64,000 nt of DNA from Candidatus Bathyarchaeota archaeon. Lineage in GTDB: Archaea; Thermoproteota; Bathyarchaeia; Bathyarchaeales; Bathycorpusculaceae. Of this stretch, positions 1 to 64,000 are shown one piece after another. The DNA lies in NCBI GenBank assembly GCA_963702095.1, contig OY969706.1, positions 608,001 to 672,000 on the forward strand, given 5' to 3'. The notes beneath the pieces are model-generated. The model was not told where the DNA came from and made no database searches. It was given only the letters and a program-made list of their open reading frames with translations. The translations under genes and the position numbers were made by a program. Each line of letters begins with the position of its first letter. Positions within the stretch are counted from its first letter, which is position 1.

Positions 1-360
1 AGCACAAAAGTCCGCAACAAAGTCGGCGAACCCGGCGAAGGCGTAGGTATAGTCGAAGCAGCACGGGGCACACTTATCCACCACTATGTACTCGACAAAG
101 ACGCGATGGTAAAAGACGTTAACCTGATTGTTGCCACAACCAACAATTACCCAGCTATCTGCATGAGTATCCGCGACGCAGCTAAAGGCCTCATACACGG
201 CGGCAAAGTCGATGAAGGCATCCTCAACATGGTTGAAATGGCGTTCCGCGCTTACGATCCATGCTTCGGCTGCGCAACCCACAGTGCATTCGGCAAGATG
301 CCCCTGACAGTCGAGGTCTACAACGCAGACAAAAAAGTAGTCGATTCAGTTAGTCGCTAA
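1..360 (+). CDS. [NiFe]-hydrogenase large subunit (group 3, MvhA-like), C-terminal part; 5'-truncated
   Basis: Frame 1 is open from base 1 (GEGVGIVEAARGTLIHHY). L2 motif RAYDPCFGCATH is followed by a cleavable C-terminal extension. Confidence 0.9.
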   Translation, partial: STKVRNKVGEPGEGVGIVEAARGTLIHHYVLDKDAMVKDVNLIVATTNNYPAICMSIRDAAKGLIHGGKVDEGILNMVEMAFRAYDPCFGCATHSAFGKMPLTVEVYNADKKVVDSVSR

Positions 361-441
361 ATCCTTAACCCATCTTGGGTTCTTTCTCTTTTTGTTGTAA
401 ACTTTTAAGTCCTTGTATGCCCTGTTTGTGGTTGACCATTT

Positions 442-927
442 ATGGCTGACAATGTCGAGGAGGATTTGCGTGACTGGATCAAAGACGCCAAACGAGTTGT
501 GTTAGTCGGCGTCGGCAACCCGATTCGCCAAGACGACAACATCGCCCTAAAAATCCTAGAGGGCTTACAGGGCAAACTCCCCAAAAACGTCTGTCTCTTG
601 GAATGCGAGATGGTTCCCGAAGGCTACCTACTCGACATCGAAGAATTCAAGCCCACCCATGTGCTGCTCATTGACTCCGCGGTTTTGGGACGCAAACCCG
701 GCGAAGCCAACTTGGTGCAGTTCGGTGAGGTGGCGGCTTTCTCGGCGATTTCCTCGCATATGCTGCCGCTGCGGCTCTTCTGTGAGTACGTGGCTAAGTC
801 GACTGGCGCAAAAATCCGGTTGTTGCTTATAGAGCCTAAGTGTATGGGGTTCGGCGAAGAATTAACTCCTGAATTACAGGCGGCAGCGCAAAAGTTAACT
901 GGGCTTCTGCTTAATCTGCTGAGTTAG
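442..927 (+). CDS. hycI: Hydrogenase maturation protease (HycI-like)
   Basis: VGVGNPIRQDD, LIDS and SSHMLPL motifs; adjacent to the hydrogenase large subunit. Confidence 0.85.
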   Translation: MADNVEEDLRDWIKDAKRVVLVGVGNPIRQDDNIALKILEGLQGKLPKNVCLLECEMVPEGYLLDIEEFKPTHVLLIDSAVLGRKPGEANLVQFGEVAAFSAISSHMLPLRLFCEYVAKSTGAKIRLLLIEPKCMGFGEELTPELQAAAQKLTGLLLNLLS

Positions 928-1414
928 CTTCCTTTCTTTTAAACACGTAATCTATCGAAAGTACCAGTTTGCCATGTATGTAGTGGGTTTCTTTGAGTTC
1001 AATTTGGTCCTTAGTTACCCAATTGGCTAAGATATGCTCTTCTTCCTCCTGGTCCTCGTAGGTGCCTCGCCAGTGAAGTTCAAGGGTCGAATCATCCATC
1101 CATCTGCCGATGTGGTCATGGGTGTCTCCCTCGGAGGTGATGCTGAAAAGATGCACTTCGCCCGTGGCTGGGTCGAAGCTCCAGAGGTCATTTTCAAAGT
1201 AATCCTCGTATCCTTCGATGTGGGTGTCGATTTCACTGTTTATGCCCGGTGCAATTTCTTCCGCGGTCATTTCGCCGCAGCCTGCAACCACTTTGTCCTC
1301 GCTGGTTTTGAGTGCGATGCCTACGGTCCATTCGCCTAGGAGTTGCTTGAGTAATTCTTCCCCTTTGATTTGCTGTTGCGTCATAAGAATCAAGCACTCT
1401 TTAGCCGAAAACAT
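911..1414 (-). CDS. Hypothetical acidic beta-rich protein (DUF1579-like); true start probably 1384
   Basis: 167-aa ORF with LLGEW N-terminal motif and a beta-barrel-like pattern. Confidence 0.55.
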   Translation of the reverse strand: MFSAKECLILMTQQQIKGEELLKQLLGEWTVGIALKTSEDKVVAGCGEMTAEEIAPGINSEIDTHIEGYEDYFENDLWSFDPATGEVHLFSITSEGDTHDHIGRWMDDSTLELHWRGTYEDQEEEEHILANWVTKDQIELKETHYIHGKLVLSIDYVFKRKEANSAD

Positions 1415-1494
1415 GTAATAAACCGATGTGACTGGCTTATGCCGACAACTCTTCGGGTTACGTTAATTAGCAAGTTTACGGTTACCTTTTTGCA

Positions 1495-1983
1495 GTGAGC
1501 AGCTTGGTTGGCAAAGCAGTTATCGTTATGGGTTCCGAACGTGACTTGGATTTTAGCCGTGAAATCTGCAAGTACCTCAAACTTCTCGGCGTAACCTATG
1601 AGTTCCGCGTGGCTTCAGCACACAAAACCCCCCTAACCGTGCTTGGGATTCTCAAGGAATTCGAAGAGGAAAAAGTCGTGTATATTACCGTAGCTGGGCG
1701 CTCCAATGCACTCAGCGCCTTCATAGACGGCAACACCCAAAAACCCGTTATCGCCTGTCCACCCTACAGCGAAAAATACGGCGGCGCAGACATTTACTCG
1801 TCGCTGCGGGTGCCAAGCGGCATCGGCTCCGTCGTCACAGTCGAGCCTGAAGGGGCGGCGATTGCAACCGCGAAGATTCTGGGTTTAGAAGACCCTGAAG
1901 TGCAGTCTAAAGTCAAGGATTACCAGAGCAGCAAAAAAAGTGCCCTTGACATGGCTAATGAAAACATCCAGAAACTCAAGTAA
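1495..1983 (+). CDS. purE: N5-CAIR mutase / AIR carboxylase PurE
   Basis: MGSERD, VASAHKTP, AGRSNAL and PVIACPP motifs. Confidence 0.93.
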   Translation: MSSLVGKAVIVMGSERDLDFSREICKYLKLLGVTYEFRVASAHKTPLTVLGILKEFEEEKVVYITVAGRSNALSAFIDGNTQKPVIACPPYSEKYGGADIYSSLRVPSGIGSVVTVEPEGAAIATAKILGLEDPEVQSKVKDYQSSKKSALDMANENIQKLK

Positions 1984-2007
1984 CCATTACTACTGCAGGC
2001 AAAATAG

Positions 2008-2148
2008 TTTTTCTATTGTTAGATGAAGGCAGAGTTGCCCTTGCTCATCATCTTCCTGTGGGCTTGTCTGGCGGCTGCTTTTCTGCCTCAGCATCTAGGC
2101 TACATTGCAAGCAAGTTGTGGACAAATCCGCAAGCAAAACACCAAATT
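2008..2148 (+). repeat. Dispersed ~140-bp structured intergenic repeat, family A, copy 1
   Basis: Near-identical to the reverse complement of 58821-58960. Stems tagatg/catcta, aggcaga/tctgcct and ttgtgga/tccgcaa. Confidence 0.85.
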
Positions 2149-2216
2149 CTTGATTAACTTAATAAAATACTGCAACAAAATTTTGCCCGATTTAGTTAGT
2201 TTTTGCAAAAACTGTT

Positions 2217-3404
2217 TTATGTGTGTGCCTCTTTTTCGCTTTCGAATTCTCCGCTGTGTCCCATTAAACCCGTTTTCTTTATCCAAACCCACATCAGCAG
2301 GCTGCCGCCGATTGTGGCGCTAGTCATAAGCACTAGGTAAGCGGGCAGGAAATCTGGTCCTATAACCCACACCGAGTTACCCAAAACTGTGGCGATGGTG
2401 TTTGGGATCAGTATGGCTGTGCCAATTATGGTTAAGTAGGCGACTATTTTGGATAAGCGGTTGTTGAGTAGGGTCAGTTTGTTGTTGGATATGGTGAGTT
2501 GGTTGTTTGCGATTGTTAGTTGGTTGTTGTAAATCGATTGGGTGGCTTCTATGCCTGACGCCAACACTTCAGACATGTGTTCGGATAAGCCGATTTGGCT
2601 CTTGACCTGATCCACCATGGCAGCGAACAAGTTCACCAGTTTAGGATTATCCGTCAAAAGCTCGGCGTCGCCATATCGAATCGTCTGCAGCACATCCACG
2701 CTTTCCCAAAGCGCATTAAGATAGATTATGAGGGCGTGTTTCATCTCATAAATTTTTGGACCCAAAACGGCTTTGTCAACGTCTCTATCCATAAGGTCCC
2801 GGTTGAGGTCGTCGCCGAATTCCTCTATGATCCTTAAATGCCTAAAGTTGCTGTCGTTGTTAGCTTCCAAAATCCGTAAGAGCAGAATAGTCAGCCTGTC
2901 CTCGGGTCTAATGTCCATGGGGATTTTTCTTAGAAACGTCTCTGAATACCTGCGGAGCCTAAGAAACCGTTTGTCTATGAGACGAGGGTGGAATGTGAAA
3001 ATCAAGTTTTTCCTAATCAACACCACAAGCGGATGCGCTTTAACGTCGGTCCCTCTGATTTGGACGGCTGGGAAAGTCAACCACATTTCAGTGTCAAAAT
3101 CCGAGTAGTTAAGTTGGTCACAGCCTGATAGGTTGTTGATGAAGGCTTCGGTAAAACCCATCTGGGCAGCCACCATCGGCAAGTCTTTGGTTGGGTCATC
3201 AGTGATGTAGTCAACCCAAGTGATGCTTGAATGGTTAACTATTTCCAAAAAATTGTTGGGTGCCTCATCTTCCTGCTTGAAAGTTCGACCCGAAGATTCG
3301 ACGCCCGCGCAGAACCACCGTTTAGGCAGCAACTCCAACGGAGTTGTTGTTGAAGAATTAAACCTTGTCTGTGCAGTCGGTACTGCCTGTTCTTGGACCA
3401 CCAT
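2217..3404 (-). CDS. corA: CorA-family Mg2+/Co2+ transporter
   Basis: WVDY N-terminal motif, long coiled coil, and two C-terminal TM helices (the GMN signature is degenerate, LGNS). Confidence 0.75.
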   Translation of the reverse strand: MVVQEQAVPTAQTRFNSSTTTPLELLPKRWFCAGVESSGRTFKQEDEAPNNFLEIVNHSSITWVDYITDDPTKDLPMVAAQMGFTEAFINNLSGCDQLNYSDFDTEMWLTFPAVQIRGTDVKAHPLVVLIRKNLIFTFHPRLIDKRFLRLRRYSETFLRKIPMDIRPEDRLTILLLRILEANNDSNFRHLRIIEEFGDDLNRDLMDRDVDKAVLGPKIYEMKHALIIYLNALWESVDVLQTIRYGDAELLTDNPKLVNLFAAMVDQVKSQIGLSEHMSEVLASGIEATQSIYNNQLTIANNQLTISNNKLTLLNNRLSKIVAYLTIIGTAILIPNTIATVLGNSVWVIGPDFLPAYLVLMTSATIGGSLLMWVWIKKTGLMGHSGEFESEKEAHT

Positions 3405-3561
3405 TTTTTCCGCCGCTCCAAATATGCCTTGAGTATATTAGCCCATTCCGCTTTGTTGGGGATAAATAGCTTTTGCTCTTGCATCGGTTTAGTTCCATTT
3501 TTTAACTAGATAAAGTGATATATTTCCCAAAATAGATTATCAAACACCTGAGGCAATTAAC

Positions 3562-4620
3562 ATGGGTAGCGTAAAAGACCTGAATGTAATCCAACAACCA
3601 ACCCCGACCGCCATGGGCACTGGACGATTCCTTTTCAGCGACCGTTACAGCGTGTTTGACTGGGGCGAAATGCCTGACCACATCGGAGGCAAAGGCGCAG
3701 CCCTCTGCCTGATGGGAGCATACTGCTTCGAGCAACTCGAGAAGCAAGGCGTGAAAACCCATTACCGCGGCTTAGTAAACAGGGCTGGCAAAGCAGTTAA
3801 GGTTGATGCCCTCAGTGAGCCCTCAGCCACTATGGAAGTGGCATTGGTTAACGTTTACCGCCCCCAAACCAGCGTCGCCGACGGCAAAGTGGTCCATGAC
3901 TACAGCGCCTATACGCCGAGCATCAGAAACTGCCTTATCCCGCTTGAAATCATCTACCGCAATGGTCTCCCCGAAGGCAGCTCCGTCTTTAAGCGGTTGA
4001 CTCAGGGAAAAGTCACCTTAACAGACCTTGGCTTAGACCATCAGCCACAGCCCGGCGAAACCCTCAAAAAACCCATCTTCGACGTCAGCACCAAACTTGA
4101 AGAAACCGACCGCTATGTCACATGGGCTGAGGCGCAGAAAATTGCAGGCTTAACCGACGCCGAACTCTCCGAAGTCAAAGCTGTTCTGCTAAGAGCCGAT
4201 GAAACAATAACCAAAGCAGCCGCCAACGCAAGCCTAAAAAACGAGGACGGCAAAATCGAGTTAGCCTTCGACGAACAGCGCAGACTCATGTTTGTCGACG
4301 TACTGGGCACCCTCGACGAATGCCGCTTCACCTTCGACGGTGTGCACGTCAGCAAAGAAGTTGCTCGGCAATTCTACAAGAAAACCCAGTGGTACAGTGA
4401 TGTGGAACAAGCCAAAAAGGACGCGGAAGCCAAGGGTGTGCAGGATTGGAAGTCACTGTGCAAGTCGCAGCCCCCTCCGCTTGACCCCAAACTTAAAACA
4501 ATAATAAGCCAGATGTACATGGCGGTGGCAAACGAGATGACGGAGAAAACCCTGTTTAACTCGCCTAAACTTGCCGATGTCATAGGCGATTACAAAAGGT
4601 ACATGGAGGAAAAAACATGA
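3562..4620 (+). CDS. purC: SAICAR synthase
   Basis: MGSVKD, FSDRYSVFD, DGKIE and DVLGTLDE motifs. Confidence 0.93.
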   Translation: MGSVKDLNVIQQPTPTAMGTGRFLFSDRYSVFDWGEMPDHIGGKGAALCLMGAYCFEQLEKQGVKTHYRGLVNRAGKAVKVDALSEPSATMEVALVNVYRPQTSVADGKVVHDYSAYTPSIRNCLIPLEIIYRNGLPEGSSVFKRLTQGKVTLTDLGLDHQPQPGETLKKPIFDVSTKLEETDRYVTWAEAQKIAGLTDAELSEVKAVLLRADETITKAAANASLKNEDGKIELAFDEQRRLMFVDVLGTLDECRFTFDGVHVSKEVARQFYKKTQWYSDVEQAKKDAEAKGVQDWKSLCKSQPPPLDPKLKTIISQMYMAVANEMTEKTLFNSPKLADVIGDYKRYMEEKT

Positions 4621-5717
4621 ATATGCAAGACAAAATCAAGCAGGTCCTAATGGACTACAACCCAGATGAAATCCGCATAGGCGTCTTGGGCAGCCACTCC
4701 GCATTGGAAATCGCTTCAGGCGCCAAGCAGGAGGGCTTCGAAACCGTTGTGGTATGCGAAAACGGCCGAGAAAAAACCTACGCCCGATACTACAGCAACA
4801 TTTTTGACAAATTTATTTTCCTCGACAAATTCTCAGACATCACCAACCCCGAAACCGTCAAGGAACTCCAAGACCTAAACACCGTTTTTGTACCCAACCG
4901 ATCTTTCAGCGTCTACGCAGGCTACGACGCGATTGAACAAAAATTCACTGTGCCCTTGATGGGTAACCGTTGGCTACTAAAAACCGAGGAACGCAACGCA
5001 CCCAAAAACCAGTTGTGGCTCCTAAAAGAAGCCGGCATCCAAATTCCCCAAGCTTTCAAGTCACCAAAAGAAATCGACCGCCCAGCCATCGTCAAAGTCC
5101 CCGAAAAAGGCAGAACCATCGAACGCGCCTTCTTCTACGCCTCCAGTCCTGAAGAGTATGAGCGGGAAGCGGAGAAACGCATCAAAGCAGGCATCATCAC
5201 CCGTGAAGCACTCGAAGAATCAGTCATCGAAGAATACGTGTTGGGCGCCAAATTCAACGCCAACTACTTTTACTCCTCCCTAAACGACGACATAGACCTC
5301 CTCGGGTTTGACCGCCGAATCCAAACCGACCTCGATGGCGTCCTCGACCTTCCCGCCCGCGAACAACTCGAACTAAACGTTGCGACGCAAAACATTGAGA
5401 TCGGCCACATGGGCGTTACCATGCGGGAGAGCCAACTTGAAAAAGTCTTTGAAGCTGGCGAACGCTGGGTGCGGGTTTGCAGCAAAGAGTTCCCGCCGGG
5501 CATGATAGGATTATTCGCCCTGCAAGGTGCAGTCACCAAGGACCTACAATTCAAGATCTTCGATGTCAGCCCCCGCGTCCCCGGTTGTCCCTGTGTAGAA
5601 CCCACCTCGCCCTACATGAAGTACAAGTACGGAATAGAAGTCGGCCCTGGCAAAAGGGTCGCCATGGAAATCAAACGTGCCGTGCGCAAACGCAGACTAC
5701 CCGAAGTGGTAACTTAA
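4617..5717 (+). CDS. purP: PurP-family ATP-grasp ligase, paralog 1
   Basis: LGSHSAL, PNRSF and DVSPR motifs; in operon with purC. Confidence 0.85.
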   Translation: MNMQDKIKQVLMDYNPDEIRIGVLGSHSALEIASGAKQEGFETVVVCENGREKTYARYYSNIFDKFIFLDKFSDITNPETVKELQDLNTVFVPNRSFSVYAGYDAIEQKFTVPLMGNRWLLKTEERNAPKNQLWLLKEAGIQIPQAFKSPKEIDRPAIVKVPEKGRTIERAFFYASSPEEYEREAEKRIKAGIITREALEESVIEEYVLGAKFNANYFYSSLNDDIDLLGFDRRIQTDLDGVLDLPAREQLELNVATQNIEIGHMGVTMRESQLEKVFEAGERWVRVCSKEFPPGMIGLFALQGAVTKDLQFKIFDVSPRVPGCPCVEPTSPYMKYKYGIEVGPGKRVAMEIKRAVRKRRLPEVVT

Positions 5718-5719
5718 AC

Positions 5720-6805
5720 ATGATTGACGCACAAGCTGTTGGAAAAATAATCGAAAAATACGACCAAAAAAAGCTTGCAATCGGCACCTTAGGCTCCCAC
5801 AGTTCACTTAACATTTTCAAGGGCGCAAAAGAAGAAGGATTCCGAACGGTTTGCATCTGCAAAGAAAAAGACGCCATCATGTACCAAAAGTACCCGTTGG
5901 TCGACGAGTTAATCATAGTTAAAGACTTCACTGAACTCCTCAGCGAGACACTGCAGGAGAGACTGCGGAAACTCAACGTCATTTTGATTCCACATGGCTC
6001 ATTCACAGCGTATCTGAGTACTGAACAGTTGACTGATAATTTAGCTGTGCCCATGATGGGAAACCGCAAGCTGCTCCATTGGGAAGCTAACCGCAAATCT
6101 CAGGAGGAATGGCTCCGCCAAGCTGGACTACGCTTGCCCGCAACATTCAACTCGCCCGAAGACATCGACCGCTTAATCATCGCCAAACTGCAAGGCGCCA
6201 AAGGCGGCAGAGGCTACTTCCTAGCCAACTCACCAGAGAACTTTAACAAACAATTCAATGAAATGGTTAAACGCGGCATGCTAACAAAAGACGACCTGCC
6301 AAGCATCCACCTGCAGGAATACGCATTGGGCGTTAACGTGTACCCCAGTTACTTCAGCAGCATCCTAAACGACGAAGTTGAGCTTTTGGCAATGGATCGC
6401 CGCTATGAATCCGCCGTGGATAGCATAGGCAAAATTCCCGCCAGCCAACAACTTGAAATCGACATCAACCCCACCTACACTGTCATAGGCAACTTCCCCA
6501 TAGTGCTCCGAGAGTCACTGCTGCCCGAAGTCATGCGCATGGGCGACAGCGTCCACAAAAAAGCCGCTGAACTCGCACCGCCAGGAATCATCGGCGCTTT
6601 CTGTCTTGAAACAGTCATTACTGACGAAGCTAAAATCTACACCTTCGAAATCTCTGCGCGTATCGTCGCTGGCACCAATGTGGGTATCGGCACCTCACCC
6701 TACGCTTACCTGCGCTATGGCGAGAACATGTATATGGGCAGACGAATCGCAGTGGAACTCAAAGAAGCAGTAAAACGGAAACGACTAAACGAAGTAGTAG
6801 CCTAA
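5720..6805 (+). CDS. purP: Formate-dependent FAICAR synthetase PurP, paralog 2 (start at ATG 5720, not 5477)
   Basis: LGSHSSL, PHGSF, GAKGGRGYF and FEISARIVAGTN motifs. Confidence 0.9.
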   Translation: MIDAQAVGKIIEKYDQKKLAIGTLGSHSSLNIFKGAKEEGFRTVCICKEKDAIMYQKYPLVDELIIVKDFTELLSETLQERLRKLNVILIPHGSFTAYLSTEQLTDNLAVPMMGNRKLLHWEANRKSQEEWLRQAGLRLPATFNSPEDIDRLIIAKLQGAKGGRGYFLANSPENFNKQFNEMVKRGMLTKDDLPSIHLQEYALGVNVYPSYFSSILNDEVELLAMDRRYESAVDSIGKIPASQQLEIDINPTYTVIGNFPIVLRESLLPEVMRMGDSVHKKAAELAPPGIIGAFCLETVITDEAKIYTFEISARIVAGTNVGIGTSPYAYLRYGENMYMGRRIAVELKEAVKRKRLNEVVA

Positions 6806-6810
6806 GCAAA

Positions 6811-7572
6811 TTATTCGAGGCACCGTTTTAGGGTGTCATCAAAGTTACTGCGGCTCCGCTCCTTCCTATATTTCCTCAAAGCCGCAACCAACTCAACCCT
6901 GTTCCTTCCCCCAATTATCGCCGCAATCGCTTTGCATACTTCGCTATTGCCCTGAAACAGAAACTGGCACACCGACGTAACGTTCGAGGCGTTGCGTGTG
7001 GTGCTTGCGGTTTCAAAATCAACAATGAACGGCTTATCCGCCTTGTCCATGAGGAGGTGTTTGGGGGCTTTGCTGAGTTCGCCATGGTCTAAGCTGATTG
7101 TGTCGAGCCGCCAGCACTGCTCCAAAATGTCACCGATAACCCCTCGAACAACGTCTTTCTCTATGTGTGTTTTTAGCCAATCCTCCAAAACATCGCCATC
7201 TATAAGATGCATCAAAAGAAAATGCTGGGTAACCCCCATAAATTTGGGACCAACTGCAACGGCGTTGGCTTTCTGCAACAGTTCCGCCTCGCGCTCTAAA
7301 CTCGGGCGGTCAGAATCAACCCTCTGCATCTTAAGTGCCAACCACTCCCCTCCTACTTGTGCCGCCACGACGATGCCGACATAGCCTTTGCCCAGTACCC
7401 GCAGGGTGAAAGCGGATGATTTGCCGCTGAACTCCAGCGTTTCCACTCCGAGTCTCCGTAGCTCTTGGAGGCGACTCTGCATTTCTTGAGGGCTTGCTCT
7501 GGGGTAGCAAACCACTGATGCATAGGGTTCAGCATACAGCTCGTTAATTGACACTTTTATCAGCGGCTTCAT
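6811..7572 (-). CDS. Archaeal RIO-like Ser/Thr protein kinase
   Basis: LGKGYVGIV, ALK, HGELS and IVDFE motifs. Confidence 0.8.
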   Translation of the reverse strand: MKPLIKVSINELYAEPYASVVCYPRASPQEMQSRLQELRRLGVETLEFSGKSSAFTLRVLGKGYVGIVVAAQVGGEWLALKMQRVDSDRPSLEREAELLQKANAVAVGPKFMGVTQHFLLMHLIDGDVLEDWLKTHIEKDVVRGVIGDILEQCWRLDTISLDHGELSKAPKHLLMDKADKPFIVDFETASTTRNASNVTSVCQFLFQGNSEVCKAIAAIIGGRNRVELVAALRKYRKERSRSNFDDTLKRCLE

Positions 7573-7644
7573 TTTTGGTTCTCTTTGTTATAGATTTAAT
7601 AGGAACATGTTAAGTCAACATAAACCTATCTTGCTGGGTCACTT

Positions 7645-9768
7645 ATGCCACGGTTCAAGCAAATCCCCCAAATCCAAGCTTTAATGGGCAACAAAGAACG
7701 CATCCGCAACATAGGCATAATCGCCCACATCGACCACGGCAAAACTACCTTGGCGGATTCACTTTTGGCTGGAGCGGGGCTTTTGTCGCCGCAAATGGCG
7801 GGAATGGCGCGTGTGCTCGACTACCTTGAAGAAGAGCAGAAACGCAAAATCACCATAAAAACCGCTAACATAACGCTTCTCTACAGTCATCAATCCACAC
7901 CCTACATCATCAACTTGGTCGATACTCCGGGGCATGTGGATTTCACGGGCAAAGTCACACGGGCACTGCGCGTTATCGACGGGGCTGTGGTGGTTGTGGA
8001 TGCGGTGGAGGAGATTATGGCGCAAACCGAAATCCTCACCCGCCAGGCGCTCGAAGAACGAGTTTATCCAGTGCTTTTTATAAACAAAATTGACCGCTTA
8101 ATTACCGAGTTACAGCTCAGTGAAGAGCAAATCAGGAAAAAACTCAACCGCATAATCGGCAGCTTCAACGACCTAATTGAATTCTATGCCGAAAACCAAT
8201 TTAAAACCCAATGGAAAACCAGCATCACTCAGGGTAATGTGGCATTCGGCGCTGCACTCTATGGCTGGGGCTTCACCGCAGACATGGCAAAAAAACAATC
8301 TGTAAAGTTCACCGATATCATAGCTGCCTGCAAAAATGGCGAATCCTCTAAACTCAAGAAGGCGCTGCCAGTTTATGAGGCAATCTTTGAAATGGCGATC
8401 AAAAATGTGCCCAACCCGCGTGTTGCGCAGAGTTACCGTGTTGAGAAGATTTGGGGCGGACCAGTTAAAACTTCCATTGGAGCCGCGTTGGTTGAATGCA
8501 ATGACGAGGCACCCGCAGTCATGTTTGTTACGAATGTACGTGGTGATGGCAACGGCGATGTTTTTGCAACTGGTCGAGTGTTCTCTGGAAAAATGAAAAA
8601 GCAAGATAGGCTGCATCTGGTGGATAGCCTTTCGGAAACCCAAGTGAAAGCTGTCTATGTTGATATGGGTGCGATGCGGGAGGAAGTCGATGAGGTTTCC
8701 GCCGGCAACTTAGCCACTGTTGCTCTCACGGGCAATGTGCAGTCGGGAGAAACACTGGTGGATTTAGCGCTCAAGGGTATGGTGCCTTTCGAATGCATCC
8801 ACTATGTCTCGGAACCCGTGGTTACGTTGGCTGTGGAACCCAAAAACCCCCAAGACATCGAAACCCTCAAAAGAGGATTGGAAAAACTTGCCGCCGAAGA
8901 CCCCAACCTAAAAGTCGTCCCTGACAAAGAAACCGGCGAATACCTGCTAAGCGGCATGGGCGAGTTGCACCTTGAAGTAGCCATTAACCAACTCAAAAGC
9001 GAAACTGGCATCGATGTGGCAACTTCGTCGCCAAGGGTGGTCTACATGGAGTGCGCACAGAAGAGTGGTGCAGTGGCGCTTGCCAAGAGCCCTGATAAGC
9101 AAAGTAGCTTCTGGATGCAAGTGGAACCTGAACTTGAACAGGGCGCCGTTGGGGTCGACGAAGACCGTGGAGCGGTGCTTTCGATGGATGAAAACCGCAA
9201 TGTGCTCTTGGACTGCAACGGCAAAACCAGTCAGTTGCCGGAAGCAACTTTGGAAGCTATCATCGCCGGCTTTGAATACGCTTGCAGGGCTGGTCCGCTT
9301 TGCGGCGAACCGATAAGGCACCTAAAAGTTAACCTCATTGACCTCGAACTCTCAGATGACACAGCAGGCAGCTCAGAAGTCATGCGTGCCGTTGGCAAAG
9401 CAATCTTTGGCAGTTTCCTAACCGCAAACCCCACACTCCAAGAACCCATCTACAAAATCGCAATTTCAGTCGCCTCGGAACTCTCCGGCGAATCCACCCG
9501 CATACTCCAAACAAAACGGGGCAAAGTCACCCTGTTTGAACAGAAAGGGTTCCTATCCCAAAACACCGGTTACATCCCAGTCGCAGAAACCTTCGGTTTT
9601 TCCAAAGAACTCCGCAGCGCAACCTCGGGAAGAGCGGTGTGGCAATCCTTCTTTGACCACTGGCAAAAAATGCCCCAAAAACTCGCCTCTGAAGTCATCG
9701 CTGAACTTCGCAGGCGCAAAGGCTTAGCGGCAGAGGTGCCTAAACCAGAGAAATTCATGGAGCCTTAG
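7645..9768 (+). CDS. Elongation factor EF-2 paralog
   Basis: AHIDHGKTT, DTPGHVDF, NKID, GMGELHL and LRSATSG motifs; no HRG diphthamide motif in domain IV. Confidence 0.88.
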   Translation: MPRFKQIPQIQALMGNKERIRNIGIIAHIDHGKTTLADSLLAGAGLLSPQMAGMARVLDYLEEEQKRKITIKTANITLLYSHQSTPYIINLVDTPGHVDFTGKVTRALRVIDGAVVVVDAVEEIMAQTEILTRQALEERVYPVLFINKIDRLITELQLSEEQIRKKLNRIIGSFNDLIEFYAENQFKTQWKTSITQGNVAFGAALYGWGFTADMAKKQSVKFTDIIAACKNGESSKLKKALPVYEAIFEMAIKNVPNPRVAQSYRVEKIWGGPVKTSIGAALVECNDEAPAVMFVTNVRGDGNGDVFATGRVFSGKMKKQDRLHLVDSLSETQVKAVYVDMGAMREEVDEVSAGNLATVALTGNVQSGETLVDLALKGMVPFECIHYVSEPVVTLAVEPKNPQDIETLKRGLEKLAAEDPNLKVVPDKETGEYLLSGMGELHLEVAINQLKSETGIDVATSSPRVVYMECAQKSGAVALAKSPDKQSSFWMQVEPELEQGAVGVDEDRGAVLSMDENRNVLLDCNGKTSQLPEATLEAIIAGFEYACRAGPLCGEPIRHLKVNLIDLELSDDTAGSSEVMRAVGKAIFGSFLTANPTLQEPIYKIAISVASELSGESTRILQTKRGKVTLFEQKGFLSQNTGYIPVAETFGFSKELRSATSGRAVWQSFFDHWQKMPQKLASEVIAELRRRKGLAAEVPKPEKFMEP

Positions 9769-9770
9769 CT

Positions 9771-10637
9771 ATGATTATGAGTTTGGATGTGGCGTTTGAC
9801 TTGGATTTTTCGCTGTGTTGTGGGCAGGTTTTTCGGTGGAAGAAGCAGGAGGGCTGGTGGTTTGGCGTGGTTGGTGAGCATGTCTTCAAGATTCGGCAAT
9901 GTGGTAGCGAATTGGAGTTTGAGGGCGTCAGCGAAGCGTTTGTGAGGCACTACTTCGGCTTAAACGACGATTTAGGGCAAATCAGTCGATGCATCAACAA
10001 AGACTCCACCATCCAACAAGCGCTACAGCAGTTTGGCGGATTGCGGCTGGTGCGGCAGGAGCCTTGGGGCTGTCTCATCGGATTCATATGTTCTATCCAA
10101 AAAAATATCCCCGCTATCGAACAAATGCTACAGAAACTGTCGGCTAAATATGGCGAAAAACGGTGTTTTGGCGGCCAAGACTTCCACCTATTTCCTACAA
10201 TAGAGCGGCTGGCGAATGCAAGCGAAAACGGCTTACGCGAATGCGGGTTGGGGTATCGCGCTAGATATGTGCAGGGGACCGCCCGAAAAATCCATAATGA
10301 ACACCTCAACCTCGAAAACCTAAAAACCCTGCCCTATGCGGAAGCTCGGGATGTGCTGCTGGAGTTTTCAGGTGTGGGCTTCAAGGTTGCTGACTGCGTG
10401 CTGCTGTTTTCACTGGAGAAAACAGAGGCCTTCCCAGTGGATGTCTGGGTGAAACGGGTTATTTTAAACCACTATGCCGACCAGTTCCCGCCTGAACTGG
10501 TGAAGAAGATGCAAAGCCACAACTCTTTGAGCAACGGCGAGTACCTGAAAATCGGCGACTTCGCGCGAGGTTACTTTGGCAAATACGCAGGCTACGCACA
10601 GGAATACCTGTTCCACTTTGAGCGGACGCAACGTTAA
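9771..10637 (+). CDS. ogg: 8-oxoguanine DNA glycosylase (OGG1-type, HhH-GPD)
   Basis: CGQVFRW, GLGYRA, GVGFKVADCV, FPVDVW and YAGYAQEYLF motifs. Confidence 0.9.
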   Translation: MIMSLDVAFDLDFSLCCGQVFRWKKQEGWWFGVVGEHVFKIRQCGSELEFEGVSEAFVRHYFGLNDDLGQISRCINKDSTIQQALQQFGGLRLVRQEPWGCLIGFICSIQKNIPAIEQMLQKLSAKYGEKRCFGGQDFHLFPTIERLANASENGLRECGLGYRARYVQGTARKIHNEHLNLENLKTLPYAEARDVLLEFSGVGFKVADCVLLFSLEKTEAFPVDVWVKRVILNHYADQFPPELVKKMQSHNSLSNGEYLKIGDFARGYFGKYAGYAQEYLFHFERTQR

Positions 10638-10676
10638 AATGCCATAGCCAAGCAATACCTGACAGGGTGCATACGG

Positions 10677-10928
10677 ATGAGTGAAGGCAAAATTACCCAG
10701 TTAATCAAGCAGAAAAGAGATTTTTTGAAGCAAGCAACAAAAGACTATGCAGCGGGCGGACGTGATATGCTTGACGACGTCGAAGCATTAATGGCGGAGG
10801 CTAAGGCGGAGCTCGCACATAACGTGGAGCTTGCCAGCGTTCTGAGGGAAGAGGATGAGGCTGAGTGGCAGAAAGAGTGCCTATCAATGTATCTTGCATG
10901 GTATGAGAAATGGTTCGGTAAAGCCTAA
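10677..10928 (+). CDS. Small hypothetical protein
   Basis: 83-aa helical ORF with ATG start, co-oriented with its neighbours. Confidence 0.55.
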   Translation: MSEGKITQLIKQKRDFLKQATKDYAAGGRDMLDDVEALMAEAKAELAHNVELASVLREEDEAEWQKECLSMYLAWYEKWFGKA

Positions 10929-11108
10929 ACTGTGTTTTCTATTGTTTGTTGTTGCTGGGAACCCCTATACACAACAACAACCAGGGGCGTTTGGGGGCAA
11001 CTGTGTTTTTACATCAGGCTGCAGGGATGATTGCGGGCTGGTTGTGGCGGTTTCCGCAAGCAGTGCAGAGGAGTTCTCTGGAGGCATCTGAAAGGCTGCT
11101 TTGCCTGC

Positions 11109-11134
11109 GTTCCACTTTGGAACGGCTATGTTCC
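11109..11134 (+). promoter_or_regulatory. Putative operator GTTC-N7-GAAC-N6-GTTC
   Basis: GTTCCACTTTGGAAC ggctat GTTCC upstream of 11185; same geometry as the sites near 24272-24296 and 28893-28917. Confidence 0.6.
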
Positions 11135-11184
11135 GTCAGCAGAGCTAATAGCCGCTTCAACCTAATGCTGAATCGGCGAAAAAC

Positions 11185-12372
11185 ATGAAAATCGCACCAA
11201 AACTAATCCTATGCGCAACACTCTCACTGCTAATTGGAATAGCAGTTACAGCACCACTCCTCGCATCCGAACTAAACATCCGCCCGTGGACAACCCATGT
11301 ACAGGGACCAACCGCACCCTTTGACCTCGACCTAGTCTACGCCAACTTCACCATACAAAACCCCGACGCACCCATCACCCAAACCAGTGGACCAACCATC
11401 AACTACTATGCAGTAGTCAACGTAACCAACCCCTCCGACCATCGCGCCCTACTGCTTGGAACAGACTTCTGGGCAGGACAAAAAATCCTAAACGTCACCG
11501 GACAAGCCCCATTTGGCATGGAAGGCAACTGGAGCACCGGTGAAGGCTGGGAAGCCAAAGGCGCCTGGGTCGACGGCGTATGGTACAATGTCACCTACAC
11601 AAACGACCAGTATCCATTCTTCGACGCAGACGGCATAATGACAGAGTCACCTTTCCCCGCACCTTCATCTGAAGGACACTGGATGGAAGGAGTCCAAGTC
11701 TACGAGCGCACGATGCACACTGAAGACGGCACAACTACCACCAGCACCTACCTGAACATGAATGGAACATGGACAGACGTAACCGGCAGAATCACCGTTG
11801 ACAAAGCAGAAAGCGGTCCAGCCTACAGCATGGCTGGTCCAATCGCTGACCAACACATATCCTACCAAAGCGGCTCAACTACTAGCTTCGGAACAAGTGT
11901 CCAGTTTAACGGAACAGACGTTACCAACACTACTGATACGAGAATTAACATAGTGAGCTCTGTAGGCACCGACGGCACCATCGGTTACTCCACAACGAAA
12001 GACATCAACACAGGCGCAGACGCATTCGACAACCACTTTGCACCAGGCGAATCACGACTAATCGTGGTTTACGGCAGTTGGGAAGTCCGATCAGACTGGG
12101 TGACCATGAATGGAAATGGCTTCATAAACCCGGTTTCGGTCATCCAATCTGGCAGTGTACAAACAAAAACCATGGCACACAGCGTAGTTGACATGAACCC
12201 TGTCGCAGGCGACAACACTTTCATCGACCTTTGGTCAGACGCCGTAGAAGTACAGCAGCTCCCACTAACACAGGTAGGCAACAGCTACATCTACAACGCA
12301 GTCCTCAGCAGCAACCAAATGTTTAGGCTTGACCAATCCGGCGCAGAAGCCTTCATCGTAAACCAGAGGTAA
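11185..12372 (+). CDS. Secreted or surface hypothetical protein
   Basis: N-terminal hydrophobic segment KLILCATLSLLIGIAVTAPL, similar to that of 23499-24215; Thr/Asn-rich with many N-x-S/T sequons. Confidence 0.75.
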   Translation: MKIAPKLILCATLSLLIGIAVTAPLLASELNIRPWTTHVQGPTAPFDLDLVYANFTIQNPDAPITQTSGPTINYYAVVNVTNPSDHRALLLGTDFWAGQKILNVTGQAPFGMEGNWSTGEGWEAKGAWVDGVWYNVTYTNDQYPFFDADGIMTESPFPAPSSEGHWMEGVQVYERTMHTEDGTTTTSTYLNMNGTWTDVTGRITVDKAESGPAYSMAGPIADQHISYQSGSTTSFGTSVQFNGTDVTNTTDTRINIVSSVGTDGTIGYSTTKDINTGADAFDNHFAPGESRLIVVYGSWEVRSDWVTMNGNGFINPVSVIQSGSVQTKTMAHSVVDMNPVAGDNTFIDLWSDAVEVQQLPLTQVGNSYIYNAVLSSNQMFRLDQSGAEAFIVNQR

Positions 12373-12377
12373 ATGAC

Positions 12378-12860
12378 ATGGCTGACTTGGACTGTGGAGA
12401 ACTCGAAGGAAACACCCTCAACGTGTACGCCTTCGTCGTGAAGGAAGGTAAACCTGTGGGTCCACGCGAAGTTATGCGTGGCGCCAACCTCAGCAGCCCA
12501 AGCACAGCGTATCGGCAACTGCAGAAGCTAGAATCCCTCGGCTTAATCAAGAAAAACGTGTATGGCGCATACGTTGCAAAGGAGAAAGCCAGTGTTAGCG
12601 GGCATGTGTGGGTCGGCAAAAACCTCGTGCCCCGTCTAATCTGTTACTCCCTCTTTTTCTTTGGCATCTTCAGCGTTGAGGTTGCGATTTTGCTGGTTCA
12701 GTTTTTCTTTCAAGGGCAGGCACCTAGTTTAGCTGTCCTTTATCTGGTTCCTATTACGGCTGGTTCAGCAGGGCTCTTTTTGGCAGAGGGTTTGATTCTT
12801 TGGAAACGCAGCAAGCCAGATAACACCCCAAAAAGCGAGGGTAGCACCGTATCAAATTGA
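12378..12860 (+). CDS. Membrane-anchored winged-helix transcription regulator (wHTH plus 2 TM)
   Basis: LEGNTLNVY...GPREVMRGANLSSPSTAYRQLQKL HTH followed by two hydrophobic helices; paralog of 23013-23480. Confidence 0.75.
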   Translation: MADLDCGELEGNTLNVYAFVVKEGKPVGPREVMRGANLSSPSTAYRQLQKLESLGLIKKNVYGAYVAKEKASVSGHVWVGKNLVPRLICYSLFFFGIFSVEVAILLVQFFFQGQAPSLAVLYLVPITAGSAGLFLAEGLILWKRSKPDNTPKSEGSTVSN

Positions 12861-12929
12861 TTGATAACCAATACAAGTAAACTTCATAAGGCTCGGCAAA
12901 GCTTGAAGTCAGAAAGTAAGGTTGGGCTG

Positions 12930-14337
12930 ATGAGAAGATCACTTGCATATGTCCTATTTGCTATCATTATTACTGCATCCATAGTAGCGGTATCCCTCAC
13001 AGTACTCTCAAAAAAAAGGAATTCTATGTTGGGGTAACTTACTGCGGAGACACCGTTGCTGGGGCAAAACAGTTAATTGACAAAGTACAGAACAACACTA
13101 ACCTCTTTGTGCTCCAATCAGGGTCGCTGCTGCGAAACGTTGACGCCATCAACGAAAAGGGGACTACGCCGTAAACGCTGGGTTGCACTACATTGTCTAT
13201 TTTGGGACAGATAGCGCTTGGGTGATGAATACGTGGCGAGAAAGTTATAACGGAAGCTGGGGAGACAAGTTTTTGGGGATTTATTTCGGGGATGAGCCAG
13301 GCGGAAAAATGTTAGATAGCGATAAATCGTTCTATGATCAGGTGTCTCAGAGTTATATTGGGAAAGACCGCTTTGGCATTCGATGGGAAATCGACAATGA
13401 AACGCTTGCAGCATACTTGCCAGATGGAGTCATCACATTAACTATTACTCCACCCTCTAGCGTGAATGGCGCAGACCGTTATGACGTTAACTTTTATCCG
13501 AATGGAACAGTAACAAATACAACGTACACACCGCAAAAGGACCCAGAGAACCCAAACCAAACAACCTTTATTCCCACTATCGTAACCGTGAAAGACCACT
13601 CAACCTTAAACTACACCTACCAAGAACTCTACAACGCACGCCCATTCCAAACCATTGAAGAAACCGCCCAGAGATTCGTCAACGCAACCAAATCAGCCCT
13701 CAACAATTTCGGCCCTGTCAACGGCACTTTTCTTACCTCGGATTACAGCCTCTACTGGTACGATTATTTAGGGGGCTACGATGCGGTGCTTGCGCAACTC
13801 GGTTGGAACCACACTTCGGTCAAAGATATTGCGCTTGTTAGGGGCGCCGCAGACTTGCAGGATAAAGATTGGGGCACAATTATAACTTGGAAGTATATGC
13901 AGGCGCCGTATTTAGCCAGCGGAGACGAAATCTACGATCAAATGCGGCTTTCGTATGAATGCGGAGCCAAATATGTCGTCGTCTTCAATTATGCGCCAAA
14001 CATGACCGCACCATATGGGACACTGCAAGATGAGCATTTTGAGGCTCTGCAACGCTTCTGGACAGATATAAAAGCCGGCAACATTAAACAGGGAGAAGTT
14101 AAAGCAGACACCGCATTCGTATTGCCCCATAACTATGGTTCAGGCCTAAGAAGCCAAGACGACATCATTTGGGGACTGTGGACGGCAAACGCGACTGACA
14201 GCCAAATTTGGCAACGCATGCAAGATGCATTGTCGGTTCATGGAGAAAAACTTGATGTAGTCTACGAAGACTCAGCGTTTCCGGCGGCGGGCGGCAAATA
14301 TTCGCAGGTTATTTACTGGAACCAAACAGGCAGCTAA
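12930..14337 (+). pseudogene. Secreted hypothetical protein with two frameshifts (A8 at 13010-13017 and ~13155-13163); may be sequencing errors
   Basis: Signal peptide MRRSLAYVLFAII from 12930, then EFYVGVTYCGD...NLFVLQSG in a second frame, then DYAVNAGLHYIVYFG joining ORF 13183-14337. Confidence 0.65.
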
Positions 14338-14440
14338 TCGCTGAAGGCTTAGGAAAACAACTCTGATAACCAAACGCCGACGTGTAACCCCAAAAACGTT
14401 TAAATCTATTCAGAAACAGCAATACTAACAGACTCTCGGT

Positions 14441-14519
<79 letters not shown>

Positions 14520-14592
14520 ATCTTCTACCGCATGCTCAAACAGGGGGTGGCATCAACTGTTTTGACGGTGTAATCGCTGGAAAAAGCCCTCC

Positions 14593-15597
14593 TCAGATGG
14601 TTGATATATGTTGTTGTTGTGAGGGCCACCGGTCGGGAATTTTTCTAAGGCTGGCATCGAACTTTGTTACCTGATGGATTTTGGCAATTTGATCCTGCAA
14701 AACGAATAATTCTGCGACATCTCTAATCAACGCGGTTCCGTGAAGATCATATTCGCCGCTTGCCGTCATAATACTTGTTACGTTAGGTATCTTTGCGATT
14801 GATTCGAGAATGCTGCCCGACAAACTGTTGGACGCTGCAAACGCTATGTTGAAATCTAATATCGAGGAGTATCCAATCACATTTGGGTTTATCTGGATTG
14901 AAACCTTGATTGAACCTCTCTCCTTAAGCCTATTGTACCTTTTTATGACTGTTTCTACGGATACTCCTGCTTGTTTGGCTATTTGGCTAAAAGGGGTACG
15001 GCCATTCAGGACAAGCTTTGCCGTGATTTGTTTATCAAGTTCATCAACAAAGGCGTCCTGTGCGCAAACATTTGGCTTATTGGTTGGTGCTGTTTGGCTA
15101 TCTTGCTCAACGTATCGGGGGATGCCGTTAAGGTTGAGGTTTTCAGGTGTGTTTCTGACGCCTGTCCAAAGATATGTCTTCAACACTGTAGTAGGTAATC
15201 TCTGCTTTAATATCTGTTTTATCTGGTCCAGTTCATTTAGGTCCCTTAAGGTTGTAACTGCTCTAATATTGTAAACGCTATTGTATTGTCGGCTGGCTCG
15301 TACTTCCGATATTTTCTCCAAGAATTCCATAACTTGTTCAATCTGGTCCATGTTGACGCTTATTAGGACTGTGGCAATCGCAACTACCCCAAAATGACTG
15401 TAATTAATTTGAGTCGTGGCGCCTTTAACTATTCCTTTTTTCTTCATTACCTCATAACGTTTCCATGCAACATTTTCGGTAACTTTACATGCTTTTGCTA
15501 ACTCTCCAAAGCCAGTCCGACCGTCTTTTAAAAGGATCTTTAGTATCTGTGCGTCGAGGTCGCTGACTTTGCCTATCGGTTTCACTCGCTTCCGCAT
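14593..15597 (-). CDS. Tandem (double) Lrp/AsnC-family regulator
   Basis: Two HTH-AsnC units (LDAQILKILLKDGR and LDKQITAKLVLNGRTPF), each followed by a RAM-like domain. Confidence 0.85.
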   Translation of the reverse strand: MRKRVKPIGKVSDLDAQILKILLKDGRTGFGELAKACKVTENVAWKRYEVMKKKGIVKGATTQINYSHFGVVAIATVLISVNMDQIEQVMEFLEKISEVRASRQYNSVYNIRAVTTLRDLNELDQIKQILKQRLPTTVLKTYLWTGVRNTPENLNLNGIPRYVEQDSQTAPTNKPNVCAQDAFVDELDKQITAKLVLNGRTPFSQIAKQAGVSVETVIKRYNRLKERGSIKVSIQINPNVIGYSSILDFNIAFAASNSLSGSILESIAKIPNVTSIMTASGEYDLHGTALIRDVAELFVLQDQIAKIHQVTKFDASLRKIPDRWPSQQQHISTI

Positions 15598-15762
15598 GCT
15601 AACAGCTATTGATGCATTTATTATTAAGCTTCTTGGTTTGTAGAAATTTCCGCCAATATGTTCTGCTTTTTGGCGACTGATTTAACTTTTTCGGGCTTTT
15701 TTGCAAAGTCTTATAAATACCTTCGGTAAATAGCTAATTTTACGCAATAAAGGAGAAAAAAC

Positions 15763-18291
15763 ATGTTAAAATGCACTATACAACAAAAGAAAGCGTTAGC
15801 TATATTGCTAATACTATCTTTCGCAGCTTCAATGATAATGACAATACCCACAACAACCGCACAAGCAGGCACTCAAGCAACTTATCCATTTATCGAAACA
15901 ATCCCTAACGTCGCAGGAGTAGGACAACACGTTATCGTACGTTTCGGTATTCTGCAAGCTTTAGCGAACACTTATCTCGGCTGGAAAAACATAACTGTCA
16001 CAGTCGTTGACCCCGACGGTCAAACATCAACTCTGCACTTCACAACTGACTCAACAGGCGGAACCACAACGATCTACACTCCAACGAAAGTTGGCACATA
16101 CAAATTTACAACGAACTTCCCAGAACAGACAATGCCCGAAGACATCTTCGACATGGAGCGAGGCGCATTCATACCAGCAGGCACAATCATGAAAGCAAGC
16201 ACCAGCGTAACAATCGATCTCGTAGTAAACGAGAACATGCCACCAACATATCCAGAGCAACCACTTCCGACAGACTATTGGACACGACCAATAGACGCCC
16301 AACTCATAAACTGGGCTACAGTTTCGGGAAACTGGGTTGCCAGACCAAATAATGACATCGCACTCTACAACGACTATGCACCTGAAACACCACACGTACT
16401 ATGGTCAACACCATTGACATACGGAGGCTTAGCTGGAGGACTATACGGTGATGATTTAATTGCAGCTGGATCCCCGACAGGAGACGCATACGAAGGCAAA
16501 TTCGTGAATACAGTGGTAATTCACGGAGTAGTCTACTATAACTTAGGGAGTGTAGCGAATCAAAACGGAATCAACGCAGTCGACATACATACAGGCAAAG
16601 AACTTTGGACTAAAAACAATACATACCTATCCTTTGGTCAGACTTTCTTCTTCCACGGCTTCAACTACGACGGCACATTCGACTACCTATGGGATACTTC
16701 AAGCGTACCCGGCACATGGAATGCATATGATCCCTTCTCAGGTGAATGGTCATATTCAATGACAGACGTACCTTCTGGCACACAAACTTATGGACCAAAC
16801 GGTGAAATCCTAATCTACGTCATCGACTATACTCACAATTGGATGGCTCTTTGGAACTCAACCGCTTGCGGACAGCAAGACTCTCAAGGCGGCTACGCTC
16901 TTGGCGCAAACATGGGCAGTTGGGGCGATCAGGTTTACGGCAAAACTTTCAACGCATCGAATCCATTAAGCTACTCATGGAACGTAACAATTCCCGCAGG
17001 ATTAACAGCTGGGTCTTCGTTCTTTGTACCAATTCTGAAAATTTTCCCTGACCGAGTAATGTCTATCGACTTCAACCAAACACGCGTAAGAGTTTGGGGA
17101 GTAAGCACATTACCAGCATCAAGAGGACAATTGCTATTCGATAAAACATGGCAAGCACCATCTGAATGGTTAGACGGCTTCAACACTATACACTATGCAG
17201 GCGCAACCGACCTAGCTCAAAACGGCGTTATTGCAGTATGGGATAAAGAACTACAGAAATTCTATGGCTTTAGCACAGAAGACGGCAGCTATCTATGGAC
17301 AACCGGCGGCGAATATTGGTCAGATGCTTACGGCTGGGGCAACGTTGAACACACATGGTACTTCGCATATGATCACCTCTACTCAGTAGGCGTTGGCGGC
17401 ATCGTATACGCATACAACCTCGGTACAGGACAAACTGACTGGACATACAACATGACTGATCCCTATGGAGAACCCGTATCTGGCAATAACTGGTGGGGAT
17501 GGATACAATTGATCGCTAACGGCATGATCTATGTAGGCACCACAGAGCACTCTGCTAACATGCCTTACCCACGCGGCGGACCATTCATCTGTCTCAACGC
17601 TACAGACGGCACTGAAATCTTTAGAGTAAACGGCATGATGCGCGCGACCCGTTGGGGCGGAAACGCAGTAATGGGCGACAGTACAATCGTAGGCATGGAT
17701 ACATACGACCAACAAGTCTGGGCTATAGGCAAAGGACCCTCTGTAACTACAGTGACGGCAGGACCCAAATCCACTATGATGGGCGGCAGTGTAATCATCG
17801 AAGGCACCGTTATGGACGTATCTCCTGGCACATCAAGTGACAACTTGGCACTCCGCTTCCCAAGTGGTGTTCCAGCAGTCTCTGATGCAAGCCAAGGCGA
17901 TTGGATGCTCTATGTCTACAAGCAGTTCGCTAAGCCATCAAACGCTACAGGCGTCGATGTAACCTTCAGTGTAATCGATGCAAACGGAAACTTCCGCGAC
18001 ATTGGCCACACTACAAGCGACGCAAACGGCTACTACAGCTTCAGCTGGATGCCAGACATATCAGGCAAATACACAGTTTACGCTAACTTCGCAGGCTCTA
18101 ACAGTTACTGGCCATCATATGCAGAAACAAGCTTCGCAATCGACGAATCAGCCTCAACACCTGCACCAACCGATGCACCTTCAAACTATGCGACAACTTC
18201 AGACCTCATGATGTACATAGTCGGCGCAACAATCGCTATAATCATAGCAATCGTAGTTGTTGGCTTACTGCTGCTTAGAAAACGAGCATAA
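15763..18291 (+). CDS. Large membrane-anchored PQQ-like beta-propeller surface protein
   Basis: Signal peptide, A.D..TG..LW repeats, Ig-like C-terminal domain, Pro/Thr linker and a C-terminal TM ending LRKRA. Confidence 0.85.
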   Translation: MLKCTIQQKKALAILLILSFAASMIMTIPTTTAQAGTQATYPFIETIPNVAGVGQHVIVRFGILQALANTYLGWKNITVTVVDPDGQTSTLHFTTDSTGGTTTIYTPTKVGTYKFTTNFPEQTMPEDIFDMERGAFIPAGTIMKASTSVTIDLVVNENMPPTYPEQPLPTDYWTRPIDAQLINWATVSGNWVARPNNDIALYNDYAPETPHVLWSTPLTYGGLAGGLYGDDLIAAGSPTGDAYEGKFVNTVVIHGVVYYNLGSVANQNGINAVDIHTGKELWTKNNTYLSFGQTFFFHGFNYDGTFDYLWDTSSVPGTWNAYDPFSGEWSYSMTDVPSGTQTYGPNGEILIYVIDYTHNWMALWNSTACGQQDSQGGYALGANMGSWGDQVYGKTFNASNPLSYSWNVTIPAGLTAGSSFFVPILKIFPDRVMSIDFNQTRVRVWGVSTLPASRGQLLFDKTWQAPSEWLDGFNTIHYAGATDLAQNGVIAVWDKELQKFYGFSTEDGSYLWTTGGEYWSDAYGWGNVEHTWYFAYDHLYSVGVGGIVYAYNLGTGQTDWTYNMTDPYGEPVSGNNWWGWIQLIANGMIYVGTTEHSANMPYPRGGPFICLNATDGTEIFRVNGMMRATRWGGNAVMGDSTIVGMDTYDQQVWAIGKGPSVTTVTAGPKSTMMGGSVIIEGTVMDVSPGTSSDNLALRFPSGVPAVSDASQGDWMLYVYKQFAKPSNATGVDVTFSVIDANGNFRDIGHTTSDANGYYSFSWMPDISGKYTVYANFAGSNSYWPSYAETSFAIDESASTPAPTDAPSNYATTSDLMMYIVGATIAIIIAIVVVGLLLLRKRA

Positions 18292-18323
18292 AACACAAGA
18301 AACAAATCAATTTCCCCTTTCTC

Positions 18324-18468
18324 TTTTTTTGGGAACTAAAATGCAAAGGTGAATATGAGGGCTGAGAAGGCTCTGGAATAATATTGGCAGTAACGGGTAG
18401 TTGAGAATGGTTTAGTTGCATTTTCCATTCTTCTCTCCTTAGACGGGTTCCGGAGCCCCAGCAAACCA
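18324..18468 (+). repeat. Structured intergenic repeat, family B, copy 1
   Basis: Shares an identical 26-mer gaatggtttagttgcattttccattc and flanking stems with 22837-22985. Confidence 0.8.
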
Positions 18469-18558
18469 TACCCAAATTGGCATCTCGATCTATCTGTTTG
18501 GGATTAAAGGGCTTGTTTGGGGTTTATCAGTTGTTTTAGGGTGCCACTGGCTGTTCTC

Positions 18559-19455
18559 TTATTCTATTTCTTTCATTCCTTTAATGGGTGAAATGATGTA
18601 ATTGTGTTTGCTGGTGTCATAGAGGTTCTGGTCTTCGGTTGCTTCGTTCCAGAGTCGTTCGAAGTAGTCTTGAAGTACAGCGACTAGGCATGGGTTGTCC
18701 GAGTACAGTCTGGGCGTCTCTCTAGGTTTAGAAGCTGCTGCAACCCTTATTAAAACCCGTTTCCTATCGTCTATTCTGATTGTGGTTAAGGGTTCTTTAG
18801 AAATTATCCTTAATTCAATTTTCCACTTTCTATTTCTTTTTTGGCTGAGGATTTTGGGAAGATCTTGTCCTTCTTTAGGTTTGTTTGTGATTACTCTAAG
18901 CTTCACTTTTTTATCCATTAGTGCTTGGATTAATTCAGAGTCTTTTACTATTCTGCGCCTGAATAGATCAAATGAATCTAGAATATCTATACTATTCTCG
19001 GTAATCTTCGCGGCAACTTCTAATTTATGAATTAATGATTGTTCATTTTGGATTAGGTTGAATATGTATTCATTGGATGATTTGTTTGCAATTTGCTTGG
19101 TTCCAAAATGCGTTAATAGTTTTTTTGCTCTTCCTTTAAGGAGGTCGTACTCTTGAGCTCTTTCTTTTAATAGGGTTGCTAAGCAATCTTGTAGTGGAAG
19201 GGCTCTGAATTCGGCAGGTGAAGTTATTAATTTTTCTACTATCCCTTTTCTTTCTAGGTCATATATTGTCCGGTAGATGTCTTGCCTGTTTACTTTTGAT
19301 GTTTTCCAGATTGCTTGGGCTTTCGATTGTCCTAAGCTTAGCAGGGCTAGGTAGACTTTTGCTTGTGTGCTGTTGAGCCCTAGGGCTATTAGGGCTTCTG
19401 TGTCAGGGTCCTTGAGGTCCATTCTTGCCCTAACACCCTGATGCAACGTAGCCAA
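18559..19455 (-). CDS. TrmB-family transcription regulator (start possibly 19422)
   Basis: LGLNSTQAKVYLALL...IYRTIYDLERKG HTH plus a PLD-like effector domain (FERLW). Confidence 0.85.
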   Translation of the reverse strand: MATLHQGVRARMDLKDPDTEALIALGLNSTQAKVYLALLSLGQSKAQAIWKTSKVNRQDIYRTIYDLERKGIVEKLITSPAEFRALPLQDCLATLLKERAQEYDLLKGRAKKLLTHFGTKQIANKSSNEYIFNLIQNEQSLIHKLEVAAKITENSIDILDSFDLFRRRIVKDSELIQALMDKKVKLRVITNKPKEGQDLPKILSQKRNRKWKIELRIISKEPLTTIRIDDRKRVLIRVAAASKPRETPRLYSDNPCLVAVLQDYFERLWNEATEDQNLYDTSKHNYIISPIKGMKEIE

Positions 19456-19821
19456 ATCTGCTGTGAGAATCGACTAATGCGATCATCTCTTCTACGGTTT
19501 GCATTTTTCTTCCTTTCATTTTTCTATCAGAATCAGATTTAAGCCTGCCTCACCTGACGTGAATGCATGAAGTATTAAAGATCCAATCGCTAGCCTGCTA
19601 AACATGATGGTGCTTATTGCGCCAGCAGGGTTAATTACTGCTTGGGTTTTCTTAGCATCTAAACCTCTTTTTTCTCTGTAAAGGCATTCTAAAGTTCAGA
19701 TTGATTTTGCTTTAACTGTTTTCCCGACACCACACCTACTGCGTTAGCACTGTCTGGAGTCGGAACTACTTTGTATCTGTGGTCATTAAACTTCCGTAGT
19801 AGCAATCGATGAAACAATCCC

Positions 19822-19915
19822 TTTCCCTTTTTATTGGCACCCAAATGCAATAGGTGATATGTGATTTGAGTGGGCTCTGAATGAAAAATAACGGTTGCGG
19901 CTGAGGAATGATTAT
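19822..19915 (+). repeat. Partial (5' half) copy of repeat family B
   Basis: tgagtgggctctg...aaaaataac..gttgcgg.tga.gaatg matches 22878-22921. Confidence 0.6.
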
Positions 19916-20147
19916 TCTTCGTTTCTGCCTGTTTTCTCGGAAGCAATTCCTTATTTCGATCTCGCCCTTTCCATTTTTCTAACGTCTTCTTCTTGATTTC
20001 ATTTCCGGATTTTATTATTTTTTACTACTTTCCACTTATTTTTTTCTATTTTTGTAGGCGTATCGATCTACGGCAAGTACTTAAATTTCAAGTGAAGGAC
20101 ATGAGGAGCTACAAAATGGAAAGCCATTTTGCAAAAGAGGTTTATAA

Positions 20148-22804
20148 ATGAAAAGAAATGAGAATACGAAAAAATTAGTAGTACTTTCAACACTCTTGAT
20201 GCTTTCTATTGCAGCTTCACTGCTATTGGCTCCAAACGCAGCGCAAGTCTATCCACCAGCAGGCACCGAAATTCCGACTTATGCTTATCTTAACATTGCT
20301 CCTAACCCTGCAGGCGTTGGCCAAACTGTCACTGTCAACTTCTTCTTAGCAACACCTATGGAAACTAGTGAAAGACCGGTCAATATGACGGTTGTTCAGA
20401 CGAATCCTGATGGTACAACCAAGACGTTGGGTCCGTTTACAGGCGATACCACCGGTGGCTCATACACTACATTCGTTCCCGACCATGTGGGTAACTGGAC
20501 GTTCCAGTTCTTCTATGGTGGACAAGTACTCACAGGAACCAGCCGATGGGCAAACTTAACCAATGCACCCAGTCAAAGCGAAAAAGTAACACTCGTTGTC
20601 CAAGAAGAAGCTATCTCTCGAAGTTCATACCCAATCACTCCATTGCCAACAGCTTGGTGGGAAACTCCAGTAAACGCTGAAAACGTACAGGAATGGTACA
20701 AGATATGCGGTCCATGGCTAGGCTTCGGCAGCATAAACTTTGGTCAAACAGGTTCTTATAATTCTACCAGCTTCTGCAATCCCTACACACCATCTGTACT
20801 TTCTGGACACGTTCTCTGGACTAAGGTCTGGGCGAACGGCGGTGTAGTCGGCGGAGATGCGGGAGGAAGTGAAGATACTGGCCACTACTGGTCCACAAGA
20901 CAATACCAGCCACAATACGCTCCAGTCATAATCAACGGCATTCTGTACTCACAGACCTATGACATTGGTACGGGCACAAACATGGGCCATGGTATACAGG
21001 CAGTTAACATCTACACTGGCGAAACCATCTACACTATAAACACAACCAACTCCCTAAGATGCGGCATGACGACAAGATACTACCAAGCTAACCAATATGG
21101 CGCTGTCGGTCCGTTCATCTGGACAACCGGTACGTTGCCCGCAAGTGACACAGGTGGCTCTATACCTAGAAACGTAGGCACACAATGGAACATGTATGAT
21201 GCACTGAACGGCGAGTACGTCCTAAGTATCGTTAACGGCTCAGCTTTGACTCTTAGACCTGACGAGAACGGCAACCTGATCGGCTACTTCCTAAACAGCA
21301 CTAATGGCGCATGGAGTGAAACTGTTTATCCAGCACCGGGCCAAAGCAAAGTTGTCAACGGTACCGGTCCCCACCTAACCTGTGTGAACATGACCATGGC
21401 TATGGGTACAACAGGCGGCTCATTCCAACCAGCACGCAACACAGTCCGAGAGATGAAGACGGGCTACATGTGGACAGTCCCAGTACCAACCGAAATTAAC
21501 GGCGCAGCAATATCCCCTGATCTAGCAGTTAGGGAAGGAATCACTGGCAATGCACTCATTATGACAGGTGGCTTCATTCACGGCCAGGGTGTCGGTGGTG
21601 AATCAGCAGGTTGGCTGCAGTAGCAGCAAGTTTCGATGCAGACTCAGGTACTCAACTTTGGTGTAAGAACTTTACTTACGATGGCGGCTTCAAATCATTC
21701 TTGCCCTACACGAGGACTTCACAGGCTTACGGTGAAGGCGTCATATTCAACATGAACGACGTCAACTATGTTATAGATGCTATCGATGCACGCACAGGCG
21801 ATAAGTTGTGGACGGCAACATTTGCTGGTGATAATGGTGCAGAACCAAACTACTATGACTTGTTCAGTCTCAAACCCTACGTTGCTAACGGCAAACTCGT
21901 CACTGTGGGCCTTGGCGGAGATGTCTGGGCTCATGATGCAAAGACAGGCGCATTGGCATGGTACACAAACACAACAAAGATTCTAGGTGACCCGGGCATT
22001 GAAACTCCGTATGGTATCTGGCCATTCTGGGTCTTCAGTTGCAACGGCTTCTCAAACGACATAGCATACTTAGCAGTCGGACATGAATATAACCCGCCGC
22101 TGTTCCATGGAGCACAAATGATAGCTCTTAACTTGACTGATGGATCAACTGTATGGACTGAACTAGGCACCTACACACGCTCCACATCAATCGCATACGG
22201 CATTCTGTTCTCATTGAACATGTATGACAACCAACTCTATGCTTTCGGTAAAGGTCCAAGCCAAACCACAATATCTGTTCCACAAGTCGGCGTTTCAACA
22301 GACACCGCAATCACCATCACTGGCAGAGTTACCGACATTGCTGAAGGTTCAAAGCAACATGCAGTTGCAGCTAACTTCCCCAACGGCGTACCATGCGTTT
22401 CTGACGAAAGCCAAAGCAAATTCATGGAACATGTCTACCAGCAACAGCCAATCCCAATGGATACCACCGGTGTTTCAGTGACAATCAGCGTAGTCGACTC
22501 TAACGGCAACTACCGCCAGATCGGTTCAACAAAGACTGTTGATGGCACTTACGCATTCGTCTGGACTCCTGACATCTCTGGTACTTTCCAGATGATTGCA
22601 AGCTTTGACGGTTCCAACTCGTACTATCCATCGTCTGCAACATCGTACTTCTATGCGGGCGAAGCAGCAACACCTCAACCGACTACACAGACACAAACTG
22701 GCTTAGCTACAACTGCTGATTTGTTAACCTACATGGCGGCTGGCGTAATAGCTATCATCATCGTGGTAGTCATCGTCGGTTTACTTATCCTTCGGAAGAA
22801 ATAA
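20148..22804 (+). pseudogene. Second PQQ-like beta-propeller surface protein, split by a frameshift at ~21618
   Basis: ORFs 20148-21623 and 21611-22804 together are collinear with 15763-18291 (signal peptide through C-terminal TM). Confidence 0.75.
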
Positions 22805-22836
22805 GCGGTAAAAAACAAAACCAAAAATCCTTTCCC

Positions 22837-22985
22837 TTTTTTTGGGAACAATGAATGCATCGGATAAATATGTGGGCTGAGTGGGCTCTGGATAAAAATA
22901 ACTAGTTGCGGTTGAAGAATGGTTTAGTTGCATTTTCCATTCTACTCTTCCTTTAGTTTGGGTTCCAGAGCCCCAGCAAACCCAT
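22837..22985 (+). repeat. Structured intergenic repeat, family B, copy 2
   Basis: Perfect stem gggctctgga/tccagagccc encloses the gaatgg/ccattc hairpin. Confidence 0.8.
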
Positions 22986-23012
22986 TTCTTTTCAGTTGTT
23001 GTTACAACGATT

Positions 23013-23480
23013 TTACCGCACTTCGTCGCCTTTGGGACGAGGAGTGTTTTTTCTGTAAAGCGCAATCCCCTCAACTAGGAACAAGACCATGGCTACGGCA
23101 GTCATGCCTGTCAAGAAGAGGAAACTGCTTTGAATCACTAAATCCTTAATAACCAAACTAAGTAAGAGTATACTTACTTCTGCGGCGAAAGCGCCCATAA
23201 AAAAGAAGGAGTAAAACATCAACCGTGGCACGAGGTTTTTGCCGACCCACACGTGCCCGTTGATGCTTGCTTTTTCCTTTAGGATATAGTCGCCGTAGCT
23301 GTTTTTCTCTATTAATCCCATGTCTTCGAGTTTTTGCAGGTGGCGGTGTGCGACGCTGGTGCTGCTGAGTTGTGCGCCTCTGGTTACGTCTCTGGTTCCC
23401 ACTGGTTTGGCTTCGTGGACGATGTATGCGTAGACGGTTAATGTGTTGCCTTCTAATGTTTCAGTTGATGCGCCAGCCAT
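23013..23480 (-). CDS. Membrane-anchored wHTH regulator, paralog of 12378-12860
   Basis: Shared motifs LEGNTL.VYA and GHVWVGKNLVPRL..YS.FF.G, plus 2 TM. Confidence 0.75.
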   Translation of the reverse strand: MAGASTETLEGNTLTVYAYIVHEAKPVGTRDVTRGAQLSSTSVAHRHLQKLEDMGLIEKNSYGDYILKEKASINGHVWVGKNLVPRLMFYSFFFMGAFAAEVSILLLSLVIKDLVIQSSFLFLTGMTAVAMVLFLVEGIALYRKNTPRPKGDEVR

Positions 23481-23498
23481 GCCTGTAACTCCTTTAAG

Positions 23499-24215
23499 TC
23501 ATAATTTTTCCCTAGCAAACAAGGGGTTAATCTGGTCTAGTTCTTGCTGAGGAATAGCGGTGTTGTATAGGTAGCCGTCGCGGTAACGTGTTAACTCGAT
23601 TTGCATTATTGGCTCCGAATTTTCGTTAGCGTAAATCTGAGTTGATGCAAAATTTACTGAGCGTATTATCGAGTTTTCAAGGTAGATTTTCATTGTAAGT
23701 GTCTCTGGCTGTTCTGTCGTAAGGTTCCAGTTGTCATCATAGCCGTTTTTGAAGTTTTGAGCTGTTCCATTGTACGATCCTGTTCTGCCTACGGGGCCTC
23801 TGTCACTTTCAAGATTAAAAATGTACCAGTTGTCAAGAAAGAACGTGAAATTGGCGGGTGGCTCATTGCCTGTGGTAGCCACGGCGCTTAGTGTTATATT
23901 TCCTATTGATGTTCCATCTGATGATAATTCTGCTCTGTAAGTTTCATAGTAAGCAACTGGGTCATCGGTAAACTCAAAATTCGGTGACGACTCAAAAATA
24001 ATTGAGAATGCCCATCCATATGTATCGTTTGTCAGTGTATTGTTATCCCACACATTACGTATGTAAGCGTATGACATGTCAAACTTTAATGCGGGTCTAT
24101 CAACTGATGGTTGCGCTGCGGCTGGGGTCATCAAATATGTTAAAGGCGCTATTGTTGATATTCCGATTGCGACTGCAAGGATGCTGCATAGGATTAGTTT
24201 CTTTTCAAACTGCAT
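23499..24215 (-). CDS. Secreted or surface hypothetical protein
   Basis: N-terminal KKLILCSILAVAIGISTIAPL, similar to the 11185 ORF; C-terminal L...GYLYN resembles L...SYIYN. Confidence 0.7.
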   Translation of the reverse strand: MQFEKKLILCSILAVAIGISTIAPLTYLMTPAAAQPSVDRPALKFDMSYAYIRNVWDNNTLTNDTYGWAFSIIFESSPNFEFTDDPVAYYETYRAELSSDGTSIGNITLSAVATTGNEPPANFTFFLDNWYIFNLESDRGPVGRTGSYNGTAQNFKNGYDDNWNLTTEQPETLTMKIYLENSIIRSVNFASTQIYANENSEPIMQIELTRYRDGYLYNTAIPQQELDQINPLFAREKL

Positions 24216-24260
24216 TTTTGGTTCTTCACCACTCCAGTAAGCAGTAGATTGGCAATATAT

Positions 24261-24298
24261 TTCTCACTATAGAACGAAACTGTTCTCACAGAGAACAC
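24261..24298 (-). promoter_or_regulatory. Putative operator GTTCTCTGTGAGAAC-N6-GTTC, just upstream of a TATA-like box
   Basis: Palindrome at 24282-24296; near-identical block at 28883-28920. Confidence 0.7.
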
Positions 24299-24364
24299 AC
24301 TAAGAGGTAAGTATTCAGCGGGTTTGGCAGGACCTCTTTAGAGTGTTTCAGATCTGGTAGCCGC

Positions 24365-24874
24365 TCAAAGTGTTCTTCGTTTCCTCAGATTAATAATTAA
24401 CAGCAAAACCAATGAAAGAATACCCACACCAACTATCGCTAATGAGAACATCAGCAGGTCTTTTTCAAAGCCAGAAAAACTTAAAACCACCTTAATATTG
24501 GTAGCCTTATCTTCTGGCAAATGAACCAAAACAGCATAACCGCCCCTGCCCTGAGGTTGCTCACTAAAAACGCCCTCGGCGAGATCCTCATACGACCAAA
24601 CTGCATTAACCGACTTGTCAGTGTTCCATTGTTTTATAGCCGCCTCATCCAAAATATATACGCTAACAGTATTATTCGCCCTAATGTTAACGCTGAAATC
24701 TCGATCAAACATCAAAAAATCAGGATACAAAACCCACCCAATAGTAGCCCCCTCCGCTTCATTACCAAAATTCATAATCTTAGGCACCGAATTAACTCTA
24801 ACTGCCGTAACAGCCAAAAGAGCCAGACCAACCAAGAAAACAGCCAAACCCAACCTCAAACTCTTTTTCAACAT
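24365..24874 (-). CDS. Membrane protein (two TM flanking a beta domain), ABC operon accessory
   Basis: N- and C-terminal hydrophobic helices; resembles the N-terminal domain of the next gene. Confidence 0.65.
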   Translation of the reverse strand: MLKKSLRLGLAVFLVGLALLAVTAVRVNSVPKIMNFGNEAEGATIGWVLYPDFLMFDRDFSVNIRANNTVSVYILDEAAIKQWNTDKSVNAVWSYEDLAEGVFSEQPQGRGGYAVLVHLPEDKATNIKVVLSFSGFEKDLLMFSLAIVGVGILSLVLLLIINLRKRRTL

Positions 24875-24886
24875 AACATATCCTCC

Positions 24887-26261
24887 CTAGTCAATCTCCA
24901 TTTTACGAGTAAAATAAACAAAAGAAAAAACAAGCAACGAAACCGAAACACCCCCAACAACAAAAACGCTAAACAACCCATCAATCAGCGGTGTAAAAGA
25001 TAAACCGCCATATACATACTGGCGGATAAAAGTGAACCCGTTTGTAAATCGGCCTGTGAAACTAACAAGACTTTCCTGAGCAACGCTTTCAATGCCAAAT
25101 AGCAGGAGTGCAGAGGCTAAAATGGAGAGTACCTCATTTTTAGTAACCACCGACAAAGCAGTCGATATAGTGCAAACTAAGAGAAGTTGAAGAAGCACAA
25201 GCAGTACTGAAGCATAAAACATTGGTTCAAAAGGATTAAGCGCTAAAAGAGGAATCTGTAGCGCAAACACACCAACATAAACAGCAGCGAGCACAGTAAA
25301 GAGGGCTATAAATTTCGCCAAAAACAGTTTACTTCGCTGCACAGGATAGGAAAGAACCATTTTTGTCTCGCCTCTAGAAATGCCGCCTGCATAACTATGA
25401 CAAAACAAAACGCCCGCAATAAATATGAGCAAAAGAAAAATTGACTGGATCCCCACGGTAAGATTATCATAACTGGACGCTGGCGAAAACTCCTTAATAA
25501 CTGGGGTTAAAACCGTGAAAACGGCAATCACCAGTATAACTTCTAACATTGGAAAAGCAAAAGATTCCTCCAACTCCCAAACTAAGAGCCTACGCAGTTG
25601 ACCCCCAACCCTTGATCCACCTGCGCTTTTAGTATGAGCACTCGACACAACTTTTTGAGATAACAGCACGGTAGCACTACTGCTATTGTCATCTTTTTTT
25701 GGTTCTGCACCAGTAGAGGGCTTTTTTGTTTTGCCTTGAAACAATACCTTAGAAACTACAGTAATAAATAGACCTGCAGCAATTGTCGTTGCTGAAATCC
25801 ACAGCAAATCACTCTCATACCCATACAATTTTGGGAACATCTGCCCGTTTAGGCTTTCATTGTCAGGACTAATCACTAGTAAGAAATAGTCCTCTCTATG
25901 GGGGATTTCCATAGTTAAGTTACCTGTAGATGAGACGCCTTTAGCAGACCAAACAGGATCAATAGCTTTTTGTGAGTTCCAAAGCTCGCTGCCTTTAGAG
26001 TCAAGGAGGTAAAAGTCCAAAGATGAAATGGGCTTCAGGTGAAGATATTCATCAAGATAAGTAAAGTTTAATGATATAGCGTAGTTACGTGGTGACAGGG
26101 AATAAGGACCCGAGAAAAAAGTACTCGCAGTCCCTCCGAAGCAACCTGTCTGGCCAGGTAGAAGTCCAGGTGCTTCGGTAAATGGTTCCTGCTAAAAAAG
26201 AGGAGCCAATGACTAGGAGCATTAGGCCAATTGTTGTGAGCAGTTTGGATTTGTTTCTCAA
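24887..26261 (-). CDS. ABC-2 type permease with an N-terminal extracellular domain; apparent frameshift between ~26090 and ~26190
   Basis: GE(T/L)K..LSYPV.R motif, multiple TMs, ends FTRKMEID. The upstream TTG at 26261 encodes a TM segment in another frame. Confidence 0.7.
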
Positions 26262-26263
26262 TA

Positions 26264-27013
26264 TTAGTCGACCTCCATTTTACGGGTAAAATAGACAAAA
26301 ACGAATAGTAACGCAAGTATTGCAGTTATAAGCGGAAACAATATTGAACCCGTGAACTGCTCAAACGTAGGGGGTATAAGTGAGAGACTATGAGGGCCAG
26401 GGTGGGTTATTTGTTCAAAATACCCAAAAATATTGGTGAACCTTCCAATTGACGAGAAAATGCTGGAATAAAATGAGTTATCAAGTCCAAAAATCAACAG
26501 AAAAGAAACAACAATGGAAACCAATTCACTTTTAGCTATCATAGAAACACCCACTGAAACAGCACTCACAAATAGTAACTGTAGAAAAATCGTAAACAAA
26601 GACACATAAAACATGGGCTCTAGCACACTTATCGCGTTAATGTAAAGATTCATTGCGTATGCAGATGCATATATGCCAAAAATTATTAGATTAAGGGCAA
26701 GCACTTTTGATACGAAAATTTGCCAGCGCTTAACCGGATAAGACAACATTCTCTTTAGGTCGCCTCTTCCGAAGCTACCTGCAAAACTATGCGAAAACAA
26801 AGTACATGTAACAAGAGTTAAAATAAGGAAAATAGTGGTTACACCATTAGATAAATCGCTGTAACTATGGCTGAATCCGTTAATGGTTGTTGATTGAACT
26901 AAAACTGCAAGTATTGCTGAGGCAACAATTAAAGACAGGACAGGCAAGCTTAGGTGGTTTTCAATTTCCCAAATGAATAATCGGGAAAACGTCTTTGGTT
27001 TGGGGTTATTCAT
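26264..27013 (-). CDS. ABC-2 type permease
   Basis: GDLKRMLSYPVKR motif, about 6 TM, ends FTRKMEVD. Confidence 0.82.
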   Translation of the reverse strand: MNNPKPKTFSRLFIWEIENHLSLPVLSLIVASAILAVLVQSTTINGFSHSYSDLSNGVTTIFLILTLVTCTLFSHSFAGSFGRGDLKRMLSYPVKRWQIFVSKVLALNLIIFGIYASAYAMNLYINAISVLEPMFYVSLFTIFLQLLFVSAVSVGVSMIAKSELVSIVVSFLLIFGLDNSFYSSIFSSIGRFTNIFGYFEQITHPGPHSLSLIPPTFEQFTGSILFPLITAILALLFVFVYFTRKMEVD

Positions 27014-27942
27014 CGTTTTTCCCCAACGGTTTGAGTATAAATTTCTTCAAGTGACCCTAAGGTTTTCTGGAAACTTTTCAGTTGCAGTTTTAGTTCTGAA
27101 GCCATTTTGGGGATTTCTGTATAAAACGCGTCTGGATTATTGACCTTACAGAATATTTTGCCGTTTTCAATCCAAACCCTGTCGATTGAGCTTAATTTTT
27201 GGAGCGCTGTCGTGAATTGTTGAGGGTCTGATACTTCAATTTTATAGATGCTGGCCGAATACCTTTCTGTTAGGTTATTTATGTAGCCTTGGTCGACTGT
27301 TTTTCCTTGGTCAATTATGACGAGGTAATTGCAGATCTTTTCTAGGTCACTTAGTATATGGGTAGATATGAGAAAGCTTGTGGCACGTTTTTCATGCATT
27401 TCTTTAATTTTCCCTAAAAGAGTGATTCGCCCCAGAGGATCGATGTTTGCGGTGGGTTCGTCAAGTATTGCTAATTCCGGATTGCCTATTAGTGCCTGAG
27501 CTAAGCCTAGTCGTTTGAACATACCTGCCGAGTAAGTTTTTATGGGTTTATCCTGCGCTTGAGTTAAGTCTACGTCGTTAAGTAGTTCGTCTATAGTTTG
27601 GTCGATTTGTGTTATGCCGTAGAGTTTTGCGACGTGTGTTAGGAAACGTCTTGCGCTAAAGTTGCCAGGGTAGGCGTTGGTTTCATGCATAACGCCCAAT
27701 TTTTGCCGTATTTCAAAAGAGTTTTTCCAACAATCCAAACCAAACACGGAGGCTTGACCTTTGTTAGCCTTAATTAATCCTAAGAGTACACCGATGGTTG
27801 TGGTTTTGCCTGAGCCATTTTTTCCTACAAACCCCGAGATACCCTTCGGAATCTGCATAGTTAAATCATTTAACGCAGGTGCTTTTTTAAAAGTCTTCAC
27901 AAGATTAGACGTTTCTACAACAAATTCTTCCATCAAAACCAC
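27010..27942 (-). CDS. ABC transporter ATP-binding protein (ABC-2/DrrA-like)
   Basis: GKNGSGKTT, YSAGM, ILDEPT and STH motifs. Confidence 0.92.
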   Translation of the reverse strand: MVLMEEFVVETSNLVKTFKKAPALNDLTMQIPKGISGFVGKNGSGKTTTIGVLLGLIKANKGQASVFGLDCWKNSFEIRQKLGVMHETNAYPGNFSARRFLTHVAKLYGITQIDQTIDELLNDVDLTQAQDKPIKTYSAGMFKRLGLAQALIGNPELAILDEPTANIDPLGRITLLGKIKEMHEKRATSFLISTHILSDLEKICNYLVIIDQGKTVDQGYINNLTERYSASIYKIEVSDPQQFTTALQKLSSIDRVWIENGKIFCKVNNPDAFYTEIPKMASELKLQLKSFQKTLGSLEEIYTQTVGEKR

Positions 27943-27943
27943 C

Positions 27944-28828
27944 TTAGTTTTTCTTTCTCCTACGTTTAATTAATAAAGTCACGACCAGCAAAATGATCGC
28001 TATTGGTATTATGGAGTAGTACAGGATTTGGTTCCAGTTTATTGTTGAACGCTCAGGCACCAGGTTGATGTTTGTCTCAGAAACCGTCCCGGGACCATTG
28101 GCAATGCCGACTACTGCGAAGACGGGATCCCAGAAGATGATGCCTAAACTAAGGCCTGTATCCAAATCACAACCAAAATTTAGCGTCAAATACGGGTTAT
28201 TGTTAATAGTAATGCGTGGACTTGTTACGAATATGTCTTGGTTTCCCTGAACTGTGGTAGTCCACGAATCAGAAGTCGTCGTTACTGGTGATGTGACTGT
28301 TTTTGAATTTTCTTCCCACATAGTTATTTCTTGGCCATTGACTGGGTTTGCAGGCAACCACAAATGCGTAGTACCCAAGAACGTCCCATTAACATTACAC
28401 ACGCTCCTAGTGTAGAGATCGACGTAAACCTCAGCGGTACGTTGTATAGGCACCTTTTCGGAAGAATTATCAACATAATTTACTTTTTCTCCAACGTAGT
28501 CAAGTGTAACCTGCAACTTTGCCATAGTGGCATTAACACTTTCACACCGCCACATTAGACTAGAACTATTAGTTTCAAGAACAGTGTCTAGCTTTTGAGC
28601 TGGTAGCGTGTAATTGGTTCCAGCAAACTTGGGATTAGATAAATTGAAAAAAGCAAAAGAGCATAAATTAGAAGCGCCGGGGATGGAGGGTTCGTATTTT
28701 ACGTATGTGCCTTCTTTTAGCCATGAAGGAGCAAAAGCATCCCTTGCAGTGGCAACTGGAATAAAAGTGCATACACACAAACACAGCATCAACATTGAAA
28801 CTATAAGTTTACGTGAATCTGTCACCAT
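27944..28828 (-). CDS. Secreted protein with a C-terminal TM anchor
   Basis: Signal peptide, WLKEGTYVKY motif, C-terminal TM followed by KRRRKKN. Confidence 0.75.
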   Translation of the reverse strand: MVTDSRKLIVSMLMLCLCVCTFIPVATARDAFAPSWLKEGTYVKYEPSIPGASNLCSFAFFNLSNPKFAGTNYTLPAQKLDTVLETNSSSLMWRCESVNATMAKLQVTLDYVGEKVNYVDNSSEKVPIQRTAEVYVDLYTRSVCNVNGTFLGTTHLWLPANPVNGQEITMWEENSKTVTSPVTTTSDSWTTTVQGNQDIFVTSPRITINNNPYLTLNFGCDLDTGLSLGIIFWDPVFAVVGIANGPGTVSETNINLVPERSTINWNQILYYSIIPIAIILLVVTLLIKRRRKKN

Positions 28829-28882
28829 TTATACACACCAACTATCGCTTGGTCCAACCAATCAGGCAGGCAGTGATATAAC

Positions 28883-28920
28883 GCTCACTACAGAACAAAA
28901 CTGTTCTCACAGAGAACACA
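28883..28920 (-). promoter_or_regulatory. Putative operator GTTCTCTGTGAGAAC-N6-GTTC, immediately 5' of TTATAT
   Basis: Palindrome at 28903-28917, identical to 24282-24296. Confidence 0.7.
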
Positions 28921-28974
28921 TCAACCGCTAACCCCCAAGTACCTTTAAACGGTGGCATAACCTCTATGTTGTAG

Positions 28975-29184
28975 GTGCATTTTGTGGGTAATCGTTGGGT
29001 AGCAGTGCTCATCGCAGCTGTCTTCTTTACAGCTGCATTTCTGATTCTTTTCCAGCAGAAAGTGACGTTTGGGCTTTGGTTTCAATTTGGCGATTTGCAC
29101 CATGAAACTTTCGCCATTGCGGCGGTAACGCTGGGTTTAGGTGTGCTGATAGGTTCAGCAGTTACTGAAAATAACAAAAAATGA
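28975..29184 (+). CDS. Small two-TM membrane protein
   Basis: Two hydrophobic helices flank an LHHE motif. Confidence 0.55.
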   Translation: MHFVGNRWVAVLIAAVFFTAAFLILFQQKVTFGLWFQFGDLHHETFAIAAVTLGLGVLIGSAVTENNKK

Positions 29185-29191
29185 GTAAACG

Positions 29192-29755
29192 CTACTTCAC
29201 TATTTCCCTGATAATGTCGTTGACCGCCATTACTCTCGCGTTGTAGACGTATTCTAAGTACTTCAGTCCCTCAACATGGTCTTTCTCAGTGAACGCTTCC
29301 ACCCCATCCTCCGCAATGACGATGTGGTAGCCCCGAAAGAAGGCATCCGCAGAAGTATGCCGCACACACATGTTCGTATGCAACCCCCCCAAAATAACGG
29401 TTTTTACGCCGTCGCCGTCATAGAGACTCCGCAGCAACGGATCCAGTCCTGTTTCGTAGAAACCGCTGTAGGTACGTTTCTCAACGATGTAGTCTTTGGT
29501 TTTGTCAGGTTCCAACTCGGGGATAACTTGTGCTCCGGGTGTGCCTTTTATGGCGTGAGTGCCCCATTTCCGTATGACTTCGATGTCTTGGGGGTAGTGG
29601 GCGTCGATGCTGTAGAGGACGGGTACATTGTTGAGGTGGGCTGCTACTACTATGCGTTTTAGGGGTTCGACTACTTTGTGGGCTCTTTTGGTTTTAAGTG
29701 GACCTGTGAAGAAATCGTTTTGTACATCGATAAGTATGACTGCAGGGTTTTTCAT
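29192..29755 (-). CDS. Cysteine hydrolase (isochorismatase/nicotinamidase family)
   Basis: IDVQNDF, EKRTYSGF and TNMCV motifs. Confidence 0.88.
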   Translation of the reverse strand: MKNPAVILIDVQNDFFTGPLKTKRAHKVVEPLKRIVVAAHLNNVPVLYSIDAHYPQDIEVIRKWGTHAIKGTPGAQVIPELEPDKTKDYIVEKRTYSGFYETGLDPLLRSLYDGDGVKTVILGGLHTNMCVRHTSADAFFRGYHIVIAEDGVEAFTEKDHVEGLKYLEYVYNARVMAVNDIIREIVK

Positions 29756-29802
29756 AAAAACTCCCTAATAGAAAAACGATGGAGAACTACTTTAGTTTTA
29801 TC

Positions 29803-30864
29803 TTAGGGCTCGTAGGGTGCTTGGGTTAATTTTTCAGCGCCGTCTGGGGTGACGAGGACGGTGTCTTCGATTCTGACGCCGCCAAACCCGGGCAGATAAA
29901 TTCCCGGCTCATCCGTAACCACATTACCCGCTTGCAGCAAATCCCTGCTGTCGGGGCTCAAAATGGGGGTTTCATGCACTTCCAAACCCACTCCATGCCC
30001 CAGATTATGCACAAAATAATCGCCGAAACCAGCGTCCGCAATCGTATGGCGGGCTACAGAGTCGATTTCTCTGGCTAAAACATGGGGTTTAATGGCTTCA
30101 AACGCCTTCTGCTGCGCCAACCTCACTGCCTCATAGATTCTGGTTTGTTTCTCTGTGGGTTTTCCGCTGATGAAGGTTCGCGTGATGTCCGAACGGTAAA
30201 ACCGGTAGGTCGCCCCCAAATCGACGATGACGAAATCGCCTTCCCCAATGATTCTCTCCATAGCGGAGCCGTGGGGGTATGCACAGCATTCTCCACATGA
30301 TAAGATGGTTTCGAATGCTACTCCGTCTGAACCAGCTTTGCGCATGGCGTACTCGGCTTCGGCTGCCACTTGCTTCTCCGACACACCTACATGGATGGTT
30401 TCAGCGGCGGCTTTTAAGCCGGCGTCTGCGATTCTGCAGGCTTCATGTATAAATTTGATTTCTTCTGTATCCTTGACTTCGCGCAGGCTTCGGATTAGTT
30501 GGTTGGAAGGTTCCAGTTTTTCTTCGCCGCCCACTGCTTTAGCCAGCGCACGCCAACTCTCTATGGGCAACGTGTCCACTTTGAGTTTCGGCGTTTGAGT
30601 TTGCTCTGCGATTTTTTGCATGATGCTTTCGCCTCTTCTAAGAAGTTGAACCGTGAAGTCTTTAACTTCGGCTTTTGCCTGTTCATAGTTAACGCCTGAC
30701 ACAAACAGCACCCCTTCATCGTCTGGAGGAATGAATAGTGCGGTGGCGCCTTGGAAACCTGTAAAGTAGGCGATGTTGTAGGGGTTGAAGACTGCAAAAG
30801 CGGCTGGTTTTTCATGTTCTGAGATGGCTTTTCTTAGTTTGTCGATTCGCATCTGGTTTACCAC
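29803..30864 (-). CDS. Xaa-Pro aminopeptidase/prolidase (M24B)
   Basis: VDLGA, SDITRT, HNLGHGVGLEVHE, EPGIY and GVRIED motifs. Confidence 0.92.
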   Translation of the reverse strand: MVNQMRIDKLRKAISEHEKPAAFAVFNPYNIAYFTGFQGATALFIPPDDEGVLFVSGVNYEQAKAEVKDFTVQLLRRGESIMQKIAEQTQTPKLKVDTLPIESWRALAKAVGGEEKLEPSNQLIRSLREVKDTEEIKFIHEACRIADAGLKAAAETIHVGVSEKQVAAEAEYAMRKAGSDGVAFETILSCGECCAYPHGSAMERIIGEGDFVIVDLGATYRFYRSDITRTFISGKPTEKQTRIYEAVRLAQQKAFEAIKPHVLAREIDSVARHTIADAGFGDYFVHNLGHGVGLEVHETPILSPDSRDLLQAGNVVTDEPGIYLPGFGGVRIEDTVLVTPDGAEKLTQAPYEP

Positions 30865-31048
30865 AGGATGGGATGGGGAGGGTTTGGTTTAAGTTTTCGC
30901 TTCCTCTGCTTCTGTGGCTAACAAACAGTTACCCATAACCCTCCAATAACCTGCAGACAGTTGCACAAAAAACATGAAATTCTACCTGAACAGCCCATTA
31001 GATTAATATAGGGTTCATATTGTTCCATACTCTTTTAACACTCACCTC

Positions 31049-32905
31049 TTGGAGAAGACTCGTTTGTTCGGCTACGCAGGAAAAATCTTGTATGTTGATT
31101 TAACAACAGGAAAAACACGCACCGAAAAACTTCCACAAGAAACCGCAAAGAAATACGTTGGCGGCATAGGTTTAGGCATGTATTTGTGGTTGTCTAACTC
31201 AAAAGCGGCTGTAGAACCCCTAAGCCCCAGCAACCCGCTTGTTCTCGCGATTGGACCCTTATCTGGAACGATGTTTCCCACAGGAGGCAACGGACACGTT
31301 TTCGTTGCCAAGTCTCCCGTAACCAACGGAGTAGGCACAGCAGTAAGCCACGGCACCTTCGGAACCGAACTCAAACGAGCCGGATACGACGCTGTAATAA
31401 TCACTGGTAAAGCCAAAGAACCTGTTTACCTCTGGATCGACGATAACCGCATCCAACTTAAAGATGCCAACCACCTGTGGGGCAGATCCACGGGGGAAAC
31501 CGAAGAGGCTGTCATAGACGAGATCGGCGACTACTACGTCCGTGTAGCCTCCATCGGTTTAGCAGGTGAAAAACAGTCAAAAATCGCCAACATAATCAAT
31601 GACGTAACCCGTGCCGCCGGCAGAACCGGTTTAGGCGCTGTTATGGGCAGCAAAAACCTCAAAGCCATAGCTGTAAGGGGAACCCACGACGTCGCCATAG
31701 CGAAACCTGAAGAATTCTTCGATATAGTTCAAGATTTCCATGAACGCATGAAGGGTCCAGCGGCACAGAAACACCGCACAGTAGGCACAATCCAGAACCT
31801 CACCGTAAACAACGACTTAACATGTTTGCCGACAAACAACTTTAACGGTTCACACTTTCTCAACGCAGAAAAAATCAGCGCCGAAGTCCTAAATGAACAC
31901 TATATCAGAAAAATCATCGCCTGTAACTCATGCGCCATGCGGTGTGAACACGAAGCCTCCATTAGAGAAGGCACCTTCACAGGCACAATGGCACGTATGG
32001 AATATGACAACCTCTGGGCATTTGGCCCCAACTGTGGAGTCGACAACATAAACTACATAGTAAAAGCCTCTGAACTCTGCACTTCCTACGGTCTTGATGC
32101 GACAAGCACCGGCTCCGCCATTAGCTTCCTGATGGATTGCCATGAAAAGGGTTTATTGAGCCACGAAGAACTCGACGGCATCGACCCCCACTTCGGCAAT
32201 CAAAACGCTGTTTTCAACTTGGTGCACAAAATTGGTAAACGCGAGGGTATCGGCGAAAAACTTGCAGATGGCGTTAAGGTTGCTGCAGAGAAAATCGGCA
32301 AGAACTCCACCGAACTTGCCCTGCACATTAAGGGCTTAGAATTAACTGGTTATGACTTAAGGTGCCTTAAAACAACTGCTTTAGCTGAAGCTGTGTCTTT
32401 CCGGGGCGCTGATCACACCCGAAGCGGCGTGTACATCTTTGACGTGAAGGGCAGAGTTGACCGCTTGAAAGCTGAGAAGGGTCGAGGTAAACTTGTCAGA
32501 GACCACGAAAACATCTGTAACCTCTTAGATTCACTTATTGTTTGCAAGAACGCCAAAGGCACCTTTGACGAAGAATTTGCTGACATGGCAAAACTCTACA
32601 CTGCAGTTACAGGTTTTGAGGTTACTCCTCAAGATATGCGCCAAGCAGGCGACAGAATCCAAACCCTTGCTAAACTGATCAACCTCCGAGAAGGCTTAAC
32701 CCGCAAAGATGACAGTTTGCCATGGAAAATCCATAACCAACCAGTCATTGACGACGGCGCCGCCAAAGGTTCTGTTGTAACTAAAGAAGAGCTTGACTTG
32801 ATGCTTGACGATTACTATGAAGTCCGCGGCTGGAATAAAGAGGGTGCTCCAACAAAAGACACACTCAAAGAGTTAGATCTTGAGCAATTGGGAAGGGAGA
32901 ACTAG
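31049..32905 (+). CDS. aor: Tungsten-containing aldehyde:ferredoxin oxidoreductase, copy 1
   Basis: AGRTGLGAVMGSKNLKAI, CNSCAMRC, EYD and YYEVRGW motifs. Confidence 0.92.
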   Translation: MEKTRLFGYAGKILYVDLTTGKTRTEKLPQETAKKYVGGIGLGMYLWLSNSKAAVEPLSPSNPLVLAIGPLSGTMFPTGGNGHVFVAKSPVTNGVGTAVSHGTFGTELKRAGYDAVIITGKAKEPVYLWIDDNRIQLKDANHLWGRSTGETEEAVIDEIGDYYVRVASIGLAGEKQSKIANIINDVTRAAGRTGLGAVMGSKNLKAIAVRGTHDVAIAKPEEFFDIVQDFHERMKGPAAQKHRTVGTIQNLTVNNDLTCLPTNNFNGSHFLNAEKISAEVLNEHYIRKIIACNSCAMRCEHEASIREGTFTGTMARMEYDNLWAFGPNCGVDNINYIVKASELCTSYGLDATSTGSAISFLMDCHEKGLLSHEELDGIDPHFGNQNAVFNLVHKIGKREGIGEKLADGVKVAAEKIGKNSTELALHIKGLELTGYDLRCLKTTALAEAVSFRGADHTRSGVYIFDVKGRVDRLKAEKGRGKLVRDHENICNLLDSLIVCKNAKGTFDEEFADMAKLYTAVTGFEVTPQDMRQAGDRIQTLAKLINLREGLTRKDDSLPWKIHNQPVIDDGAAKGSVVTKEELDLMLDDYYEVRGWNKEGAPTKDTLKELDLEQLGREN

Positions 32906-32909
32906 GAAT

Positions 32910-33413
32910 ATGGTATCGATTCATAATAGGAAATTCATCACCGTTGACGCAGACAAATGTGTCGGCTGCCAAACCTGTGAATACGCCTGCTCCTATAGCC
33001 ACGAAAAAGTGTTCAACGCAGTCAAATCCCGCATTCGCGTCGTCCGATCGAAGCAGACTAAAAACATAGCTCTCACCTGCAGAAAATGCATGGATCCCGC
33101 ATGCGTTGCTGCTTGCCCCCGAGATGCTCTTTCGCAGTCACTTGATACTGGCAACATAATAATCGATAAAGACCAATGCAACGGCTGTGGCTGGTGTATT
33201 GAAGCCTGTAGCTATGGTGCTGTGATGATTCATCCGGAAACGAAAACTGTCTATGTGTGTGATTTATGCCAGTTTAAACCTGAGGGTCCTCAATGTGTGA
33301 TGTGGTGCCCTGAAGAAGCATTGACAGTTGTGACAAGTGACGTGCAAGCGCAGAAGGCACGGCTTAACGCTATCAAGAAACTCTTCCAAACCCACGAAGA
33401 CGATGAAAAGTAG
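32910..33413 (+). CDS. 4Fe-4S dicluster electron-transfer subunit, copy 1
   Basis: CxxCxxCxxxC ferredoxin motifs. Confidence 0.88.
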   Translation: MVSIHNRKFITVDADKCVGCQTCEYACSYSHEKVFNAVKSRIRVVRSKQTKNIALTCRKCMDPACVAACPRDALSQSLDTGNIIIDKDQCNGCGWCIEACSYGAVMIHPETKTVYVCDLCQFKPEGPQCVMWCPEEALTVVTSDVQAQKARLNAIKKLFQTHEDDEK

Positions 33414-33595
33414 GGGAAACATCGGTTAACTGCAGAGTCATCTTTCTAATTTTTGTTTTACGCCCCTTTTCGAACTTACTGAATGGTACATTCGGATGAA
33501 GGTATGTTATTCCCGTAAATTTTTAGTCGAAGAACCCACTAGATTAATATAGCTTTTAACTGAAATTAGTACTCTAACCTCTCGGAGGGAAAAGG

Positions 33596-35453
33596 TTGCT
33601 CGGCTACGCAGGAACAATATTATATGTGGATCTTAGTACAGGCAAAACCCGCAAGGAAAAATTAACCGAAGAAACCGCCAAAAAATACGTTGGCGGAATC
33701 GGCTTAGGCATGAAACTCTACTTATCCAATTCAAAAGCAGGCGTAGACCCGCTTAGCGCGGAAAACCCGCTTGTTTTAGCTCTATGGCCCAATTTCAGGA
33801 ACAATGTTCCCAACAGGCGGAAACGGACACGCCTTCATATCCAAATCCCCCGCAACCGGCGGCGTCGGCGAAGCAGTAAGCCACGGCACCTTCGGCGCAG
33901 AACTAAAACGCGCAGGATACGACGCGGTTGTCTTAACTGGCAAAGCAGAGAAACCCGTTTACCTCTGGATAGACGATGATTCCATCCAAATCCTCGACGC
34001 AGCCAACATCTGGGGTAAATCACCCTGGGAAACCGAAGACGCCATTAAAGACGAGATCGGCGACTATTACGTCCGTGTAGCCTCCATCGGTTTAGCAGGT
34101 GAAAAACAAAGCAAAATAGCCTCCATCATAAACGATAAAACCCGTGCTGCCGGCAGAACTGGTTTAGGCGCTGTTATGGGCAGCAAAAACCTTAAAGCCA
34201 TAGCTGTAAGGGGAACCCACGATGTTTCAGTTGCGAAACCCGAAGAATTTATGGATATGGTTAGAGATTTCCATGAACGCATGAAGGGTCCAGCGGCACA
34301 GAAATACCGCACTGTAGGCACTGTTGAAAACATCCAAGTAGCCAACGACCTCTACTGTATGCCAACCCGCAACTACAACTCTTCACACTTCGACGACATA
34401 ACCAACATAAGCCCCGAAGAAATAAACGAACGCTTCATCGCAAAAATCATCGCTTGCAACTCATGTGCCATGCGATGTGAGCACGAAGCACTCGTCAGGG
34501 AGGGTCCCTACAAAGGCACCATAGCCCGATTGGAATACGATAACCTCTGGGCATTGGGACCAAACGTAGGCGTAGATCGGCTTGACGCAATCATCAAAGC
34601 TGCTGAACTCTGTAACTACTACGGATTAGACGCACAGAGCACAGGTGTAACAATTGCTTTCCTGATGGATTGCCATGAAAAAGGCATAATAAGCCACGAA
34701 GACCTTGGCGGAATCGACGCCCACTTCGGCAACGCAGATGCAGTTGTCCAACTTGTCGAAAAAATCGGCAAACGCGAAGGCATAGGCGACCTGCTTGCAG
34801 ACGGCGTAAAGGTTGCAGCTCAAAAAATCGGCAAAAACAGTGAGCACCTTGCCCAGCAAATCAAGGGTTTAGAAGTCACAGGTTACGACCTCAGATGCCT
34901 AAAAACCACCGCGTTAGGCGCAGCTGTTTCCTTCCGCGGAGCAGACCATAACCGCAGCGGCGTCTACGCATTAGACATGAAGGGTAAGGTTGACCGCACC
35001 AAAGCTGAGAGAGGCCGCGGTAAACTCGTTAAAGAAAACGAGGACATCTTGGCAGTTATCGATTCACTTATTGTATGCAAAAACTCCAAAGCCACCTTCT
35101 ACAAGGAACTTGCTGAAATGGCAAAACTCTACAGTGCAGTTACTGGTCTAGAGATGTCTGCAGACGAAATCGGTGTTGCAGGCGAACGTATAATTACCCT
35201 CGCCAAACTCATCAACGCCCGCGAAGGCTTAACCCGAAGCGACGACACATTACCTTGGAAAGTGCTAAATCAACCCGTAACTGACGATGGACCCGCCAAA
35301 GGAGCTGTTGTAACCCAAGAGGAACTTGACCTCTTACTGGACGATTACTATCATGCCCGCGGCTGGACTGTTGAAGGCTTCCCCACTAAAGCCAAACTCC
35401 AAGAGTTAGGCTTGCAGGAATACGCAAATCTAGTTGAAGGAAAAGAGGCGTAA
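33596..35453 (+). CDS. aor: Aldehyde:ferredoxin oxidoreductase, copy 2; 1-nt frameshift at ~33785
   Basis: Removing one base at ~33785 joins the start of 33596-33979 to 33804-35453, collinear with copy 1. Confidence 0.85.
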
Positions 35454-35458
35454 AAAAA

Positions 35459-35959
35459 ATGGTTAAAATTCACAACAGAAAATTCATTTCTGCTGATCCA
35501 GAAAAATGCGTCGGCTGTCAAGTCTGTGAATACGCTTGCTCCATGAACAAAGAAAAAGCTTTCAATCCACTTAAATCACGCATCCGCCTAGTTCGCGTTA
35601 ACCAACTTGCCAACATGGCTGTCACCTGCAGACTCTGCGAAGACCCTGCATGCGTCGCAGCTTGCCCCAGAGGTGCACTCTCACAAGCAGAAGACACAGG
35701 TAACATCGTTTTAGACAAAGACAAATGCAACGGCTGCGGCTGGTGCATTGAAGCATGCGACTACGGCGCCATGATGCTGCACCCCGAAACCAAAGTCGTC
35801 TACGTATGCGACCTCTGCAAAGACAAAGCTGACGGGCCACAATGCGTGAAGTGGTGCCCCGAAGAAGCCTTAACCGTGGTCACAAGCGATACTTTGGCGC
35901 AGAAAGCAAGAATCAGCGCGATCAAGAAGCTCTTCCAAGAAAAAGAAGAGAAACAGTAA
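35459..35959 (+). CDS. 4Fe-4S dicluster electron-transfer subunit, copy 2
   Basis: Paralog of 32910-33413. Confidence 0.88.
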   Translation: MVKIHNRKFISADPEKCVGCQVCEYACSMNKEKAFNPLKSRIRLVRVNQLANMAVTCRLCEDPACVAACPRGALSQAEDTGNIVLDKDKCNGCGWCIEACDYGAMMLHPETKVVYVCDLCKDKADGPQCVKWCPEEALTVVTSDTLAQKARISAIKKLFQEKEEKQ

Positions 35960-35994
35960 ATTCGGGCTTTTTGCCCGCCACCCAATTTTGTTCT

Positions 35995-36115
35995 CTACAT
36001 TCCGCCCATATGCTCCTCTTTGCAATGGCCTTTCATAATCCTCACGGGTGTCGAATTCTTTGTTGTCTGTTTTGCATTTGTATTTGCCTTTTGAAGTTAT
36101 TTCGGGGGCTGGCAT
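35995..36115 (-). CDS. 39-aa C2H2-like zinc-finger microprotein (needs one base removed at ~36028)
   Basis: Corrected read: MPAPEITSKGKYKCKTDNKEFDTREDYERHCKEEHMGGM*. Confidence 0.55.
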
Positions 36116-36282
36116 ATTCTCTTTATTCTCCAAAACATTCACCTCCCAAACAACAGGAAAACTACGCGTAATACTCAGAAACCTTGATTCATAAAGCTGT
36201 GTGACTGCAATAAACCAACAATAAATCCTGATTCTCAGGCTATATAGGGCAATTATATAGCGCTTCGAATCCGAACAGGAAA

Positions 36283-38061
36283 TTAAACGATTTTTTCAAG
36301 GTCACAGAGGAACCGTTCAAACACTTTTATGCCGCCCCTCCAGAAATCAGGCGCCGACAAATCCAACCCGACAACCGTGCCCAATTCCCTGGGTGATTTG
36401 CTGCTGCCTGCTGAGAGTAAAGCCATCAGTTTGGGCACAAATGCCTTGCCTTCCTCTAGATACCTCTCGTAGAGCGAGTACACGAACATCTGGGCGTAAA
36501 CGTAGGGGTAGTTGTAGAATCGGTAGTTTGCCATGTAATAATGCGGTTTCATAGTCCATTCTGCTTCCATCTCTGGGAACCATGTGACGGCGTCGCCGTA
36601 GATGCGGTTGCGAGCGTCTGTCCAGTGACGGCAGACGGTGGGGTAATCGAGAAATTCGCCTTTCTCGATGGAGGCGTAGAGCGCCTGCTCAAACCACACT
36701 CGAGCCGTAACCTGAAATGCAGTCATGCCTGCCTCATCTAAAACCAGACAAAGCAGCGCCTTGCGCTGAGCATCAGACTTGGCACCGTCAAACATCAAAT
36801 CCGTTAGCAAGAGTTCACCGAAAATCGATGCAGTCTCAGCTACGACAGAGGGCACATTGGTATTCAGTAGCGTCTGCGCTCTTGACATGTACCAGTCATG
36901 TGTGGCATGCCCCAACTCATGCGCCAAAGTAAAGACGTCGCTTAGTGTGCCGTTGAAACTCTGTAGGATATATGCGGTTTTGCCCTTGTAGTAGCTTGCA
37001 CAAAATGCGCCGTTGCGTTTTCCGAACCTTGGGCTTGCATCGATGTGCTGTTTTTGGAACATTTCCTGTACTGCAGAGGCGTAGTTTGGCTCGAAGCGAC
37101 TGTAGGCTTGAGTGATTCTTTCCTCTGCCTGCATATAAGTAAATTTCTGTTCAGGCGTATCAGGGAGCGGCGCAACGATGTCGTGGTTGCCCAGCACTGA
37201 CAAACCCATCAGTTTCGCCTTCAATTTGAGGTAGCGGCGATAGACTACGGAGCCCTCCTCCATGGTGAAGAGTAGGCGCTCGATTATGGCTTGTTCAGTG
37301 TCGTTGCTGATGAGGCTTGACTCCATGGGTGAGGTGTATTTTCGGCGTTTGGAAACGGTTACCCAGTCGTTGCAGATTGCTCTTAGCGCGGCTGAGAAGA
37401 TTTCGCCGTCTTTGCCCAGTAATCCATAGATGGAGCGGTTGACTGATTCGCGGGTGGCACGGTCAGGATTTGGCAGAAGCCCATTAGCTTCACCGTAGCT
37501 TAGCTGTTTCTTTTCACCTAAAACCACCACGTCGAACATGCGGGTATTGAGCCATTTACTCTGCAGCTCCTCCCAAGCATTCACGCCGAACTGATCCTTC
37601 TCAATGATAAGCTGCTCTTCCACCTCGCTGAGTTGATGCTCCACTCGACGTTGCACACGTTGCAGCATATGCCTATAATTCGCCAAAACCGGGTTCTCAA
37701 TCAACTCTGGCTTAGCCTTCACCAATTTGCCCAGCTCCAAAGAGTAAAACGCCAGTTGCTTGCTGATTTTAGCATCCAACTTGTCCACGCGGTCATGCAG
37801 CGTCTGGGTGGAGGGATGGGTCATGTCGGCGGAGAACGAGAGGCTTGAGAAAAGGGTTAGGTCTCTAAATTTGGCTTCAAACGCCTCGACTTCTTGGAGG
37901 CACTCCAGTAATGCCTCGGGTGATAGGGTGGCTATTTTTCCACGGTAGTTTTTTTCGAAGGTGTCTGTGTGGGCGGTGGTTTCATGGATGGCTTGTTCGA
38001 TTTTTGGGTCGGAGGGATCTGTGAAGAGGGAGGTTAGGTTCCATGTGATTTGGGCTGCCAA
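36283..38061 (-). CDS. pepF: Oligoendopeptidase F (M3B)
   Basis: WNL N-terminus, GKRNGAF, AHELGH, AETAS and FYNYPY motifs. Confidence 0.92.
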   Translation of the reverse strand: MAAQITWNLTSLFTDPSDPKIEQAIHETTAHTDTFEKNYRGKIATLSPEALLECLQEVEAFEAKFRDLTLFSSLSFSADMTHPSTQTLHDRVDKLDAKISKQLAFYSLELGKLVKAKPELIENPVLANYRHMLQRVQRRVEHQLSEVEEQLIIEKDQFGVNAWEELQSKWLNTRMFDVVVLGEKKQLSYGEANGLLPNPDRATRESVNRSIYGLLGKDGEIFSAALRAICNDWVTVSKRRKYTSPMESSLISNDTEQAIIERLLFTMEEGSVVYRRYLKLKAKLMGLSVLGNHDIVAPLPDTPEQKFTYMQAEERITQAYSRFEPNYASAVQEMFQKQHIDASPRFGKRNGAFCASYYKGKTAYILQSFNGTLSDVFTLAHELGHATHDWYMSRAQTLLNTNVPSVVAETASIFGELLLTDLMFDGAKSDAQRKALLCLVLDEAGMTAFQVTARVWFEQALYASIEKGEFLDYPTVCRHWTDARNRIYGDAVTWFPEMEAEWTMKPHYYMANYRFYNYPYVYAQMFVYSLYERYLEEGKAFVPKLMALLSAGSSKSPRELGTVVGLDLSAPDFWRGGIKVFERFLCDLEKIV

Positions 38062-38292
38062 TGTTTTTTTCCTCTTCCTATGTATATGTGCGGGGTTATT
38101 TTGCGTTTTGTTAGCTGCAGTTGTTTGCGTTTGTTAAGCGTTTTCTTGGTTACTCGTGTTTTTGTATGTTTAAACTTGACTTTTAAGCTATTGTATCTAT
38201 TTATTATGTTGTTTTATGAACAAGTGTGAAGAGTTCTCAACTACCCTTTTAAAAGCAGTTTCCCATCCCATACATTAAAGGAGTAAAAAACC

Positions 38293-39147
38293 ATGGAACA
38301 ACTCGCAATATGTACAGAAGCCGAAGAGCCAAGCACCTCCCTGCTTAGCTACACCAAAGCTCAAGCGCAAAAAAAGAGTTGCGCCAGCATGCTAGAGGAG
38401 CATCCACGCCTCGACGTTGGACGCTTCAAATTCAGCAAGCTCAAATTGGTAGTAACATCCCCCAGCAACGTCGGCAACAACTATTGCGACCCCAAAAACA
38501 CCAAACCAAAGGTGACATCAGCAAAAGAAAGCATCGCACAAATCCGCTCCGCCGCCAAAAACGACCCCCGCCTCCGCGTAATCGAAGTTTCTGGTTCAGG
38601 CGACGCATTAACAAGCAACGTAACCTTCGAAATCCTCCGCATGGTCCGCAAAGAATTTCCCTATTTCACCACCTGCGTAGTCACCAACGGGTTGTTGCTG
38701 CCCAGAAAACTTGCTCTCCTACAAGACTTAGGCATCCACGCCATAAAAGTGACAGTGAACGCCGTTGACTCCTACGTTGGCCAGCAGATTTACAGTTACA
38801 TCCGCTTAAACGGCAAAACCCTGCGTGGCAGAGAAGCCTTTGAAGTGTTAAGCATAAACCAGCTTGAAGGCTTACGCAATGCCGCCGACGCCGGTTTGAT
38901 GGTGGAAGTTGACGCTGCCTACATTCCAGGCGTGAACTCGGAGCATCTGGTTGAAGTGGCAAGAATCGTGCGGAGCCTAGGCGCATATGTGATGGATATT
39001 ATGCCTCTTGACCAGTCGGTGGGATTTGCTGGTTTGGATGCGCCCTATTTGGAGGAGATGGTGAAGATTCGCCGTGACTGCGAGGATGTGGTCGCTTCCG
39101 AGGTGCTTCTGCATTCTTGGCCTGATGCATCATGCTATATCGCCTAA
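38293..39147 (+). CDS. NifB-like radical SAM-fold protein with a degenerate CxxxCxxC motif
   Basis: GSGDAL, TNGLLL, VTVNAVD and IPGVN blocks resemble short archaeal NifB, but the cluster motif reads SNVGNNYC. Confidence 0.7.
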   Translation: MEQLAICTEAEEPSTSLLSYTKAQAQKKSCASMLEEHPRLDVGRFKFSKLKLVVTSPSNVGNNYCDPKNTKPKVTSAKESIAQIRSAAKNDPRLRVIEVSGSGDALTSNVTFEILRMVRKEFPYFTTCVVTNGLLLPRKLALLQDLGIHAIKVTVNAVDSYVGQQIYSYIRLNGKTLRGREAFEVLSINQLEGLRNAADAGLMVEVDAAYIPGVNSEHLVEVARIVRSLGAYVMDIMPLDQSVGFAGLDAPYLEEMVKIRRDCEDVVASEVLLHSWPDASCYIA

Positions 39148-39294
39148 AACCTATAGTGGCAATCGCCCTGGAGTATGATTTCTCCCTTTTTTCACTGTGG
39201 ACCAAAAAGGGATGAAGCGGTTCTGCTTGTGGTTTGCTCCTCAACCAGCCAGTAATCCATTGGCGTCGCAGAACTCCAAACAGAATCATCTGCT

Positions 39295-39351
39295 AAGCCC
39301 ATAAGAAGATGATGAGCAAGGGCGACACTCTCTTCTTCTTAAACTAGAAAA
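39295..39351 (-). repeat. Partial, degenerate copy of repeat family A
   Basis: aagcccataagaagatgatgagcaagggcgac...actagaaaa matches 58904-58959. Confidence 0.6.
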
Positions 39352-39505
39352 CACAAAATAAATAAAAGCTGAAGCCTGTGGCAATAACAAACTATAGAAA
39401 ACAGATTCTAATTTAATCCACAACTCTTTCTTAGGTAATCCTGCTGGTGGCTTTGCAAAAGCTATTAATAATGACGGCTCGACTGTAACTTAAAACCGGC
39501 GTAGG

Positions 39506-40318
39506 GTGGCAGCATTGCTTGATCAACTATCAATTACCATTATTCTTGGGTTGATTCAGGGTTTCTCAGAATGGCTGCCCATATCTAGCACTGCGCATCT
39601 GCGAATTGCTGAGCACTTCATCGGTTTCCAAGCTACACCCTTGTTTAACGTTGTTTTGCATGCTGGAACTTTGGGAGTGGTGATTTTCTACTTTAGACAC
39701 GAGATAAAAGCGGTGCTTTCCGCGTTGGTGCACCTTGATTTTCACTCTGAATACGGTAGGTTCATCCCCCTACTCGTCGTCGCAACTATTCCCGGCGGCA
39801 TAATCGGCGTCTTATACAACATTTTTCTCTCTGACAACTACCAAACCCTCCTAATAATGGGTGTAACATTCCTCGTAGGCGCCGCTATAGTTTACTGCTC
39901 CAAATTCGCCAAGGAAAAAACGCCTCAAATTTCCTACAAAACTGCTCTTTTTATGGGAGTCGCGGAGGGTGCTGCAAGTTTTCCAGGGCTCTCCCGCAGC
40001 GGAGCCACCATAGCCACGGGGTTGCTTAGCGGCATAACGAGGGAGAGGGTTTTCACGTTTTCCTTTTTAGCTTCTATCCCCGCGATAATTGGCAACATAG
40101 GCGTAGACGCTTACTTGCAGAGGGGCAACTTTGTGGCGGAGAGCGCCCTGTTTAACCCTCTTTATCTTGCCGTGGGGCTAGCGGTTACTGCGGTTGCGGG
40201 GTACATTGCGATTGTTTTGGTGCGTAAACTGGTGCTTAGTAAAAAATTCTATTACTTCGCTATCTACACGTTTGCGCTTGGTGTTATTCTGATTGTTCTG
40301 TCATTCCTAGGCTATTAA
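39506..40318 (+). CDS. uppP: Undecaprenyl-diphosphate phosphatase (BacA/UppP)
   Basis: QGFSEWLPISSTAH and PGLSRSGAT motifs. Confidence 0.9.
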   Translation: MAALLDQLSITIILGLIQGFSEWLPISSTAHLRIAEHFIGFQATPLFNVVLHAGTLGVVIFYFRHEIKAVLSALVHLDFHSEYGRFIPLLVVATIPGGIIGVLYNIFLSDNYQTLLIMGVTFLVGAAIVYCSKFAKEKTPQISYKTALFMGVAEGAASFPGLSRSGATIATGLLSGITRERVFTFSFLASIPAIIGNIGVDAYLQRGNFVAESALFNPLYLAVGLAVTAVAGYIAIVLVRKLVLSKKFYYFAIYTFALGVILIVLSFLGY

Positions 40319-40397
40319 TAACGTAAAATTTAGTGGATAAAAATTGAAAAATAAAGGGTTAAGCTCCTTCTAAGTTAAACTTAGAATTGCTTTTTTC

Positions 40398-40580
40398 TTA
40401 ACATAATGCTTGCTCTATGGCTTGAAGCATTAATTTGCCGCCTACTTTGACGGTTAAGAGTTCTGTTCCGCAGACTGGGCAGGGAACAAACTCGTTTTGT
40501 CCTATAGCGTCGAATTCGAAGTTCTCACTGCATTGTGGGCAAGTGAACAGTATCGATGCTTGTAGTGTTTGGTTTTTCAT
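40398..40580 (-). CDS. Small Zn-ribbon protein (LysW-like fold, no EDWGE tail)
   Basis: CPQC...CPVCGTEL; purine-rich RBS (GGAGG) upstream. Confidence 0.6.
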   Translation of the reverse strand: MKNQTLQASILFTCPQCSENFEFDAIGQNEFVPCPVCGTELLTVKVGGKLMLQAIEQALC

Positions 40581-40806
40581 AGTTTTTCCTCCTGAAATGG
40601 TTTAATGTTTAGGTATGCAATTAAGCCTCTGAATGTAGTTGTCAGCAACTATATAGAAATAGCTTACTTGTATCTCTCCACATACAACACATAACTATGC
40701 TATTAACGTTTTTGTGAAACATTAAGCAAATAACATAACATTTTTACCTATGCATCGGCGACCCACGGGAAACGCTTATGGCTCCAGATATGCAAAGAAA
40801 TGAGCA

Positions 40807-41286
40807 GTGACAGAAATGCGGGATAAACGCTTTGTCGCCGAACACAGAGGCGGACCCCTAACAAAAACCCAGCATCGGCAACTAATGCAGTGGGCAATCC
40901 AATGCGCCAAGCATGTACGCCCACTTTTTGGGGAAAAAGTTGACCCACGCCTGGAAAACGCGCTGAAGGTAGCCGCGGCTTGGGAACACGAGGAAGCTTC
41001 GGTTGGCGATGCAAGAAACGCCGCTATTGCCGCACATGCTGTCGGGCGTGAATCATCCAATCCAGCGTCGGTAGCGGTTGCCCGTGCCGTGGGGCATGCT
41101 GTTGCAGTCGCTCACATGGCTGACCACTCGCTTGGAGCGGCACTGTATGCACTGAAAGCTGTGAAGGCTGCGGGTGGTTCGGTTGAGGCGGAGCAAAATT
41201 GGCAGCTTGAGCATTTGCCGGTTGATGTAAGGTACCTTGTTTTGTCAGCTCTGGAAGCGCCGAAGTTCAAGAAATTCAAAATCTAA
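40807..41286 (+). CDS. Imm5-like putative immunity protein
   Basis: WA..CA.HV, ARAVGHAVAVAH..H..GAALYA and E..WQ pattern. Confidence 0.7.
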   Translation: MTEMRDKRFVAEHRGGPLTKTQHRQLMQWAIQCAKHVRPLFGEKVDPRLENALKVAAAWEHEEASVGDARNAAIAAHAVGRESSNPASVAVARAVGHAVAVAHMADHSLGAALYALKAVKAAGGSVEAEQNWQLEHLPVDVRYLVLSALEAPKFKKFKI

Positions 41287-41303
41287 TCGCCCTTGCAAGG
41301 GGC

Positions 41304-41558
41304 TTAGTGCCGAAATTCTTTTTCAGCTGCGTCTGCCCGTTTTTGCAGCGTTAACTGGTAGTTATCAACCTGTTTTTCCGTCAAATCCCCTTTTTCGCTA
41401 TCCTCACTGAATAACTTAAAAAACTGTTTGTCGCCGAGTTTCGATAGGGCTTCGGTGAGTTGGTCGAGTTGCCTGCGGATGTTAGCGAGCTCCAAAGCTA
41501 AGGCCACGATGCACCTTTTTTCTTCCTCTGTCAAGACTGCTTTAGTCAACCATGTCAC
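41304..41558 (-). CDS. Antitoxin-like protein, divergent paralog of 41925-42155
   Basis: AVLTEEEKR...EL..IR...L.E.L..L.D aligns with AVFTDEDKR...ELPKLR...LKETLEILSD. Confidence 0.55.
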   Translation of the reverse strand: MTWLTKAVLTEEEKRCIVALALELANIRRQLDQLTEALSKLGDKQFFKLFSEDSEKGDLTEKQVDNYQLTLQKRADAAEKEFRH

Positions 41559-41630
41559 CGAGCAAAGATTACCACATACAAGGATTAGGCTCTATTAAAA
41601 ATTCACTGTAAAATTGGAGAGTGTAAATTA

Positions 41631-41674
41631 TGCTGTGGGGCGGGATTTGAACCTGCAAACCCCTGCGGGAAAGG
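41631..41674 (-). repeat. Degenerate duplicate of the tRNA-Leu 3' half (old att site)
   Basis: tgctgtggggcgggatttgaacctgcaaacccctgcgggaaagg versus 56603-56645 tgctacgggcaggattcgaacctgcgaacccctgcgggaaagg. Confidence 0.85.
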
Positions 41675-41682
41675 TTCACGTT

Positions 41683-41941
41683 TTATTTGTCATAAACTTT
41701 TTTGCGGTGCCCAATAGTTCGGATAATGATTTTATGCTCAGACACTTGGTAGATTACCCTATAATCGCCCGTTCGAAAAGACTTAAGCTCACTTAAACGT
41801 CCCACCAATTGTTTGCTAGCAAATGGCTTGTCTTCTAAAATTTCCAGTTCTCTTAGGATTCTGATTTGGGTTTGCCTATCGAGGCGCTTGAGCTTTTTTT
41901 AGGAATTCTTTGGTAAAGGTGAACTCAAAGCTCTTTTTCAT
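41683..41941 (-). pseudogene. relE: RelE/ParE-family toxin, frameshifted in an A7 run (41894-41900)
   Basis: Corrected read MKKSFEFTFTKEFLKKLKRLD...FRTGDYRVIY...IGHRKKVYDK; overlaps the antitoxin 3' end. Confidence 0.8.
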
Positions 41942-42155
41942 CGATGCTCAACTCTCGGAGCAATTCTTTGTAGCTAAGCACTCTATTTTCTTCAACATTT
42001 TTTTGGCTGGCTTGAATGCTCTTCATCAGTTTCTCATCACTTAAAATTTCCAGTGTCTCCTTGAGTTCCTCAACAACTATGCGTAGTTTAGGTAGTTCTT
42101 CCGCTATGACTTTGAGATTCCTTTTGTCTTCGTCTGTAAAAACCGCTTCAACCAT
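41925..42155 (-). CDS. Archaeal RelB-like antitoxin
   Basis: ETLEILSDEKLMKSI...ENRVLSYKEL pattern; directly upstream of the RelE-like gene. Confidence 0.75.
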   Translation of the reverse strand: MVEAVFTDEDKRNLKVIAEELPKLRIVVEELKETLEILSDEKLMKSIQASQKNVEENRVLSYKELLRELSIDEKEL

Positions 42156-42229
42156 CCTGACATCACCAGTTGCATCCCACTATTCTATTGTCTTTGGTAT
42201 TAAAAATTTCTCTAATAAACAAGGTTTTG

Positions 42230-42247
42230 TGGTGCTACGGGCAGGAT
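42230..42247. repeat. att core, left boundary: 18-bp direct repeat of the tRNA-Leu 3' end
   Basis: tggtgctacgggcaggat is identical to 56600-56617. Confidence 0.9.
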
Positions 42248-42438
42248 GCCCGACACCAGAAGCATTTTCGTACTGCCTCCTCCCCCTCTTTTTCTACGCA
42301 AACGGTTTCTTCACTTTCAAATTCTCTCTCGAAACAAGTATTCTACTGTATGGACTGCCTCTTTTGGTGTGGGCGCTGTATCGAGCCAATCCTAAAAGGG
42401 ACTAGAGCAGTCATTAATCGTATCGCTATTTCTGAAGC

Positions 42439-43437
42439 ATGTGGGCGGTTCTTGAAAGCGAAGAGAGATTGATTTTTTTGGGCCCCACGTCTGGAGATAG
42501 AAGTCAAAATATTTCGCGTTTAAAGTCAAAAGTCAAATTTGACTTCAATACCGTCCGCTCCCGCGTCATACCCATACTCAAAGGCATCGAAGTCAAAATG
42601 TACCCTGCCAAGATAGGACGAGTACGCGGATGGAAGCGCCAGCATGTAGCTTACTATGTTAAGAAGCTTGAAAAGGCAGGTCTAATCCGTCGCTTGAAAC
42701 GCAGTAACATCATTGATTACGAGTTAACTGAGCGAGGTCAAAATTTTCTCATATCCTGTGAGGGAGTCCTCTTTAGCAGCGGGGTGTTTCGGTTGCATCG
42801 ATGTTTCTTCAAGTATCCGGTGTTGCGTGAAGGAGTTTATCCATCGGGGGATTTTAAGCGGATTGAGATGCAGAATTGGACCGCTCTTTTGGGTTTAGAG
42901 CAAGGCGTCAAGGTGAGGCATACGACGACGTCTTGGATTGTTCATGTTGAGACTTTCTATGGTCGCAGTCCCGGAGAGCTGGTGACTTTAGCTAAGAATT
43001 TGGCTGACCGTGTCGCTCAGGGTTTAATGAGTAAGTATGGTTGTGTTTTGGGGCAGGGAACAATTAACAATCGTCATGAGTTAGGCATCGATGACCCAGT
43101 AGCCAATCTGTTAAACCGGTATTTTGAGGTGAGCACGCCTAAGCGGTTGATTGATGATAGCCCAGGAGAAGACGAGGGAGAACTGGATCATCTGGGTCGT
43201 GATGCTGCAGTCGAGTATTTGCTGATGCCTGAGCGGGTTAAGAAACTGGAAGGACAAGTAGAAACTGCGCTTGGCGATTTAGAGCGGATTTCAGGCAGTC
43301 TTGCAAAACTGGAGAAGATGGGTTGCGACTTGGCTAAGGTCGCGGACGCTTTAGGGCGACTTGTAGGCAATTTAGAGGGAGCTACCCAAGAGGCACCTCA
43401 AACTGGTGGAGAGGGAGGAAAAAGCTATGTGTCTTAG
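42439..43437 (+). CDS. wHTH-containing mobile-element protein, possible replication initiator (start may be ATG 42598)
   Basis: N-terminal wHTH (HVAYYVKKLEKAGLI...YELTERG), RLH and IDDSPG motifs, C-terminal coiled coil. Confidence 0.5.
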   Translation: MWAVLESEERLIFLGPTSGDRSQNISRLKSKVKFDFNTVRSRVIPILKGIEVKMYPAKIGRVRGWKRQHVAYYVKKLEKAGLIRRLKRSNIIDYELTERGQNFLISCEGVLFSSGVFRLHRCFFKYPVLREGVYPSGDFKRIEMQNWTALLGLEQGVKVRHTTTSWIVHVETFYGRSPGELVTLAKNLADRVAQGLMSKYGCVLGQGTINNRHELGIDDPVANLLNRYFEVSTPKRLIDDSPGEDEGELDHLGRDAAVEYLLMPERVKKLEGQVETALGDLERISGSLAKLEKMGCDLAKVADALGRLVGNLEGATQEAPQTGGEGGKSYVS

Positions 43438-43588
43438 CGTTAGTTTCAGTTTTTTGGCTGTTGAAACCTGTTCAAAAGCCATTTTAGTACATAGGCGAGG
43501 GTATGGGAAAAGTCCATGCTTTTTGGAAGTTGCTTTTCTACGGTTGCTTGGTGTATAGATGCCAGACTGTTAAAACTTGCCTGTCTGA

Positions 43589-44146
43589 ATGGAGCGAAAA
43601 CCTTGGAGTGTGCATTTTGACATGGAAGCAAGCGATGAACCTGTTCAAAACACGGCATTTTCAACCCAAAAAGCAGAGAAAAAGAAGCGCAGCCAAGACG
43701 ACAAGGTCGGGAAACTCAAATACCTACTTGCCAAGGACAAGAAACTCGACCGCGACGTCGCTGAGATAAAGCTGTTGCTCAGAGTTATCTTTGCTGGCTT
43801 GAAGGATACTTTGCATTTTGAGAAATCGCTTATCGAAGAAGCGGCCTGCTGCGATGAGGTCGACAAGGCAATTCTTCAGTTGCTGTTTGAAGCAGGCGCT
43901 TCTGGGCTGTTGCCTAAAGACATAGCCGCCAAATTGGTTGAGTTCAACATTACCCGACATCAAGTGACTCGACGGATTGTACGCATGAATAAGCGGCTGG
44001 CTAAAGAGTTGGATTCAGTGGTTGTTGAGCGGCGGGGTTGGTGCTGGGCTATGACAAACTTTGGCGTAGACGCTTACAACGCTTCAGAGAAAGACGTGCT
44101 AGCCGAAGGCGTAAACATACATAGTGCTTCTGAAGAGGAGACATAG
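43589..44146 (+). CDS. wHTH DNA-binding protein
   Basis: DEVDKAILQLL...LPKDIA...RHQVTRRI pattern. Confidence 0.6.
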   Translation: MERKPWSVHFDMEASDEPVQNTAFSTQKAEKKKRSQDDKVGKLKYLLAKDKKLDRDVAEIKLLLRVIFAGLKDTLHFEKSLIEEAACCDEVDKAILQLLFEAGASGLLPKDIAAKLVEFNITRHQVTRRIVRMNKRLAKELDSVVVERRGWCWAMTNFGVDAYNASEKDVLAEGVNIHSASEEET

Positions 44147-44149
44147 CTT

Positions 44150-44365
44150 ATGGCGTTGACTGAGCGTGAGAAAGCGATTTTGCGTTTGAAGGCAGAGGGG
44201 GTATCCGATTATAAAATTGCTAAGAAATTAAAGATAGAATCACCTAATGTATCTCGTTCTCGAAAGAAAGCTCTTAAAAAAATTAAGCGGGCTAAAGCTG
44301 ACTTAGAATTTATAGACACTCTAAAAACCAAATGTCCAACTGTTCTTCGGGATTATAATTTATAA
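44150..44365 (+). CDS. Small LuxR/sigma70-region-4-like HTH protein
   Basis: LTEREKAILRLKAEGVSDYKIAKKL. Confidence 0.75.
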   Translation: MALTEREKAILRLKAEGVSDYKIAKKLKIESPNVSRSRKKALKKIKRAKADLEFIDTLKTKCPTVLRDYNL

Positions 44366-44507
44366 GGAACTCGTGCATTTTGTCGGATTATTCTTGGGTT
44401 CATAATTAGTTGTTTATTTTGTCATTTGATTGCTCGTTCCTATTGTGGTATTGTGTGAAAATGAGGATTCCTCCAAGAATTTTAGCAGTTGTTTATCTCA
44501 TATGGTT

Positions 44508-44717
44508 TCAAGCATTTGCTTCCTTCTGTTGTATTAAGCCTCGTTTTAAAGCCAGAAAAACAAAAAACTGAGATAATGCTGCCACAGAAGCCGCTTCTAT
44601 CGCATTTAGTGTATTAATTCCAGTTATTGCACCACCGCCTAATGCGCTAAAAAAAGTTACACCGCTAATTATGATAGCGTCTATCAATGCATTCTCCCAA
44701 TCAAACTTTTTTTCCAT
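44508..44717 (-). CDS. Small two-TM membrane protein (holin-like)
   Basis: 69 aa from ATG 44717; two hydrophobic helices and a charged C-terminus; located in the provirus. Confidence 0.5.
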   Translation of the reverse strand: MEKKFDWENALIDAIIISGVTFFSALGGGAITGINTLNAIEAASVAALSQFFVFLALKRGLIQQKEANA

Positions 44718-45101
44718 CTCATTTATTTTGTTCGTGCAATAAATTATGAAGCCCTTTATTGTCAACGTTGCAGTTATTTTCTTTTTTGTCACTTCACCAT
44801 TTAGAGTGCATTTGGTCATGTGTTTCCCCCAATTAAACTACGGTATCTAGGTTAATGAGGAAACGGTATATTTGCCAAACCACTTCGAGAAGTAATTTTT
44901 CAGAGGCTATTTACGAAAACCACCGTTTGATTGATTTCTATTCAGCAAATTCCTAAAGTGGAAAAATGGCTAGTCATACAAACGGCAAATTGAACTGCCA
45001 ACGATAAGGCGATTATGGTCAGAGAGTAAATCGGTAAAAATTTAGATTCATAATACCTGGCAAAAACTCCAATCAAGCGCTACTCCCGTAAAATTCAAGA
45101 A

Positions 45102-45302
45102 ATGATTAATTATTTTTCCGCCAAAACTGGAGGTGAAACAATCAAGCCCAGAGAACTCATCTGCCCAGGATGTGGAACCCCTATTGCTCAAAGTAACTGT
45201 GAGAGCTGTAGAAAGAAGCGCATTCGTAGCTATAAATGCCTAAAATGTGGCTCCGAGGTCCCTAACCCAGAATATGGAACGATGAGGGCAAATAATTTTT
45301 AA
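45102..45302 (+). CDS. Small Zn-ribbon protein
   Basis: CPGC, CESC and CLKC motifs. Confidence 0.5.
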   Translation: MINYFSAKTGGETIKPRELICPGCGTPIAQSNCESCRKKRIRSYKCLKCGSEVPNPEYGTMRANNF

Positions 45303-45344
45303 GGTAAAATCTCCTTTTTTCTCAGTATCATATTTTTTAAGGTG

Positions 45345-46700
45345 TCAGCGTTTACGCCGCTTTCCTAAAATTATGCCTGTCAATACAAAAAGTAGTGCTA
45401 TGATGATCGTGGTGATGACAACAAAGCTGTCAATATGAAAGTTATCGGTAGCAGTCTTTGGATCTGTAGATCCTAAATTTATTGCATAAATGTTAATCTT
45501 GCTAATTAGCGGATAATGGTCAATGTTGTTTTCATTTATAGTGTAAGATGCGCTGCCTATTCCAGAGGTACTTGCTACTTGCGATTGTGGAGTGTAATCG
45601 CTCCAATAGTTACCAAAATAGCCATTATCCCAAGAAACAACATTGGTGCCGTTCCCAATTACTTGACCGTTGTAACTCTGGTTAACCATAAGCAGCAAAT
45701 TTGGGGGATATGCACTCTCTACAACTGCGTTTGCTGTATTATTGATTAAATTGTTATTGAATACACTATTTCCATTTCCGACCTCAGGCGCAAAGGGCCA
45801 TAGAAGGAAATTGCTTACTTTTACTCCAACACCATTATCCGTAATATTATTAGAGTATACATTGGAATCTCGGCAAAAATCGTTAAAGTTAATACCAAAA
45901 TCTCTATTTTTCTGGATTCGGTTTTCGAAAATCTTGAGATCACTAGCATTCGGTCCAATTAGTAGGCCGCCAAACTCACCTGCGTTTGTGCTAAATCCAT
46001 TGTTTGAAATCATATTCGCCTGAAGAATAATATCGTGGCAGCTTGAAAATTGAACACCAATATCACAATCTGTAATGGTATTACCTATAATTGAAGTATC
46101 AGACGAGCTAACAATTATTCCAAAAGAAGCTTGTCTAATCAAGTTACGTGCAATCGTATTGTTTGTTCCTTCATTAGTAGAAATGCCGGCTGACTTATTG
46201 GCTATAATAATATTATCCGTTATTTCTACTCCTGATGGGTTTACACCGTTATATTCACCATAATCCCAAAGCCCTATCTCCGTTCCAGCGTAACCCGTAA
46301 CTGTGAAGCCTGAGATAGTGACGTTATCGGAGACAACCCCAATTACCGCTTGGGCATCCCTGGCGTCTGCTCCGTGAATAATGGTGTTTTTGTTGTTTTC
46401 ACCGATCAGAGAGATAGGCTTGTTTATCAGAATAGCCACATCGCCTCCTGTTATGTAATCGACATTGTAAGTGCCAGAACGTACAAAGATCATATCGCAT
46501 GGTTTAGCGCTATCTATGGCGGATTGTATAGTTTTATACTGGTCAGGAACAATTAAAGCCCCGTCCGAAGGGCTGAACTCTCCATCTTCAGGGTTTGCAA
46601 AACATAATTTAACCTGTAAAAACAAAGATGACCCCAACAGACCAATAACGGTTAATATTAGAATATATTTACGCTTGTTCAGGTTGCGCTCACTTGTCAT
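45345..46700 (-). CDS. NosD/CASH-type parallel beta-helix surface protein (host-like cargo)
   Basis: VPDQYKTIQSAID, N.I..N..GI repeats, GNYWSDY, D.YPL, signal peptide and C-terminal TM. Confidence 0.85.
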   Translation of the reverse strand: MTSERNLNKRKYILILTVIGLLGSSLFLQVKLCFANPEDGEFSPSDGALIVPDQYKTIQSAIDSAKPCDMIFVRSGTYNVDYITGGDVAILINKPISLIGENNKNTIIHGADARDAQAVIGVVSDNVTISGFTVTGYAGTEIGLWDYGEYNGVNPSGVEITDNIIIANKSAGISTNEGTNNTIARNLIRQASFGIIVSSSDTSIIGNTITDCDIGVQFSSCHDIILQANMISNNGFSTNAGEFGGLLIGPNASDLKIFENRIQKNRDFGINFNDFCRDSNVYSNNITDNGVGVKVSNFLLWPFAPEVGNGNSVFNNNLINNTANAVVESAYPPNLLLMVNQSYNGQVIGNGTNVVSWDNGYFGNYWSDYTPQSQVASTSGIGSASYTINENNIDHYPLISKINIYAINLGSTDPKTATDNFHIDSFVVITTIIIALLFVLTGIILGKRRKR

Positions 46701-46946
46701 CTGTATGGTCTGGTAAAATAAAAAGTTTTACAAATTGGCAGGTCTGCAGGGAATTGTACGACTTACTGATTTTATATGTTAATATGGTCTCCCGCTTGTT
46801 AGACAAACATATCGTCCTGTTTTAACCTTGCCTAATAGTATTCACCTTCACCTAAAAGGTGTAAAACATGAAGAAATTCAATAATTTGAAAGAAACAAAT
46901 AGGCTCCAGCGAAGTTTAGACTTTAGACTTGGGGAGGACGTAACTT

Positions 46947-48509
46947 ATGTGTCCATATGATCATGCTGATACTTCTACGCATATCGATCAAATTCCGAAT
47001 TATCCTCCAGCAAAAACTTGGGACACAAACTTCCAATGCGATCCTCACAACACTGATGCCCAATCTATGGGGAATGTTGGAGTAACTTATTGGCGAAACC
47101 CACAATCCCTAGGACATGGAGTTAACATTACTGTACCGAAAGGAACAGGTGGAAATCCTGGTAGTTGCACAATAAGCTTTACTTGCACACAACCAAGAGG
47201 ATACTCGAATAAAGACGCCTGCCTGCTGTATTATGCTCCCATCGCAATCTCACCCGGCGACACCAACGATATTCGACTTAGCTTTCAATTAAACCTAGGA
47301 GTACAAAAAGATCTATGCTATATCAATGGGGCTGTTGGTCAAGGGGCGCAGCAATGCTATGACCTTGTCAATAACAATTATGACTATAATGATACAGGAC
47401 TAAACTGCATCGTCATTTACAACTATAGCCAACAGTGTGATGTTAGACTCATAGACTTTCAAGTTGTTAGAACTTATACAATGCAGAGACTTGCAGATAA
47501 CCCATGCTCAGAAGTTCCTCAGACGCCCGCTACCGGAACTCTAGATCAGTACCGTATTGATTATCCCTGCAACATAAATCAATGTGGAGGAAGAAGCTAT
47601 ACATTCCATTTCGATGGTTACCATGAAGGCGAATACTTAGCAAGCGGAAATTACTTTGAATGGTCATTCAACTGGGCTAAAGATTGGACCACACCACTTG
47701 GCGATGATCACAACTATATTGCTAAAGAAATATGCATGTTTAACTTCAATCAAATTAAAGCTACCAATGGCTCTACGGATGTTCACTTAAGGGCGTACCT
47801 TAATGGCGTCTCGGTCGGTGACTATTATATAAGCAAGCAGTATAACAACTGTTCATTCCCGAGCATTGATTTAGCAGATTTTGACGCCTATAATGACACT
47901 GGTTCAAACACTGTCAGACTCACAAACTTAGGCGACCGCCAAATTCAGATGTGCGACGGAGCTGGCATAAATATCTATCGAATCTATAGGACTGAGTGCA
48001 TTTCAATGCATTTGATTTCTCCAACAGCAGGTATGGGCGGTTCAATAGTTGCAACGCCTCAAAACATTTACAGGCAATATATCCCAGTGGCTTCAGGCGA
48101 TAATCAACAATTCCAGATAACAGCGAACTCAAACTATTTGATTTCAGATGTTGTGATTAATAGTAGTCAGCATTTAGGGGCTCAAAGCAGCCCTTACACG
48201 TACACATTCAACAACGTCACTGGAGACGGTTCAATTTCGGCAGAATTCGCTGCAAATCAGCCAACCCATAACTTAACTATCAATGCATTCCTTGACCCAA
48301 TATCAGATTACGTCAATGTAGGTGTCAGCGTTAACGGCCAGTATGTAGGAACAACTCCTGTAACAGTTTCAGTGCCCGAAGGGACTTCAACAGTTTACGT
48401 AGACTTCAACTATGGTTACTGGTGTTTCATACTCTTCAACAACAGCTATGCAATGGGTGATCCTATACCTGTCTACTCAGACGTAACATTAACAGCCCGA
48501 TACGCATAA
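46947..48509 (+). CDS. Cys-rich multidomain protein: N-terminal HxD motifs, two internal repeats, InlB-B-repeat-like and PEGA-like C-terminal domains
   Basis: HAD..HID start, YNDTG.N twice, YTYTFNNVTGDGSISAEF and VNGQYVGTTPVTV; no signal peptide. Confidence 0.7.
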   Translation: MCPYDHADTSTHIDQIPNYPPAKTWDTNFQCDPHNTDAQSMGNVGVTYWRNPQSLGHGVNITVPKGTGGNPGSCTISFTCTQPRGYSNKDACLLYYAPIAISPGDTNDIRLSFQLNLGVQKDLCYINGAVGQGAQQCYDLVNNNYDYNDTGLNCIVIYNYSQQCDVRLIDFQVVRTYTMQRLADNPCSEVPQTPATGTLDQYRIDYPCNINQCGGRSYTFHFDGYHEGEYLASGNYFEWSFNWAKDWTTPLGDDHNYIAKEICMFNFNQIKATNGSTDVHLRAYLNGVSVGDYYISKQYNNCSFPSIDLADFDAYNDTGSNTVRLTNLGDRQIQMCDGAGINIYRIYRTECISMHLISPTAGMGGSIVATPQNIYRQYIPVASGDNQQFQITANSNYLISDVVINSSQHLGAQSSPYTYTFNNVTGDGSISAEFAANQPTHNLTINAFLDPISDYVNVGVSVNGQYVGTTPVTVSVPEGTSTVYVDFNYGYWCFILFNNSYAMGDPIPVYSDVTLTARYA

Positions 48510-48520
48510 TCAACAAAAAG

Positions 48521-48709
48521 GTGAATAATATGTCTGAAATAAGCGAATTAACACAGAAGTTGCAGCCAGCACAACAAATCAAAACAAAGTTAATCGTCAA
48601 CGAAATGATAGTTCAAGTGGATTCCGTCGTAAAAAAACTGATCTCGCAGAATGCGGCCCTAAGAAAGGAAAACGCTGATCTAAAGGCTCAACAAGCAACA
48701 ACGATATAA
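48521..48709 (+). CDS. Small coiled-coil protein
   Basis: LISQNAALRKENADLKAQ heptads; tightly follows 48509. Confidence 0.55.
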   Translation: MNNMSEISELTQKLQPAQQIKTKLIVNEMIVQVDSVVKKLISQNAALRKENADLKAQQATTI

Positions 48710-48857
48710 ACGAAAAAACCTCTTTCTTTCCCTATTTTTTTACTTATATTAAATCAAACATTTACTCCAAATAGCAAATAGTGTTTCGGAAACCTATCGT
48801 TTGGCTTAATGCCCCAAACAAGCGTCTTTAGAACATGGAGGAATAAAAATAACTACA

Positions 48858-50090
48858 TTGATTCTACCAAGTATCGCGTGCAACCTAAGATGTAGCTATT
48901 GTTTCGGTCATAATCATTATTGGAACACCGCACAAAAATATGATCTTCAATCCATCTTAGATTCCATGGAACAGCTAAAACAACAATCAAGTGATGAAAC
49001 TTTTTCATTGCATGGCGGTGAATGCACTTTGGTACCTCGAGAAGACTTTGAAGTTTTACTTAGGAAAATGGTTGATCTTCAGGGATATTCCTCTTTGCAA
49101 ACGAATTGTTATCAGTTGGATGAGGACTTAATTAGGATGTTTATAAAGTACCGCACTTCAGTGGGTATAAGCATCGATGGAAATGGACCTTTAAATTCAT
49201 TGAGAGGCTTCCCTCGAAATCGAAAAGTAAACAGAAATTACACTAATCAAGTGATTAATAACATAAGCAGGCTTCGTCAGGCAGGCATATCAGTAGGTAT
49301 ACTTACAATATTGAGTAAAGTCAATGCTGGTTCTAATTGCAAACTCATGGCGCTTCTTCGTTTTATTCTTATGTTGAGAAACCACGGCGTCAAAGATGGC
49401 CGGCTAAATTTTATGTGGAGCAACCTGCCCGACGTAAGAAAGATTGAATTAACACCCGAAGAGGCGTCACAAGCTTGGATATACCTTTACCAACATATGA
49501 AAGAATACGATGATCTTCACTGGCAACCTTTCAGAGAGTTTAGCGACAGCTTGCTTGGATTTGGGAATTCAAGTTGTTCCTATGGACAATGTGACTATTT
49601 TTGCACTCAAACCAAACTTATCTTGCCTGATGGTATAGTCGCTAACTGTGATCGAACGCACCAAGAGGACTCTTTCTATACAAGGGCACAACTGTCCTAT
49701 GAAAGATATGACATTCTAAAACAGACCGACTGTTACCATTGCAGATTTTGGGATGTTTGCTATGGAGGATGCCCTGCTGAAGGAGCAGAAGGGGATTGGC
49801 GGAATAAAACAAGATGGTGTAAGCCCATTTATGATTTATACTTACAAATTGAAAATCAACTGAAAAGCACTTTTCCCAATGTTAAACTCATGTCTCATTA
49901 TGCTGGTTCAGAAGATTATTTCCACACCTTCAGCCAAGGGATAAAAAACGATCCTTTTAGGTGTATGTCATGGAAAACCGCTAAAAACCCGTCTTCTTGG
50001 AAGGCGGTTCAGTTATATGACCAACAAGAAAGACAAAACCAAACAAGTATAGTCCCTTTACCAAGCGATCATAATAAAATAACCAATTAA
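48858..50090 (+). CDS. Radical SAM/SPASM-domain maturase-like enzyme
   Basis: CNLRCSYC, HGGE, LQTN, ISIDG; SPASM-like C..C.FW.VC.GGCP plus CSYGQC..FC. Confidence 0.9.
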   Translation: MILPSIACNLRCSYCFGHNHYWNTAQKYDLQSILDSMEQLKQQSSDETFSLHGGECTLVPREDFEVLLRKMVDLQGYSSLQTNCYQLDEDLIRMFIKYRTSVGISIDGNGPLNSLRGFPRNRKVNRNYTNQVINNISRLRQAGISVGILTILSKVNAGSNCKLMALLRFILMLRNHGVKDGRLNFMWSNLPDVRKIELTPEEASQAWIYLYQHMKEYDDLHWQPFREFSDSLLGFGNSSCSYGQCDYFCTQTKLILPDGIVANCDRTHQEDSFYTRAQLSYERYDILKQTDCYHCRFWDVCYGGCPAEGAEGDWRNKTRWCKPIYDLYLQIENQLKSTFPNVKLMSHYAGSEDYFHTFSQGIKNDPFRCMSWKTAKNPSSWKAVQLYDQQERQNQTSIVPLPSDHNKITN

Positions 50091-50103
50091 AAGAGGAATC
50101 AAT

Positions 50104-50904
50104 GTGAAAGAAATCAACCCCTTCATAAAAATTTCTTGGAGCTCAGAGGAAACTAGAAGAAAATGGGCTTCGTATTTGCCTTCTATTGCTAAAATAACCG
50201 CTAATTCAGAATACGCGCTGGTGAAAAAGGGAATAAGAGCCGCTAACATATTTTGTATGCATCCACAAAGTTTTGACAGAGAAATCGAAAAGATAACAAT
50301 GGATGGCCTTGTCTTTCTGCCCATGCTTAGAAGTAAGTCATACGTAGGATTCAGTCATAAGCACAATCCTGTTAAGGCGATAGATTCCAACGCTCTAATA
50401 TACGGTGTCATTGCAAGAAAGCTTGAAACAGCACAAAATTTCGTAAATCTTTCAAATGAAAATAACCATATAGCAATTGGTCAACTGCTAGGTTATCCTA
50501 ATTGCTGCTCAGAAGCCTTTCAGCAATACTGGGGAAATAGAGAAATATTCGACCCATGCTACGAAATAGCTCAATGCACTCCTGGCGCTATTACTAGCGG
50601 CACATGTGTGCACGTGGGTGTCAATCCGTTAATTAATCCGCTTTTAAGGTATTTTGGAATTAAGGTTATTCCATTCTTTCCATGCAGCTATGAATGCCCT
50701 CAGGCTGTAAAGATCGCTGAAGTTTGGTTTAATGAGCTGAAATCCCTTGATGTCGAAATTGCCAGTGTAATAAAAAAATTCATGGAACAATCGATGACTT
50801 GGAGTCTGAACAAAGGGATTATTTTCGTAAAAAATCCTATTTTCAGAGGTGTGGTAAATGGTTATGAGTGTAAAATTAAAAAGGAAATCTTTGCAAACTG
50901 TTAG
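50104..50904 (+). CDS. DUF483-like Cys-motif protein, partner of the radical SAM enzyme
   Basis: IGQLLGYPNCC and FFPCSYEC motifs; 13 bp downstream of the rSAM gene. Confidence 0.7.
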   Translation: MKEINPFIKISWSSEETRRKWASYLPSIAKITANSEYALVKKGIRAANIFCMHPQSFDREIEKITMDGLVFLPMLRSKSYVGFSHKHNPVKAIDSNALIYGVIARKLETAQNFVNLSNENNHIAIGQLLGYPNCCSEAFQQYWGNREIFDPCYEIAQCTPGAITSGTCVHVGVNPLINPLLRYFGIKVIPFFPCSYECPQAVKIAEVWFNELKSLDVEIASVIKKFMEQSMTWSLNKGIIFVKNPIFRGVVNGYECKIKKEIFANC

Positions 50905-51080
50905 AATTTCCCAAAAAAACAAAAGCAGTTATGCGTCTGGCTATCAAAAAATAACCCTGATAATCTCCCAAAGCTATTTCTCGTAAGTATGCTGAAAGAT
51001 TGTATGAACTTGATCCAATTTGACAATTTAATAACAAAAAAGCCGTTTTAATTGGGGAGTTAGTTATATGGGGGGTCAAA

Positions 51081-51302
51081 TTGGTAAAGTTCCAAGAGTT
51101 CTGGATTAAGAAATCCTATAAGAAATGGAAACAGAAATACCGTTATCGCGGGGTTCTGATTAAAATCCCTAAAAAATTTCACAAGACGATTGAGCCCTTC
51201 ATAGGATTAGATCTAGAAATTGTTGAGATTACAACAGCTAATCACAACCTTAACGATGTGTCAATCAGAATAGTTTTAGTTAGAAAGGCGCTTAATGCAT
51301 AG
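51081..51302 (+). CDS. Small basic protein, possibly AbrB-like DNA-binding
   Basis: YRYRGVLIKIPKKF motif; GGGGG RBS-like tract. Confidence 0.5.
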   Translation: MVKFQEFWIKKSYKKWKQKYRYRGVLIKIPKKFHKTIEPFIGLDLEIVEITTANHNLNDVSIRIVLVRKALNA

Positions 51303-51598
51303 GGCTATCTTGCGCCGCAAACAAGTCTTTTCCAGTTTTATTCTTGTTTATGCCTTGCGTTAACTTTTTCTAGGTCTAGAAATATACCGTTATAGAAACC
51401 GTCTTTTATACTCAATCCATCCCGTTTTTTTATCAAAGCTAGCAAACTTGATATATAAAAGCCGATGAACAAGAAATTCCCTTGATTTTTGCAGTCCTAG
51501 AAATTTTTTGCCCCTAACGGTCTTGTCGAATTGACAGGCGTTAAGGTTAGATAGCTTTGTTGTTTTACCCCCTTCAGAGCTAATATCGGGGGGAAAGA

Positions 51599-51970
51599 AT
51601 GTTTACGGTTAATAACGGTACTCGGCTTCTAGTTTTCAGTGGACGAGAAGCCCGTTTAAACCGTGCTATTTTTCAGATAATGCGAAAGAAAGACTACTCT
51701 TGCTATGACATTTACAAAGAACTTCGCCACTTGAAAGAGTTTAGGCATGTGGATTATCGTACAGTTACAAGACGTATACAGGCGTTATTGAGGGAGAAAT
51801 GGATTGACGAGAGAGGAAGTAAACTAACTCAGCCAGGCTGGGATTCGATTATATATGGTTTAACGGTCAGAGCTGAGGCGGCTTTAGCTTTAGACAAAAT
51901 AAATTTAGATAGCTTCCTTGAAACAGTGTCTGACGATCAAATTCAAAGACTCATTGATTCTTTAAGATAA
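51599..51970 (+). CDS. wHTH protein, paralog of 53931-54323
   Basis: LVFSGREARLNRAIF...YDIYKE...RRIQAL...W pattern. Confidence 0.7.
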   Translation: MFTVNNGTRLLVFSGREARLNRAIFQIMRKKDYSCYDIYKELRHLKEFRHVDYRTVTRRIQALLREKWIDERGSKLTQPGWDSIIYGLTVRAEAALALDKINLDSFLETVSDDQIQRLIDSLR

Positions 51971-52162
51971 GTCTGTTTTAGATACATGGCTTTTTGGTCT
52001 ACGATAAGCCATGATGGCTTTGTGGAGATGGATGCTCTTTATGCTTAGTTACCAATCATCTCCCTGATGATCTGCATGATTTCAGTACTTACCGAGTGCT
52101 GTTATTCAGTTTGCTCTAAGGGGGATTGCTAGCTGGAACTCAATAAAATTCTTGCTTCCTCT

Positions 52163-52420
52163 TTGAGACAAAAAATTATCGAGGAACTCTCATCAACAAG
52201 GGAAATTCGGGTGATGAAATTAGCACAAAGGGTTAATAGTACTTACAATGATTTGAACAGGAACCTTGTCACATTAGAAAAAGAGGGTATAATAATTAAT
52301 GAGTATAGAGAAGTGGTAAGGCACGGAAGAATTAGAATATTACGTCTTAATATGGATAATGAAAAAACAAAAGTTCTTCTAATTGTGTTGAAAGCCATTA
52401 AACCAAACGGCAGTAGTTAG
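52163..52420 (+). CDS. ArsR-like wHTH protein
   Basis: RQKIIEEL...MKLAQRVNSTYNDLNRNLVTLEKEGII. Confidence 0.65.
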   Translation: MRQKIIEELSSTREIRVMKLAQRVNSTYNDLNRNLVTLEKEGIIINEYREVVRHGRIRILRLNMDNEKTKVLLIVLKAIKPNGSS

Positions 52421-52560
52421 AGTAGCTACGCCCCAAACCCATTTTTAGTTAGGTTCAGCGTTTCCTAAAATCTCTAGTTATCCTGTTTATGGTAGTATCC
52501 TGTTTTGGCTCTCAAGCCATTAATGCTTAATCGCAGAATTGTTTTCTTGGCGATTTAGCT

Positions 52561-53478
52561 ATGTCTCAGGATGGCTCTGGCTGTAAGGATTGTAAGCATG
52601 TTCGGGAGCACGTATCTTCGGTTCTTCCCTTCAAAGTCCTTGAAGCAGTAGCAGAGAAGCCCTTACGAATCGGCGGAGTTGCATTGGCCGCTGGAATGTC
52701 TAGGAACTTTAACGTTTATACGCCTGAAGAACTCCGAGCTTTTGCTGACAAGTTGGTTGATGCCCCTGTCTATATTGAGCATGTGGCTGTTGATTCGGCT
52801 GTTGGAAAAGTAACCAAGTGCAACTACGATGCCGCTGCTCGATGTCTAAATTATGAGGCTGAGATTTATGACGCTGCCACCGCTGATAAAATTAGAAATG
52901 GACTCGTTCAGCACGTTAGTGTCGGCGCTGACTACAACACGCTTGACGTAGTGGACGCCAAAGTTCCGCACGGCCTATTCAATCCCGAGTTATCGCTTGT
53001 TGCCGTTCCAGGTGTGCCTGAAACTAACGTTCAGGTACTAGAGCATCTTGCAACGGGTAAGAATCCTGTACAATTGGCAGAGAAAGACTTGAATTTAATC
53101 GCTGAAAAGGTCGCTGCAAAAGTAAACGGACAGAACACGGAAACAATCGAGAACCTCAAATTACAGATTTCAGAAGCTAACACAAAGTTATCTGACACAG
53201 AGAGCAAATGCAAGACCGCTGAGAATACCTGCGATGAGGCAAAAAACCAGCTGTCTACTGCTAACAAAACCATCGAGGAACTGCGAAAGAAGTTGCCCGG
53301 TGGAGGATTGCTAAAAAAGCCGTCAATTATGATTCCTCTCTCTGAGCATATTGCTTGCCTTGAGCGTTTGTTGCCTTCTCAAATGGTGCAACGTTCAAGC
53401 TTGGGCATGCAACGTATCTGTCAATCTATCCGCTCAGAAGTTTTTAAGGCAAAAGAACGCTTGGGGCGTGGACCTTAG
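52561..53478 (+). CDS. Caudoviral prohead maturation protease with a C-terminal coiled-coil scaffold
   Basis: SRN..VY..EEL, PVYIEH, VGKV, I..G....VSVG and ELSLVAVPG motifs, followed by heptad repeats. Confidence 0.78.
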   Translation: MSQDGSGCKDCKHVREHVSSVLPFKVLEAVAEKPLRIGGVALAAGMSRNFNVYTPEELRAFADKLVDAPVYIEHVAVDSAVGKVTKCNYDAAARCLNYEAEIYDAATADKIRNGLVQHVSVGADYNTLDVVDAKVPHGLFNPELSLVAVPGVPETNVQVLEHLATGKNPVQLAEKDLNLIAEKVAAKVNGQNTETIENLKLQISEANTKLSDTESKCKTAENTCDEAKNQLSTANKTIEELRKKLPGGGLLKKPSIMIPLSEHIACLERLLPSQMVQRSSLGMQRICQSIRSEVFKAKERLGRGP

Positions 53479-53555
53479 TTTATGCTCACTTTTGTGGGGC
53501 TAGCTGGCCAAGAACGACCTTGGCTGAACGTTAAAACTTTTGGAGATTATTTTGG

Positions 53556-53786
53556 ATGGCTGATAAAACAGGTAAGCCTTGGATGGCTGCTGGCGAAACT
53601 GACGATCCAAATGCAGTCATTGAAAGTTATGCGGCCAATGGCGCAGTTATAAAGGGGTCACCTGTCGAATTAACAAATGATGGCAAAGTGACGGCTACTC
53701 CTACCACTTGGTATGGCTTTGGCATTGCTGTTAAAGCCGCTGCGGATGGCGAGCAGGTTCTATCAAACATTCTAGAACCAATTTAA
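53556..53786 (+). pseudogene. Head decoration/cement protein (DUF2190-like), apparently truncated
   Basis: A.GAVIKGSPV.L..DGKV...GIAVKAAADGEQV, then an abrupt end; directly after the protease. Confidence 0.55.
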
Positions 53787-53930
53787 CCGCTCTATAAAGC
53801 GGAAAAGGCGATTATACAGTCTTCCAACTTACGCCCATTTTCCTCTACATGAAAGGAGCAGGCGTGCCTCTGCATGGCATGCCAAAGCACCCAGCTTTTG
53901 CTCTTCTGCCCGTCGGGGGAGTAGACATCT

Positions 53931-54323
53931 GTGACTCGGAAGAGATGCAAGGGCACAGAACTGAAAGTGTTTAGCGGCAGAGAGGCTGCCCTAAACTTTG
54001 TCATCTTTCTGGTTCTCTACCCAGAGGGCAAACTTTTGGCAAGTTATGACGTATTCAGAGAGGTTAGAGCCGTCAAAGGCTTCAGACGCAAAGGAAGACA
54101 AAACATTGACCGGCGACTGAAGGCTCTTTTCAAGCAGCACTGGCTAGAATTAGAAGGCACAAGGACTATACGTGCACATTTTTCCGTTACACCCCTCTAC
54201 AAGTTGAGCCTAAGAGGCAGGGCAGCCTTAGAGCTAAGTAAAAAAGACCTCAACGTTTTTCTTCAAATAGCGCCCGAAGACCAACTCCAAAAGCTAATAG
54301 ATGCACTAAAGATGTATCCGTAA
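53931..54323 (+). CDS. wHTH protein, paralog of 51599-51970
   Basis: LKVFSGREAALNFVIF...YDVFRE...RRLKAL...W pattern. Confidence 0.7.
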   Translation: MTRKRCKGTELKVFSGREAALNFVIFLVLYPEGKLLASYDVFREVRAVKGFRRKGRQNIDRRLKALFKQHWLELEGTRTIRAHFSVTPLYKLSLRGRAALELSKKDLNVFLQIAPEDQLQKLIDALKMYP

Positions 54324-54331
54324 CAGAATAG

Positions 54332-54369
54332 TCTCGTTGCTAACCCCTACAACGAGATGATCTCGTTGT
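54332..54369. promoter_or_regulatory. Inverted repeat acaacgagat-g-atctcgttgt plus an extra tctcgttg half-site
   Basis: Perfect 10-bp arms at 54349-54358 and 54360-54369, upstream of the 54423-integrase gene run. Confidence 0.55.
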
Positions 54370-54422
54370 GTCGATAGATAGTTTTTACGTTTAGCCTGAG
54401 AGTTGGTCAAGGTGAAAAAGGC

Positions 54423-54683
54423 TTGGTTAAACCCCAAAAAGTAACTGTACAAGAAATCATCAGAGACATCGGCGCTATCCTAAACAAGATCAACCGTGTA
54501 CTAAACGACCACGAGCAAAGACTGCAGCTTATCGAAGAGTTAGCCCTCAAGTCTGAGCTTGAACTACTCAAAAACCGAATTCTATCTATTTCTGACCAGA
54601 ACAAGCAGAAGGAAGCTTTGCAGGCGTTCAAGAATCTGTGCGATACGCTTGGAATCTCGGATTTAGACGTTGTCAAATCATAG
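54423..54683 (+). CDS. Coiled-coil hypothetical protein
   Basis: 86-aa ORF with LNDHEQRL heptads. Confidence 0.55.
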   Translation: MVKPQKVTVQEIIRDIGAILNKINRVLNDHEQRLQLIEELALKSELELLKNRILSISDQNKQKEALQAFKNLCDTLGISDLDVVKS

Positions 54684-54701
54684 GCTGTTGGGTGGGAGGG
54701 A

Positions 54702-55172
54702 ATGGCTGAACTTACATCAAACGTGACACAACCCCCAGGCAGCATTGGAGGCACAAACTGTAAGTCATCCCTGAAAGGGGATGCAGGCACCAGCTCCCCA
54801 AACCCATCTCAGCAACTGATTTTTGTCCGCTACCTAGACCATGTCCTCTACAACCGCAATTATGCTGTTTTGATGAAACCGCAGACAAGAGAAGCCGTCG
54901 GCTGGCTAGTCTACGATTGCGAGTTGTACCTCGTTTTATCTTGGGATAGAGACGCTGAGCCGCCTACGCTTCATGGCGGCGACCCTAAAGCTTCTGGTTT
55001 GGTGCTTCTGAAAAGCGATATTTTGGACTTGCAACTGTTTACGGTGGGTTTGCAGTCTCTACCAGAAAATTATGAATTGAATTTAAAAAGCAAACAAGCC
55101 ATACAAGAGGTTGAGTATGCGTTCCGACCATCGGAGCGAAAAACTCTAAGAGAAGGAGTCAAGAAAAAATGA
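54702..55172 (+). CDS. Hypothetical protein
   Basis: GGAGG RBS; ATGA overlap with the integrase; V.Y.DH...GWLV pattern. Confidence 0.6.
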   Translation: MAELTSNVTQPPGSIGGTNCKSSLKGDAGTSSPNPSQQLIFVRYLDHVLYNRNYAVLMKPQTREAVGWLVYDCELYLVLSWDRDAEPPTLHGGDPKASGLVLLKSDILDLQLFTVGLQSLPENYELNLKSKQAIQEVEYAFRPSERKTLREGVKKK

Positions 55173-56686
55173 GCAACATCAGACTAGCACCGCCTATCAT
55201 CCGCAAACAGCAACTAACCATCGAAGACATAAAAGACCTCAAGCTGCCAATCGAAATCTTAAGCGACAAAATCATCATCACACGCAGCCTAAGAAACTGG
55301 AAACTCCAACAACCAATCACACTGGAACTAAGCAAAGTCTTAGACGCCAAAGAAAAAGGACTCGTAAACTACATCATAACCAGCTTCATCAGCGACCGAC
55401 CCGCCCTTCTACCATTCGTTTTCGACAATCAAAGCCTAATCAAACTCGCCAGACACCTACTGCGTCACTACAGTGGAAGCTACAAAAGCTGCCTCGTCTA
55501 CACAGTCAACTTCTATAGATACTCCACATGGCTCGGCTACTCCCCTGACCTAATCATAGCAGACCTAAAACCAGTAGGAAACATTCCTGACCCCCAACGC
55601 GTACAAAACCACACCGGATACCTCAACGACTACTTAGCACAGCTGCAAGACGACGGACTTAAACCCGGAGGCGTAGAGAACCGCATCAAAGCCGTAAAAA
55701 CCTTCTACCGCGTCAACGGCGTAAAAATTGAGCTCACCGAACCCCTAAGCCGACGAGTCGTCTACAAAGACCGAGCACCAAAACCTGAAGAACTCGCAAC
55801 CATGCTGGACTTAACCGATCTACGCGGCAAAGTCATCGTTTCATGCCTCGCACTAGGCGGTTTCCGAGAAGAAACCTTTTCCAAACTGCTCTACCGACAT
55901 GTCAAAGACGACTTAGAAGCAGGGACCATACCCATCCACGTACACGTCGAAATCGAAATAACCAAAGGCAAATACCACGACTACGACACGTTCCTAGGCG
56001 CCGAAGCCGCATACTACCTAAAACTCTACCTCGACCAACGCAGAAAAGGCACAAAAAAAGTCCCACCCGAAAACATAACCTACGACTCACCTTTAATCCG
56101 CGATGAAACCCGCCGAACCCCAAAAAGCATAAGCACCAAACAACTCCGAAAAATCGTACACGAACTCTACTTCAAAGCAGGCTTTATCAAACCCAACAAA
56201 ACAGGCGCAATGTACGACCTCCGCGTTCATAGCATACGCAAATACTTCAAAACCCAACTAATCGCACTTGGCGTTCAAGAAGACTACGCTGATTACTTTA
56301 TGGGCCACACAGTAGACACCTACCACGACATTCAAAGCCTCGGCATCGACAAACTACGCACCATCTACGCCGCAGCAGGCTTAGCCATACGCAAAAAAAC
56401 AGCAATCAGCAAAATCGACACCATAAAAGAAATGATACGGGCATTAGGCGAAAACCCAGAGCAGCTACTGACACGAGAAGCGCTGTCCAGAGGCAACCAC
56501 ACAGAGCTAAACATCGAAGATCATCAGGTTGGCGTGCTTACTGAGGAGTTAGTGAAGTTGATCCGCCAAACAGCGGACAGTACAAATGCTCATCGGGAAT
56601 GGTGCTACGGGCAGGATTCGAACCTGCGAACCCCTGCGGGAAAGGATATCCCATCCGTGGGGCCAGACCTGCCGGCCAAACGTTGA
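55169..56686 (+). CDS. int: Tyrosine recombinase/integrase
   Basis: GGFREE (R), TKG (K), HSIRKYF (HxxR) and MGH...TYH (H, Y); reads through the att core into the tRNA antisense strand. Confidence 0.92.
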   Translation: MSNIRLAPPIIRKQQLTIEDIKDLKLPIEILSDKIIITRSLRNWKLQQPITLELSKVLDAKEKGLVNYIITSFISDRPALLPFVFDNQSLIKLARHLLRHYSGSYKSCLVYTVNFYRYSTWLGYSPDLIIADLKPVGNIPDPQRVQNHTGYLNDYLAQLQDDGLKPGGVENRIKAVKTFYRVNGVKIELTEPLSRRVVYKDRAPKPEELATMLDLTDLRGKVIVSCLALGGFREETFSKLLYRHVKDDLEAGTIPIHVHVEIEITKGKYHDYDTFLGAEAAYYLKLYLDQRRKGTKKVPPENITYDSPLIRDETRRTPKSISTKQLRKIVHELYFKAGFIKPNKTGAMYDLRVHSIRKYFKTQLIALGVQEDYADYFMGHTVDTYHDIQSLGIDKLRTIYAAAGLAIRKKTAISKIDTIKEMIRALGENPEQLLTREALSRGNHTELNIEDHQVGVLTEELVKLIRQTADSTNAHREWCYGQDSNLRTPAGKDIPSVGPDLPAKR

Positions 56687-56727
56687 TCTTGAGTCCTTCA
56701 CCTTTGACCTGGCTTGGTTACCGTAGC
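56600..56727 (-). tRNA. tRNA-Leu(CAA) with a 40-nt intron at 37/38 (56648-56687); CCA encoded
   Basis: Acceptor GCTACGG/CCGTAGC, AAGGA/TCCTT anticodon stem, long variable arm, GGTTCGAATCC; canonical bulge-helix-bulge (CUCA pairs with UGGG). Confidence 0.92.
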
Positions 56728-57003
56728 CCAATGCAGTACCAACATGGTTGGGTTCTGACTTATTAATCATTTCCCACTGTCTTAGTTGGATGTTCAGTCA
56801 AGGAATAGGGCATATTTGACTTCTAATATCCAACCTATGCACTGCACCTATAGAGGGGAGAGTCCACGGCATCATATCTGGAGCCTATTAGAAACTATAT
56901 GCAGAAACCTATAGAGGGTAGAGCCTATTGACCAAAAAAGCAGCCAAAAAACGGTCTGACTACCACAAAAGTAAAAACATTACACCACCATACATATGGC
57001 TGC

Positions 57004-57894
57004 ATGCCCACCCAGCACCGAATCGTCCTCGGCAACAGCCAACAAATGCCTGAACTCGCCGACGGCTGTGTCCACTTGATGGTTACTTCTCCGCCGTACC
57101 CTATGATTGCGATGTGGGATGAACTCTTCTGCCAAGACCCCGCAGTCAAGAAGCTATGGTGTAAACTCGACGGGGACAAAGACGACGAAGCGGTGCGGCA
57201 AATCTACGACGCCATGCACCAAAGCCTCGCAGAAGTCTGGGCGGAAGCTTACCGTGTCCTAACCGACGGCGGCATAGCAGCCATAAACATCGGCGACGCC
57301 ACCCGCCGTGTAAACGGCAGATTCCAGCTTTTCCCCAACCATAGCCGCGTCATCGAAGCCTGCGAAAAAACTGGCTTCACCACCTTACCCTACATTCTAT
57401 GGAAGAAACCAACGAACCGCCCAAAGTACAAGGGCAAAGGCGCCTTCCTCGGCTCAGGCTTTCTTCCCCCAAACGCCTATGTCACCTTGGACTGCGAGTT
57501 TATTCTGCTTTTCCGCAAGGGGAAACTGCGTAAATTCGAGCCCCACCACGCCGAGCGTTATGAAAGTAAGTTTACGAAGGCGCAGCGGGATGAGTGGTTT
57601 AGCCAAATCTGGGAGTTCAAAGGCACTAGGCAGACGGTGGATGAGTTAGAGCGCCGAACGGCAGCTTACCCCGACGAGGTTGCAGAGCGGCTTATCCGCA
57701 TGTTCAGCGTCAGAGGCGAATTGGTACTGGACCCGTTTTTGGGTTCAGGTACGACAACGAAGGTTGCTATACAAAACGACCGTAATAGTATCGGGTATGA
57801 AATGGATTCACAGCTACAGCCCACTATAGAAGAGCAAATTGGGAAGGCAAAAATAGCCAAAGCCGCATACGTAAACATAACCAAACGCCCATAG
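57004..57894 (+). CDS. Beta-class amino-DNA methyltransferase (probably N4-cytosine)
   Basis: TSPPY precedes LDPFLGSGTT. Confidence 0.88.
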   Translation: MPTQHRIVLGNSQQMPELADGCVHLMVTSPPYPMIAMWDELFCQDPAVKKLWCKLDGDKDDEAVRQIYDAMHQSLAEVWAEAYRVLTDGGIAAINIGDATRRVNGRFQLFPNHSRVIEACEKTGFTTLPYILWKKPTNRPKYKGKGAFLGSGFLPPNAYVTLDCEFILLFRKGKLRKFEPHHAERYESKFTKAQRDEWFSQIWEFKGTRQTVDELERRTAAYPDEVAERLIRMFSVRGELVLDPFLGSGTTTKVAIQNDRNSIGYEMDSQLQPTIEEQIGKAKIAKAAYVNITKRP

Positions 57895-57903
57895 TGGAAT
57901 GCC

Positions 57904-58356
57904 GTGAACGCAATCGTTGTTTATTCGACCCATCGTGGCAACACCGAAAAAGTAGCCCAAGCAGTAGCCGCCCAAGCAAACTGCAAAGCGGTAAAATTAA
58001 CCGAAAACTTTGACGCTTCAACCCTGCCCTTGGATGGCTACGACTTGGTTTTCTTCGGCACAGGCATCAGAGGCGGCGAACCCTACACGGAGCTACTGAA
58101 CTATCTAAAAGCGGTCGAACTCAAAGAGGGCAGCAAACGGTTTTTGCTGTTTATGACGTGGGCAGGCGGCGGCGCAAGCAACAAACTGGTTTATGAGAGT
58201 GTTAAGAAGGCTGTTGAAGCAAGGGGGCAGCGGTTGGAGGCGGATTATTTTATTTGTTTAGGGCAGACGTTTGGTTTTACTCATCGGGGCAGACCAAACG
58301 CCGGCGACTTAGCAGAAGCCAAAAAGTGGGCGACACAACAGATAGGCAATCCCTAA
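57904..58356 (+). CDS. Flavodoxin-like protein
   Basis: VVYSTHRGNTEKVA and YDLVFFG motifs. Confidence 0.82.
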   Translation: MNAIVVYSTHRGNTEKVAQAVAAQANCKAVKLTENFDASTLPLDGYDLVFFGTGIRGGEPYTELLNYLKAVELKEGSKRFLLFMTWAGGGASNKLVYESVKKAVEARGQRLEADYFICLGQTFGFTHRGRPNAGDLAEAKKWATQQIGNP

Positions 58357-58470
58357 TCCATAGAAAAGTCGGCTCTCAACAATCTGCACTGTTTAAGCCA
58401 GGCTTTTTAAGTTAAATCACCCTCAACACCGCTTTTTCCATGGAAAGCGGCACTTTTTAATAGAGCTTCA

Positions 58471-58809
58471 ATGAATAGCAACCCAAAGGTTACCTTGGTG
58501 CCTAAAAAAACCTCAACCGACAAACCCTACGGCTTCGGCAACACCAACCGCCGTTTTCCCCATGCGAAACGCCAAAAAGGCAGCATCGCCAAAGACCGCT
58601 TTGCCTACGATCAAGCTATGCAGGGTAATGACTGCAAAAAGCTGGGGCGGGGCGGCGATTTTGTGGTGCAGCGGCGTGATTTCTTCGGTGGGGCAGAGGG
58701 TGAAGCCACGGTGGTTGATGTTAAGGCGGGTGATTCGAGGGTGACTGAGGCGCAGATGCAGCGTAGGCGGCGGTTGGGACGCAATCGGTATAGAACTGTG
58801 CGTTACTAG
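58471..58809 (+). CDS. Small PD-(D/E)xK-like putative nuclease
   Basis: GGDFVV...VVDVKAG...LTEAQ-like pattern. Confidence 0.5.
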   Translation: MNSNPKVTLVPKKTSTDKPYGFGNTNRRFPHAKRQKGSIAKDRFAYDQAMQGNDCKKLGRGGDFVVQRRDFFGGAEGEATVVDVKAGDSRVTEAQMQRRRRLGRNRYRTVRY

Positions 58810-58820
58810 AAATGGAGAAA

Positions 58821-58960
58821 AATTGGTGTTTTGCTTGCGGATTTGTCCACAACTTGCTTGCAATGTGGCCTAGATGCTGAGGCAGAAAAGCAGTCGCCAG
58901 ACAAACCCACAGGAAGAAGAAGAGCAAGGGCGACTCTGCCTTCATCTAACACTAGAAAAA
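58821..58960 (-). repeat. Repeat family A, copy 2
   Basis: Reverse complement of 2008-2148 with a few substitutions. Confidence 0.85.
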
Positions 58961-59331
58961 AACAAAAAATAACCATAACGAGGTCAATTAGTTTCGCCTC
59001 TCAAAGACAGATACTTTTTGCGTCAACGAGCCGCTTTTTTGTTTTGATTCCTGTTTTTCGCCTTATGCAACCTTAAGACTGCTGGTTTTTAAGCACCGGG
59101 CTGCATTAAAGTGTAGAAGTCTTTGTCTTCTCGCGCATTGTCCATAAAAAAGTTTATTAGAAAGGTATGAAGCATGTGTTTGTGCTCTTAGAAAAGTTCG
59201 CGTTCGGAGATTCCTTTTTCGAAGTTGGCCAACCAGCATCGGAGGAAATGTAAGCTTGAAAAACACCCCACTACCCAAAAATCACGGTAACCATTATACT
59301 TTTATGTTAAATTTATGGGAGAATTAAAAAT

Positions 59332-62300
59332 TTGACAACTATACAAAAAGTCCAAAAAGAAGACATTCACTATCTCCTCAAAACATTCTTCAACGATAAA
59401 GGCCTAGTCCGCCAGCACCTCGACAGCTACAACGAATTCATCGACCATGGACTCCAAGAAGTCGTGGACGAAGTCGCCGAAATCCCCATCGAAGTGCCAG
59501 AGAGCCCATACAAAGTTAAGCTAGGCCAAATCTGGGTCATAGACCCGCAGAGCCGCATCACCGGTCCCTACGCAACCGAAGTAGACGGCACCAAACATGA
59601 AATTTACCCCATGGAAGCAAGACTTAGAAACTTGGCGTATTCCGCGCCTATAGCGTTGGAAATGACTCCGGTCATCGACGGCAGAGAACAAGACACGGAG
59701 TTAGTCTACATCGGCAACATCCCCGTCATGTTAAAAAGCAAACTTTGCTTCCTAAGCCAGCTGAGCCGCGAAGAACTTATCGCAGCAGGCGAAGACCCAG
59801 ACGATCCTGGAGGATACTTTGTCGTTAACGGTTCTGAGCGCGTCATCGTCGCCATGGAGGACTTGGCGCCCAACCGCGTCATAGTTGACATCGACGAAAA
59901 AGGAACCAGTCCCATTTTCCAAGCAAAAATCTTCTCAACCACTGTAGGCTTCCGCGCACGCATAGAGCTCAAGCTCAAAAGCGACGACGCAATCTACGTC
60001 ACCATGCCCGGTGTCCCCACAGAAATCCCCTTCGTCGTCATCATGCGCGCCCTAACACTCGAAAAAGACAAAGACATCGCCGAAGCAGTCAGCCTAGACC
60101 CCGACACCCAAACCCAACTGGGCGCTTCATTCGAAAAAGCCATCGGCGTAGACACACCCCAAGACGCCATCCTCTTCATCGGCAACCGCGTCGCCCATGG
60201 ACAAGTCGAAGAATACAGGCTTCAGAAAGCCGAAACCGCCCTCGACAAAAACTTCCTGCCGCACTTGGGCAGAAGCGATAAAAACCGCCGCGATAAAGCC
60301 ATATTTTTAGGCGAAATGGCATACCGCGTTATCCAACTCAAGACGGGCAGGCGCCAACCAGACGACAAAGACCACTTCAAAAACAAACGTCTACGACTCG
60401 GCGGTCCACTCTTAGCAGACCTCTTCCGAGTCTCCTTCCGCAATCTTACACGTGACATCAAGTATCAGCTTGAACGCATAGGCGTTAAGGGCCCAATAAT
60501 CACTGTCTCAGCCGCAGTCCGCCCCGGCATCATCACCGAACGGTTCCAGCATGCATTGGCAACTGGCAACTGGGGCAGAGGCAGAGTCGGCATCACCCAA
60601 CTACTCGACCGAACAAACTACATCTCAACCCTTAGCCACCTACGAAGGCTCCAGTCGCCATTGAGCAGAAGCCAACCTAACTTCGAAGCCAGAGACTTAC
60701 ACCCCACCCACTGGGGCAGACTCTGTCCAAACGAGACGCCTGAAGGCTCAAACTGCGGTCTCGTAAAAAACCTCGCGTTATCCGCTTCCATCGCCGTCGG
60801 CGTAAACCCCGACCGCATCCGCCAACTACTCTTCGAAATGGGCACGGTCCCAGCATACGAAGCCACCAACGAACTGCGCATAAACGGCGCCAAAGTCTTC
60901 GTTGACGGAAACATAATCGGCTACTGCAACAACCCCCAAGATATGGTGCAGAATTTCCGCCAAAGACGACGTGCAGGCGAAATCTCCACAGAAGTCAACG
61001 TAACCTACTTCTCCAAGCAGCAAACCGAAACCGAAGAACTCCACGCTAACTGCGACGAAGGCAGAGTCCGCCGCCCACTCATCATTGTGGAAAACGGCAT
61101 TGCGAAATTGCAGGGTAAGCACTTCGAGAAAATCGGGTTAGGCGAATGGACTTGGGAAGACCTTGTCAAAAACGGCTTAGTCGAATACCTTGACGCTGAG
61201 GAAGAGGAAAACGCTTACATCGCTCTTAGCTACGAAACCATAGCGCCCGATTCAACTCATGTTGAAATCGCCACCTACACCATACTTGGTATCTGCGCAT
61301 CCACTATCCCCTATCCAGAGCACAACCAGTCACCACGCAACTCCTACCAAGCAGCCATGGCAAAACAAGCTTTAGGCGTCTACGGCACAAACTTCCATCA
61401 CCGCGTCGACAGTCGCAGCCACATTCTCCACTACCCTCAGGTGCCACTGGTCCAAACCGAAAACATGGAAGTCATGGGCTACAAGCAACGTCCCACAGGG
61501 CAAAACTGCGTTGTCGCCGTGTTATCGTTTGAAGGATACAACATGGAAGACGCCATCATATTCAATAAAGCCTCAATAGAAAGGGGCTTAGCACGCAGCA
61601 CCTTCTACCGCATCTACGAAGCTGAGTGCCGCCAGTACCTCGGTGGACTCAAAGACCAATTCAGAATACCCGAGGCAGGCACACGTGGTTACAGAGGCGA
61701 ACAATACTACCGCTTACTAGAACCCGACGGAATCATTGGTCTCGAATCAACGGTTGTCGGCGGAGACGTGCTTATCGGCAGAATCAGCCCCCCAAGATTC
61801 CTCGAAGAATACAAGGAATTCGAAGTCAAGGGACCCAGCATGCGTGACACCTCTGTTGACATGCGCCCGTCTGAAACAGGCATCGTGGATGGCATATTCA
61901 TCACTGAAAGCGGCGAAGGCAGCCAACTCGTCAAAGTCCGCGTCAGAGACCAACGTGTCCCTGAACTCGGAGACAAATTCGCCAGCCGCCATGGACAGAA
62001 AGGAGTCATCGGCTTAATCGTGCCCCAAGAAGACTTACCCTTCACAGACGACGGCATCGTCCCCGACTTAATCATCAACCCGCACGCTATCCCCAGCCGT
62101 ATGACCATCGGACAATTCATCGAGTCACTCTCAGGCAAAGTCGCAGCGGCAAGTGGCAAACCAGGCGACGGCACGCCCTTCACCAATGAAGGACCCGACG
62201 AAGTACGCAAAAACCTCACAAAACACGGATTCAGCCACACAGGCAGCGAAGTCTTCTATAACGGCAAATCAGGAGAAAAATTCGTCGCCGATGTTTTCGT

Positions 62301-62706
62301 AGGCTTAGTTTACTACCAGAAACTCCACCACATGGTCGCTGACAAAATCCACGCTCGCGCTCGTGGCCAAGTGCAGATGCTCACTCGCCAGCCAACTGAA
62401 GGCCGTGCGAGGGGTGGTGGTCTGCGTTTCGGAGAAATGGAGCGGGACTGCCTAATCGGACACGGCGCCGCTATGCTACTGCGTGACAGATTGCTGGAGG
62501 AGTCAGACAAGTACACGCTCTACATCTGCGAGAACTGTGGGCAAATCGCTTACTTCGATATGAAACAGAGGCGTTATGTCTGCAAAATCTGTGACGAAAA
62601 AGCCAAGATCGCCCCAGTAATCGTATCATACGCTTTCAAGCTTCTCTTACAGGAGCTGCAGAGCCTATGCATCACACCCAAACTCAAACTTAAGGAGAAG
62701 GCATAA
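59332..62706 (+). CDS. rpoB: DNA-directed RNA polymerase subunit B (unsplit Rpo2)
   Basis: [37 protein letters not shown] motifs and a C-terminal Zn ribbon. Confidence 0.97.
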
Positions 62707-62707
62707 G

Positions 62708-64000
62708 ATGGCACAACAGGAAGAATTAATCCACAAAATAGTAGACGAAATATCATTCGGACTAATCTCACCAAAAGACCTCAGAAAACAATCCGTCGTA
62801 GAAATACAAACCCCAGACACCTACGACGAAGACGGTGCACCCATCACCGCAGGCCTCATGGACGGACGCCTCGGCACCCTCGAACCACGTCAACGCTGCA
62901 AAACCTGCGGCAACACAGCCATCCGCTGCCCCGGACACTTCGGACACATCGAACTCGCAGTACCCATAGTTCACATTGAATTCACCAAAATCATCTTCGA
63001 CCTCTTAAAAGCAACTTGCCGCACATGCGGACGCATCCTACTCTCCGAAGAAGCATCCAAAAAAGCCCGCCAACGCATCGAACGCTTCAACGAACTCCTA
63101 GGCACCATCCCAGACGAAGTCTACAAAGAAATCATGACCGACATCAAAGCCAAACAATGCCCCTACTGCGCTGCTCCACAATTCAAAATCACCTTTGAGA
63201 AACCAACCAAATTCATTGAGCAAACTGAAGCAGGCTCTGAACCGCTCACACCCAGCATGATCCGCGAACGCCTTGAACGCGTCAGCGACGAAGACCTCGA
63301 AATCTTGGGTTTCAACCCCAAAGTTGCACGCCCAGAATGGATGGTTCTACAAGTATTGCCCGTTCCCCCAGTGTATGTGCGCCCATCAATCACACTTGAA
63401 TCAGGTATCCGCAGTGAAGACGACTTAACCCATAAACTCGTCGACATTATCCGCATTAACCAGCGCCTCAAAGAAAACATGGAGGCAGGTGCGCCAACAC
63501 TTATCATCCAAGACCTCAGCGAATTGTTGCAGTACCACGTTACTACTTACTTTAACAACGAAGCCTCAGGTATCCCGCCTGCACGCCACCGCAGCGGCAG
63601 AGCACTCAAAACATTGAGCCAACGGTTGAAAGGCAAAGAAGGCCGATTCCGAAGCAACCTCTCAGGCAAACGTGTCGACTTCTCTGCACGTACCGTCATC
63701 TCACCTGACCCTAACCTTGACATAAACGAAGTCGGTGTCCCAAAAGACGTCGCTATGCGCCTCAGTGTCCCCGAAAAAGTTACCACTTGGAACATCGAGG
63801 AAATGAGGAAACTCGTCATCAACGGACCCGAAACCTACCCTGGCGCACTATACATTATTCGCCCAGACGGCAAACGCATCCGCCTCGAGTTCGTCGTGGA
63901 CCGCACCAAAATCGCCGAGGCAGTCGAATTAGGCTTCGTTGTCGAACGCCACCTCAAAAACGGCGACATCGCAATCTTTAACCGACAGCCCTCACTCCAC
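62708..64000 (+). CDS. rpoA1: RNA polymerase subunit A' (Rpo1), 3'-truncated by the window
   Basis: From ATG 62708: FGLISP, CKTCG...[28 protein letters not shown] and FNRQPSLH. Confidence 0.96.

Follow-up and report, generated by a model that had tools for sequence, protein, structure and literature searches.

In pNOB8-type systems, the integrase is left fully unchanged by integration and the attachment site (att) lies outside the int open reading frame (ORF). The accessible part of one source defines this type by the catalytic-residue consensus R...YXXR...Y (PMC8371274). SSV-type integrases are described, in the available portions of two papers, as archaeal tyrosine integrases with att inside the ORF and a tRNA gene as target, where integration splits int into inactive halves (PMC7253208, PMC8371274). 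As far as the accessible text goes, phage Mx8 also carries attP inside int, and its integration gives int a new 3′ end and a changed specificity without inactivating it (PMC6070905). In mycobacteriophage BPs, attP lies inside the repressor gene; the viral form of the repressor is longer than the prophage form, and its extra 33 residues carry an ssrA-like degradation tag, according to the parts of the report available to us (PMC4557955).

The window analyzed herein is a 64,000-nucleotide stretch of a Bathyarchaeia genome that contains an integrated element with a tyrosine integrase at its right end. A first-pass annotation had proposed that excision would exchange the C-terminus of this integrase, in frame, for a Cys-rich tail, and that this exchange is a recombination-controlled domain switch. 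At the DNA level, the in-frame join is real, and a small subclade of related elements shares it. The join is probably a tolerated by-product of the loss of the integrase stop codon combined with a stop-free, pyrimidine-rich linker, and not an evolved domain switch.

The Integrated Element and Its Attachment Sites

The 18-nt core at the left border is repeated exactly at the right border, and the string occurs just twice in the 2.94-Mb single-contig genome (Table 1). The right core is the 3′ end of a tRNA-Leu(CAA), comprising the encoded CCA, the acceptor strand, and part of the T arm; Rfam scores this minus-strand tRNA at 43.3 bits (56603–56727). The core repeat and the tRNA together are a true att pair. 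Default ARAGORN overlooks this tRNA, which needs the intron option or Rfam to be found, and no second tRNA-Leu(CAA) is among the ARAGORN calls for the genome. The G+C content is lower in the 14.4 kb between the cores, which encode winged-helix (wHTH), LuxR-type HTH, beta-helix, PEGA-domain, radical SAM, and DUF483 proteins besides the integrase.

Table 1. Features of the element and its borders (positions in the window).
Feature	Position	Strand	Remarks
attL core	42230–42247	.	exact 18-bp copy of the tRNA-Leu 3′ end; repeat family D3, 100%
Pyrimidine-rich linker (attP arm beside the core)	42248–42346	plus	no stop triplet in any frame; T5 run 42289–42293
Small Cys-rich gene, 40 aa from ATG	42347–42472	plus	first Cys 42347, ATG 42350, stop 42470–42472
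T7 run directly 3′ of the Cys-gene stop	42473–42479	plus	terminator-like tract (putative)
Winged-helix regulator gene	42598–43437	plus	weak MarR/HTH matches; GAAGTCAAAAT repeats upstream
Tyrosine integrase, 505 aa integrated	55169–56686	plus	usual stop of the family aligns at residue 472
attR core	56600–56617	.	within both int (residues 478–483) and the tRNA
tRNA-Leu(CAA), 40-nt intron, encoded CCA	56600–56727	minus	ARAGORN with introns allowed, and Rfam
Integrated element, 14,388 bp core to core	42230–56617	.	exact core repeats, gene content

We infer that the element excises. Among the sequencing runs listed for this DNA there is no RNA run; in the only two DNA runs, both of one study, which contain a 0.05–0.06 share of the query words in relatives mostly less than 95% alike, no joint from 56617 to 42230 was reported; one contig from these runs begins its exact match at 42230, its other 874 nt lying outside the comparison. 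That the element is a dead remnant from which no circle is ever made, so that the frame relation described below has no consequence, would agree with the lack of a circular junction or an empty site in runs that hold relatives at such a small word share, and with the fact that no replication or capsid gene was recognized among its genes. We give this idea little credence in view of the exact core repeats, the intact 505-aa integrase with all family-invariant residues, and the near-identical elements found in different flanks of other genomes (L005, L165).

Several further features lie at the left border of the element. The GAAGTCAAAAT repeats ahead of the winged-helix gene, including the palindrome AAGTCAAATTTGACTT, occupy 42495–42600 and are likely operator sites; copies of this winged-helix/repeat region, 89–91% identical, stand at two other places in the same genome. 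Left of the element, a 37-nt copy (92%) of part of the tRNA-Leu T arm and variable arm is found at 41638–41674; next come, both on the minus strand, a ParE-like toxin fragment (41683–41808) and a 76-aa ORF (41925–42155). With an att-like site on either side, the region 41638–42229 resembles a small toxin–antitoxin islet. The int end adjoins this islet, and not the tRNA, in another genome (L177) and also in one contig of run X2.

The Integrase and the Loss of the Family Stop

The PF00589 profile scores 23.7 bits against the window integrase (cut-off 27.1) over residues 216–381, and a precomputed PF00589 match is recorded for most of the listed homologs. R233, H354, R357, H380, Y385, and Y400 do not vary among 20 aligned sequences and display the R..HxxR..H/W..Y pattern. 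Every family-invariant residue lies N-terminal of the core, that is, before residue 478, which confirms the earlier view that integration does not split this enzyme in the SSV1 manner.

The family is large, with 1012 proteins at E ≤ 1e-3 among 8000 candidates scored, and uniform in length, 111 of the best 120 homologs having 468–487 aa. The names carried by the homologs place the host in Bathyarchaeia. The C-terminus reads ..LI[RQK]xxxxx* in 11 of the 14 homologs inspected and aligns to window residues 464–471; since most homologs end there, the usual stop aligns at residue 472, six codons ahead of the core. Another of the 14, P0101, ends ..QMCSADGGPDGN, a GGPxGx tail. Only in P0001 (96%) and P0002 (84%), the two closest of those inspected, is WCYGQDSNLRTPAGKD read into the tRNA. 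Among 85 int loci, made up of five from IMG/VR and the best 80 of 561 metagenome matches, the read-through is shared by a single locus (L085, 92%), and a 91% relative in another genome (L165) reads through as well. The homologous counterpart of the window's STNAHREW sits beyond the stop in L105 and L116. Since the closest relatives alone read through, the subclade of the window has lost the family stop.

What replaces this stop in the integrated state varies. The provirus tails comprise 22 residues in the window, 31 in P0001, 23 in P0002, 33 in L085, and 35 in L165, and they are unlike in length and in sequence beyond the tRNA exon. On this comparison, the integrated-state tails look arbitrary.

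A different ending, ..GGPxGx*, is found in 12 of the 85 int loci, a set that includes the best 80 of the 561 matches (L098, L107, L109, L111, L115, L117, L119, L123–L125, L129, and L135). In eight of these 12, the 3′ end of an antisense tRNA called by ARAGORN begins a few codons ahead of the int stop; counted by eye, the distance is 19 nt in six loci and 16 nt in L115, while the stop of L111 was taken from its tail string. Because these 12 loci end a few codons into an antisense tRNA, an int 3′ end that overlaps att is common in the family.

Frame Across att and the Predicted Circle Product

The core encodes WCYGQD in frame both as integrase codons 478–483 and in the ORF that crosses the left core (42170–42472). 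These readings were recomputed on the exact repeat and agree with the first-pass annotation, as do the 505-aa length of the integrated form, with 22 more residues from the antisense tRNA after the core, and the computed product of the circle. When int, taken as far as its core, is joined by script to the DNA that follows the left core, the ORF runs to 42472 and encodes 557 aa. Of its 74 residues beyond the core, the first 36 hold five Cys and nine Ser; a Ser-rich stretch is followed by ..YCMDCLFWCGRC..ACGRF... The 505- and 557-aa forms thus differ in their C-terminal residues, the integrase being otherwise intact.

How much this frame relation says depends on the DNA that it crosses. In the window, TAA, TAG, and TGA are absent from all forward frames between 42216 and 42393, so the open frame by itself is weak evidence and only the phase, a one-in-three chance, needs explaining. 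Once the int stop was lost, the prior for entering the Cys frame is about one in three.

Close relatives preserve the join. L005, an integrated close relative with a 91% identical Cys peptide and a different left flank, has the same in-frame linker. L020 comes from the genome with the 91% integrase, where it occupies the end of a contig; there, a decayed int 3′ fragment (56% over the last 90 residues) leads through the same WCYGQD core and the linker into the Cys gene, in frame. We read L020 as the probable relic of a tandem neighbor; it shows that the attP-type junction of the subclade exists in DNA. All three subclade junctions (window, L005, and L020) are in phase and free of indels.

Outside the subclade, the junctions are closed. 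In L013, which shares its contig with L081, and in L041, a 64% identical int ORF is followed by TAA, TAA, and TGA, then by a tRNA-Lys core and 40 open codons that contain no start besides the ATG after the first Cys. In L171, with a 54% identical int, a TAG precedes the core, and the Cys gene lies in another frame and is itself frameshifted. A further case comes from the window's own genome, where a 48-kb element outside the window (element B, G000:C1:1066541–1114517) occupies tRNA-Lys(TTT), with a 14-nt tRNA-Lys core at both ends, Cys and winged-helix genes on one side, and a 52% integrase on the other. Its int ends with one TAA; the 17 codons from there to the core are open in the Cys frame and include no ATG, GTG, or TTG. 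The int/Cys phase is thus alike in the window subclade, element B, and L013 and unlike in L171, a comparison of only four cases. Conservation of the frame across att, which the first-pass annotation had suggested checking, holds in L005 and L020 and gives way to stops or a frame change in L013/L081, element B, and L171.

The frame arithmetic and the in-frame junctions of L005 and L020 are the part of the domain-switch proposal that stands. Under this proposal, the circle would produce an Int–Cys fusion and the provirus an integrase with a meaningless tail, so that different proteins would catalyze integration and excision; the Cys domain, by analogy a free accessory protein elsewhere, might alter direction, stability, or arm binding. 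The in-frame junction kept in the three subclade members and the stop loss that is stable throughout the subclade would fit such a switch. So would the position of the Cys gene, directly across attP from int in many elements, as a place for an accessory factor, and there is a precedent in Mx8, whose new int 3′ end alters specificity in the accessible account (PMC6070905). We nevertheless consider a switch unlikely, given the one-in-three phase prior over a linker that is stop-free in all frames, the separation of int and Cys gene in other lineages, and the evidence presented in the following two sections.

An Independent Family of Small Cys-Rich Proteins

The sequence that the circle frame would enter is, judged from its homologs, an independent and conserved small-protein family, separate from int in most related elements. 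Its motif is C-x-D-C-x-F-W-C-G-R-C..E-P..A-S-S-x-A-C. A phmmer search of 1.84 billion representative proteins with the 80-aa tail gave 17 matches. Sixteen are proteins of 51–147 aa with C-x-D-C-x-F-W-C-G-R-C-[ST]-E-P...A-S-S-x-A-C; the remaining match, a repeat protein of 399 aa, is unrelated. No integrase is among the 17, and a search restricted to longer proteins returned no match, which is weak evidence by the tool's own account. The integrase homologs with a Cys-rich tail that the first-pass annotation had envisaged thus appear in neither search, and a fused protein that a switch would lead one to expect is absent from both.

The Cys gene was located in 75 loci, 11 from IMG/VR and 64 in species-representative genomes. 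Almost all are labeled Bathyarchaeia or Bathyarchaeota, the others Crenarchaeota or uncultured archaeon. Three contigs (L016, L043, and L047) belong to one MAG labeled Methanocella sp., which may point to misbinning or to a broader range of hosts. The window's genome has three copies of the gene, the third at about 233618, and is without family integrases beyond the three found.

Ten columns are invariant in the 64-sequence alignment (C7, D9, C10, F12, W13, C14, G15, R16, C17, and C38), and the protein is presumably metal-binding. Neither Pfam nor PHROGs contains a match to the peptide, and comparison with PDB profiles yielded nothing credible, with one chance match at E 0.26. AlphaFold2 models built from 16 and 64 sequences had pLDDT values of 52 and 51, respectively, below what a fold search requires, and the best ESM Atlas score, 0.85, came from unnamed viral clusters and is under the useful range.

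In 32 of the 75 loci, the gene is preceded, at a distance below 200 nt, by the end of a complete sense tRNA (Lys, Arg, Asn, Pro, or Ser); in other loci, the window among them, an antisense tRNA fragment stands beside the gene. Because a tRNA end or fragment adjoins it, the Cys gene is in many loci the first one within att. In a second group, stops lie upstream and the gene has its own ATG 8–20 codons ahead of the first Cys, in some cases following another gene (L011, L016, L018, L023, L032, L040, L063, L066, L068, L077, and copy C of the window's own genome). These members, together with the independent conservation of the family, speak against the first-pass reading of the Cys-rich part as an integrase domain. 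The first-pass annotation had itself named stops right after att, or an independent conserved gene with its own start, as grounds for refuting the proposal, and the related loci largely show this state.

The position of the start codon differs between the groups. In a comparison of 67 dereplicated loci, made without regard to kinship, 54 have no ATG in the 25 codons upstream; in 44 of these, an ATG or GTG directly follows the first Cys codon, and in 10 another codon does. Of the 13 loci with such an upstream ATG, one has ATG or GTG in that place and 12 have another codon. This pattern suggests that the M of C-M-D-C is the start in att-adjacent copies. In the window, the start would then be the in-frame ATG of ..YCMDC.. 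(42350–42352); the remaining in-frame ATG, GTG, and TTG codons, at 42170, 42188, 42194, and 42227, all lie left of the core.

The Linker, Its T Runs, and Translation Upstream of the ATG

Oligo-T tracts terminate archaeal transcription. Two such tracts flank the Cys gene of the window. One is the T5 run of the linker, 40–45 nt beyond the core, which is a T7 run in L020; the other directly follows the Cys-gene stop, where relatives of group C have T4–T5 runs. As putative terminators, they bear on the domain switch in two ways. Because of the T5/T7 run between core and Cys domain, int transcripts made on the circle may stop before they reach the Cys domain. The retained ATG 42350 and the dedicated T7 run behind the stop agree with the Cys gene being separate.

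The linker also changes in a manner that argues against a switch. Window and L020 differ at 19 of 99 nt without an indel; the changes fall 5/5/9 on the three codon positions, with five synonymous and nine non-synonymous codons. Evolution of the linker is close to neutral on these numbers, which are too few to test; for a codon-position test, the sequences are too similar within groups and unalignable between groups.

Across lineages, the picture is different. With the last 15 nt excluded, 17 of 20 dereplicated sense-tRNA loci have a linker free of stops in the Cys frame, compared with 1 and 5 in the other two frames and about 4.5 of 20 per frame expected from composition-matched shuffles; the count of 17 overstates independence, given the kinship of the loci and the nucleotide motifs common to their linkers. 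An att-to-Cys linker open beyond chance hints at translation upstream of the ATG. The first Cys codon, moreover, is invariant in 36 att-type loci, with a wobbling third base. As the window has no ATG, GTG, or TTG from the core to the first Cys, a protein made from its own ATG would lack this invariant Cys.

These observations could be explained if the Cys gene spans attP, with a start on the int side or by read-through of the int stop, and integration removes its N-terminus. The excess of open linkers would then be coding sequence, as would the conserved V-[FL]-x-C pattern ahead of the ATG, and in element B int and Cys gene share a frame with a single stop between them. Even so, such a spanning gene is highly improbable. 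In each of the three sense-tRNA-type junctions, the interval from the last stop to the ATG that follows the first Cys contains no ATG, GTG, or TTG; three stops in L013 and the frame change in L171 would interrupt it; and L022, L030, L031, and L037 have linker stops despite intact domains. The linkers are, in addition, conserved at the nucleotide level with third positions included, like regulatory DNA. In loci L006–L079, GTACTAG, T runs, and CCTACGTTAGGCGCTAAA recur in the linkers of elements with different target tRNAs.

Proposed Origin of the In-Frame Join and Outlook

The by-product explanation that we favor can be put together as follows. A 14.4-kb integrative element occupies the 3′ end of tRNA-Leu(CAA) in a Bathyarchaeia genome, and its integrase belongs to a large Bathyarchaeia family that usually stops six codons ahead of the tRNA-derived core. 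With the loss of this stop in a small subclade, translation crosses the 18-bp core and proceeds to the next in-frame stop. In the provirus, this stop lies 22 codons into the antisense tRNA; on the excised circle, it would be the stop codon of the first gene across att. That gene encodes a 40–60-aa Cys-rich protein, which would be made from its own start, here probably ATG 42350. Against this explanation, it can be said that the stop-less state has been kept through P0002 (84%) and the L020 remnant (56%). A functional switch nonetheless lacks positive evidence, since the Cys family is independent, the other junctions are closed, and no tailed integrase was found in the protein searches.

A broader idea is that recombination yields two state-specific integrases, the circle form being an integrase with a metal-binding Cys module, which sister elements would supply as a free cofactor, and the provirus form the integrase alone; the frame between att and the module, open in most lineages, would then make translation across att perhaps general. 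We regard this as quite unlikely. If true, the reaction that makes the junction would also set which enzyme comes next. A role of the Cys protein as a directionality factor or integrase accessory is possible, its adjacency to att being the one lead.

To our knowledge, direction control in archaeal site-specific recombination is poorly understood. A literature search of limited extent found, in the texts it covered, no described accessory factor for this integrase family and, supplementary tables aside, no account of this Cys family or of read-through integrases in Bathyarchaeia. Whichever explanation applies, the att-proximal end of many Bathyarchaeia elements can be recognized by a widespread, unannotated family of small Cys-rich proteins. 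ORFs of the integrase family often enter the tRNA, which affects both gene calling and the mapping of element borders.

Comparison with Known Systems

As in the SSV1 type, the window holds an archaeal tyrosine integrase whose ORF contains att in a tRNA gene. Unlike in that type, only residues past the normal end of the family are exchanged, and the provirus retains a whole int. The pNOB8 type differs from the window in another respect, as the core here constitutes codons 478–483 of int. Most relatives, whose int stops ahead of the core, have att outside int and would fit the pNOB8 type. In the sister integrases with the ..GGPxGx* ending, the stop lies in the T-loop antisense near the tRNA end and may fall inside the core, whereas the first stop of the window integrase is outside the 18-bp core, so that its two states differ.

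The nearest likenesses are with phages. The window resembles Myxococcus phage Mx8 IntP in that att lies inside the integrase coding sequence and integration, by the computed join, gives an otherwise whole int a new 3′ end. In Mx8, the change of specificity is experimental, while the window, from an archaeal host, is known from sequence alone, and the part that would be swapped in is otherwise a separate conserved gene. As in BPs, site-specific recombination would set the C-terminus of a protein, which is the repressor there and the integrase here; the extra part in the window is Cys-rich, with no ssrA-like tag seen in it. Should the fused form be produced and act differently, the element would be an archaeal counterpart of Mx8 and BPs, in which recombination rewrites the C-terminus of a protein.
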